A DNA stretch of 41,647 nt, taken from assembly GCA_031372565.1 (NCBI GenBank), contig JANMLN010000187.1, positions 1 to 41,647 on the forward strand, in the 5' to 3' direction. This document shows, in pieces, positions 1 through 41,647 of the stretch. Every line of letters starts with the position of its first letter. Position 1 is the stretch's first letter. A program made the translations under genes and the position numbers. Below the pieces are notes generated by a model. It made no database searches. It was not told where the DNA came from and saw only the letters and a program-made list of their open reading frames with translations. This stretch comes from Gemmatimonadota bacterium (GTDB lineage: Bacteria; Gemmatimonadota; Gemmatimonadetes; Gemmatimonadales; Gemmatimonadaceae).

Positions 1-47
1 TGATCGCGTAGACGCCCGATGGGGTCGTCGTGTTGCCTTAGGCCGCT

Positions 48-122
48 GGCGTCCTGAGCGCCGCGATGTACCTGCTTCTGCCCTTCGCCCACAAGCAGTT
101 CTTTCGCTGCGCTAAGGACGAC
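48..122. repeat. Degenerate inverted pair of REP-like ~30-bp repeats (consensus GTCGTCCTGAGCGCAGCGAAGGACCTGCTT)
   Basis: 48-77 (ggcgtcctgagcgccgcgatgtacctgctt) and the reverse complement of 93-122 (gtcgtccttagcgcagcgaaagaactgctt) resemble the copies at 13081-13181. The pair lies just past the glgA stop. Confidence 0.8.
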
Positions 123-124
123 TG

Positions 125-1573
125 CTAGCGGGACGCTGCCAGTCGCGCCGCCTTGGCGTAGAGCTGTTCGTACTGCTCCGCCGAGCGCTGCCAGTCGAAG
201 TCGCGCGCCATCGCCGCACGCATCCGCTTGGTCCAGGCGGCCTGATCGGCGTACCGGTTGAGGGCGCGGTCGATGGCCCAGTCGAGCGCTGCGCCGTGGA
301 AATCGTCGAACAGGAAGCCGGTCACGTCGTCGGCCACCGTGTCCGCGAGTCCGCCGACGCGCCGCACCACGGGGAGCGTCCCGTACCGCTGCGCGCGCAT
401 CTGCGTGAGCCCGCACGGTTCGTACTGGCTGGGCATGAGCAGCACGTCCGCGCCGGCGATCAGGCGATGCTCGAGCACGTCGGTGAACGCCAGTTGGACG
501 GCGAGGTTGCGCGGGCGCCGCGCGGCGAGTCGTGAGAGTGCCTGCTCGAAGCGCGGTTCGCCCGAGCCGAGGAAGATGAACTGGGCGTCGAGGGTATTGA
601 CGCGGTGGCTCCTGAGCACGATCTCGAGCCCCTTCTGGGTCACGAGGCGCGCCGCCATGGCGAAGATGGGCACCCGCTTGCGCTGGGGCAGCCCGAAGGT
701 GCGCTGGAGGGAGGCCTTGCAGCGCGCCTTGCCGTCGAGATCATCGCGGCCGTACGGGGCGGCAATGTGCGGGTCGAGCGCGGGATCCCAATCGTGCTGG
801 TCGATGCCGTTGGTGATGCCGCTGAACCGATCGCCCATCCAGCGGTAGACCTCCTGCAAGCCGAACCCGCCACCATCCGTGCGCAGTTCACGCGCGTGGT
901 TGGGCGAGACCGTCACCGCACAATCACAGAACGAGAGGCCCAGCTTGAGGAAGTTGAGCCGCCCGTACCACTCGCCCTGCCGATGATTGAACAGTTCCGG
1001 CGGGATCCCAAGCCGAGCGACCATCTCGGCCGGGAAGTGCCCCTGATAGCCGCCGTTGTGGATGGACATGACCATCGGCGTCCGCAGGAACTTGTCGCGG
1101 AAGATGCCGTAGCTGCGCGCATACGCGAACACGGGCGCGGTGTGCCAGTCGTGCGCGTGGATGATCACGTCGCCCTGGATCAGGCGCGGAATGGCCTCCA
1201 GGACCGCGAGCGAGAAGAGGGCGAACCGTTCCGCATTGTCGCCAAAGTCGCGACCGTTCTCGCCGTACAGTCCTCCGCGATTGAAGTAGTACGGGTGGTC
1301 GATGAACACCACGCGTGGGCCGGGGGCGGGCTTGACCTCGCGGAAGTAGCGCACCTCCTCCACGGAGGGCCCGAGGTGCACCGGGTACGTGCGACCCAGC
1401 GGCGCGAGATCCGGCGCCCGTTCCCGCACGGACCGATAGAGCGGGCAGAAGACGACCACGTTGTGGCCGGCGCGGGCCTGCGTGTTGGCCAGCCCCGCGA
1501 CCGCTTCCGCCAGCCCGCCGGTGCGTGCGAAGGGGAAGTACTCAGCCGACAGGTGGACGATCGTGGGCGGCAT
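125..1573 (-). CDS. glgA: Glycogen/starch synthase (GT5)
   Basis: Motifs AEYFPFARTGGLAE, HAHDWH, HNGGYQG, GITNGID, RLVTQKG and PSQYEPCGLTQM. Start placed at ATG 1573; GTG 1585 is an alternative. Confidence 0.95.
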   Translation of the reverse strand: MPPTIVHLSAEYFPFARTGGLAEAVAGLANTQARAGHNVVVFCPLYRSVRERAPDLAPLGRTYPVHLGPSVEEVRYFREVKPAPGPRVVFIDHPYYFNRGGLYGENGRDFGDNAERFALFSLAVLEAIPRLIQGDVIIHAHDWHTAPVFAYARSYGIFRDKFLRTPMVMSIHNGGYQGHFPAEMVARLGIPPELFNHRQGEWYGRLNFLKLGLSFCDCAVTVSPNHARELRTDGGGFGLQEVYRWMGDRFSGITNGIDQHDWDPALDPHIAAPYGRDDLDGKARCKASLQRTFGLPQRKRVPIFAMAARLVTQKGLEIVLRSHRVNTLDAQFIFLGSGEPRFEQALSRLAARRPRNLAVQLAFTDVLEHRLIAGADVLLMPSQYEPCGLTQMRAQRYGTLPVVRRVGGLADTVADDVTGFLFDDFHGAALDWAIDRALNRYADQAAWTKRMRAAMARDFDWQRSAEQYEQLYAKAARLAASR

Positions 1574-1632
1574 GAGGCGGGGCACGCGCGTGGGCGTGCG
1601 ATCAGGTGCGGTCCGTCGAGCGGGGACGTGCC

Positions 1633-3186
1633 CTATCTACGTGCCGGGGCAGAAGGCGGCAAGGTGCGCGGCAGCAGCCACCGCACCGCGTCAGGCAGCG
1701 CCGCGCTGACCACCGTGGTGTGCCCGAGTTGCGGGAGCACGCGCGCCTCGACGTTCACGCCGCCCGCTTTCGCCTGCTCGGCCAGCGGCATCAGCCGCAC
1801 CGGGGCCGCAATCGGGTCGAGTTCGCCCAACACGGCCAGCACCGGTGGCATGGGGACGTCGGCGGTCATGCGTCCCAGCCCCGCGATGGCCACCACGCCC
1901 GCGATCTGGTTCGCGCGTGCGCGTGCCAGGGCCAGCGCCTGACCCGCACCGCGCGAATGCCCGACGACCCAGATGCGCTGCTTGTCGATCGGCGCCTGCA
2001 GCGACATCTGCTCGATCAGCCGGTCGAAGTCCTCCGGCGTCGTGAACTGGTCGCCGTTCGGAATCGCCACCACGATGCCATGCTGGTCGGCGAGCTCGAT
2101 CAGGCGGCCCGCGCCCAGCGCATCGGGAAACATGTTCTCGTCGCCGCCGACACCATGAATCGCGATCAGCAGCGGTGCCGCCGCCTTCCCCCGCGCGACC
2201 GCGACGGGCACATGGGTGCGGAGCGGGATGAGGCGCGACGCGGTTCGGAGCACGCGCCAGAGGGACCCGGATCGGTTGGCGTACGGGTCGGCACCGGACA
2301 TGAGCTGCTGCAACTCGAGCTCGAGGGCTGGCGCGAGTGTCACCGGATTGGTCCGCCATTGCGTCGTGTTCGCCTGCGATGGGCGGGTGGTCAGGAGGCG
2401 CACCCGCGCCTTGAACGACGCGATCGCATCGAACAGTTCCGGCGGCACGATCGTGTCGAGCGGCGTCGCGCGGCGCGCGAGCTCTTCGCGCTTGCTGTCG
2501 AGATCATCGTCCGTCACGAACCACTCGCTCGACGGCATGACGGTGGCGGCCGGTGCGGGCGGCTCAGCCTCTCCCGTGCGTGCGACGGAGACCACCACGC
2601 GATAGCGCCCCTTGGGTGGGTTCGCGGCGGCGGTGGGGAGCGGAACATCGATGGGAGCGCCGAGTGGCGCGTCGGACGGCACGCGCACCGTGGCAGAGGC
2701 CAGCACGCGGCCTGCGTCGCTCAGCACCCGCACGCCGAACAGCGTGCCCGTGCTCGCGGCGGAGTCCGCGGTTCGGTAGAGCGGCACCAGGCGGAGCGTG
2801 ACCGGGCCACCCAAGGTCCGTCGGTAGACGTGGGGCTCCACCGTGGCGCGCACCGTGAATGGGGTGCTGGTCCCAGGCACGACGGTGGCGTCCAGCAGCC
2901 CCGCGGTGATCGCGTGGATCCCGCGGACCGACTCGGCATTGCGGCCGGCGAAGAAGGCGAGCGTCGATTGATCGAACTGCTGACTGATGGGGCCCACGCG
3001 GTCGGCCGCGGGTGGCCGCTCGGTCCAGGCCCGATCGAACACGAGATACGCCAACGCCAGATCGGCGCGCGTCACGGTGGCTTGTGGTGAGGCGCTCGAG
3101 GCGGCGGGGAGTTGCGCGCCCGCCGGCACGCTCAGCGCGAGCAGCAGCAGGGCCGTGGTGGTCAACATGCGAGGGCGAAGCGTCAT
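1633..3186 (-). CDS. Secreted alpha/beta-hydrolase (esterase/peptidase-like C-terminal domain)
   Basis: Signal peptide (TALLLLALSVPAGA), IAIHGVGG oxyanion motif, GHSRG nucleophile elbow, GELDP (Asp) and LGHT (His). ATG 3186 is preceded by TAGCTT plus 7 nt. Confidence 0.8.
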   Translation of the reverse strand: MTLRPRMLTTTALLLLALSVPAGAQLPAASSASPQATVTRADLALAYLVFDRAWTERPPAADRVGPISQQFDQSTLAFFAGRNAESVRGIHAITAGLLDATVVPGTSTPFTVRATVEPHVYRRTLGGPVTLRLVPLYRTADSAASTGTLFGVRVLSDAGRVLASATVRVPSDAPLGAPIDVPLPTAAANPPKGRYRVVVSVARTGEAEPPAPAATVMPSSEWFVTDDDLDSKREELARRATPLDTIVPPELFDAIASFKARVRLLTTRPSQANTTQWRTNPVTLAPALELELQQLMSGADPYANRSGSLWRVLRTASRLIPLRTHVPVAVARGKAAAPLLIAIHGVGGDENMFPDALGAGRLIELADQHGIVVAIPNGDQFTTPEDFDRLIEQMSLQAPIDKQRIWVVGHSRGAGQALALARARANQIAGVVAIAGLGRMTADVPMPPVLAVLGELDPIAAPVRLMPLAEQAKAGGVNVEARVLPQLGHTTVVSAALPDAVRWLLPRTLPPSAPARR

Positions 3187-3274
3187 GCGTGCGAAGCTAC
3201 GTGGTCTCGCGGCACGCAGCCACGGCACCGCCCGGCGAGGCGGCGGGTAACCTCCCCCCCGCGAGCTGTCGCGC

Positions 3275-4495
3275 TCAGCTGGGCGGCAGCGCCGCGACCT
3301 TGCCGATGAACAGGATGGCGCCGGAGAGCCGCTCGCGAATCGCAAAGACGAACGCCCGGTCGACCGCGAGCGAGGTGGGCGGCGCGGATGTCACGCCCAC
3401 GCCGACGCTGGTCACGGCCGCCGCTTCGGTGCCTTGCTCGTCCACCCTGATCCAGCTCTTCTGTCGGACCTTGGTGATGGCGAGCGGCAACGGGGCGATG
3501 CCTGAGAAGTCGGCACGATCAGAGAAGGCGATTCCCATGCCCAACTGCGCGAGCGCTGTGTTGAGCACGCCATCGTCGGCCAACTCGAACCGCGGGATCA
3601 GGACATCACCGCGCCCACTGTTCGTGAGGGCGGTGGCCGCGGCCCATGACGCGGGCGACATCGACGCGGCCAGCTGATCAACCGTCGTCCCGGGGTCCGG
3701 CAGCAGGAAGAGCATGCCATAGGCGCCATTCCCGTACGCCAACTCGCCGCCGTGGAAGTTCGCGCCGCCGAAGAGCCGGACCTCGCCCGTGCGCGACATC
3801 ATGCGGGTCCGCACCGAGTCGCCGCCGGCGTTGCGAAACCACGACGACACGGTACGCGCCGGGTCGAACTTCTCGCGCCAACTCCCCTTGAACCAGAGCG
3901 CATTGATCAGGAACATCACTTCGCCCGGATCGATCCGGTCGATGATCGACGTGATCCGCTGCTGCGTCGCGTCCCGGACCCACGCGTTGATGGTCGGTGG
4001 CGCCGACGCGCTCGCGAAATCGAGATTCTGGACGCGGGCGCCGAAGTAGCGCTGGTTGGTGCTGACGAACGGCGCGAGCACCGGAAGGTGTTGGTCGATC
4101 CAGATGGAGTTGGCGCTCGTCAACGCCACCTGCGGGTCGAGCGACGGCAGCAGCGTGGCGAGCCCCCGGTACGCCTCGTTGATCTCCTCCTCAGAGCGGG
4201 TGCCCCACCCGAGCACGGCCCGCATCGAGTCGCGCGTGACGCCGGCCGCGCCGTTGAGCGCCATCCCGAGTGCGAACGACGCGCTCAATGGGGAGACCAT
4301 CACGTTCTCCCCGGGTCGTGCCTGGCTCAGCGACCTGAACAGACCGAGCCCGAACGTGGTGCTACCCGCGAGCGCGTCCTGTTCTGCCGCGGTGAGCGCG
4401 CGCGGCAACTGGGTCAGCGGCGCCGGCGGTCCGACGGGCGCATTGGGGTCCGAGCAGGCGGCGAGCAATGCGATCAGCACCAGCAGCGGGCGCAT
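3275..4495 (-). CDS. Serpin family lipoprotein
   Basis: Motifs NVMVSPLS, INAWVRDAT, LINALWFKGSW, hinge EQGTEAAAVT and DRAFVFAIRE. Lipobox LAAC; GGAG RBS upstream of ATG 4495. Confidence 0.95.
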   Translation of the reverse strand: MRPLLVLIALLAACSDPNAPVGPPAPLTQLPRALTAAEQDALAGSTTFGLGLFRSLSQARPGENVMVSPLSASFALGMALNGAAGVTRDSMRAVLGWGTRSEEEINEAYRGLATLLPSLDPQVALTSANSIWIDQHLPVLAPFVSTNQRYFGARVQNLDFASASAPPTINAWVRDATQQRITSIIDRIDPGEVMFLINALWFKGSWREKFDPARTVSSWFRNAGGDSVRTRMMSRTGEVRLFGGANFHGGELAYGNGAYGMLFLLPDPGTTVDQLAASMSPASWAAATALTNSGRGDVLIPRFELADDGVLNTALAQLGMGIAFSDRADFSGIAPLPLAITKVRQKSWIRVDEQGTEAAAVTSVGVGVTSAPPTSLAVDRAFVFAIRERLSGAILFIGKVAALPPS

Positions 4496-4596
4496 GCGAG
4501 TTGGCTCCATCCACGGGGAAGACGTCACGGCGCGGTAACCTGCTGTACCTCCCGAGCGGCTGGCGCGTCACCAGACAGCCACTCACCTTGCAGAAC

Positions 4597-5784
4597 ATGA
4601 CCCTCGCGACCGATCCCCTGCGCGCGCTTGAAGCCCATGACCGCGGCAGGGACGCCACGCTGCTGGCGCGCAAGCACGACCGGATGCGCGCGTCGCCGTT
4701 TGCCTTCCTGCGCGGCAGTTGCCGGTTGTTCTACGAGCAGCTGCCGCCCGGCGGCGGCCGCGAGCCGCTGGTGTGGGGGTGCGGCGATCTCCATCTCGAG
4801 AACTTTGGGAGCTACAAGGGCGACAATCGGCTGTCGTACTTCGATCTCAACGATTTCGACGATGCGGCCCGTTTCCCGGCGACCGCCGAGCTGGTGCGCA
4901 TGGTCGCGAGCATCCTCCTCGCCGCCGACGACATTGGACTGACGGCCAAGGATGGCGTCGGCCTCGCGCGTGACTTCCTCGAGGCGCATCGCCAGGCGCT
5001 GGTACTGGGACACGCCCGCTGGATCGAGCGTGACACCTCCACCGGCATCGTGCGCGCCCTGCTCGATCAGGCACGGCTGCGCACCCGCAAGGCGCTCCTG
5101 GCCAAGCGCACGACGGGGCGTGGGGCACAGCGCCGAATCCTGCTCGACGGCGAGCGCCAGATCGGGCTCGAGCCCACCGTCCGCAAGCGCGTCATGCGCG
5201 CGCTCGCCGACCACTTTGCCGTGCATGCCGAATGGGGTGGGCTCCGGGTCCTCGACGCGGCGCACCGCATCGCGGGCGTCGGATCGCTGGGGGTGGCGCG
5301 CTACGTCGCCCTCGTGCGCCCACGCACCACGCAGAAGACGCTGTTGCTCGACCTCAAGGAAGTCGAGCCGTCGGATGCGGCAGTCAAAGGGGAACGACGC
5401 CCGCGCTTCACCTCCGAAGTCGAGCGCGTCATCACGCTGCAGGCCCGGTTGCAGGCCGTGCCGCCCGCGTTGCTGCGCGGGCTCACCATCGGCGACACGG
5501 GCTTCGTGATGCGCGAACTCCAGCCCAGCGCCGACCGGGTGGAACTCGCCGCGTGGCGCGACCAACCCGCGGCGCTCGCCGCGCTGATGGGCACGCTGGG
5601 ACAGGTGGTGGCGTGGGCGCGGCTGCGCGGCAGCGGCCGCGGCGGCGCCGACATCGCGGATTACCTCACCGCGTGGGCCAGCGGTCCGGGGTGGGTCAGC
5701 GAAACGCTGGCGCGCGGGAAGCAGGCGGCCGCGCAGACGCGCGAGCAGTGGAAAGCGTTCGACAAGGCGCTCGCGTCGCGCTGA
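4597..5784 (+). CDS. DUF2252 family protein (kinase-like fold)
   Basis: Motifs RMRASPFAFLRGS, CGDLHLENFG, FDLNDFDDA, GVGSLG and LLLDLKE. Confidence 0.9.
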   Translation: MTLATDPLRALEAHDRGRDATLLARKHDRMRASPFAFLRGSCRLFYEQLPPGGGREPLVWGCGDLHLENFGSYKGDNRLSYFDLNDFDDAARFPATAELVRMVASILLAADDIGLTAKDGVGLARDFLEAHRQALVLGHARWIERDTSTGIVRALLDQARLRTRKALLAKRTTGRGAQRRILLDGERQIGLEPTVRKRVMRALADHFAVHAEWGGLRVLDAAHRIAGVGSLGVARYVALVRPRTTQKTLLLDLKEVEPSDAAVKGERRPRFTSEVERVITLQARLQAVPPALLRGLTIGDTGFVMRELQPSADRVELAAWRDQPAALAALMGTLGQVVAWARLRGSGRGGADIADYLTAWASGPGWVSETLARGKQAAAQTREQWKAFDKALASR

Positions 5785-5802
5785 TTCCGCGCACGGTGCC
5801 GT

Positions 5803-7248
5803 TCAGGCCACCGGGACCGTCGCGCCACCCTCGGCCGGCAGTACCGCCCCCACCCAGGCGTCGAAGCCGCCCACCAGGTTGCGAAGGTTGGTCCATCCGT
5901 TGGCTTCGAGCACGCTCACTGCCACCGTCGAGCGCGAACCGCTGCGACAGTGAACGATGACGGGCCGATCGCGTGGCACCTCGGCCAGGCGCGCCGTCAA
6001 CTCGGGGAGCGGCAGCAGCATCGCGCCCGCGATGTGACCCTCGGCCCACTCGGACGCCTTGCGCACGTCGACGAGCAACGCCGCGCCCGCAGCAACCTCG
6101 CGCGCGGCATCGGCCGGTTGCACCGACTTGAGCGGGGCGAGCGGTCGGCCCCCCTTCACCCACGCCTCGAGCGCATCGGCGCCGAACGCGCCCACCACGT
6201 GATCATATCCGATGCAGGCCAGATCATGGGCGGCATCGGCCACCACCGCGCTGCGCGCGTCGTCGGCGATCAGGTACACCGCCGCACCGAACGGCACCAC
6301 GGAGCCGACGTACGTGGAGAAGCTCTTGCTGAAGGGGATGCCCAGGCTCCCCGGCACGTGATGCGCCGCGAAGGCCGCACCGCGTCGCAGGTCGACCACG
6401 GCCGCCCCACTGGCAATCGCCTCGGACAGCGCGAATGGCGGCAGCACGGCGGGCACGGGCATGGCGTCCAGCGGAGGCGGGCCGTCACGGTTGAGGCGCT
6501 TCATGTCCGCGAAGTAGGCGGGCGGCTCGGGTTGCCCTGCAAGCACATCGGCGACGAACGCCTCCTCGCTTGCCGCGGTCAACCCCCAGTTCACCATGCG
6601 CTCGTAGCCGAGCGTGGTGCTTGGGACGGCGCCAAGCGCCTTGCCGCAGGCCGATCCCGCGCCGTGCCCGGGCCAGAGCTGCAGATAGTCGGGCAGTTGC
6701 TTGATGCGCTGCAACGACGCGTAGAGGACGCGGGCGCCCGCTTCCATCGTGCCGGCGATGTGCGCGGCACGCTCGAGCAGGTCGGGACGACCCACGTCGC
6801 CCACGAACACGAAGTCTCCCGTGAAGATCCCGATCGGGCGATCGGACGCAGGCAGGTCGGTGAGCAGGAAGCTCACGTGCTCGGGGGTGTGCCCGGGGGT
6901 GTGCAACACCTCGAACTTGAGGTTGCCCACCGTGAAGTGGTCGCCATCCTTGATGAGCGTGACATTCGCCTCGTCGCGAAAGGCATAACGCCAGCCGTCG
7001 CCCCCTTCGTCTGAAAGGAGCAGTCGAGCCCCCGCGCGGCGCGCGAGATCACGAGCGCCACTCAGGAAGTCGGCGTGGATATGCGTTTCGGTGACGTGCG
7101 TGATGCGCATGCCCTCCGCGCTCGCCGCCGCGAGGACGGCCGTCGTGTCGCGGCTCGGATCGATGACGCAGGCGGTGCCGGTCGCCTGACAGCCGACCAA
7201 CCAGGCGGCCTGGGCAAGGGATTCGTCGAAGAGGCGCTTGATGAGCAT
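5803..7248 (-). CDS. MBL-fold metallo-hydrolase with two rhodanese domains (persulfide dioxygenase/sulfurtransferase-like)
   Basis: Motifs ETHIHADF, HTPGHTPEH, FTGDFVFVGDVGRPDL and PGHGAGSACGK; C-terminal rhodanese active-site loop HCRSGSRS. Confidence 0.92.
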   Translation of the reverse strand: MLIKRLFDESLAQAAWLVGCQATGTACVIDPSRDTTAVLAAASAEGMRITHVTETHIHADFLSGARDLARRAGARLLLSDEGGDGWRYAFRDEANVTLIKDGDHFTVGNLKFEVLHTPGHTPEHVSFLLTDLPASDRPIGIFTGDFVFVGDVGRPDLLERAAHIAGTMEAGARVLYASLQRIKQLPDYLQLWPGHGAGSACGKALGAVPSTTLGYERMVNWGLTAASEEAFVADVLAGQPEPPAYFADMKRLNRDGPPPLDAMPVPAVLPPFALSEAIASGAAVVDLRRGAAFAAHHVPGSLGIPFSKSFSTYVGSVVPFGAAVYLIADDARSAVVADAAHDLACIGYDHVVGAFGADALEAWVKGGRPLAPLKSVQPADAAREVAAGAALLVDVRKASEWAEGHIAGAMLLPLPELTARLAEVPRDRPVIVHCRSGSRSTVAVSVLEANGWTNLRNLVGGFDAWVGAVLPAEGGATVPVA

Positions 7249-7263
7249 GGAAGGATTCTCGCG

Positions 7264-8037
7264 TCAGTGACCGGTGAATACGCCGCGGTTCTGGAACAGA
7301 ATGAGGCCGGAGACGGCCAGAAGGAAGAAGGCAAACCCCCGCTTGAGTCGCCCGATCGGCACGCGAACCGCGAGCCTTGCGCCCACGAGGATGCCGACGA
7401 TGGAGATTGCCGTGAAGGCGATGATGGCGATCCAATCGAAGGTGACATGGCCCAGGTAGCCCGCGAACCCCGACACCGCGTTCATCGTGATGATCGCGAG
7501 CGAGGTGCCGATGGCCGCCCGCATGGGAACACCGCCGAGCACCACGAGCGCGGGCACGATCAGGAAGCCGCCGCCGACGCCCACAACCCCCGTGACCACC
7601 CCCACCCCGACGCCTGCCAGCGCCACGAGCGGCAGCGACCGCTGCCCGGTCGAGTCCGCTGCCGCGCCTTGGGCGGCGCTTCGCAGCATGGAGACCGCCG
7701 CGAGCGTCATCGCCGAGCCGAGCAACAGGAGCTGCACGCGGCCGTCGAGCAGGGAGGAGAGGCGGGCACCGACGAACGAACCGAGCATTGCGACCGCACC
7801 GAAGGCAAGCGCGATGCGCCACTGCACGTTGCCCGCGCGCCAATGACCGATGGCGCCGACGAGGCTCGCGCACCCCACGATGGGCAGCGACATGGCGATG
7901 GCTTGCTTGGCGGGATAGCCGAGCAGGTAGACGAAGACCGGGACGGTGAGCACGGAGCCGCCTCCGCCGATGAGCCCCAGAATCAGGCCCGTCACCATCG
8001 CCGCCAGGGCAGCCAACGCGAGCGTGGACGTCGCCAT
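7264..8037 (-). CDS. Sulfite exporter TauE/SafE family membrane protein
   Basis: Repeated [13 protein letters not shown] / [19 protein letters not shown], multiple TM helices. True start is ATG 8037; the rest of the 888-aa track ORF is shadow. Confidence 0.93.
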
Positions 8038-8058
8038 GCACTCAACGTAACATCCGGC
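8038..8058. promoter_or_regulatory. Putative overlapping divergent -10 elements (leaderless, bidirectional promoter)
   Basis: + strand TAACAT 8048-8053 lies 5 nt before GTG 8059. - strand TACGTT (8049-8044) lies 6 nt before ATG 8037. No Shine-Dalgarno on either side. Confidence 0.55.
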
Positions 8059-10964
8059 GTGCCAAGCCCCCTCACTTCGACCATCGCCCTCGCGCTCGCC
8101 TTCGCTGGCCGCGCCCTCGTGGCACAAGAGGCGCCCCCCCTCGGCGCGCAGAACCCACCCAGCGTCGCGTGGGACGTGCTCTCGAGTCCGAGGTTCGACA
8201 TTCTGCACCCGCGCGAGTTGGCGGCGGAGGCGCAGCGCACGGCCCGGCTGCTCGAGGGGATCGCGCCGGCCGTCCAGCGCTCGCTGGGCGTCGTGCCGCC
8301 GCGCCTCTCGCTGGTGCTGCAGAACCAGGGCGTGATCAACAACGGCTTTGTGGCCCTCGCACCGCGCCGCTCCGAATGGTTCGCGACTGCGCCGCAGGTG
8401 GCGGCGTTCGCCGGTCCGGTGGACTGGTTCACGATGCTCGCCACGCATGAGTACCGTCACGTGGCGCAGTTCTCGAAGATGCGACGCGGCTTCGTCGGCT
8501 TCATGGGCAACGTGTTTGGCGAGACCGGCTGGCTCTTCGCGGCCAACGTGGCGCTGCCCCCCTGGGTGTGGGAAGGCGATGCGGTTGGCATCGAGACGGC
8601 GCTGACCGCCGGTGGTCGCGGGCGGATTCCGGCGTTCAACGTTGAGCAGCGCGCGCTCGCGCTCGAGAAGCCCCGGCCGGACTACTGGACCGCGTACTGG
8701 CGCTCGTATGGCCGTTTCGTGCCCGACCATTACCAGCTGGGCTACGCCATCACCTCGTGGTTGACGCTCACGCAGGGGCCCGCGGCGTGGGACTCGATCC
8801 TCGGTCGTGCGGCCGACCGCGCGTGGCAGCCGTGGGGCTTCGGCCGCGCCATGCGCGAGGTGGCCGGGCAGGGCGCAGCGGAGACGTATGCACTCGCGCT
8901 GGACTCGCTGACGCGGGCGTGGAAGGCGCAGGTTGCCGGCCTCGCGTTCACGCCGGTCGCACCGACGCACGCCCTCGATACCGCCAACTTCAGCTGGACC
9001 GAGTATCCGCAGTTCACGAGCGACGGCCACCTGATCGCGTTCCGTCGTGGCATCGACATCCTGTACGGCTTCGTGCGACTGACGCCGGGCGACACCGCGA
9101 CGATGGGGGAGACGCTGTTCACGCCGGCGCCGTATCAGTTTGGCGTGCCGCACTCTGTCGGCGGTGATCGACTGGCGCATGCCGAGACGGTGTTCGACGT
9201 GCGATGGGGCCAGCGACAGTGGTCGACGGTTCGCGTCCGGGAGCTGTCCACGGGACGCGACTGGACGTTGGGCGATCGCCGCCGCTGGTTTGCGCCCGCG
9301 CTCTCCCCCGATGGACAGCGGGTCGCGGTGGTCGAGCAAGGGACCGACGGTGTGGTGACGCTGCTCGTGGTCGACGCCACCACGGGCGCGGAGCAGCTGC
9401 GACTGCCCAACCCGGACAATGACCAACTGCAGGTGCCTCGATGGGCGCCGGACGGCCAGCACCTCGTCTACGCCCGCGTGACTCGTACAAAGGGGCGTTC
9501 GCTCGTGTGGGCGGATCTCGGCACACGCACGGAGCGCGTCATCGTCGGGCCCACGCAAGTGGCCGTGTACGGACAAGTGACCGATGGACGCGTGCTGTAC
9601 TACGTGTCGCCGCACACGGGCATCGACAACATCTTCGCCACGCATCTCGGCGACGGCCGCACCTGGCAAGTCACGCAACGGCCCGTGTCGGCCAGCGCAC
9701 CGGCGCTGTCGCCGGATGGACACACGCTCGCGTTCCAGGAGATGACGGGCGACGGTGAGCGTGTCGTGACGATGGCGGTCGATACGACGCAGTGGATCGC
9801 GCTCGACCGCGCCATCGTGCGGCCGCTGGGGTGGGCCGAGGGGCTCGCCGCGCGCCTCGGTCCCGCACCGGCGCCGGATACGGGCGCGGCGGTGCCCTAC
9901 AGCGTCACGCCGTACCGTGCGTGGCAGCACGCCCTCAACTTCTATGGTGTCACACTCAGCGCGAGTCCGATCAGTCCCGTTGCGAGTGCGGCCGTGTCGT
10001 CGCGCGACCTGCTCGGGACCACGGCACTGTCGGTGGGCGGCCGCGTCAACACGAACGAGGGCACGTACGCGCTGGGGGTGAGCGGCACGTACGCCGGCTG
10101 GTGGCCGGTGGTGGATGCGTCGTTGTTTCGCGAGACGCGCCAGAGCACCTACCTCCGCCGCATCGACTCCATCCGCGTGCGCGAGTTCTCGTACAACTGG
10201 TCAGAGGTCAACGCGTCGCTCGGGTTCACGCTGCCGTTCAACCTGACGCGCGGCCTCTTCTCCACGTACCTGAACCTCGGGGGCGTGCTCACGGCGCGGC
10301 GTACGACCGATCAGCCCGTGAACTTCCGCATCGCGTCGGGCGAGCGGTTGTTGTCGAACGGGACCTTCCTGCCGGTCACCTGGTTTGCGAGCGCGGGTCG
10401 CGGCTACCAGACCTATCGCGACCTGCAGCCGGTGTGGGGACAGTATGCGGTGCTGCTGTACCAGCACACACCGCTCACGAAGAGTGTCAACAGCGGCGCG
10501 TTGCTCTCCGGGCGCAGTTACCTCTACTTCCCGGGCTTCGTGCGCCACCATGGCATCCTCGTCGAGGGCGGCTACGAGCGGCAGTGGGCAGGCAACTACT
10601 TCTTCTCGTCGCAGATGGTGTTCCCGCGCGGGTACAGCGCCGTGTCGTTCGACCGGTTCAAGAAGGTGGCGGTCACGTATTCGCTGCCGATCGACTACGT
10701 CGACAAACATTACCTCGGCGTGGTGCAGGTGCAGCGCATCCGGAGCAACGTCTTTCATGACTACGGCGTCGGCGAGTTGTTGCCCTCGGTCGCAGCGCCG
10801 ACCATCCGGCCGACATCGTTCACGTATACGTCGAGCGGCATCGAGTTGATCGCGGACACGTACTTCTGGCAGTTCCCGGCTCCCGTCGGCATCGGCTTCC
10901 GCACGGTGTACACGCACGAGGAGAAGCGACTGCGCACCAATCTCGTGTTGCAGGTGAGCTTCTG

Positions 10965-10965
<1 letters not shown>
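8059..10965 (+). CDS. Outer-membrane protein: N-terminal zincin-like peptidase domain, TolB/PD40 beta-propeller, C-terminal beta-barrel (Omp85-like)
   Basis: Signal peptide, HEYRH plus downstream WVWEGDAV, propeller repeats (PALSPDG, PRWAPDG), amphipathic strands and a terminal Phe (LVLQVSF). Start GTG 8059 is inferred. Confidence 0.75.
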
Positions 10966-13026
<2,061 letters not shown>

Positions 13027-13037
<11 letters not shown>

Positions 13038-13181
13038 GGGCAGCGAAGGATCTGCTTTTCGCGGGCTTCCTCCCCCGAGCTGTCGTCCTGAGCGCAGCGA
13101 AGGACCTGCTTTTCTCGGGCTTCCTTCGTCGAGCTAGGGTCGGGAGGCACAAGCAGGTCCTTCGCTTCGCTCAGGACGACA
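13027..13181. repeat. REP-like cluster: two 54-bp tandem units plus an inverted copy forming a long hairpin
   Basis: 13027-13080 versus 13081-13134 match at 46/54 nt. 13081-13111 versus the reverse complement of 13151-13181 match at 30/31 nt. Confidence 0.9.
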
Positions 13182-13187
13182 TATATT
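13182..13187 (+). promoter_or_regulatory. Putative -10 element (TATATT) for the leader-hppD-hmgA transcript
   Basis: AT-rich TAnnnT hexamer in GC-rich context, 5 nt before ATG 13193. Confidence 0.55.
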
Positions 13188-13192
13188 GCGGG

Positions 13193-13294
13193 ATGGCTCC
13201 TCGCGCGCCCTCCCGGATCGCACCCAACGGCGTCATTGGCGTCGAGTGGTCGCGCTGGTGGACCTCGGCGCGCACGGGCGCGCGCGGCGACTGA
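13193..13294 (+). CDS. Putative Trp-rich leader peptide (MAPRAPSRIAPNGVIGVEWSRWWTSARTGARGD)
   Basis: 33-codon ORF with TGG codons at 13247, 13256 and 13259, in the 5' leader of hppD, starting just after a -10-like hexamer. Confidence 0.55.
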   Translation: MAPRAPSRIAPNGVIGVEWSRWWTSARTGARGD

Positions 13295-13429
13295 CGGAAT
13301 CCCCCGGTCCGGGTGGCGCCTGCCGCCGCCCAGACCGGTGTTGCGTTGTGCCGGTCGAGGCCCGCTCCGGGCGCCCGGTTCCACACCGACCGACAGGGCC
13401 CGATCGCGCGGCCCACCGAGGGTTCCTCC

Positions 13430-14554
13430 ATGGCTACCAGCAGCGCTCCCGTCGCCTCGCAGACGCATGACACCTTCCCGATCAACGGGACGGATTACAT
13501 CGAGTTCTACGTCGGCAACGCCAAGCAGGCGTCGCTCTTCTACCAGACAGCGTTCGGCTACGAGCTCGTCGCCTACCGCGGCCCCGAGACCGGTGTCCGC
13601 GACCGGGTGAGCTACCTGCTCCAGCAGGACAAGATCCGCCTCCTGCTCACGTCGCCATTGGGACCCGAGGGACCGATTGCCGCGCATGTGAACCGGCACG
13701 GCGACGGCGTACGCGACCTCGCCTTCTGGGTGGATGATTGCCGCGACGCGTGGGCCAAGGCCGTCGAGCGCGGCGCCACGTCGGTGCAGGAGCCGACCGT
13801 CCTGTCCGACGCCGACGGCGAGATCGTGACGGCCGCGATTGCCACGTATGGCGAGACGATCCATTCGCTGGTGGAGCGCAAGAACTACCGCGGCCTGTTC
13901 ATGCCGGGCTTCCGAGCCGCCTCGTCGCCGGTGCCGGTGCGGCCGGTCGGCCTCAAGTACGTGGACCACTGCGTCGGCAATGTCGAGCTTGGCAAGATGA
14001 ACGAGTGGGTCGCCTTCTACGAGCGCGTCCTCGGCTTCTTCAACCTGCTCACGTTCGACGACAAGGACATCAGCACGGAGTACTCGTCGCTCATGTCCAA
14101 GGTCATGAGCAATGGCAACGGACGCATCAAGTTCCCGATCAACGAGCCCGCCTCGGGCAAGAAGAAGTCGCAGATCGAGGAGTATCTCGACTTCTATCGC
14201 GGGCCTGGCGTGCAGCACATCGCGATCGCCACCGACGACATCATCACGACCGTGAGCGAACTCAAGGCGCGCGGCGTGGCGTTCCTGAATACGCCCAGTT
14301 CGTACTACGAGGAGCTGCAGGCACGGGTCGGCGTGATCGACGAGCCGCTCGAGGTGTTGGCGCAGCTCGGCATCCTCGTGGATCGGGATGACGAGGGCTA
14401 CCTGCTCCAGATCTTCACCAAGCCGGTGCAGGACCGCCCCACGCTCTTCTACGAGATCATCCAGCGGAAGGGTGCCAAGGGGTTCGGGAAGGGGAACTTC
14501 AAGGCGCTCTTCGAGAGCATCGAACGCGAGCAGGATCTGCGGGGGAATCTCTAG
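13430..14554 (+). CDS. hppD: 4-hydroxyphenylpyruvate dioxygenase
   Basis: Motifs YIEFYVGNAKQA, HGDGVRDLAF, DHCVGNV, SQIEEYL, GVQHIA, FYEIIQR and GFGKGNFKALFESIE. Confidence 0.97.
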   Translation: MATSSAPVASQTHDTFPINGTDYIEFYVGNAKQASLFYQTAFGYELVAYRGPETGVRDRVSYLLQQDKIRLLLTSPLGPEGPIAAHVNRHGDGVRDLAFWVDDCRDAWAKAVERGATSVQEPTVLSDADGEIVTAAIATYGETIHSLVERKNYRGLFMPGFRAASSPVPVRPVGLKYVDHCVGNVELGKMNEWVAFYERVLGFFNLLTFDDKDISTEYSSLMSKVMSNGNGRIKFPINEPASGKKKSQIEEYLDFYRGPGVQHIAIATDDIITTVSELKARGVAFLNTPSSYYEELQARVGVIDEPLEVLAQLGILVDRDDEGYLLQIFTKPVQDRPTLFYEIIQRKGAKGFGKGNFKALFESIEREQDLRGNL

Positions 14555-14557
14555 ACC

Positions 14558-15751
14558 ATGCCGTTCTATCACACGCTGGGCGCCATGCCGCGCAAGCGGC
14601 ACACGATCTTTCGTCGGCCCGATGGCGGCCTGTACGCCGAAGAACTCATGGGACACGAGGGGTTTGTCGGGACGTCGAGTCTGTTGTACCACACGCATCC
14701 GCCGACCACGGTCAAGACGGCGCGGCGGGTGCGCGAGGACCGCTGGGAGGCCGACGAGAGCACCTCGCTCCGGCATCGCCACTTCCTGACGAGCCGAGCC
14801 CGGACGCGCGGCTCGGCCACGATGGATCGCACCCCGCTGCTGTTCAACGCCGACATCAAGATGGCGTACGTGGAGCCCGATGCGACGGACGCGCACTTCT
14901 ATCGCAACTCGCAGGCCGATGAGGTGGTGTACGTGGTGGAGGGGCACGGCACGCTGGCGTCGGTGTTCGGCGACCTGCCGTACCAGCCGGGCGACTATGT
15001 GGTGATCCACCGGAACATCACGCACCAGTGGCAGCTCGACACCGCAGCGGGACCCACGAAGCTCCTCGTGATGGAGAGCGCGGGCCACGTCCGGTTCCCG
15101 ACGCGCTATCGGAACGAGTTCGGCCAGCTCCTCGAAGGGGCGCCGTTCTCCGAGCGCGACATTCGCGTGCCGCGCGCGCTGGCACCGCGCGACGAGATGG
15201 GCGACTTCCCGATCTTCGTGAAGCAGTACGACGCGATCAACGAGTTGGTGCTCGACCACCATCCGTTCGACGTGGTCGGCTGGGACGGCTATTTCTACCC
15301 GTGGGCGTTCAACATCCACGACTTCGAGCCGATCGTCGGGCGCATCCACCAACCGCCGCCGGTGCACCAGACGTTCCAGGGCGACGGATTCGTGATCTGC
15401 TCGTTCTGCCCGCGCCCCTTCGATTTCGACCCGAACGCGATCCCCGCGCCGTACAACCACAGCAACGTGGATTCGGACGAGGTGCTGTTCTACGCCTCGA
15501 GTGAGTTCATGAGCCGGAAGGGGATCGAGTACGGGTCGATCACGCTGCATCCGGACGGGCTGCCGCACGGACCGCATCCGGGACGGACCGAGGCGTCGAT
15601 CGGTGCCAAGGCGACCAACGAGCTGGCGGTGATGATGGACTCGTTCCGTCCGCTCAAGGTGGCGAAGGCGGCCATGTCAATCGAGGACCCGGCGTACCAC
15701 CAGAGCTGGCTGGACGCGACGCACGCGGCGTTCAGTCCGCCGACGTCGTAG
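14558..15751 (+). CDS. hmgA: Homogentisate 1,2-dioxygenase
   Basis: Motifs HPFDVVGWDG, GRIHQPPPVH, PYNHSNVDSDEVLFY, TLHPDGLPHGP and ELAVMMDSFRPL; 3 nt after hppD. Confidence 0.95.
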   Translation: MPFYHTLGAMPRKRHTIFRRPDGGLYAEELMGHEGFVGTSSLLYHTHPPTTVKTARRVREDRWEADESTSLRHRHFLTSRARTRGSATMDRTPLLFNADIKMAYVEPDATDAHFYRNSQADEVVYVVEGHGTLASVFGDLPYQPGDYVVIHRNITHQWQLDTAAGPTKLLVMESAGHVRFPTRYRNEFGQLLEGAPFSERDIRVPRALAPRDEMGDFPIFVKQYDAINELVLDHHPFDVVGWDGYFYPWAFNIHDFEPIVGRIHQPPPVHQTFQGDGFVICSFCPRPFDFDPNAIPAPYNHSNVDSDEVLFYASSEFMSRKGIEYGSITLHPDGLPHGPHPGRTEASIGAKATNELAVMMDSFRPLKVAKAAMSIEDPAYHQSWLDATHAAFSPPTS

Positions 15752-15757
15752 GGGAGC

Positions 15758-15781
15758 AGCAGGTCCGTCGCTTCGCTCAGG
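15758..15781 (-). repeat. Single REP-like copy between convergent genes
   Basis: agcaggtccgtcgcttcgctcagg matches 13152-13175 (agcaggtccttcgcttcgctcagg) with one mismatch. Confidence 0.85.
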
Positions 15782-15784
15782 GGG

Positions 15785-16624
15785 TTACGGCTTGTCTTGC
15801 TCGCCGCGGCGGACGTTGCGCACGCGCGTCCACATCAGCACCACGCCGCATGACCCGGTCAGCTGCTTCTTGAACTGACTGGGCACCGTGGCGGGGCCGT
15901 TGTAGATCTCGATCGCCTCGAGATCCACCGGTCGCGTGGATCGGTGGATCGCTTCCTGGTCGGTCGGAATCCCGTCGAGATACATGTCCATGAGGCAGAC
16001 GCTGTTCTCCAGCGAACGCCCGCCGCGCTGCGACGTGATCAGGTACCACCCATTGGGGCCCGGTTCGACCCCGACCCCCGCGATGCCGCGCAGCAACTCA
16101 CCCACACTTGGCGAGTTGCGGTCGTTGATCTGCACCTGGGTCAGGAAGGTGCCGATCCCCGCCTTCCGCCGCTCCTCGAACCCCTGCAGCCACTCGTAGC
16201 CGCGCGTGTTCGTGCCGCGCACGCGCACCCCCGTGAGGACCGGTGTGACGCGGGGCGTGCGAATCGTGATCTGGTACTCCTCGGGGAGGGCGAGCTCCAT
16301 GTTGCCCGTCTCGCCCCCCATGAAGCCGACCTTGCGCACCCGGATGGAGAAGGTGCCCACCTTGGGCGCGCGCACGAGAAAGTTGCCGCCGGAGTCGGTC
16401 TTGGTGGTGGCGACCGCGGTGATCGAGTCGCTGAAGAGGATCACCGTCGCCTCGGGGACCGGGCGGTTACCGGTGATCTCGACGACCTTGCCGCGCACCG
16501 ACTGCGCGGCGAGCGACGTGCCGCTCGACAGGACCAGGCCGATCAGCAGCGAGAGCCGGGGGTGCGCACGCATCAGCATGGCGCCCATACCCCACACCAG
16601 TGCGAAAAGTTCGTCTCGAAGCAT
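15785..16624 (-). CDS. Secreted protein: carboxypeptidase-regulatory-like domain plus TonB-receptor plug-like domain (no barrel)
   Basis: Signal peptide ending SLAAQ; VRGKVV..PVPEATV..TDSGGNF; GFEERRKAGIGTFL; DLEAIEIYNG..CGVVLMWTR. Start uncertain (16624 or 16588). Confidence 0.75.
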   Translation of the reverse strand: MLRDELFALVWGMGAMLMRAHPRLSLLIGLVLSSGTSLAAQSVRGKVVEITGNRPVPEATVILFSDSITAVATTKTDSGGNFLVRAPKVGTFSIRVRKVGFMGGETGNMELALPEEYQITIRTPRVTPVLTGVRVRGTNTRGYEWLQGFEERRKAGIGTFLTQVQINDRNSPSVGELLRGIAGVGVEPGPNGWYLITSQRGGRSLENSVCLMDMYLDGIPTDQEAIHRSTRPVDLEAIEIYNGPATVPSQFKKQLTGSCGVVLMWTRVRNVRRGEQDKP

Positions 16625-16677
16625 CGTCAAATCTGGTAGATCGCGCACGCAACGCCAGCGGGGCGGTGCAGCTCGGG

Positions 16678-17454
16678 CTACTTCGCCTTGAACCGCGCGA
16701 TGGCCTGCCGCGTGAACTGCGACAGCACGAGGCGACCGCTCATGGCGGCGCGCTCGGGGAGGAGGGTCGGCCAGTGCTCCGTGCCTGCCCAGAACGTCCG
16801 CTTGAGGAGCGTCATCGCCTCCGGGTTCGCCTGCAAGAGTTTCTTGAGCGTGACGCCCAACAGCGCGTCGAACTCCGCCGGCGTGTCTGCAACCTTGGCG
16901 TAAAGCCCGTGTTGCGCAGCCCACGACGCCGAGAAGAAGTCGGCATCGACCGTCAGTGTCTGGAAGGCGCCGACGCCCATCTTGCGTTCGACCGCAGGGC
17001 CGACGACGAACGGGCCGATGCCGACGGCGAGTTCGGAGAGCTTGATGCTCGCACTGGCCATGGCGATCGCGTACTCGGAGGCGGCGCAGATGCCGACCCC
17101 TCCGCCCGCGACCTTGCCGTGCACGCGCGTCACGATGAACTGTGGCGCGTCCCGCATGGCGAGGATCACGCGCGCGAACCCCATGAAAAACTCGGTGCCC
17201 TGCGCCTCGTCCTCGATCGCCACGAGCTCGTCGAAACTCGCGCCCGCGCAGAACGACCCCGTCCCCTCGCTCTGCAGCAGGATGACGCGCGCATCGCGCG
17301 ACCGTCCGACCTCGGCAATCGTGAGGGCAAGCTGCCGGAGCAGCGCGCTGGGCAGGGAATTGCCCTTGGGGTGGGAGAAACTCACCGTCGCGATGCCATC
17401 GGCGATGGTGGCGGTCACAGTGCCCGGTTCGGGCAGGATCGAGGGAGCCGTCAT
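16678..17454 (-). CDS. Enoyl-CoA hydratase/isomerase (methylglutaconyl-CoA hydratase-like)
   Basis: Motifs FCAGASFDEL, VHGKVAGGGVG and LSELAVGIGPFV. TATCCT lies 7 nt upstream of the ATG. Confidence 0.88.
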   Translation of the reverse strand: MTAPSILPEPGTVTATIADGIATVSFSHPKGNSLPSALLRQLALTIAEVGRSRDARVILLQSEGTGSFCAGASFDELVAIEDEAQGTEFFMGFARVILAMRDAPQFIVTRVHGKVAGGGVGICAASEYAIAMASASIKLSELAVGIGPFVVGPAVERKMGVGAFQTLTVDADFFSASWAAQHGLYAKVADTPAEFDALLGVTLKKLLQANPEAMTLLKRTFWAGTEHWPTLLPERAAMSGRLVLSQFTRQAIARFKAK

Positions 17455-17563
17455 GACAGGGAGGATACCGACTGCGGGCCGTTGTGGCGAGCGGTGAAGT
17501 CCCGGTAGATTCCCTCAAGCCCAGCAACACCCGGGTGGGCAGGCCCCTGACGCTCCGCAACCG

Positions 17564-18532
17564 ATGACACCGACCGTCCAGGCACACCCCGAGGACGCGG
17601 CCCAGGTGGCCGCCTTCGAGGCGCGCATCGCCGCTGGCGAGCATATCGAGCCGAAAGACTGGATGCCGGAGCGCTACCGCCGGCAGCTCATTCGCATGAT
17701 GTCCCAGCACGCGCATTCCGAGTGCGTCGGCATGTTGCCCGAAGGGAACTGGATCACGCGAGCCCCCTCGTTGCGCCGAAAGATGACGCTCATCGCCAAG
17801 GTGCAGGACGAAGCGGGCCATGGGCATTACATCTACTGCGCCACCGAGACGCTGGGCGTGAGTCGTGACGAACTCCTCGACGATCTCCACGCGGGCAAGG
17901 CCAAGTACTCGTCGATCTTCAACTACCCCACGCTCACCTGGGCCGACATCGGCGTGATCGGCTGGTTCGTCGACGGGGCCGCGATCGTGAACCAGACGGT
18001 GCTGGCCAAGGCGAGCTATGGCCCCTACGCGCGGTCGATGATCCGGATCTGCAAGGAAGAGAACTTCCACAAGCGCCAGGGCTACGAGATCTGTGCGGTG
18101 CTGGCGCAGGGGACGGACGCGCAGCGGGCGATGCTGCAGGACGCGGTGAACCGTTGGTGGTGGCCGTCGCTCATGATGTTCGGACCGCCGGATGGCGCGT
18201 CGTCGAACTCCGATGAGTTGCTGCGCTGGAAGGTCAAGCGCTACACGAACGACGAGCTGCGTCAGCGGTTCATCAACCTGACCGTTCCGCAGGCGCAGGC
18301 GATCAACGTGGCCCTGCCCGACGCCGCCCTGCACTACGACACGACGAGTGGCCATTGGCAGTCCGGGCCCATCGACTGGGACGAGTTCTGGCAGGTCGTG
18401 AAGGGGAACGGACCGCTCAACCGGGAGCGCGTGGCGGCGCGCAAGGCGGCGCACGACGACGGGGCGTGGGTGCGCGCGGCCGCCGAGGCGCATGCGGCCA
18501 AGCAGGCGGCGCGTCGCGCGGCCGTGGCGTAG
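17564..18532 (+). CDS. paaA: Phenylacetyl-CoA 1,2-epoxidase subunit A
   Basis: Motifs [46 protein letters not shown] and [14 protein letters not shown]. Confidence 0.97.
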
Positions 18533-18545
18533 GCGCGATGATCGC

Positions 18546-18848
18546 ATGACGGATAACAACGCGACCGGCACCCAGTGGCCCCTGTGGGAAGTATTCACGC
18601 AGGAGGTGAGCGGTGCGCCGCATGAACACGCGGGCAGCGTCCATGCCGTCGACGGCGAGCAGGCGCTCCAGAACGCGCGCGACGTCTTCGGACGCCGCGG
18701 CAAGGTGATCTCGCTGTGGGTCGTGCCGAGCGATGCGATCGTGGCGTCGACGCCATCCGACGCGGGACCCTTCTTCGACCCCGGCAGCGAGAAGGCGTAT
18801 CGGCATCCGCAGTTCTACAAGGCGCCCCGCGGCGTGCGGATCTACTAG
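18546..18848 (+). CDS. paaB: Phenylacetyl-CoA 1,2-epoxidase subunit B
   Basis: Motifs WPLWEVF, HAGSVHA, ALQNARDVFGRR, SLWVV and KAYRHPQFY. Confidence 0.95.
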   Translation: MTDNNATGTQWPLWEVFTQEVSGAPHEHAGSVHAVDGEQALQNARDVFGRRGKVISLWVVPSDAIVASTPSDAGPFFDPGSEKAYRHPQFYKAPRGVRIY

Positions 18849-18849
18849 G

Positions 18850-19722
18850 GTGGGCTACGGGTCGATCCCCGACGAGCCGGAGTTCGGTGCCGGCTCCGAT
18901 GCCCCGGCGCAGGTCCGGCCGGTCTCGCTGGAGCAGAGCGTGCAGGTCGCGACGATCACCAGTGGCGTCGCCACCAACGCGCACGTCGAGTACCTGCTCC
19001 GGCTGGCGGACGATCGCCTCATCCTCGGCCACCGGTTGAGCGAATGGTGCGGCCATGCGCCGATTCTCGAGGAAGACATCGCGCTGGCCAACATCGCGCT
19101 CGACCTGATCGGTCAGGCGTCGCTGCTGCTCGAGCACGCTGGTGCCCTCGAGGGCGCGGGCCGCTCCAACGATGCGCTGGCCTTCCTTCGCGACGAGACC
19201 GCGTTCCGCAACGTGCAGCTGGTCGAGTTGCCCAACGGCGACTTCGCCGTCACGATCGCGCGGCTCTTCCTGTACAGCGCCTTGCAAGTGCCGTTGCTCG
19301 AGGCGCTCGAACGTTCGTCCGACGCGACGCTGGCCGGTATCGCGGCCAAGGCGCGCAAGGAGAGCACCTACCACCTGCGGCATGGCGCTGACTGGATGCT
19401 CAAGCTCGGCGACGGAACCGCGGAGTCGCATGAGCGCATGCAACGCGCGTTCAACGCGCTGTGGCCCTACGCGCAGGAACTGCTGTGGGGCGATGCTGTG
19501 GATGACGCCATGGCCGCCGAGTCGATCGCCACGGACGTGCGCACGCTTGCCGACGCCTGGCGTTCGAACGTCGATCGCGTCGTTGCGGCGGCCACGCTCA
19601 CGATGCCGACGGACAGCTGGCGCCCCTCCGGTGGTCGCACGGGCCGGCACACCGAGCATCTCGGCCACCTGCTGGCCGTCATGCAAGTGCTGCCGCGCTC
19701 GCATCCGGGCGCCGCGTGGTAG
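18850..19722 (+). CDS. paaC: Phenylacetyl-CoA 1,2-epoxidase subunit C
   Basis: Motifs LRLADDRLILGHRLSEWCGHAP.LEEDIAL.NIALD, ELPNGDFA, KESTYH and GRHTEHLGHLL. GTG 18850 is inferred. Confidence 0.95.
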   Translation: MGYGSIPDEPEFGAGSDAPAQVRPVSLEQSVQVATITSGVATNAHVEYLLRLADDRLILGHRLSEWCGHAPILEEDIALANIALDLIGQASLLLEHAGALEGAGRSNDALAFLRDETAFRNVQLVELPNGDFAVTIARLFLYSALQVPLLEALERSSDATLAGIAAKARKESTYHLRHGADWMLKLGDGTAESHERMQRAFNALWPYAQELLWGDAVDDAMAAESIATDVRTLADAWRSNVDRVVAAATLTMPTDSWRPSGGRTGRHTEHLGHLLAVMQVLPRSHPGAAW

Positions 19723-20234
19723 CGAGCGCGCTCGCCCCGACCGCAGACACCCTCTGGGACGTGCTCGGCAGCGTGCTGGATCCCGAGGTGCCGGTGCTGA
19801 GCGTCGTTGATCTTGGCATCGTGCGCGACATCCGCGTCGATGCGTCGGGCACCGAGGTCACCATCACGCCTACCTACTCCGGCTGCCCCGCGATTCAGGT
19901 CATCGAGCGGGACATCGAGCAGGCATTGGTACGTGCGGGCGCCTACCTGCCGCGCGTGCGGACCGTCTTTGCGCCGGCATGGACCTCCGATTGGATCGGC
20001 CCGGCTGCGCGCGAGAAGCTGCGGGCCTACGGCATCGCGCCGCCAGGACCGCGCGTGGATGCGGCCGATCCGCTGGTGCAGATCCTCACGCGGGCTACGG
20101 CGCCCGACGTGGCATGCCCCTTCTGCGGTGCGCCGAGGACGGAGCTTCGCAGCGCGTTCGGACCGACGGCCTGCAAAAGCATCCGCTTCTGTTCGAGCTG
20201 CCACCAACCGTTCGAAGCGTTCAAGCCGATCTGA
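19716..20234 (+). CDS. paaD: Phenylacetyl-CoA epoxidase subunit D (PaaD/PaaJ)
   Basis: Motifs DPEVPVLSVVDLGIVR, TPTYSGCPA, CPFCG and FGPTACKS..C..C.QPFEAFK. Confidence 0.95.
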   Translation: MVASALAPTADTLWDVLGSVLDPEVPVLSVVDLGIVRDIRVDASGTEVTITPTYSGCPAIQVIERDIEQALVRAGAYLPRVRTVFAPAWTSDWIGPAAREKLRAYGIAPPGPRVDAADPLVQILTRATAPDVACPFCGAPRTELRSAFGPTACKSIRFCSSCHQPFEAFKPI

Positions 20235-20239
20235 GCGCC

Positions 20240-21499
20240 GTGCATCTCTTTCGGTGGTGGGGTGAGGGGACACCGGCCGCGCGACGCGCGCTGACCGCGG
20301 CTGCGCTGGGATGGATGCTGGACGCCTTCGACGTGATGCTGTTTGCGCTGGTCTTGCCACAGGTCATGTCCGATCTGGGCATCTCCAAGACGCAGGCGGG
20401 GCTGCTCGGCTCCCTCGCCTTGCTCGCCGCAGCGGGTGGCGGCATCGCGTTCGGCGTCTTCTCCGACCGCTTCGGTCGAACGCGCGCGCTCATGGGCAGC
20501 GTGCTGATCTATTCGACCTTCACGGGGCTCACGGCGCTCACCACCAACATCTGGCAGTTCGCCGTCTGTCGCGTGCTGCTCGGCATCGGCATGGGCGGCG
20601 AATGGGCGAGCGGCGCCTCGCTCGTCTCCGAGCACTGGAGTGCGGAGCATCGCGGCAAGGCGCTCGGCCTCATGCAGAGCGCATGGGCCGTGGGGTACGG
20701 CTTGGCCGCCATTGTCGTCGGGTTGGTGCTGCCCATGGTCGGCTGGCGTGGGGTGTTTGCGATCGGCGTGTTGCCGGCCTTGCTCACGATCTGGATTCGC
20801 CGCGACGTCGAGGAGTCGGGCATGTGGCAGGCGAGCCATGCGGCGCGCGAATCATCCGATCCGATCGTGGCGCGCGCGCCAGCCGGGTTTGGCGCCATCG
20901 CCGAGCTCTTTCGTGGTCCCGTGGGCAAGATTACGATCGCGGTCACGTTCATGAACGCGTGCACGCTGTTCGGCTGGTGGGGACTCAACCAGTGGATTCC
21001 GGCGTATCTGTCGCTGCCGGTGGCGCAGGGCGGCGTGGGGCTCTCGCCGCGCGTCATGGCCGGGTTCGTCTTCGCCATGCAGGTGGGCATGTGGTTCGGC
21101 TACGTGACGTTCGGCTTCATCGGCGATACCGTCGGTCGGAAGCGCACGTACGTCACGTACTTGCTCGCGGCGAGCATCCTGCTGCCGCTGTATGGTTTCC
21201 TCCGCACACCGCTGGTGCTGCTGGCGCTCGGGCCCTTCGTCGCCTTCTTCGGTACGGGCTACTACTCGGGGTTTGGCGCCCTGACGGCGGAACTCTACCC
21301 GACCGCCGTGCGTGGGACGGCGCAGGGGTTCACGTACAATCTCGGGCGCGTGGCGAGTGCCGCAGCGCCGTGGGTTGTCGGATCGTTGGCCTCGAGCAAC
21401 GGCTTCGCGGCGGCATTTGCCGTGACGGGGGCGGCGTTCCTCACCGCGGCGATCACCTGGCGCTGGATTCCGGAAACACGCGGACGCACGCTGGCCTGA
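20240..21499 (+). CDS. MFS transporter (aromatic-acid/SHS-like)
   Basis: Motifs LGWMLDAFD, SDRFGR, GIGMGGEW, GDTVGRK and ELYPTAVRG. GTG start 5 nt after paaD. Confidence 0.9.
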   Translation: MHLFRWWGEGTPAARRALTAAALGWMLDAFDVMLFALVLPQVMSDLGISKTQAGLLGSLALLAAAGGGIAFGVFSDRFGRTRALMGSVLIYSTFTGLTALTTNIWQFAVCRVLLGIGMGGEWASGASLVSEHWSAEHRGKALGLMQSAWAVGYGLAAIVVGLVLPMVGWRGVFAIGVLPALLTIWIRRDVEESGMWQASHAARESSDPIVARAPAGFGAIAELFRGPVGKITIAVTFMNACTLFGWWGLNQWIPAYLSLPVAQGGVGLSPRVMAGFVFAMQVGMWFGYVTFGFIGDTVGRKRTYVTYLLAASILLPLYGFLRTPLVLLALGPFVAFFGTGYYSGFGALTAELYPTAVRGTAQGFTYNLGRVASAAAPWVVGSLASSNGFAAAFAVTGAAFLTAAITWRWIPETRGRTLA

Positions 21500-21508
21500 A
21501 CGGGCGCG

Positions 21509-22447
21509 CTACGGAGTGCGACCGCACCTCAGCGGACGCCACGGCGTGCTGTTCGCGCTGTCCAACCAGTCGGGCGGCAATGCGGTGCCGATCACCGGAA
21601 TGGGTTGCCCCACCGCCCACCAGATCACGGCGACAGCGTCCGTCACATCCACGGTCCGATCACAGGTACCGTTCCATCCAGGACCATCCAGATCGGCCTG
21701 ACCACCACCGACGCCGCTGTTGATCGGAAAGACGTTGCCGAGGACCTCGTCCAGCGAGCCGGGCGCCGGACTGGGTTGCAGCGAAACGGCCCAGAGAATG
21801 ATCTGTACTGCATCGGTCAGCGATACGACACTGTCCTGGGTCACGTCACCGTACGGATACTCACCGGCCGCGATGAACACGCCCATCGCGCGCGGGCTGC
21901 GGGCTGCACCCGTCATGCGCCTCGGAACGGCGCGTTCGCCAGCGGGCGTTGCGCGGTAGAGCACGCCATCGGACCCGAAGCGCGCGCGTTCCTCCACGTC
22001 GAACGACACGAGCCGCGTGCCCACCGTCAGCGGGCGACGTGCGACCAGCCGCACCGTCACGGCGCCCGTGTCACCTCGTTCCGTGCGGAGCGCCGCGAGC
22101 TTGAGTTGCCCGGGCAACGTCCTCGTTGTGCGTGAGGCGACGAGCATGTCGCTCGGGTAGCTGAGCTTCGGAAGCAGGGTCAGACGCTCGGCGTCGAACC
22201 GGAGGGTGCCGACGATGCCCGAGAGCACGTCGGTATCCTGCCCCACGGTCAGGCGAACGTGCACCGTGTCGCCGATCGCCAGATCGCCCGAGGGCGCGAC
22301 GTTGACGATGGCGCTGGCACGCGGCGCGTCGTCACCGGCGAGTGGCCGTGTCGCTTCGCACCCAGACGCGAACAACGCACAGCACAGCGCCATCGATCTG
22401 CGGCTGAGCGCGCCACGCCGTGCTGCCGGGAGAGTCGCATTCTGCAT
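21509..22447 (-). CDS. Lipoprotein with cohesin-like N-terminal and dockerin-like C-terminal domains
   Basis: Lipobox ASGC. Cohesin-like GDTVHVRLTV..LSGIVGTLRFDAERL..PGQLKLAAL. Duplicated dockerin-like YGDVTQDSVVSLTDAVQII and CDRTVDVTDAVAVI. Confidence 0.65.
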   Translation of the reverse strand: MQNATLPAARRGALSRRSMALCCALFASGCEATRPLAGDDAPRASAIVNVAPSGDLAIGDTVHVRLTVGQDTDVLSGIVGTLRFDAERLTLLPKLSYPSDMLVASRTTRTLPGQLKLAALRTERGDTGAVTVRLVARRPLTVGTRLVSFDVEERARFGSDGVLYRATPAGERAVPRRMTGAARSPRAMGVFIAAGEYPYGDVTQDSVVSLTDAVQIILWAVSLQPSPAPGSLDEVLGNVFPINSGVGGGQADLDGPGWNGTCDRTVDVTDAVAVIWWAVGQPIPVIGTALPPDWLDSANSTPWRPLRCGRTP

Positions 22448-22589
22448 GCCGCATCATGCCGTCGTCGTGCTGCGGATAGATCCGCCTGCGGTCAACGCTC
22501 TGTCACGGTTTCACATCGCGGCCGCGCCGGTCACCCCCACGTGACGACCGTGTCACGTGCCGCGCGCGCGGGCGACGCAGCGGACGCGC

Positions 22590-22730
22590 TCAGCGAACTA
22601 CGAGCAATCCGAGAATGATGCCGAGCCCGATCAGGCTCAGCGTTCTGCGCGTTGAAAGGAGGTGCTCGGGACTCGACATGCCGAACCATCGCGTCCGCAC
22701 GTCCCGGCGCGTTGTCGAACGTGTCTGCAT
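22590..22730 (-). CDS. Possible small membrane protein (46 aa)
   Basis: MQTRS...TLSLIGLGIILGLLVVR has a single C-terminal hydrophobic helix and the same orientation as its neighbours. Confidence 0.4.
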   Translation of the reverse strand: MQTRSTTRRDVRTRWFGMSSPEHLLSTRRTLSLIGLGIILGLLVVR

Positions 22731-22794
22731 GTGGTCACGGCGCTCAACCCGGACGGTTCCGCCGCACCACCCATACGGTGCCCGACAGCTCTGG

Positions 22795-23340
22795 CTACTC
22801 GATGTCGCTGACCCCATCCGGCAGGAACAGCGGCTTCGCGAGCCCGCCCCGGTCATCGTAGAACCGGATGGAACCGCTAGGCGAGGCGGCCTTGGCCAGC
22901 AGGATGAGTTGCCCCGTGTGTCCCGCGAAGTGCTCCACCACGTGATAGATGGCCGAGAGCACGTTGGTGGTGCGCCCCTGAATCACGCGCGTCTCGTGCA
23001 GCGCCTGGGCGTCGAGCCGCTCGAGCACGGCCACCGCGTCAGCGCAGGCGGCGTCGAGTGTCGTCAGCAAGACCGCGAGCGGCGCGCCATCGCGCGCCGC
23101 GAACTCCGCATCGCGGTCGCGGTGGTCCGGTGCGCCGCCGACACCGCTCACGATCCATTGGCGCACGTTGCCTGCAAGATGGAGTACGAGGTTGCCGGCA
23201 CTGTTGGAGTCGTCGTTCGCGCGATGCCAGAGCTGCTCGGCGGGCAGCTGGGTCAGGGCGAGGCGGATCTTTCCTGGATACTCGAGACCCAGGTAGTAGC
23301 GTGAGCGCTCGAGGAACCGGGTCGCGAGGTCGGGTGACAT
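22795..23340 (-). CDS. DinB/DUF1572 family protein
   Basis: Motifs SNSAGNLVLHLAGN, RDRDAEF and HVVEHFAGHTGQ. Confidence 0.9.
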   Translation of the reverse strand: MSPDLATRFLERSRYYLGLEYPGKIRLALTQLPAEQLWHRANDDSNSAGNLVLHLAGNVRQWIVSGVGGAPDHRDRDAEFAARDGAPLAVLLTTLDAACADAVAVLERLDAQALHETRVIQGRTTNVLSAIYHVVEHFAGHTGQLILLAKAASPSGSIRFYDDRGGLAKPLFLPDGVSDIE

Positions 23341-23453
23341 GGCGGGGAAGATGTGATGCGCGAATGCCTGCCGCGAGGGTCAGCGGCGTGTGGGTGCTGC
23401 GTTCGAGCGCAGCTACCGGTTCCTTCCGTGCCACCCGCTGGAGATGACCCTGA

Positions 23454-23489
23454 TTGACATTAAAATGTCTGACAGTAACATTTTGATGT
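23454..23489 (+). promoter_or_regulatory. vapBC promoter with overlapping inverted-repeat operator
   Basis: TTGACA 23454-23459, 16 nt, TAACAT 23476-23481. Arms ACATTAAAATGT (23457-23468) and ACATTTTGATGT (23478-23489) are inverted with one mismatch. Confidence 0.8.
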
Positions 23490-23741
23490 ATGCGCACAAC
23501 CATCCGCCTCGACGACGCCCTCCTGCGGGAGGCGAAGGCCCGAGCCGCGCGCGCCGGCCGGTCGCTCAACGACTTCATTGCCGATGCCGTGCGACTCGCG
23601 GTGCGTGCGTCTCCCCGCTCGGCGGCTGGGGCGCCCGAGCTTCCCGTCTTCAAGGGTGGGCGCGGGGTGCGCGTGGGCGTGAACCTCGACAGTAACGCCG
23701 CGCTGCTCGACCTCATGGAGTCCGGCGAGCGCGTCCGGTGA
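23490..23741 (+). CDS. vapB: VapB-type antitoxin, ribbon-helix-helix DNA-binding domain
   Basis: MRTTIRLDDALLREAK..AA..GRSL..FI.DAVR; GTGA overlap with the toxin gene. Confidence 0.9.
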   Translation: MRTTIRLDDALLREAKARAARAGRSLNDFIADAVRLAVRASPRSAAGAPELPVFKGGRGVRVGVNLDSNAALLDLMESGERVR

Positions 23742-24166
23742 TCGTACCCGACGTCAACGTGCTCGTCTACGCTGCGCGCGCCGACGCCGAGCGACACGCC
23801 GAGTACCGGGCGTGGGTCGTTGGTGCGCTGCGTGGCGCGGAGGCAGTTGGGCTCTCCGAGTTGGTGCTGTCCGGTGTGGTACGCGTGCTCACGCACCCAC
23901 GGATCTTCGATCCGCCCATGCCGCTCAGCGCTGCGCTCGCGTACGTGGCGTCATTGCGGGCACAACCCCGTGCCGTGGCGCTGCGGCCCGGTGATCGGCA
24001 CTGGGACCTGTTCGCCGAGTTGTGCCGCACGGGGGATGCGCGGGGCAACCTCGTGGCCGATGCGTATCACGCGGCACTCGCGATGGAGGCGGGCGCCGAG
24101 TTCGTGACGACGGATCGTGATTTCGCGCGGTTCCCTGGGCTGCGGTGGCGCACGCCGCTGGGTTGA
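23738..24166 (+). CDS. vapC: VapC PIN-domain ribonuclease toxin
   Basis: Acidic PIN motifs PDVNVLVYA, GNLVADAYHAALA and TTDRDFARFPGL. Confidence 0.93.
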   Translation: MIVPDVNVLVYAARADAERHAEYRAWVVGALRGAEAVGLSELVLSGVVRVLTHPRIFDPPMPLSAALAYVASLRAQPRAVALRPGDRHWDLFAELCRTGDARGNLVADAYHAALAMEAGAEFVTTDRDFARFPGLRWRTPLG

Positions 24167-24275
24167 CGGTCCGCGACTCAACGCCCGCAGCAACCGGCGC
24201 CAACGGCGGCCCACCCACCCGAGCGCTCCGCCGGCGTAGACCGATACGATCTCGCCCGTCTCCACGAAGCAACAC

Positions 24276-24330
24276 TTGACGGGAAAGGCACGCCATGTAT
24301 TATACCAGACAGCTAATTAACCAAACAGTA
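24276..24330. promoter_or_regulatory. Promoter region of arsR-SRPBCC operon with overlapping antisense extended -10
   Basis: + strand TTGACG 24276-24281, 16 nt, TATTAT 24298-24303. - strand TGGTATAAT 24307-24299. AT-rich imperfect palindrome TTAACCAAACAGTAA downstream is a possible ArsR operator. Confidence 0.6.
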
Positions 24331-24333
24331 AAC

Positions 24334-24705
24334 ATGCCAGATACCCTCAGTCAAACCTTCGCCGCCCTCGCCGACCCCACCCGGCGGGCCATGCTCGCTC
24401 GGCTGCGGCAGGGCGAGGCGACGGTCAGCGAATTGGCCGAGCCCTTTCTCCATCGCATGACGCTCCCCGGCGTCACCAAGCACCTCAAGGTGCTCGAGCG
24501 CGCGGGGCTCGTCACGAAGGGGCGCGAGGCGCAGTGGCGCCCATGCACGCTCAATGCCGCGCCGCTCACCGATGCCGCGCGCTGGATGGAGGCGTATCGG
24601 GTGCACATGGAAGCAAGCCTCGATCGCCTTGGCGAGTACCTGAAAACCATCTCCGACACAACCACGTCCCCCACACCCGCACCGACCGATGACTGCCGTG
24701 AATGA
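24334..24705 (+). CDS. ArsR/SmtB family transcriptional regulator
   Basis: Motifs FAALADPTRRAML, TVSELAEPF, KHLKVLERAGLV and REAQWRPC. Confidence 0.92.
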   Translation: MPDTLSQTFAALADPTRRAMLARLRQGEATVSELAEPFLHRMTLPGVTKHLKVLERAGLVTKGREAQWRPCTLNAAPLTDAARWMEAYRVHMEASLDRLGEYLKTISDTTTSPTPAPTDDCRE

Positions 24706-25651
24706 CTCGAACGAGATCCGCATCGTGCGGCTCTACGACGCACCCGTTGCGCTCGTCTGGTCGGCCTGGACCGAGGAGCACCATGTGGGACAGTGGTGGG
24801 GCCCGCGCGGCTTCAGCATTACCACGAGGAGCAAGGACATCCGCGCCGGCGGCACGTGGGAGTACACCATGCACGGCCCCGATGGCAAGGACTGGCCCAA
24901 CTTCACGCGCTACCACGAGGTCGTGCCGCGTGAGCGTCTCGTCTACGACCACGGCGCCACCTCGGCCGATGCCGCTCCGATGTTTCGCGTGACCGCCACC
25001 TTCCGCGAGGTCGATGGCAAGACCGAGCTCGACATGCGCATGACGCTCCCCACCGTCGAGGCGGCGCGCGAGACGCGCGGGTTCATCAAGGCGGCCGGCG
25101 GCAACGGCACCTGGGATCGTCTGGCCGAGTTCCTGGAGAAGCAGACGACGGCGCGTGACATCTTCGTCATCAATCGCACCTTCGAGGCGCCGCTCGCCAC
25201 GGTGTGGAAGATGTGGAGCACCCCCGAACACGTGGCGCGCTGGACACCGCCCACCGGCTTCACGATGGAGTTCAAGCACGTGGACCTGCGTGCGGGCGGC
25301 GAAGGCTTCTACGCGATGGGTAACGGCCAGTTCACGATGTACGGCCGCGTGCAGTATCTGGAGCTCCGCGCCCCCGATCGACTGGTGTACGTGCAGAGCT
25401 TCGCCGACGAGCACGGCAACATCTCGCGGCATCCCGGCGCGCCCGTCTGGCCTGAGAAGATGCTCACGACGGTGACGCTTGCGGCCGAGGGGCCCGCGCT
25501 CACGCGCGTGACGCTTCGTTGGGAGCCATACGGCGCGGCCACGCCCGACGAGATCGCGGCGTTCGTCAAGGAACGCGGCGGCATGACGCAGGGGTGGACG
25601 GGGTCGCTCGACAAGCTCGAGGCGGTGTTGGCCGAGCTGCCGATGTCGTGA
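24689..25651 (+). CDS. Tandem SRPBCC (AHSA1-like) domain protein
   Basis: Two repeats, RLYDAPVALVWSAWT..WWGPRGF and RTFEAPLATVWKMW..WTPPTGF, ending GWTGSLDKL. Confidence 0.9.
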   Translation: MTAVNDSNEIRIVRLYDAPVALVWSAWTEEHHVGQWWGPRGFSITTRSKDIRAGGTWEYTMHGPDGKDWPNFTRYHEVVPRERLVYDHGATSADAAPMFRVTATFREVDGKTELDMRMTLPTVEAARETRGFIKAAGGNGTWDRLAEFLEKQTTARDIFVINRTFEAPLATVWKMWSTPEHVARWTPPTGFTMEFKHVDLRAGGEGFYAMGNGQFTMYGRVQYLELRAPDRLVYVQSFADEHGNISRHPGAPVWPEKMLTTVTLAAEGPALTRVTLRWEPYGAATPDEIAAFVKERGGMTQGWTGSLDKLEAVLAELPMS

Positions 25652-25675
25652 GGACGGCGCTCGACCGCAACGCTC

Positions 25676-27070
25676 TCAGAGCTGCCCCGTGGATCCCCAT
25701 GCCGCGAGCCGCTCGCCGTAGCCCGGATCGTCGTAGCGCGTGAGCGCAAACGCTGCGGCATACGACGGCAGCGCAGTGCCCGTGATGTGCGCCGCGACGA
25801 GTTCACCCGCCGCGGGCGCGGCCATGAGACCGAACCCCGAGTGCGCGGCGTTCACGAATGCGCCGCGCACCGATAGCGGCCCCACGAGCGGACGATTCTC
25901 CTCGGTCTTGGTGTAGTAGCCACCGTCCACCGTCATGCGCGGGAGCCGGTCGAGATACGGCGCGAGCCCGGGTGCGAGCTTCACCATGCCGCGCATCACG
26001 TCTTCGGGATAGAGCGCGTCGTCGGGCAGCGGAAACTCGGGCGCCGTGTAACGATGTGCCGAGTGATAGTCCCACAGCATGAGCACCGTCTGACTCGGAC
26101 CGTAGCCCTCCGGGCGCAGGTGGATGCCGCCGGGCATCGGCAGGGTGAGCGCGCGCGTGTGTGCATCGGCCGCGAGCGCGGTCTGCACGTCGGAGTCCCA
26201 GTCGAGCTGTTGCGCGTCGTCGAGAATGACGAGGCCCGTGTTGCGGTCCACGGCGCCGAGTGTGTCCTCGAAGGCGACCTTGAGATGCAACTCGGAGAAG
26301 AGTGGGAGCTGGACGCTCATCAGCAGCGCGACGTCCGCCGCCATCGGGCCCGCGGCGTTGACGAACACCGACGTCGCGATGTGCGTGCTGTCGCCGTCCG
26401 GTCTGGTCACGACGACGCCCGACACGCGCCCGCCGGTGGTGTCGACCGCCGTCACGCGGCCCGTCACGAGGGTGACCCCCGCTGCGCGTGCTTCCTCGAG
26501 CAGATACATGCCGAGTTGTTGGCCGCTCATCCAGCCGCAACGGCGCGCGTGCAGCACGGCCACGATGTCGGATGCGAGCCATGGGAAGTGCAGGCGGATG
26601 CTCGCCGCATCGAGGAAGAGATCGGCGCCGTCCGGGTGCGCGGTCCATCCTCGATGTGCGCTCGGCTGGTAGCGCGCGGCGTCGGAGAGTGACTGATGCA
26701 CGCGGAGCTCGCCGGCACCCTGCGCGGAGGCGCGCTGCGCCGTGTACAGATAGGACTCGGCCATCTCCGCGCCGGCGGTGGCGTACAGGTAGCCGCGCCG
26801 GTTGAGCTGGAAGCGATTGTCGCTGGCCGCGGCCCACTGCTCGAGCAGGTCGATGCTGCGATCCATGAGCTGCACCATGGCCGCGTCAGGCCCGGGCCAC
26901 CAGTTGCGATAGGCCTCGGTGGACTTGTCGCTCGTGAGTGAGAGCGGGGGGCGGTCGTCCACCAGGACGATGTCGCGGATGCCGTGGGTGACGGCGAGCG
27001 CGTGCGCGGTGGCGATGCCGGCGATGCCGGCGCCGCAGATCACGATTCCGGCCGACGGAGGGAGCGTCAT
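25676..27070 (-). CDS. FAD-dependent oxidoreductase, DAO/sarcosine-oxidase-beta-like
   Basis: Rossmann motif IVICGAGIAG, plus VNAAGP, GYYTKTEENRPLVG and HSGFGLMAAPAAG. Confidence 0.88.
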   Translation of the reverse strand: MTLPPSAGIVICGAGIAGIATAHALAVTHGIRDIVLVDDRPPLSLTSDKSTEAYRNWWPGPDAAMVQLMDRSIDLLEQWAAASDNRFQLNRRGYLYATAGAEMAESYLYTAQRASAQGAGELRVHQSLSDAARYQPSAHRGWTAHPDGADLFLDAASIRLHFPWLASDIVAVLHARRCGWMSGQQLGMYLLEEARAAGVTLVTGRVTAVDTTGGRVSGVVVTRPDGDSTHIATSVFVNAAGPMAADVALLMSVQLPLFSELHLKVAFEDTLGAVDRNTGLVILDDAQQLDWDSDVQTALAADAHTRALTLPMPGGIHLRPEGYGPSQTVLMLWDYHSAHRYTAPEFPLPDDALYPEDVMRGMVKLAPGLAPYLDRLPRMTVDGGYYTKTEENRPLVGPLSVRGAFVNAAHSGFGLMAAPAAGELVAAHITGTALPSYAAAFALTRYDDPGYGERLAAWGSTGQL

Positions 27071-27142
27071 GACCCGAACAACGTAGCGGCACAGACGACG
27101 TGCGCGCTCACGGATCTCTGGACCGTCCGTCGCTCCGCTGGG

Positions 27143-28576
27143 CTACGGCTTGTCGAAGAGCCCCGGAATTGCCGGGGCCGGCGTGGCGAACACCGGCTTG
27201 CCGCTCCCCGACGCCACTGCGGGCCGACTGCCCGCCTTGATGAGCACGCGCCGACCATTCCGCTCGAGGCGCCCGTCGGCCAGCGCCGCGAGCGTTGCGA
27301 TGAGCGAATCGGGCGTGGCGAGCGGTACGTCCACCGCGATCGAGTCCGCGGCTGTCCGCTCGGGCTCGTAGCGTACATCGAGGTCGAACCACTGGAGCGC
27401 GGCCGCCGTCGCGTGGCGCACGGGCCCTCGCGCGAGCACGAGGCGACCATCCCGCCACGCGAACGCCGCTGCGGCGTCGGTGCTCGACAACAGCGCGAAG
27501 CCGGTCACCGGATCCATGCTGGCGGCCTGTCCTGCCGTCACGCGACCCTTCACCGAGTCCGCGAGGAGTTCGACGACGCCGGAATCCACGCGCACGAGCA
27601 CCTGCGCGCCATTCGATGTGAACGCGGCCACGGCGCCAAATGTCGACCAGCGGTGGGCGCCAGTGGCGATCACCGTCGGCGCGCTCGAGTCGGTGGGAAT
27701 GACCACGCGTACGGGCCCGGACAGCCGCATCGCTCGTGGGCCATGCTCGAACGTGGCGCTCGCGCGTACGTCGGCGCCGGGTCCCAAGTGCACCGTCGCG
27801 CTACCCGGCAAGGTGACATCGGCTTGTTGGCCTCGGGCCGTGGTCTTCGAGAGACCCGTCGTGTCGGCGAGCGCCGCGATCGCACGAGCCAACGGCGGCG
27901 CGGAGTGCGTCGCGCGCCACCCCACGGCCAGCACGAGCGCTGCGACCGCCACCACGCCGCCCACCACACGCGGCGACCAGCGGCGTCCTGCGTGTTCTTC
28001 GATATAGGCGGCCCCGTGCAGCTTCGGTCGCGAAACGCTACGGCGCGCGCCATCGAGCGGACTCGTCGTGGCGTGACTCAGGCGGATCGGCGCGGCCGAG
28101 GTCGCACCGCTCGCACGTGGAGGCGGAGCCATCGAGGGGGTCGGACGCGCCACCTCGGCTGGCGGAGCCGCTACAGCCGGGATGGCAGGCATCGGCACGG
28201 ACGGTGTGGGCGCGGGGCGGCGCCCCTCGTGCAGACGACGGCGCACCGCCTCCACCGACATGCTTTGCAGGTCGCCGGGAACCGGGAGCGTCATGGCTGC
28301 GCCGTCGAAGCGCGTGACGTCGAGCCGACGCTCGGCTTCGCGCTGGATGGCGCCGCGTGCAGAGTCCTGCGCGTGACGCAGCAAAGCGTCGGAGGTTGCG
28401 AAGCGCTCGCGCTCCTCCCACACGCGGTGCAGCACGCGCTCCACCAGTCGTGAGGCGATGGCGGGGTCGCCCAGCCAGACCGTCGCCTCCCACGCGAGGG
28501 GAGCGAAGAGTCCGTCGACGAAGCGATCAAGCGGCATGCCGCGCACGGTGGGCGCGGGTGGAGTCTCGGTGAGCAT
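27143..28576 (-). CDS. FecR-domain membrane protein with N-terminal ECF sigma region-2-like domain
   Basis: N-terminal LFAPLAWEATVWLGDPAIASRLVERVLHRVWEERERF, a Pro-rich linker, TM VVGGVVAVAALVLAVGW, FecR-like TTARGQQADVTLPGSATVHLG and AWRDGRLVL. Confidence 0.7.
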   Translation of the reverse strand: MLTETPPAPTVRGMPLDRFVDGLFAPLAWEATVWLGDPAIASRLVERVLHRVWEERERFATSDALLRHAQDSARGAIQREAERRLDVTRFDGAAMTLPVPGDLQSMSVEAVRRRLHEGRRPAPTPSVPMPAIPAVAAPPAEVARPTPSMAPPPRASGATSAAPIRLSHATTSPLDGARRSVSRPKLHGAAYIEEHAGRRWSPRVVGGVVAVAALVLAVGWRATHSAPPLARAIAALADTTGLSKTTARGQQADVTLPGSATVHLGPGADVRASATFEHGPRAMRLSGPVRVVIPTDSSAPTVIATGAHRWSTFGAVAAFTSNGAQVLVRVDSGVVELLADSVKGRVTAGQAASMDPVTGFALLSSTDAAAAFAWRDGRLVLARGPVRHATAAALQWFDLDVRYEPERTAADSIAVDVPLATPDSLIATLAALADGRLERNGRRVLIKAGSRPAVASGSGKPVFATPAPAIPGLFDKP

Positions 28577-28662
28577 CCCTGAAAACTCGCGCGCACCCCC
28601 CGCTTCGGGATGGCCGTTGCTGATTCGCGTCCGGGCCGTTACGCAGCAGCGCGCATAGAGCG

Positions 28663-28686
28663 CGCCCGACGCAGAGTGCGCGGGCG
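28663..28686 (-). terminator. GC-rich hairpin after the OmpA-family gene (no U-tract)
   Basis: cgcccg-a-cgca-gag-tgcg-cgggcg, 8 nt past the stop codon. Confidence 0.35.
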
Positions 28687-28694
28687 ACTCGCCG

Positions 28695-30302
28695 TCAGTT
28701 GACCTGCCGCAGCTCCACGCGACGGTTCTGCGCCCGTCCAGCCTCGTTGGCGTTGGTGGCCACCGGGCGTGCCGGGCCCAGGCCCCGCGCAACGACGCGG
28801 TCAGCATCCACTCCCTTGCTGATCAGGTAGTTGCGCACCGACTCGGCGCGCTGTTGCGAGAGTCGGCGATTTGCGAGCGCCGGCCCGCGATTGTCGGTGT
28901 ACCCCTCCACGGCCACGCGCACGTTGGGATTCGCCACCAGGATCTCGGCCACCTTGTTGAGCACGTTGTAGGACTCGGGGAGCAGGGTGGCGAGCGTGTT
29001 CTCGAAGGTCACCCCCTGCAGCGTGATGCTCTTCCGCGTCGGCGTGAAGAGCAGCGTGCAGCCCACGGCGTCCACCGGAGTGCCCTTCGCCGTGTTGGGG
29101 CACTTGTCCTTGTCGTCCGTCACGCCGTCGCCGTCGGAGTCCACCGGGCAGCCGGCGGCGTCCACCTTGATGCCGACTGGCGTGTTGGGGCACTTGTCGT
29201 CGGCATCGCCTACGCCATCGGAATCGACATCGATGGAGCAGCCGGCGGCATCCACCTTGGTTCCCGGGAGCGTGTTGGGGCAGGTGTCGCGGTAGTCCGG
29301 CACGCCGTCGGCGTCCGTATCCACGGGGCACCCCGTGGGGGTGACCTTGACGTTTGGCGGCGTATCCGCGCACAGATCGAGGTAGTCGGCCACTCCGTCG
29401 GCGTCGGCGTCGAGCGGACAGCCGCTCGCGTCCACCTTCACGCCATCGGGCGTAGCCGGACACTTGTCGAGGTAGTCGACGACGCCGTCCTTGTCCGTGT
29501 CGAGCGGACAACCGGCGGCATCCACCTTGGCCGCTGTGGGGGTGTTGGGGCACTTGTCGAGATAGTCGGCCACGCCGTCCTTGTCGGCGTCGAGCGGGCA
29601 GCCGTTCGCATCAACCTTGATCTTCCGCGGGGTGGCCTCGCAGCGGTCGACCTTGTCGTCCACGCCGTCGCCATCGGTATCGCGACCGCCGCCGGCGCGG
29701 AGGGTGAGTCCGGCTTCGACGCCGTAGTTCACGTCGATCCCGGTTGCGGGAATGCCGAGTCGTTGCTTTGGGTAGAAGATGGTGCCCATGACGCCATCCA
29801 CACGAAGGCCCAAGCGCCGCGAGAAGCGCCAGTCCACCCCCGCCACGAAGCGCGCGCCGATGTCCCACACCGCAGACTCGGACGCATTCACGGGGACGCC
29901 GAGGTAGGCGTAGCTCCCGTTGATCCCCGCGAAGCGGTGCCGATGCACCACGTAGCCGCCGCCGCCGTGCACGTCCACGCGCTCGGACAGGGCGCCGTGC
30001 GCGGTGAGCATGCCGGAGGTCGAGTAGCTCAGTTCCTTGGCGTTGCCATTGGTGCGGGCGCCGGTGAACTCGAGCGCCAGGTTGTCGGTGAGGAAGAGGC
30101 CGAGCCGCCCGCCGATGCCGTTCTGGGTGGCGGTGCTCCATGGCATGCCGGGGTCGAAGCGTTCGATCTTGCGGAAGAAGGAGAACTCGACGGTGCCCGA
30201 CTCCGGCGCCTGCGCAGCGGCGGAGTGCACGGCGGCGGCCTGCACGGCCAGCGAAACGCCCATGACCGCTGCGCGCACAACCCATGGCCCGAACGATCGC
30301 AT
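28695..30302 (-). CDS. OmpA-family outer-membrane protein with thrombospondin type-3-like repeats
   Basis: N-terminal beta-barrel-like region, seven Asp/Cys repeats, C-terminal VEGYTDN..N..LS..RA..V...NRRVE. Confidence 0.92.
   Translation of the reverse strand: MRSFGPWVVRAAVMGVSLAVQAAAVHSAAAQAPESGTVEFSFFRKIERFDPGMPWSTATQNGIGGRLGLFLTDNLALEFTGARTNGNAKELSYSTSGMLTAHGALSERVDVHGGGGYVVHRHRFAGINGSYAYLGVPVNASESAVWDIGARFVAGVDWRFSRRLGLRVDGVMGTIFYPKQRLGIPATGIDVNYGVEAGLTLRAGGGRDTDGDGVDDKVDRCEATPRKIKVDANGCPLDADKDGVADYLDKCPNTPTAAKVDAAGCPLDTDKDGVVDYLDKCPATPDGVKVDASGCPLDADADGVADYLDLCADTPPNVKVTPTGCPVDTDADGVPDYRDTCPNTLPGTKVDAAGCSIDVDSDGVGDADDKCPNTPVGIKVDAAGCPVDSDGDGVTDDKDKCPNTAKGTPVDAVGCTLLFTPTRKSITLQGVTFENTLATLLPESYNVLNKVAEILVANPNVRVAVEGYTDNRGPALANRRLSQQRAESVRNYLISKGVDADRVVARGLGPARPVATNANEAGRAQNRRVELRQVN
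29052..29681 (-). repeat. Seven 90-bp coding tandem repeats (DxDxDGVxDxxDxCPxTPxxxxVDxxGCP)
   Basis: Seven 30-aa units counted in the translation. Confidence 0.9.
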
Positions 30303-30404
30303 GCTCCGCCTGTTCCTTGGCCTCGCCCTGCCGGTGGGCACGACGACCGCCCGCCGGTGGTACGGTCGCGTGGCGCCAGCGGCTCAACTGACGCGCTTGC
30401 GAAC

Positions 30405-30525
30405 GTAGCGGTGCAGGGGGGCGGGGAAGCGTTCGTCACTGAAAGGTGACGAAGTCGGTTCGACCTCAGGCGCGCGAGCGACGCGTGGTATCCGAGCGCC
30501 TCTCGTCGCCCGCCACCACCGCTAC
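30405..30525. other. Structured intergenic element (nested inverted repeats)
   Basis: GTAGCGGTG 30405-30413 pairs with CACCGCTAC 30517-30525. Internal hairpin TTCGTCAC-TGAAAG-GTGACGAA at 30432-30453. Confidence 0.4.
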
Positions 30526-30547
30526 CCCTACCCTCGGAAAGACGCGG

Positions 30548-31432
30548 TCATCGGTGGGCGAGTGTCTGGACTCTCGGGCGACGCCCGACGAGCGCCCCCA
30601 GCACCACCACGTTCGCCGTCACCGCCAGCCAGAGCGAGAGCGGTCCGTACCACACGACGAGCCAGACTGCCCCGGCAAGCAGCCCGTTTCCCCAGCGGCG
30701 CCACGAGACTGCATCGAGAAGGAGCAACCCGAGCGCGACGCCGAACGCCAGCAGGGACCACACGAGGACCGCGAACTCGCCCGTCTGCCCCGCGAAGGAT
30801 TCTACGCGTCCCTCGGCGCGGTCCTTCACGCCGTGCAGGACCTTGCGCACGGCCACATGGTCCGCGAACTCCGTGAAGAGATCCATGCCGAGCGCGAGCG
30901 GCTGTGACCAGTGATGGCTCCACTGGATGCGGCTGACGAGGCGCGTGTGCAACGCGTCCATCGGATAGAGCGCCCACGTGAATCCACCCGGATACCGCCC
31001 CGCGCTGCCCGCCCAGACGAGAAATCGGTCGGGCGTGACCGCGTTGACGACCAATCCGCCCGCGACGCTCAAGGGGAGGGGATCGCCCACCGCCAAATGC
31101 TGCAGCTCGGGCACGATGCGTTCCGCGCTGTGGATGCCGCGCGGGCTTCCGATGTTCTCGACGATGTCGTAGCCGTAGAAGCCGGCGCGCCCCCAGCCGA
31201 GCTGCACGAGCCACGGCCAGATAGCCTCGGGGGTGGCGTTGATGGTGATGGCGCGGGTGGAGAGAAAGGTCGGGTGATCGCTGAGCTCGTCGCCGGGCAT
31301 GGCACGCGCGGTCTCGTCATCGGTCGCGCCCCAGCGGAGCTGCGCGGGGCGCGCCCAGCCCATGTACGCGCCGAGCACCAGCGCGAGGACGCTCAGGGCG
31401 CTCGCCGCCTTCCGTACGCGTTCGTCAGCCAC
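30548..31432 (-). CDS. SRPBCC-like membrane-anchored protein
   Basis: WGATDDE..MPGDEL, TRAITINATPEAIWPWLVQLG.GRAGFY.YD, C-terminal TM helices. The GTG start overlaps the upstream stop. Confidence 0.75.
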   Translation of the reverse strand: MADERVRKAASALSVLALVLGAYMGWARPAQLRWGATDDETARAMPGDELSDHPTFLSTRAITINATPEAIWPWLVQLGWGRAGFYGYDIVENIGSPRGIHSAERIVPELQHLAVGDPLPLSVAGGLVVNAVTPDRFLVWAGSAGRYPGGFTWALYPMDALHTRLVSRIQWSHHWSQPLALGMDLFTEFADHVAVRKVLHGVKDRAEGRVESFAGQTGEFAVLVWSLLAFGVALGLLLLDAVSWRRWGNGLLAGAVWLVVWYGPLSLWLAVTANVVVLGALVGRRPRVQTLAHR

Positions 31433-31868
31433 CGCGCGCGGGACCCAAATCCAGACCGAGCGGCAGGACCGCACGTGGCGCGATGCCCAGCAGGAGGAGC
31501 ACCAGCACCAACTCGACGATGCCGAAGCCGAAGTACACGGCTTGCAACCACGCGAAGTGCCGGATCACGGCGAGCTCGACGAAGATCCAGATCAACATGC
31601 CCAAGCCGGCAACGGCCGCGAGCAGGAGTGCCGCGCGCATGCGCCGGACGAGGGCGACGGCGGCGACGAACTGCGTCCCGCCGACGATCGCACCAAGGAT
31701 GAGGCCGGGCATGACGAACGAGTGGAAGGGCGATCCCTCGAGGAGCGACGGGGGCACGCCAGCGCCGTCCATTCCGATGGCCATCACCGTGCCGATGGCG
31801 GCGGAGAGTACGCCGAAAGTGGTGAGCGCAATGAGCACGCGCAGCAGGTGCACGGGCGAGACGGGCAT
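31425..31868 (-). CDS. Four-TM hypothetical membrane protein
   Basis: LLEGSPFHSFVMPGLILGAIVGG, WIFVEL and hydrophobic segments. Confidence 0.75.
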   Translation of the reverse strand: MPVSPVHLLRVLIALTTFGVLSAAIGTVMAIGMDGAGVPPSLLEGSPFHSFVMPGLILGAIVGGTQFVAAVALVRRMRAALLLAAVAGLGMLIWIFVELAVIRHFAWLQAVYFGFGIVELVLVLLLLGIAPRAVLPLGLDLGPARGG

Positions 31869-32042
31869 GCAGGCTCGTTGCGGACGTTCGACGCGTCCTG
31901 CGCCTGTTGCCCGCGTCGAAGGGAGCGTGTCGGACGGGTGCCGACGCGGTCCCTGCAACGTGGCATCGCGCGCGCGGCCGTCAATCGCACGATTGGTCAG
32001 GGTCGAGCACGCGCGCGATCGAGCGCGAGCCCCGGCGCGTGC

Positions 32043-32627
32043 TCAGCGCGTCGGCCTCGGCAGCGCCGACGGCGGAATCATGCCGTTCAACCGCATGTAG
32101 TTCGAGATCTGGCTGTAGTGATCCGCCAGGTCGAGCGCGTGGCCGAGCGCCATCGCGGCGCGCGTCACGGTGCGCGTGTTGCCGTTGAAGGTGAGCGTCG
32201 CCGACTCGGGGAGCGTCGCGTCGGTGAGCTGCTCCATGGCCTGCGCGCAGAAGGCGAACGACGCCTTGAGCTTGGTCACGAGCTCCGCCTTGGGCCACGT
32301 CGCCTTGACCGAGTCGGGGGTCGTCTTGTCCTTCGCTTCCTCGTTCGACTTCATCGCGCCGAAGGTGTTGCAGAAGAGGTAGCTGTCGCTCGCGATGTGC
32401 TGCGCGATGTAGCCGATGGTGAGCTGAGCCGGCGTGGGCTTGTAGCTGAACCTGGATTCCGGGATCGAGTCGAACGCCTGCGCCAGCAGGCGGTGCGAGC
32501 CCAGGATGCGGCCCTTGAAGGCGACGACGATCGGGTTGGCCGGCGTGGCGGCGGGGGCGGCGGGCTGCTGCGCGCCGAGCGCGGCGGGCAGCGCGAGGGC
32601 GGCGATGGTCAGACGGACGAGGCGCAT
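32043..32627 (-). CDS. Secreted DinB-family protein
   Basis: Signal peptide, IPESRFSYKPTP, HIASD, KLKASFAFC and DHYSQISNYMRLNGMIPPS. Confidence 0.88.
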   Translation of the reverse strand: MRLVRLTIAALALPAALGAQQPAAPAATPANPIVVAFKGRILGSHRLLAQAFDSIPESRFSYKPTPAQLTIGYIAQHIASDSYLFCNTFGAMKSNEEAKDKTTPDSVKATWPKAELVTKLKASFAFCAQAMEQLTDATLPESATLTFNGNTRTVTRAAMALGHALDLADHYSQISNYMRLNGMIPPSALPRPTR

Positions 32628-32727
32628 GGGGGCTCCGAGGAGGGGGGAAGCGCGTACCCTTGAGTCTCGCGGGAGGGAGCGAAGTCGCGCAACTGCACAC
32701 GGCTGCTGGCACGCACCGTGCGCCGCC

Positions 32728-32787
32728 AGCAACACCCTCGCAGCCGGCGCCGCGGATGACGATGTCGGCGGAAGTGGGCAGGGTCAT
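32728..32787 (-). pseudogene. Relic 5' fragment homologous to the start of the FAD oxidoreductase at 27070
   Basis: MTLPTSADIVIRGAG versus MTLPPSAGIVICGAG (12/15 aa; 35/45 nt). Homology fades after about 20 codons. Confidence 0.75.
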
Positions 32788-33110
32788 GGCTCGGGGTTAG
32801 TCGTGTGGCGGGCCCATTGTCCGCGACGCGTACCTCGCCGCACATTGCTCGCGCCTCGACACCATGCGGCGCACGTGCCACGCTGCGCGCGACCGTTCAA
32901 TCCGTTTTGCGACGGGGCATCACGATCGACAACCACCGCGCGCTCCGCGCGCTTCTGACAGGGTCCGCCAATGATCGAGACCAGCTGCGTCGCCCCCTCT
33001 CCCGCGTCTGCCCGAGCGAGCTTCGCGGCCAAGCACGACCGCTCGGCGTCGATGCCGGGGAGCCCCACGGCACGTGCCCAGGACGTCGCACCGTCGGCGG
33101 AGGTGCCGTC

Positions 33111-33743
33111 GTGAACGCGTCGATCTTGCGCGTCCTGCTCGTGGTCGGCGCAGCGAGCCTCACCGCGTGCCGCGCTCCCGCCACGACCATCCCCGATCCG
33201 GCGCAGTGGTCCACCGTCTGCGACGCCAACGCGACGCGCACGCTGGCCTGCGCCGCGCCGGTGGGCAGTGAGGTGCGCCTGTCCGAACGCGCCACCCGCG
33301 CGGGTGCGTCGCCGCGCGTCACCGAGGGCGTGGTCCTGTCGCTGTCCGCGGACACGATTGGCCTGCTCCGCGTGGCAACCGACGCGGACGCGGTCGCACG
33401 CGCGCGTGCGGACACCGTGTCCATTCCCGTCGGGAGTCTCGAGGAGATCCGGCGTCCGCGCATGCGCGCCAACGGTGAACGCTCACGAATTGGCGGCCTC
33501 GTCGGCGGGGCCGCCGGCCTCGGCATCACGCTCGTCACCTACTGCGGCTCCACGCCGCGCATCTGCGACAAGGGGCTCGGCGGCATCGGAAAGCTGATCG
33601 CCGGAGCTCTCGGCCTCGGGTTGGGTTACTTGGTGGGCGCATCCGTCGGACCATCGCTGCCGATCACAGAATGGGCGGTGGTGTGGCGGCCGGGATGGGA
33701 TCCGGCGGTGACGACCCCGCCCGCGGCGGCCGGCGGGAGCTGA
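33111..33743 (+). CDS. Hypothetical lipoprotein with C-terminal glycine-zipper hydrophobic hairpin
   Basis: GGAGG upstream of GTG 33111, lipobox LTAC, GGLVGGAAGLG and GALGLGLGYLVGASVG. Confidence 0.7.
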   Translation: MNASILRVLLVVGAASLTACRAPATTIPDPAQWSTVCDANATRTLACAAPVGSEVRLSERATRAGASPRVTEGVVLSLSADTIGLLRVATDADAVARARADTVSIPVGSLEEIRRPRMRANGERSRIGGLVGGAAGLGITLVTYCGSTPRICDKGLGGIGKLIAGALGLGLGYLVGASVGPSLPITEWAVVWRPGWDPAVTTPPAAAGGS

Positions 33744-33793
33744 ACGTCGGACAGCGTCCGGGCCGAATCGTGCGCCCATCGGCGCGGCCGACG

Positions 33794-35194
33794 CTAGTTG
33801 TCGACCGCCTCGTCGTCGTCAGCCTCGATGGACCCGAGCGCCAGGAGTTCCGTAGCCGCCGTGTCCGGAAGCCCCTCGACCTCGCGCAGCTTCCGCGCCA
33901 TCGCTCGGCTTCGCGTCCCCGTGTTCTCGAGCGTGCGACCCGCCAGGTCCAGTTGCTTCCGCGCCTTGTCGAGCACGTCGCCAAATTTGCCGAACTCGGT
34001 CTTCACGGCGGCCAGCAGGCGCCAGACCTCGGCCGAACGCTGCTCGATCGCCAGCGTGCGGAATCCCATGCGGAGCGCCGTGAGCAATGCGGCCAACGTC
34101 GTGGGACCGCAGAGCATCACCTGCCGCTGCTGCAACTCCTCGAGCAATCCCGGGTGTCGCAGCACCTCGGCGAACAGCCCCTCGGTCGGGAGAAAGACGA
34201 TACCGAAGTCGGTGGTCACGGGCGGGGCCACGTACTTCTCGCGCACATAGTCCGCGTAGCCGATCACCCCCTTTGCCAGGGCGGCGCGGGCCGCGCGCGT
34301 GCCGTCCGCATCGCCAGCATCCATGGCGAGCATCAGGCGCTGGTACTCCTCCTGCGGGTACTTGGCGTCCACGGGGAGGTACACCGTCGAATCGGCGCCT
34401 CCCTTGCCGGGAAACTTGATGGCGAACTCCACCCGCTCGCGCGAATCCTCGCGCGGCGCATAGTTGGCCACGTATTGGTCGGGGGTCAGCACCTGCTCGA
34501 GGATCGCCTGCAGTTGCAGCTCGCCGAAGACGCCGCGCGCCTTCACGTTCGACAGCACCTTCTTGAGATCGCCCACGCCGGTGGCGAGCTGCTGCATTTC
34601 GCCCAGCCCCTTCTGCACCTCGAGCAACCGCGTCGTCACCTGCTCGAACGACTGACCGAGCCTCGTCTCGAGTGTTGCGTGAAGCTTCTCGTCCACGGTG
34701 ATGCGCATCTGCTCGAGCTTCTGCTCGTTGCTCGCCTGCAGCTCGCCAACCTTGGCGTCGAGCGACTGACGGCTAGCCTCGAGCTGCGCGGTCATGACCG
34801 CGCGCACCTGTTCGAGTCCGTCGGTGAGTTGGCGCAGGAGCGTGACGCTCGCACCCTGCTGCTGTTCAGTGAGCGCGGTGACGCGACGGTCGAGTCCTTC
34901 CATGACCGTGGCCTGGCCCTGACCGAGTGCGTCGACCGAAGTACGGAGTGATGAGGCCAACGCGTCGAAGGTTCGCAGCTGCTCGGCTTGCGTCGTGGAC
35001 TGCCCGAGCCGGAGCTCGTCGCGCTGCTCTCGCAGCCCCCCGGTGAAATCCTGCCGGAGTCGTTGGAGGTCGTCCTGCACAGGTCGCAGGTCGCTCGCGG
35101 GACCTCGGCCGCTCCGGAGGAGCACGGCCACCAGCAATCCGATGGCGACCACCAGCAGCAGGAGCACGGCGAACAGAATCGTTTCGGAGGACAT
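33794..35194 (-). CDS. rmuC: DNA recombination protein RmuC
   Basis: N-terminal TM, coiled coil, VDEKL..TLE.RL, KARGVFGELQL, PVDAKYPQE and FLPTEGLFAE. Confidence 0.95.
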   Translation of the reverse strand: MSSETILFAVLLLLVVAIGLLVAVLLRSGRGPASDLRPVQDDLQRLRQDFTGGLREQRDELRLGQSTTQAEQLRTFDALASSLRTSVDALGQGQATVMEGLDRRVTALTEQQQGASVTLLRQLTDGLEQVRAVMTAQLEASRQSLDAKVGELQASNEQKLEQMRITVDEKLHATLETRLGQSFEQVTTRLLEVQKGLGEMQQLATGVGDLKKVLSNVKARGVFGELQLQAILEQVLTPDQYVANYAPREDSRERVEFAIKFPGKGGADSTVYLPVDAKYPQEEYQRLMLAMDAGDADGTRAARAALAKGVIGYADYVREKYVAPPVTTDFGIVFLPTEGLFAEVLRHPGLLEELQQRQVMLCGPTTLAALLTALRMGFRTLAIEQRSAEVWRLLAAVKTEFGKFGDVLDKARKQLDLAGRTLENTGTRSRAMARKLREVEGLPDTAATELLALGSIEADDDEAVDN

Positions 35195-35326
35195 GGGCGG
35201 GAGGGACAGCGGGCCGATGGGTGCGTGGCCCGGGCGGCAGCGTCGCCTCCGGAGCTCGGTGGGCGAGTCTAGCGGTCGCCTCTGACAGGTGCCAGCGCGG
35301 AGGGTGCGGTGAGCCGCCCCCCGCAT

Positions 35327-36682
35327 CTACCCCACGCTTTCCGGCACCCCGCCAGCGACGGGGTGCACCGCCGCATCGACCACCTTCCGAAGCGTGGCCG
35401 CGACAATCGGCTTCTCGAGGATCGCCACCACCAGGCCCGGCATGCCCGTCCACGAGATCTCGCCGTGCACGTACGCGGACAGATAGACGACCTTGACGTC
35501 GGGCTCCAAGCGCACGATCTGCTCGATCATGCGCATGCCGGTCATGGTCGGCATGATGACGTCCGTGATGATGAGCGAGGGACGATCGCGCGACGGGGCC
35601 TCGGCGAAGCGGAGGATGGCCTCGGCCGGGTCCGAGGTGCCCCAGACCTCGTACCCGCGTCCCGAGAGCACGCGCGTCATCTCGAAGAGCAGGGCGGGGT
35701 CGTCGTCCACGACGTAGACCGAGGCGGCGGGACGCCAGCCAGCCAGCTGAGGCAACGGCGTCGGCACCGGCGTGAAGCTCGTGGGTGTCAGCGCCCGGTC
35801 GCTGCGATGCTCCGCGCGAGGTTCGGCAGGCGGCGCCACGAAGACGGCGTCGCGCCCTCCCTCCTTGGCCTGGTACAGCGCCCGGTCGGCGGCCCCGACC
35901 AGGAGTTCGTACGTCCCCATCCCATCCTCGTACGCCGCCACGCCCGCACTCACCGTCATCCGCCCCCACCGGAACTCCAGCGCCCGGGTCTGGTTGCGAA
36001 CGCGCTGCGCGAACATCGCACCCGCCTCGGGGTCCGTGTCGCGCAGCACGGAGATGAACTCTTCACCCCCGAATCGGGCGGACAGGTTGGACTTGCGCGT
36101 GTTCGTCTGCAGCACCTGCGCAAACGCCTGAAGGGCATCGTCGCCGGCGGCGTGCCCGAACCGGTCATTCACCGACTTGAACCGGTCGAGGTCGAAGATC
36201 ACCAGGGTGAGGGCGCTGCCGCGCGCCGCGGCGGCGAACTCCTGCTCCATCACCATGTCCGCGTAACGCCGGTTGGGAATCCCCGTGAGGCGATCGATCA
36301 TGGCCAACGACTCGGCGTTGCCGCGCTCGCGGCGGAGGACCTCGGCGAGGCCGGCGATGCCGACGGACACGCCGAGGTAGACCCCCACGATGCCCGCGAG
36401 CAGCGGCCAGTTGGGCGAGGCAATGTCGAAGATGACCAGGCTGAGTTGCGTCGCGGTGATGACCGCCATCCCGTCGGCGAGCGCGATCGCGACTCCCGCC
36501 AGACCGCGATAGTAGGCGAGCAGGAACGCGGGGATGAGCGCCGTGAGCCAGATGAGGGTGCCCACGTCACTGCCGACGTGGCTGGGGAGCCAGAACGCCA
36601 CGACCACGGGGACGATGAGCGACGCGATGGAAATGGCCAGCGCATGCGCCGGCACTGGCCGGCGCTCGAGATGCGCCTGCAT
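35327..36682 (-). CDS. Membrane diguanylate cyclase with C-terminal receiver domain
   Basis: TM helices, DRLTGIPNRR, DLDRFKSVND, RFGGEEF, then REC motifs VYVVDDD / IITDVIMP / LEKP. Start uncertain (36682 or 36889). Confidence 0.88.
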   Translation of the reverse strand: MQAHLERRPVPAHALAISIASLIVPVVVAFWLPSHVGSDVGTLIWLTALIPAFLLAYYRGLAGVAIALADGMAVITATQLSLVIFDIASPNWPLLAGIVGVYLGVSVGIAGLAEVLRRERGNAESLAMIDRLTGIPNRRYADMVMEQEFAAAARGSALTLVIFDLDRFKSVNDRFGHAAGDDALQAFAQVLQTNTRKSNLSARFGGEEFISVLRDTDPEAGAMFAQRVRNQTRALEFRWGRMTVSAGVAAYEDGMGTYELLVGAADRALYQAKEGGRDAVFVAPPAEPRAEHRSDRALTPTSFTPVPTPLPQLAGWRPAASVYVVDDDPALLFEMTRVLSGRGYEVWGTSDPAEAILRFAEAPSRDRPSLIITDVIMPTMTGMRMIEQIVRLEPDVKVVYLSAYVHGEISWTGMPGLVVAILEKPIVAATLRKVVDAAVHPVAGGVPESVG

Positions 36683-36921
36683 TGCACGCTCCCGCGCACC
36701 CGGCTCCGGTTCCCACGCCACGGCTTCCTCCTCGTCGCCCCCCTCTCGCGCCGCACACAGGCGCGCCCGGCTGAGCGAGGGTCGCGTTGCCGGGGACTGT
36801 GCACAGGCTACTGGGCCGCGCGTGTCGAGCCCATCGCTCGTTGGGGCTAGCACGTCGGGGAGGATGAGTCTCGGGCGAGCGGCAACCATTCACGGCGGGC
36901 GCAGCAGCGAGGGGCTGAGTG

Positions 36922-36955
36922 AGCAACGCGCCGGACGTTCGTCCGGCGCGTTGCT
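36922..36955. terminator. Perfect 15-bp hairpin downstream of the large regulator gene
   Basis: AGCAACGCGCCGGAC-GTTC-GTCCGGCGCGTTGCT; no U-tract. Confidence 0.55.
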
Positions 36956-37019
36956 GCGGAATCGCTCGGACGCGCCGACCCGGCGCGCCGATCTCGGCAT
37001 CACCGCGAGGAGCCTCGCA

Positions 37020-40000
37020 CTACCTCGGCGCCTTCGACCAGTCGATATCAGCCCTGACGCCCGTCCACAGCACCAGAGGACCATGAAGGATCTTCGCGTC
37101 GTACGAGGATTCGCCAAGGCGCACGCGGAAGTCACCCTCGAGGTCGATCGATTCTCTGGAGAGCCAGACCGGTCGGCCGTTCACCGCCACGCCACAGCGA
37201 CCATCGGGTAGAATCTGCAAACGCAGCACCCACCATGTACCCGAGCGCATGCTGCCGGCGACCGACCCGAGATCGAATTGGCGTTCTCCAGCCCCATCCA
37301 CCACCATCCTCGTGGCGCCAAAGGTCCCGTCAGCCGCGGGAAAGCGCGCGGCGCACATCTTGTCGACATTGCCGAGCGCCGGCGAGCGACCCCGATTGTC
37401 CCAGCCGCGAAGCGCGAGCGTGTCGACCCCGGGGACCAGTTCCACCTTGGCCGCCTGCATGGTGGAGTGACTGAGCGGCGTGGACAACTGGACCTCCACG
37501 CCAAGTCCATCACGGGCCGTGAAGGCGGACCGGAGCACCGCTTGGCTCGCGTAGGACCCGTCCCCGTTGTTGTGGAATGCCCGCACGTTGCCCGGCCCGA
37601 GGACGACGCCGGGTAACGGAGTTCCGATTGCAAGCCAGCGCGTCGTCCAATCGTTGGTCCACGACTCCCGGACACGCGGCTGCGCTGCGGCCCCGACGAC
37701 CTCAAGAGCGAGTTGTGCAGTCTTCCAGCCTCCCAGAGAGACGTTCACGACAACGCGCCCGGTGGACAGCGGATGCAGCGTCCCCGTCGAGTCCACGGAG
37801 GCGACGGCCGAGTCGGTGGTGGTCCACGACATCCGTCCGCGTAGCGGCACTTCGGCGCCGCCCGCCGCGAGCGCCCTCACCCGCAGCTTGGTGGTGATGC
37901 CGACGGGTACGGCCGTCAGCGGGCCCGAGAGTTGGATGCGGTCGATCAATCGGGAGCGGTCGATCTCTCCCTCCCACCAGATGCTCGCGCTGGCGAGCGA
38001 GGCGGGAGTGGAGATGGGGCGCGCGAGTGCCGGACGCTCGAGCGGGATCGCCCACAATCGAACGTTCGGCGCATCCTGTTGACGCCCGGAGGCGATGAGC
38101 CATCGGCGATCCGGGCTCAGCACTCCCGTTTCGACATCCGGTACCGAGAGCGACACCGTCGCGTCGCGCGACCAATCGTAGCGGGCGAGGCGGCGGAGTC
38201 CGGCGCTATCCACGTTCACCACGACTTCGTCCAGCCCGCTCCAGCCAGTGACCCCAGCGACCGGATGGCCTCGCACGAGCCGACATTCGACGGTCGATTG
38301 CCCGTCCAAGCTGGTCAGACAGAGCATGGGCGTCGTTGTCCTGCTCCTGCGGAAGAAGGCGACCCGTGTCCCGTCGGGCGACACATGCGGATCCGTGTCG
38401 TGGTCGCTGCCGCGCGTCACCTGTCGCGCCACCCCCGTGGCCGTGTCGAACACGGCGATATCGTAGTCGTCCGCTCCGGCGGGAGACCAGCGGCTCGAGA
38501 AGCCGATCACCCCGCGGCCATCGGGCAACCATTCCGTCACACCGTCATCCCGCGCTGACGTCGTGAGTCGCTTGATGCGCCCGCCGACTGCCATCCATAA
38601 GTCCACGGTGTTGCTGTCGCCCATGTCCTCCTGCCACACGACGGCGCGGTGATCCGGACTCAGGGCGGCGATGCCGTTCGTTGCTCTCCGCAGGTATGCG
38701 ACGGTGGCGTCCGAGCGACGTGGCGATGGGCGCAGCGGGTCCGCGCGGCCCGCCCACTCGTCGAGGCGCATGGCAACCGCCGCCGCATCCGAACGTTGAG
38801 GCATGATGAAGAGGTGCTGCACGGCGGCATCTCGTCCATTGATGACGCGCGCGCGTGCAGCCATGGCGATCGCGCCGACGAGTGCGACAGCGGTGGCCCA
38901 GCGCACCCGCGATCGGTTCCAGAGACCGAGCCGCCAACGAAGCGGGAGTGAACCGACGAGGGCGGAGACACGCGGCGAGTCGAGGTGTGCGCCGAGCAGT
39001 TCCGCGGCAATGGCCCTGTACGGGCGCCGGTCTCCGTTCTCGCGTGCGAGGCGTGCCTGACGCCGGTAGAGCGCAAGGACCGCGGTCTCCTGTCCGGCCG
39101 ACTCGAAGTGCTGTGCCGCGCGCAGCAAGGAGTTGTGGTCGTGCGCCGCCCTCTGTGCGAAGAGTTCGCCAATGCATCGGTGGGCGGTGGTCCGTTGCTC
39201 ACGGGGGATTGCCTCCCGTACGGCGGCCGCGATCTCGTCGTGGGCCGTGATCCAGCCCGCGTCCGAGCGTATGACAAGACCGAGGCGATCGAGCACGTCC
39301 AGCGCATCGCGCATCAGCGGTTCAGATTCCCCGGCCACGGCAACGAGGGCGTCCGTCGGGATCGCGGTACCTGCCGTCGCCAGCAAGGTGAGCGCCCAGG
39401 TCGGCATTGCCGGAAGGCTGCGAACTCTCTCTCGAAGGGCCTCGCCAGCGCCGAGCAGCGACGGGAGGCGCGCTGCATCGAGGCAATGCCACTCGCCGTT
39501 TGCGAGCGAGAGAATGTCGCGATCGACAGCGAGCCGAAGCGTCTCCAGCATCAGCAGCGGCGATCCGCGCGTGGCCGCATGCAATCTGGCGGCGAAGTCA
39601 TGACTCCAGTCCTGGCCCGGGTCAATCGTGCCCATGCTGGTCACCAGCCGTTCAACTTCCGCCGGCGTGAGCGGTGCGAGCGACAAGACGGTCGCGTCGC
39701 GACCGCCTGGATACCGATCGGGGCGCGCTGCCGTCAGGCAGAGGACGCGTGCGTGCTGCAGACGCGAGCAGAGGCCCTCGAGGACGAGGTACGACTGTTG
39801 ATCGAGCCAGTGCACATCATCGACGGTGAGGACGAACGGGTGGTCGTCCGCGACGGATAGCACGAGGTCGGTGAGGGCGAGAATGCGGTTTCGGAGCGCC
39901 TCGTCGCCGGTGACCGCGTCGGCCGTACCCGAGAGAGTCGACGAGATCGCCGGATTGAGCGCGATGAGCGTGGAGGTCGACGCTGGCGCGACGCCCGCCG

Positions 40001-41030
40001 CGCCGGGGAGTTGGGAGATCGCAAGTGCGAGGTCGCCGGCGAACGCGTAGGGAACGTCGCGATCACCGGGTGCGCCGCGAAGTTGCACCACACGGGCGCC
40101 GACGGCGCGGAGCCGCACGATGACGTCCTGGAGCAGTCGGGTCTTCCCGAATCCAGCGGGCGCACTGACGTGCACGCGCCGGGCAGGTCCGGACTTCGCT
40201 CGGTCCCAGGCCCCGGTGATCGTCGAGAACTCCGTCTCACGACCGGTGAGTTCTGCGACCAGTCCTCGATTGTCCTGCGGTGCGGCGGCGGGCTGCGCCT
40301 GGCGCGCCCTGCCGACCATCTGCCGGGTGGCAGGCTCGAGCTGAAGGTCCTCGTCCGCGGCCCATCGCTCGAGCGAGTCCGCCTCGACCCGGGCCGTCAC
40401 GAAGTCTCCGCCGGAGATATGCGACTCGAGCAGGAGACGCCACGCGATCTCCGACTGCGGCGCTTCGTGGTGAACCCGGCGCGCGAGCTGCTGCGCCTCC
40501 TTGAACCGAGCGGCGTGCAACTGGCGCCGAACGACCGTCTCCGCGCTCCGCACATACGCCGCTCGGAGGCGATCGCGTTCGAGGTCAGCCCAATGTTCGA
40601 ACGCGGCGCCGCCCGGAATCCCGAAACTGGGAAGAAAGGGCCCGGTGTACGCGGCGACTGCAGCCTCGAGGTCGCCATCCGCCAGCGCGCCGAGGAAGCG
40701 ATCGCGGTCCGCGTCCAGCGGACGGGCGAGCGTGAGTTCTTCGTGACCCTGAATGACGCCGTCGCCGAGGAGCCGGCGAAGCTGCCAGAGCAGCTGGCGA
40801 AGCCCGGCGCGGGCTCGCTCCGGTTCCATGTCTGCCCAGAGCAGGTCGAGCAGGTACTCCCTGGTGGCAGACCGACCGGGCGCGAGTTCGAGGAAGATCA
40901 GGAGCGCGAGCGGCTTGGATGGACCCAGCACCAGCTCGCGCTTGGGTCCCGCATACAACCCAGCACCGCCCAGCGTGACGAGCGTTAGCGGGGCGTCTGT
41001 CGGCGATGTCGCAGTTAGTCCGTGGCTCAT
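37020..41030 (-). CDS. SARP/BTAD - AAA ATPase - TM - PD40 beta-propeller - Ig-like transmembrane regulator
   Basis: N-terminal KPLALL..REYLLDLLW and YTGPFL..FEHWADLER; Walker A APAGFGKT, Walker B VDDVHW; hydrophobic WATAVALVGAIAMAA; SPDG repeats; Big_2-like WTTTDSAVASVDSTG. Confidence 0.85.
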   Translation of the reverse strand: MSHGLTATSPTDAPLTLVTLGGAGLYAGPKRELVLGPSKPLALLIFLELAPGRSATREYLLDLLWADMEPERARAGLRQLLWQLRRLLGDGVIQGHEELTLARPLDADRDRFLGALADGDLEAAVAAYTGPFLPSFGIPGGAAFEHWADLERDRLRAAYVRSAETVVRRQLHAARFKEAQQLARRVHHEAPQSEIAWRLLLESHISGGDFVTARVEADSLERWAADEDLQLEPATRQMVGRARQAQPAAAPQDNRGLVAELTGRETEFSTITGAWDRAKSGPARRVHVSAPAGFGKTRLLQDVIVRLRAVGARVVQLRGAPGDRDVPYAFAGDLALAISQLPGAAGVAPASTSTLIALNPAISSTLSGTADAVTGDEALRNRILALTDLVLSVADDHPFVLTVDDVHWLDQQSYLVLEGLCSRLQHARVLCLTAARPDRYPGGRDATVLSLAPLTPAEVERLVTSMGTIDPGQDWSHDFAARLHAATRGSPLLMLETLRLAVDRDILSLANGEWHCLDAARLPSLLGAGEALRERVRSLPAMPTWALTLLATAGTAIPTDALVAVAGESEPLMRDALDVLDRLGLVIRSDAGWITAHDEIAAAVREAIPREQRTTAHRCIGELFAQRAAHDHNSLLRAAQHFESAGQETAVLALYRRQARLARENGDRRPYRAIAAELLGAHLDSPRVSALVGSLPLRWRLGLWNRSRVRWATAVALVGAIAMAARARVINGRDAAVQHLFIMPQRSDAAAVAMRLDEWAGRADPLRPSPRRSDATVAYLRRATNGIAALSPDHRAVVWQEDMGDSNTVDLWMAVGGRIKRLTTSARDDGVTEWLPDGRGVIGFSSRWSPAGADDYDIAVFDTATGVARQVTRGSDHDTDPHVSPDGTRVAFFRRSRTTTPMLCLTSLDGQSTVECRLVRGHPVAGVTGWSGLDEVVVNVDSAGLRRLARYDWSRDATVSLSVPDVETGVLSPDRRWLIASGRQQDAPNVRLWAIPLERPALARPISTPASLASASIWWEGEIDRSRLIDRIQLSGPLTAVPVGITTKLRVRALAAGGAEVPLRGRMSWTTTDSAVASVDSTGTLHPLSTGRVVVNVSLGGWKTAQLALEVVGAAAQPRVRESWTNDWTTRWLAIGTPLPGVVLGPGNVRAFHNNGDGSYASQAVLRSAFTARDGLGVEVQLSTPLSHSTMQAAKVELVPGVDTLALRGWDNRGRSPALGNVDKMCAARFPAADGTFGATRMVVDGAGERQFDLGSVAGSMRSGTWWVLRLQILPDGRCGVAVNGRPVWLSRESIDLEGDFRVRLGESSYDAKILHGPLVLWTGVRADIDWSKAPR

Positions 41031-41229
41031 TAGACGGTGTCCAGACGTGCGGGCCATTGAATGGGACCGTGCGCTGGTCGTTGGGCCAGTTCTCCGAACT
41101 CCGTCTGCGTCAGCTCGCGTGAGCCAATGCCTGGGTCGCTCCGGCTAAGCTGCGCGCGCTGCGGCGAGCGGGCAAGGGGGAGTGCACAGGCAACCGATTG
41201 TAGCTCGCCCATCCCATACCGGAGGACCG

Positions 41230-41647
41230 ATGCGTCTCACCCGACTGATCGTCGCGGTGGCTGCGGTGGCGCTCTTGAACGCGTGCGCTGCCGACCACAT
41301 CACCGTACCCAAGGCGAACGAACGAACGTCGTCCCTCGTGTCGGACGCGAACCACAACGGCGGCAATCCTCGCTTCTTCTTCCTGCCGCCGACCGTCGCG
41401 CCCAGCCCCGGTGCCGTCGGCGGGTCGACAGGCGCGTTTGATGCCTCGCTGCAACCCACGGTCACGATCTGCGCCCTCGACCTCCCCGCCACAGCCCGGG
41501 AATCCGATGTCCAACAGGCGACCCCGTGCAAGCCGGGAGGCTACTCGCGCACCATTCCGTTCGGCACCTCCGGCAACGTCGTTCGGCTGCACGCACCGCG
41601 CAACCGACGACACGGCGACGGTGACGACGACGAAGATGATGATGATG
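41230..41647 (+). CDS. Lipoprotein, 5' part only (runs off the window; absent from the ORF track)
   Basis: GGAGG at 41221-41225; MRLTRLIVAVAAVALLNAC lipobox; SDANHNGGNPRFFFLPP; frame stays open to the window end, finishing in poly-Asp. Confidence 0.85.
   Translation, partial: MRLTRLIVAVAAVALLNACAADHITVPKANERTSSLVSDANHNGGNPRFFFLPPTVAPSPGAVGGSTGAFDASLQPTVTICALDLPATARESDVQQATPCKPGGYSRTIPFGTSGNVVRLHAPRNRRHGDGDDDEDDDD

Follow-up and report, generated by a model that had tools for sequence, protein, structure and literature searches.

Within the 41,647-nucleotide stretch of Gemmatimonadota DNA analyzed here (the window), a short upstream open reading frame (uORF) lies between a gene for acetoacetate--CoA ligase, the enzyme of the last step in tyrosine/phenylalanine breakdown, and the genes hppD and hmgA (Table 1). 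The position of the hppD start codon agrees with M1 of most relatives. The hmgA product scores only 46 bits against TIGR01015, whose cut-off is 510, and hmgA is syntenic with hppD at all but one (L024) of 36 Gemmatimonadota-type loci. No transcription-factor gene adjoining hppD-hmgA was found in the window. Searching the whole window against Rfam at gathering thresholds returned no match, with only sub-threshold noise (E 0.9-3.3) in the leader area around 13 kb (12950-13520).

Table 1 Features of the hppD-hmgA leader and its neighbors (coordinates are positions in the window).
Feature	Coordinates	Strand	Remarks
Acetoacetate--CoA ligase gene	10965..13037	+	NCBIfam TIGR01217 (E 5.3e-266), NF002937 (E 1.3e-275); Pfam AMP-binding, ACAS_N
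Repeat element	13020..13181	.	Two direct 54-nt units and a 31-nt inverted arm (13081-13111 / 13151-13181)
TATATT, probable -10 element of the uORF-hppD-hmgA transcript	13182..13187	+	Sole TATATT in the window
uORF, candidate leader peptide	13193..13294	+	33 codons and TGA; ATG at 13193, TGA at 13292-13294
Region coding for the conserved C-terminal motif	13247..13291	+	W19-S-R-W-W-T-S-A-R-T-G-A-R-G-D33
uORF UGA stop	13292..13294	+	Two residues past the invariant Arg, same place in five members
Spacer between uORF and hppD	13295..13429	+	135 nt; not alignable with the 88-nt spacer of L004
Strong GC hairpin	13304..13338	+	Starts 10 nt past the stop; followed by UGUUGCGUUGUG
hppD Shine-Dalgarno, GAGG(G)	13418..13428	+	In a 4-bp mini-hairpin with CCUC, pair probability ~0.8
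hppD, 4-hydroxyphenylpyruvate dioxygenase	13430..14554	+	TIGR01263 4HPPD (E 7.6e-137)
hmgA, divergent homogentisate 1,2-dioxygenase-like	14558..15751	+	Pfam HgmA_N (E 8.5e-09), Cupin_2

A first-pass annotation of this DNA had described the leader as a candidate Trp-sensing switch, and the literal features on which it drew are all there: the ORF, TATATT 5 nt ahead of its ATG, three Trp codons in five, and the spacer of 135 nt. TATATT is found only once on the two strands of the 41.6-kb window and is the probable -10 element, with a predicted transcription start site just beyond it. The 5-nt gap to the ATG implies that the uORF is leaderless or nearly so, and no Shine-Dalgarno precedes it. At 10 of 35 Gemmatimonadota loci, the 250 nt ahead of hppD contain the hexamer TA[TGC]ATT, a 24-fold enrichment relative to the rest of those loci. 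In L004, one of the 35, TACATT stands 13 nt before the ATG of a homologous uORF. From the uORF start to hppD, neither the window locus nor L004 has a TAnnnT, so hppD is probably transcribed through the uORF. Neither a sigma-70 consensus promoter nor an intrinsic terminator was called in 12800-13600, in agreement with the earlier report that a U-tract terminator is lacking. The uORF encodes the 33-residue peptide MAPRAPSRIAPNGVIGVEWSRWWTSARTGARGD, with Trp at residues 19, 22 and 23, which matches no family in Pfam or NCBIfam.

To ask what has been conserved in this leader, we compared it with 80 hppD loci, 35 of which are the Gemmatimonadota loci mentioned above. Only L004, one of the 35, carries a homologous uORF, in the same orientation and 88 nt upstream of hppD. 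The upstream neighbors of the two loci differ (a divergent Rossmann-type gene in L004, the ligase gene and repeat element in the window). In the uORF frame, the tails of the two peptides are identical at 12 of 16 residues (BLOSUM score 67), whereas the other five frames yield 5-9 of 15-16 (BLOSUM 13-38; 7/15 and 7/15 for the sense frames, 8/16, 9/15 and 5/15 for the antisense frames). All three isolated nucleotide differences in the tail are third-position and synonymous, and the three 3-nt blocks of difference, including a Ser TCG/AGC exchange, are all codon-aligned. Of the identical residues in the tail, 5 of 9 are encoded by the same codon, much as in hppD itself (184 of 293), and a permutation null for tail conservation gave P ~1e-4. 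The alignment decays past the TGA.

These comparisons bear on the reading that the peptide has no function, the frame having opened by chance in GC-rich non-coding DNA and the similarity marking a conserved site in the DNA or RNA (an operator or promoter element, for instance). Long frames do arise by chance at 69% GC, and Trp clusters are common. Moreover, a 16-nt core (CACGGGCGCGCGCGGC) is perfectly identical in the window and L004, which nucleotide-level constraint could also explain, and blastn alone, run with the leader against the 80 loci, found L004 only at E 0.12 and otherwise short GC-rich matches. Such a site would not account for similarity that is specific to one frame, for differences that respect codon boundaries and are synonymous, for the rarity and common endpoint of the matching proteins described below, or for a stop that is fixed in 5/5 members, and we consider this reading quite improbable. 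Judged by its sequence conservation, the uORF is a real, conserved, leader-type ORF directly upstream of hppD-hmgA, conserved far beyond chance.

The uORF is also rare. Smith-Waterman alignment of the 450 nt upstream of hppD at the 35 Gemmatimonadota loci, together with regular-expression scans, gave a score of 66 for L004 and at most 41 for the rest; the next-best matches, L018 and L002, proved to be off-frames of a real upstream gene. An nhmmer search of the 80 loci and the window with the core shared by the window and L004 found no additional copy. The uORF is thus absent from 33 of the 35 related hppD loci (34 of 35 when the window itself is left out), among them its nearest relatives L001-L003, and must be dispensable there. 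The possibility that the leader is a decayed remnant of the gene that lies between the ligase gene and hppD in L002, L005, L018 and L024 found no support in tblastx, and a PAM30 tblastn match in the Bacteroidota locus L039 (E 2.6e-4) lay in an off-frame of a real gene encoded by the opposite strand and lacked the stop.

A profile built from the two peptides and searched with hmmsearch against 1,835,955,588 proteins returned exactly two matches at E<=0.001, P0002 (44 aa, E 2.4e-5) and P0003 (38 aa, E 1.6e-4), both aligned at their extreme C-termini with the same end offset. A third protein, P0004 (44 aa), is annotated at NCBI as a 'hypothetical protein' of a Gemmatimonadaceae metagenome-assembled genome. 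A homologous-protein search with the two-sequence alignment found none at 18-76 aa or at 77-2000 aa, and the same search recovered P0002-P0004 only after these had themselves been added to the query, which makes its word index a poor probe for peptides like these; a search of the ESM Atlas gave uninformative best scores of 0.79-0.81. The family therefore comprises five sequences in two subgroups, with DNA context for two of the five (the window and L004), and P0002-P0004, like the uORF, match no known family. On this sampling, the uORF is confined to a few Gemmatimonadaceae-type genomes with a patchy distribution.

Alignment of the family revealed the invariant motif W-x-R-[W/F]-W-T-S-x-x-T-G-A-R-x-x-stop. 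W19, R21, W23, T24, S25, T28, G29, A30 and R31 are identical in all four aligned sequences, and P0004 agrees. The stop falls two residues past the invariant Arg in 5/5 members and is TGA in both members with DNA, while the last residue itself varies (D, V, S, R, R). By contrast, the N-terminal 18-29 residues vary freely in sequence and length, as illustrated by P0002 and P0004, which have nine differences in their first 19 residues versus none in their last 25. The selected part of the peptide, as read from this alignment, is the last 15 residues together with the exact position of the stop. A selected tail and fixed stop behind a free N-terminus are the signature of a nascent peptide acting in the ribosomal exit tunnel.

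The same alignment bears on whether the product is instead a free-standing small protein of 33-44 aa that acts in trans (with HppD/HmgA, for instance, or in an unrelated role) and is merely co-transcribed with hppD. Conservation at the peptide level and a position adjacent to and co-oriented with hppD in both known contexts fit such a protein. However, constraint is limited to the C-terminal 15-25 residues, the gene is found at only one of the 35 loci, and the family has neither a hydrophobic segment nor a known domain. Furthermore, the gap of 88-135 nt to hppD, which contains a strong hairpin, is not tight operon spacing. A trans-acting protein is therefore an unlikely explanation, although the least unlikely of the alternatives we weighed to a function in cis.

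We next consider the switch proposed in the first-pass annotation, in which a ribosome starved of Trp-tRNA pauses at the tandem Trp codons, frees or masks an anti-Shine-Dalgarno segment at 13256-13268, and thereby switches hppD translation. Its central helix with 13416-13430 can be drawn as described, with 12 pairs, one U.U mismatch, a 2-nt bulge and a stability of -16.8 kcal/mol, and the smaller helices GAGG/CCUC, GACCGG/CCGGTC and GGGCC/GGCCC exist too. Nevertheless, all 1000 of 1000 dinucleotide-shuffled leaders hold an equal or better partner for the ribosome-binding site (RBS) (mean -23.2), and the leader's own best partner is another segment, 13292-13314, at -20.5. In the folding ensemble, the pairs of the proposed helix have probabilities of 0.001-0.07, whereas the Shine-Dalgarno mini-hairpin keeps its probability regardless of the state of the uORF region. 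Holding 13245-13275 unpaired, a test put forward in that annotation, raised the mean accessibility of the RBS from 0.374 to no more than 0.406, and whatever the constraint, the values lay at 0.37-0.41 for the window and 0.32-0.39 for L004. Furthermore, hppD of L004 has no GGAG, and pairing of the W segment of that locus with its RBS reaches only -13.3 kcal/mol, so the helix cannot form there. An SD-sequestering switch thus lacks a helix that exceeds expectation from composition, is populated or is kept in L004, and the switch does not operate through the WW/anti-SD helix.

The Trp cluster and the structured spacer, which had been offered in support of the same model, likewise lost their force. 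Twelve cases of three TGG in five in-frame codons occur over the six frames of the window, compared with 1.66 +/- 1.18 in 50 Markov-1 simulations, which indicates that Trp clusters are a common by-product of this genome's sequence. The fold of the leader (13188-13450) has a minimum free energy of -135.7 kcal/mol, equal to the shuffle mean of -135.72 (z 0.00). What survives of the earlier claim is a conserved leader uORF in which W19 and W23 are invariant in 5/5 members; the tandem WW is not conserved, being present in two of the five and replaced by FW in the other three. Selection also acts on residues other than Trp (T24, S25, T28, G29, A30, R31) and on the stop, neither of which a pure Trp-codon starvation sensor needs and which the anti-SD model leaves unexplained. 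Comparison has thus largely refuted that model, which we regard as very improbable, and the uORF is probably not a Trp-codon starvation sensor. The argument from RNA pairing was a chance product of high GC, and it took a comparison of relatives to bring out the real signal.

Codon-level attenuation could in principle dispense with the anti-SD helix. In such a scheme, the Trp codons and Trp/Phe22 would sense aromatic tRNA charging, the position of the ribosome relative to the hairpin past the stop would set read-through, and conservation of the tail would reflect RNA segments that overlap the coding sequence. The aromatic codons are indeed invariant or aromatic-conservative, the shared 16-nt core could be such a segment, and 13199-13210 may pair with 13276-13287 (12 nt, 92%). 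The hairpin itself is also strong: the region 13295-13352 folds at -31.4 kcal/mol (z -2.80; 5/200 shuffles equally stable), which places it in the top 1.8% of 1040 windows of the same length, and six U follow it within 12 nt. The equivalent hairpin in L004 (-28.9, top 1.5% of 454 windows) has a z of only -0.83 and is largely explained by composition; it has no U-tract. Both loci present a strong hairpin 6-10 nt past the uORF stop.

Several results nonetheless weigh against attenuation of this kind. The conserved R, T, S and A codons beside the Trp codons carry synonymous changes, no terminator was called, and the leaders show no excess of structure (z 0.00 in the window, -0.98 in L004). trpL-type attenuators are ribosome-mediated and use tandem Trp codons, and the known Trp-codon attenuators control biosynthetic rather than catabolic operons. 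Like trpL, the uORF is a short leader ORF whose Trp codons cluster and which precedes a hairpin. It differs in that WW occurs in only two of five members, the peptide is constrained at residues other than Trp and at its stop, no canonical terminator was called, and the genes are catabolic and handle other amino acids, which would be an unusual regulatory logic. We therefore find codon-level attenuation highly doubtful.

Arrest peptides offer closer parallels. TnaC, which controls a catabolic operon in E. coli, stalls at its UGA stop and needs W12 and a C-terminal Pro, according to PMC8450073. TnaC of tnaCAB (tryptophanase) matches our candidate in being a short uORF ahead of an aromatic amino-acid catabolic operon, in the place of its essential Trp ~10-14 residues from the C-terminus and, on the model proposed below, in acting at UGA and in regulating by way of the sequence past the stop instead of an SD switch. 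Conserved C-terminal residues, Trp among them, and a fixed stop, as in the TnaC type, are found here, whereas the conserved Pro24 at the P site is replaced by a variable last residue, and no sequence similarity is apparent (no Pfam match). In addition, the phylum is different and the start here is probably leaderless, and where TnaC has a Rho site, the candidate spacers have C/G ratios of 1.21 (window) and 1.36 (L004), a modest C excess; just the last 40 nt of the L004 spacer are clearly C-rich and G-poor (16-17 C versus 3-4 G per 30 nt). PepNL, a 14-aa peptide with a UGA stop that requires no inducer (PMC11890864), and SpeFL are likewise small uORFs that block release at a stop and regulate a downstream gene; neither is related in sequence to the candidate, for which stalling is only predicted.

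The second parallel is with SecM. Its motif is 150-FxxxxWIxxxxGIRAGP-166 (PMC11190716). Gly165 occupies the P site and Pro166 the A site, Arg163 is critical, and the mechanism depends on the secondary amine of Pro (PMC10951299). By residue counting only, the spacing of SecM/RAPP from W to Gly (+6), Arg (+8) and A-site codon (+11) recurs here as W23, G29, R31 and the stop at 34, so that W155, G161, R163, A164 and P166 of the SecM motif line up with W23, G29, R31, G/A32 and stop 34. The register W23-x5-G29-x-R31-x2-stop thus appears to be that of SecM, W155-x5-G161-x-R163-x2-Pro166. The R-[A/G] pair at -2/-1 of the P-site residue and the variable N-terminal part are also common to both. Here, however, the A-site codon is a stop rather than Pro, and hppD rather than a Sec/YidC component lies downstream. 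Because W/G/R spacing as in SecM would here end at a stop, the family could be useful for comparing arrest mechanisms.

Based on these comparisons, we propose that the uORF encodes a cis-acting, arrest-type leader peptide that acts at or near its stop, next to the strong hairpin, and controls hppD-hmgA, a reading that we place slightly short of an even chance. Transcription would start just past TATATT, and the uORF would be translated from a leaderless or near-leaderless 5' end. At the UGA, the conserved tail, in which Arg stands two residues and Trp 10 and 14 residues before the last one, may slow or block termination, possibly triggered by an aromatic ligand, for instance tyrosine, phenylalanine or a catabolite. 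The leading edge of the stalled ribosome would then abut the base of the hairpin and may also cover the start of the C-rich spacer, and the stall would alter whether transcription continues into hppD-hmgA. A more specific version, in which the tail and exit tunnel bind free tyrosine, phenylalanine, 4-hydroxyphenylpyruvate or homogentisate, block release at the UGA and so induce hppD-hmgA, is rather improbable.

Some of our observations sit uneasily with arrest. The family consists of just five sequences in two subgroups, two of them with DNA context, and most related hppD loci do without the uORF. Its last residue varies, whereas TnaC needs a C-terminal Pro (PMC8450073) and SecM an A-site Pro (PMC10951299). 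The putative leaderless start of an ORF without a Shine-Dalgarno depends on a predicted transcription start site. Placing a ribosome at the stop leaves predicted RBS accessibility essentially unmoved, with a shift from 0.374 to 0.399 for the window and from 0.32 to 0.389 for L004. The L004 hairpin, largely a product of composition and lacking a U-tract, and the modest C excess of the spacers also count against arrest.

PMC8450073 names as natural sensors TnaC for L-Trp and SpeFL for L-ornithine. Few natural leader peptides are known to let the ribosome sense a small molecule, and a conserved, sequence-unrelated leader ahead of tyrosine/phenylalanine degradation genes in a little-studied phylum would be a testable new candidate. 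If it does sense an aromatic compound, it would to our knowledge join TnaC and SpeFL as a third natural peptide of this kind that senses an amino acid or metabolite, and would be the first in Gemmatimonadota, read from a leaderless uORF with a SecM-like W/G/R register at a stop codon, and it would make hppD-hmgA regulable without a neighboring transcription factor. The literature searched contained no comparable leader-peptide system for hppD-hmgA; an engineered 'LRR' attenuator on hppD in Bacillus (PMC8601186) is irrelevant to it.

Two further observations concern the surroundings of the uORF. Read-through of the UGA could in principle fuse the uORF to hppD, the frame having no stop over 13295-14554, but the 88-nt spacer of L004 puts the two out of frame, and we rejected this idea. 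Finally, the repeat element covers the last part of the ligase gene and extends exactly to TATATT. Its direct units are 87% identical and its inverted arms 97% complementary, its fold is far more stable than that of shuffled sequences (z -5.53; 0/200 equally stable), and a second copy lies at positions 51-119 of the window.

The uORF lies between an acetoacetate--CoA ligase gene and hppD, in a window of ~69% G+C, and its elements are as the first-pass annotation had described them: TATATT stands 5 nt ahead of an ATG that opens 33 codons, tryptophan occupies codons 19, 22 and 23, and a 135-nt spacer separates the stop from hppD. The ligase gene, hppD and the hmgA-like gene are all part of the pathway that leads from tyrosine/phenylalanine to acetoacetate. 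Weak similarity and synteny underlie the putative assignment of the hmgA-like gene to homogentisate dioxygenase; its product, a short, divergent cupin (397 aa), scores 46 bits with TIGR01015 (cut-off 510 bits), and the gene lies in tight synteny with hppD across Gemmatimonadota as well as in some loci of Rhodothermota and Bacteroidota.

Positions of the hppD leader locus and of other features of the window (z, fold energy relative to shuffles)
Feature	Position	Strand	Remarks
Repeat element, second copy	51-119		directly beyond 3' end of convergent gene
Acetoacetate--CoA ligase gene	10965-13037		upstream neighbour; TIGR01217, E 5.3e-266
Repeat element	13020-13181		two 54-nt units in direct orientation, 31-nt inverted arm; folds into very stable hairpin (z -5.53)
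Intergenic region holding uORF	13038-13429		392 nt, ligase gene to hppD
TATATT	13182-13187		putative -10 element
uORF	13193-13294	+	ATG at 13193; TGA at 13292-13294
Post-stop hairpin	13304-13338		-31.4 kcal/mol, z -2.80; top 1.8% of 1040 same-length windows
hppD	13430-14554		downstream neighbour; TIGR01263, E 7.6e-137
hmgA-like cupin gene	14558-15751		divergent in sequence; begins 3 nt past hppD
Long minus-strand frame	15785-18703	-	972 codons
PaaA/PaaC gene	17564-18532	+	E 1.7e-90
AT-rich intergenic patch	24260-24340		
ArsR-type HTH regulator gene	24334-24702	+	HTH_20, E 1.5e-13; AT-rich patch ahead of gene
AHSA1/SRPBCC gene	24689-25651	+	start overlapped by 3' end of ArsR-type gene

The uORF is very likely a selected peptide-coding element. 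We fetched 80 hppD loci, 36 of them Gemmatimonadota-type (L001-L034, L047 and L065); L013, whose contig begins within hppD, was excluded, leaving 35 with upstream sequence. The closest are Gemmatimonadales and Gemmatimonadaceae MAGs (72-83% identity to the window hppD), a similarity that assigns the window to a Gemmatimonadota bacterium. By blastn the leader was not alignable to the Gemmatimonadota-type loci (best L004, 16 identical nt, E 0.12). A tblastx comparison aligned the window tail, WSRWWTSARTGARGD-stop, with a tail in L004, WGRFWTSAATGARGS-stop, with stops in register; the latter lies 88 nt upstream of, and on the same strand as, an hppD 80% identical to that of the window. The L004 uORF (ATG at 3781, 43 codons) has TACATT 13 nt ahead of its start, and the next gene upstream is divergent, unlike the window's neighbour. 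The uORF is co-oriented with and near hppD in both contexts, with differing upstream neighbours. Conservation of the tail is frame-specific: 12/16 positions are identical in the uORF frame (BLOSUM 67), compared with 7/15 in each remaining sense frame; the three antisense frames give 8/16, 9/15 and 5/15. Among the 16 nt that differ, all three isolated changes are synonymous and third-position (CGC/CGA, ACC/ACG, GCG/GCC), and three 3-nt difference blocks are each codon-aligned, one of them Ser-to-Ser (TCG/AGC). A permutation null on these differences gave P about 1e-4, a null that ignores clustering, for which the frame comparison is the control. Identical tail residues use the same codon in 5/9 cases, comparable to hppD of the same two genomes (184/293), and the stop is TGA in both DNA copies.

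A profile of these two peptides, run with HMMER against 1,835,955,588 representative proteins (E<=0.001), yielded exactly two matches, both tiny proteins aligned at the extreme C-terminus: P0002 (44 aa, E 2.4e-5, MTLQSDSFRPLARAVTHGVRAARAFTASEWGRFWTSSATGARGR) and P0003 (38 aa, E 1.6e-4, MRAAVRLWSDQGEMKNPEPIGVEWTRWWTSAATGARAV). A further member, P0004 (44 aa, 80% identical to P0002), came from a word-indexed search that used all four sequences; NCBI lists it as 'MAG: hypothetical protein ACYC3L_07520 [Gemmatimonadaceae bacterium]'. The five members fall into two subgroups (window and P0003; L004, P0002 and P0004), and Pfam and NCBIfam models matched none of them. In window numbering, W19, R21, W23, T24, S25, T28, G29, A30 and R31 are invariant, and two residues separate R31 from the stop in every member. 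The N-terminal part varies in sequence and in length (18-29 residues); between P0002 and P0004, 9 of the first 19 residues differ and the last 25 are identical. The uORF has a patchy distribution: besides the window, 1/35 related species-representative loci carries it. An hppD tree was built from 39 rows, comprising the window, 35 Gemmatimonadota loci and 3 outgroups, with L013 and the remaining 41 Bacteroidota/Rhodothermota loci omitted. Within it, a clade of 6 rows (support 82/91) has the window on one side and L004 on the other, and its four further members, L001, L002, L003 and L006, lack the uORF. In five loci (L002, L005, L018, L023 and L024) ligase gene and hppD are ~1.1 kb apart, with an extra gene in between; it ends ...SFL(D/E)A...-stop, reaching ~40-80 nt from hppD, and its off-frames contain pseudo-ORFs with WW that resemble the uORF motif.

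The first-pass annotation had proposed a Trp-sensing leader whose Trp-Trp segment pairs as an anti-Shine-Dalgarno (anti-SD) with the hppD SD and ATG, switching hppD translation. The complementarity of 13256-13268 and 13416-13430 does exist (12 pairs, one mismatch, 2-nt bulge); the fold-based features that carried the switch model are chance. The supposedly structured leader (13188-13450) folds at -135.7 kcal/mol, and 200 dinucleotide shuffles average -135.72 (z 0.00). In 1000/1000 shuffled leaders the ribosome-binding (RBS) segment found a partner at least equal (mean -23.2) to the anti-SD helix (-16.8 kcal/mol), its best partner in the real leader is 13292-13314 (-20.5), not the proposed segment, and the helix is scarcely populated (ensemble probability of its pairs 0.001-0.07). 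The SD itself sits in a local GAGG/CCUC mini-hairpin (probability ~0.8). Holding 13245-13275 unpaired, as had been suggested, leaves mean RBS accessibility at 0.37-0.41, as does holding other ribosome positions unpaired. Translational SD unmasking is not supported. Rfam searches of the window and of the leader region yielded no family, and no sigma-70 consensus promoter or terminator was called around the leader.

Three TGG in five in-frame codons occur 12 times in the window's six frames (1.66 +/- 1.18 in Markov-1 simulations), so the Trp cluster alone is unremarkable in this genome. Across the five members, position 22 carries W twice and F three times. This conservative W/F exchange and the selection on non-aromatic tail residues make it likelier that side chains matter in the tail than that codons do; a codon-sensing attenuator is an unlikely alternative.

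The uORF may plausibly, if tentatively, act as an arrest-type regulator of hppD in cis; that its peptide senses an aromatic ligand is doubtful. Under arrest, the nascent tail would act within the exit tunnel, slowing release at the stop. Counted from the P-site codon's first base, toeprints fall at ~16 nt; by this offset, a ribosome whose A site holds the UGA would have its leading edge at the base of the post-stop hairpin. Stalled and released ribosomes would leave the downstream RNA to differing fates, via hairpin-dependent or Rho-dependent termination. Strong hairpins begin 10 nt after the stop in the window and about 6 nt after it in L004, where the hairpin (-28.9 kcal/mol) ranks in the top 1.5% of 454 windows with a z of only -0.83. 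Both spacers are mildly C-rich (C/G 1.21 in the window and 1.36 in L004), except for the last 40 nt of the L004 spacer. In the window, a single reading frame (13193-14554) spans uORF, spacer and hppD, its sole stop being the TGA at 13292; read-through of this stop would give an N-terminally extended HppD. We rejected such a fusion: the arrangement is not conserved, the L004 spacer being 88 nt and out of frame, and the shared frame is probably coincidence.

As a regulatory leader or arrest peptide, the uORF would belong to a broad class already known. In the TnaC system a Rho-dependent terminator follows the uORF, the ribosome arrests at the UGA stop upon binding of free L-Trp, W12 is essential and the downstream genes are catabolic (PMC8450073). 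The SecM motif is 150-FxxxxWIxxxxGIRAGP-166; its P site holds Gly165 and its A site Pro166, and Arg163 is a critical residue (PMC11190716, PMC10951299). By residue counting, W23, G29, R31 and stop34 of the uORF correspond exactly to W155, G161, R163 and Pro166 of the SecM motif, a resemblance and not a test. Short uORF peptides can arrest at a stop codon without Pro, as PepNL shows (PMC11890864). We do not claim membership in the TnaC, SecM or PepNL family, because the uORF peptide has no sequence-family match, a variable C-terminal residue and no A-site Pro. No natural leader or arrest peptide for hppD, homogentisate or tyrosine catabolism was found in the literature covered, most subscription journals lying outside it.

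TATATT occurs once in the window, both strands counted. TA[TGC]ATT lies within 250 nt upstream of hppD in 10/35 related loci, a 24-fold enrichment over the remainder of those loci; in part this is an effect of composition, intergenic DNA being richer in AT. Since TAnnnT is absent between the uORF start and hppD in both the window and L004, we read TATATT as a putative -10 element whose transcript would run from at or beside the uORF ATG into hppD. Our literature search found no paper on leaderless transcripts or transcription start sites in Gemmatimonadetes. The repeat element extends over the final codons of the ligase gene and stops exactly at TATATT. Its family is hairpin-forming, with core GTCCTGAGCGCAGCGAAGGACCTGC and its inverse; both window copies lie directly past gene 3' ends, and the family was not found in the 80 related hppD loci. 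It looks like a REP/MITE-like element or a terminator-like insulator.

Elsewhere in the window, the long minus-strand frame is mostly spurious, since its CarboxypepD_reg and Plug domains are confined to the last 240 residues and it overlaps the plus-strand PaaA/PaaC gene; 15785-16600 (-) looks like a short, possibly truncated N-terminal fragment of a TonB-dependent receptor. The window's one markedly AT-rich intergenic patch holds its only TATAAT (minus strand, 24304), and the ArsR-type and AHSA1/SRPBCC genes probably form an autoregulated two-gene operon.
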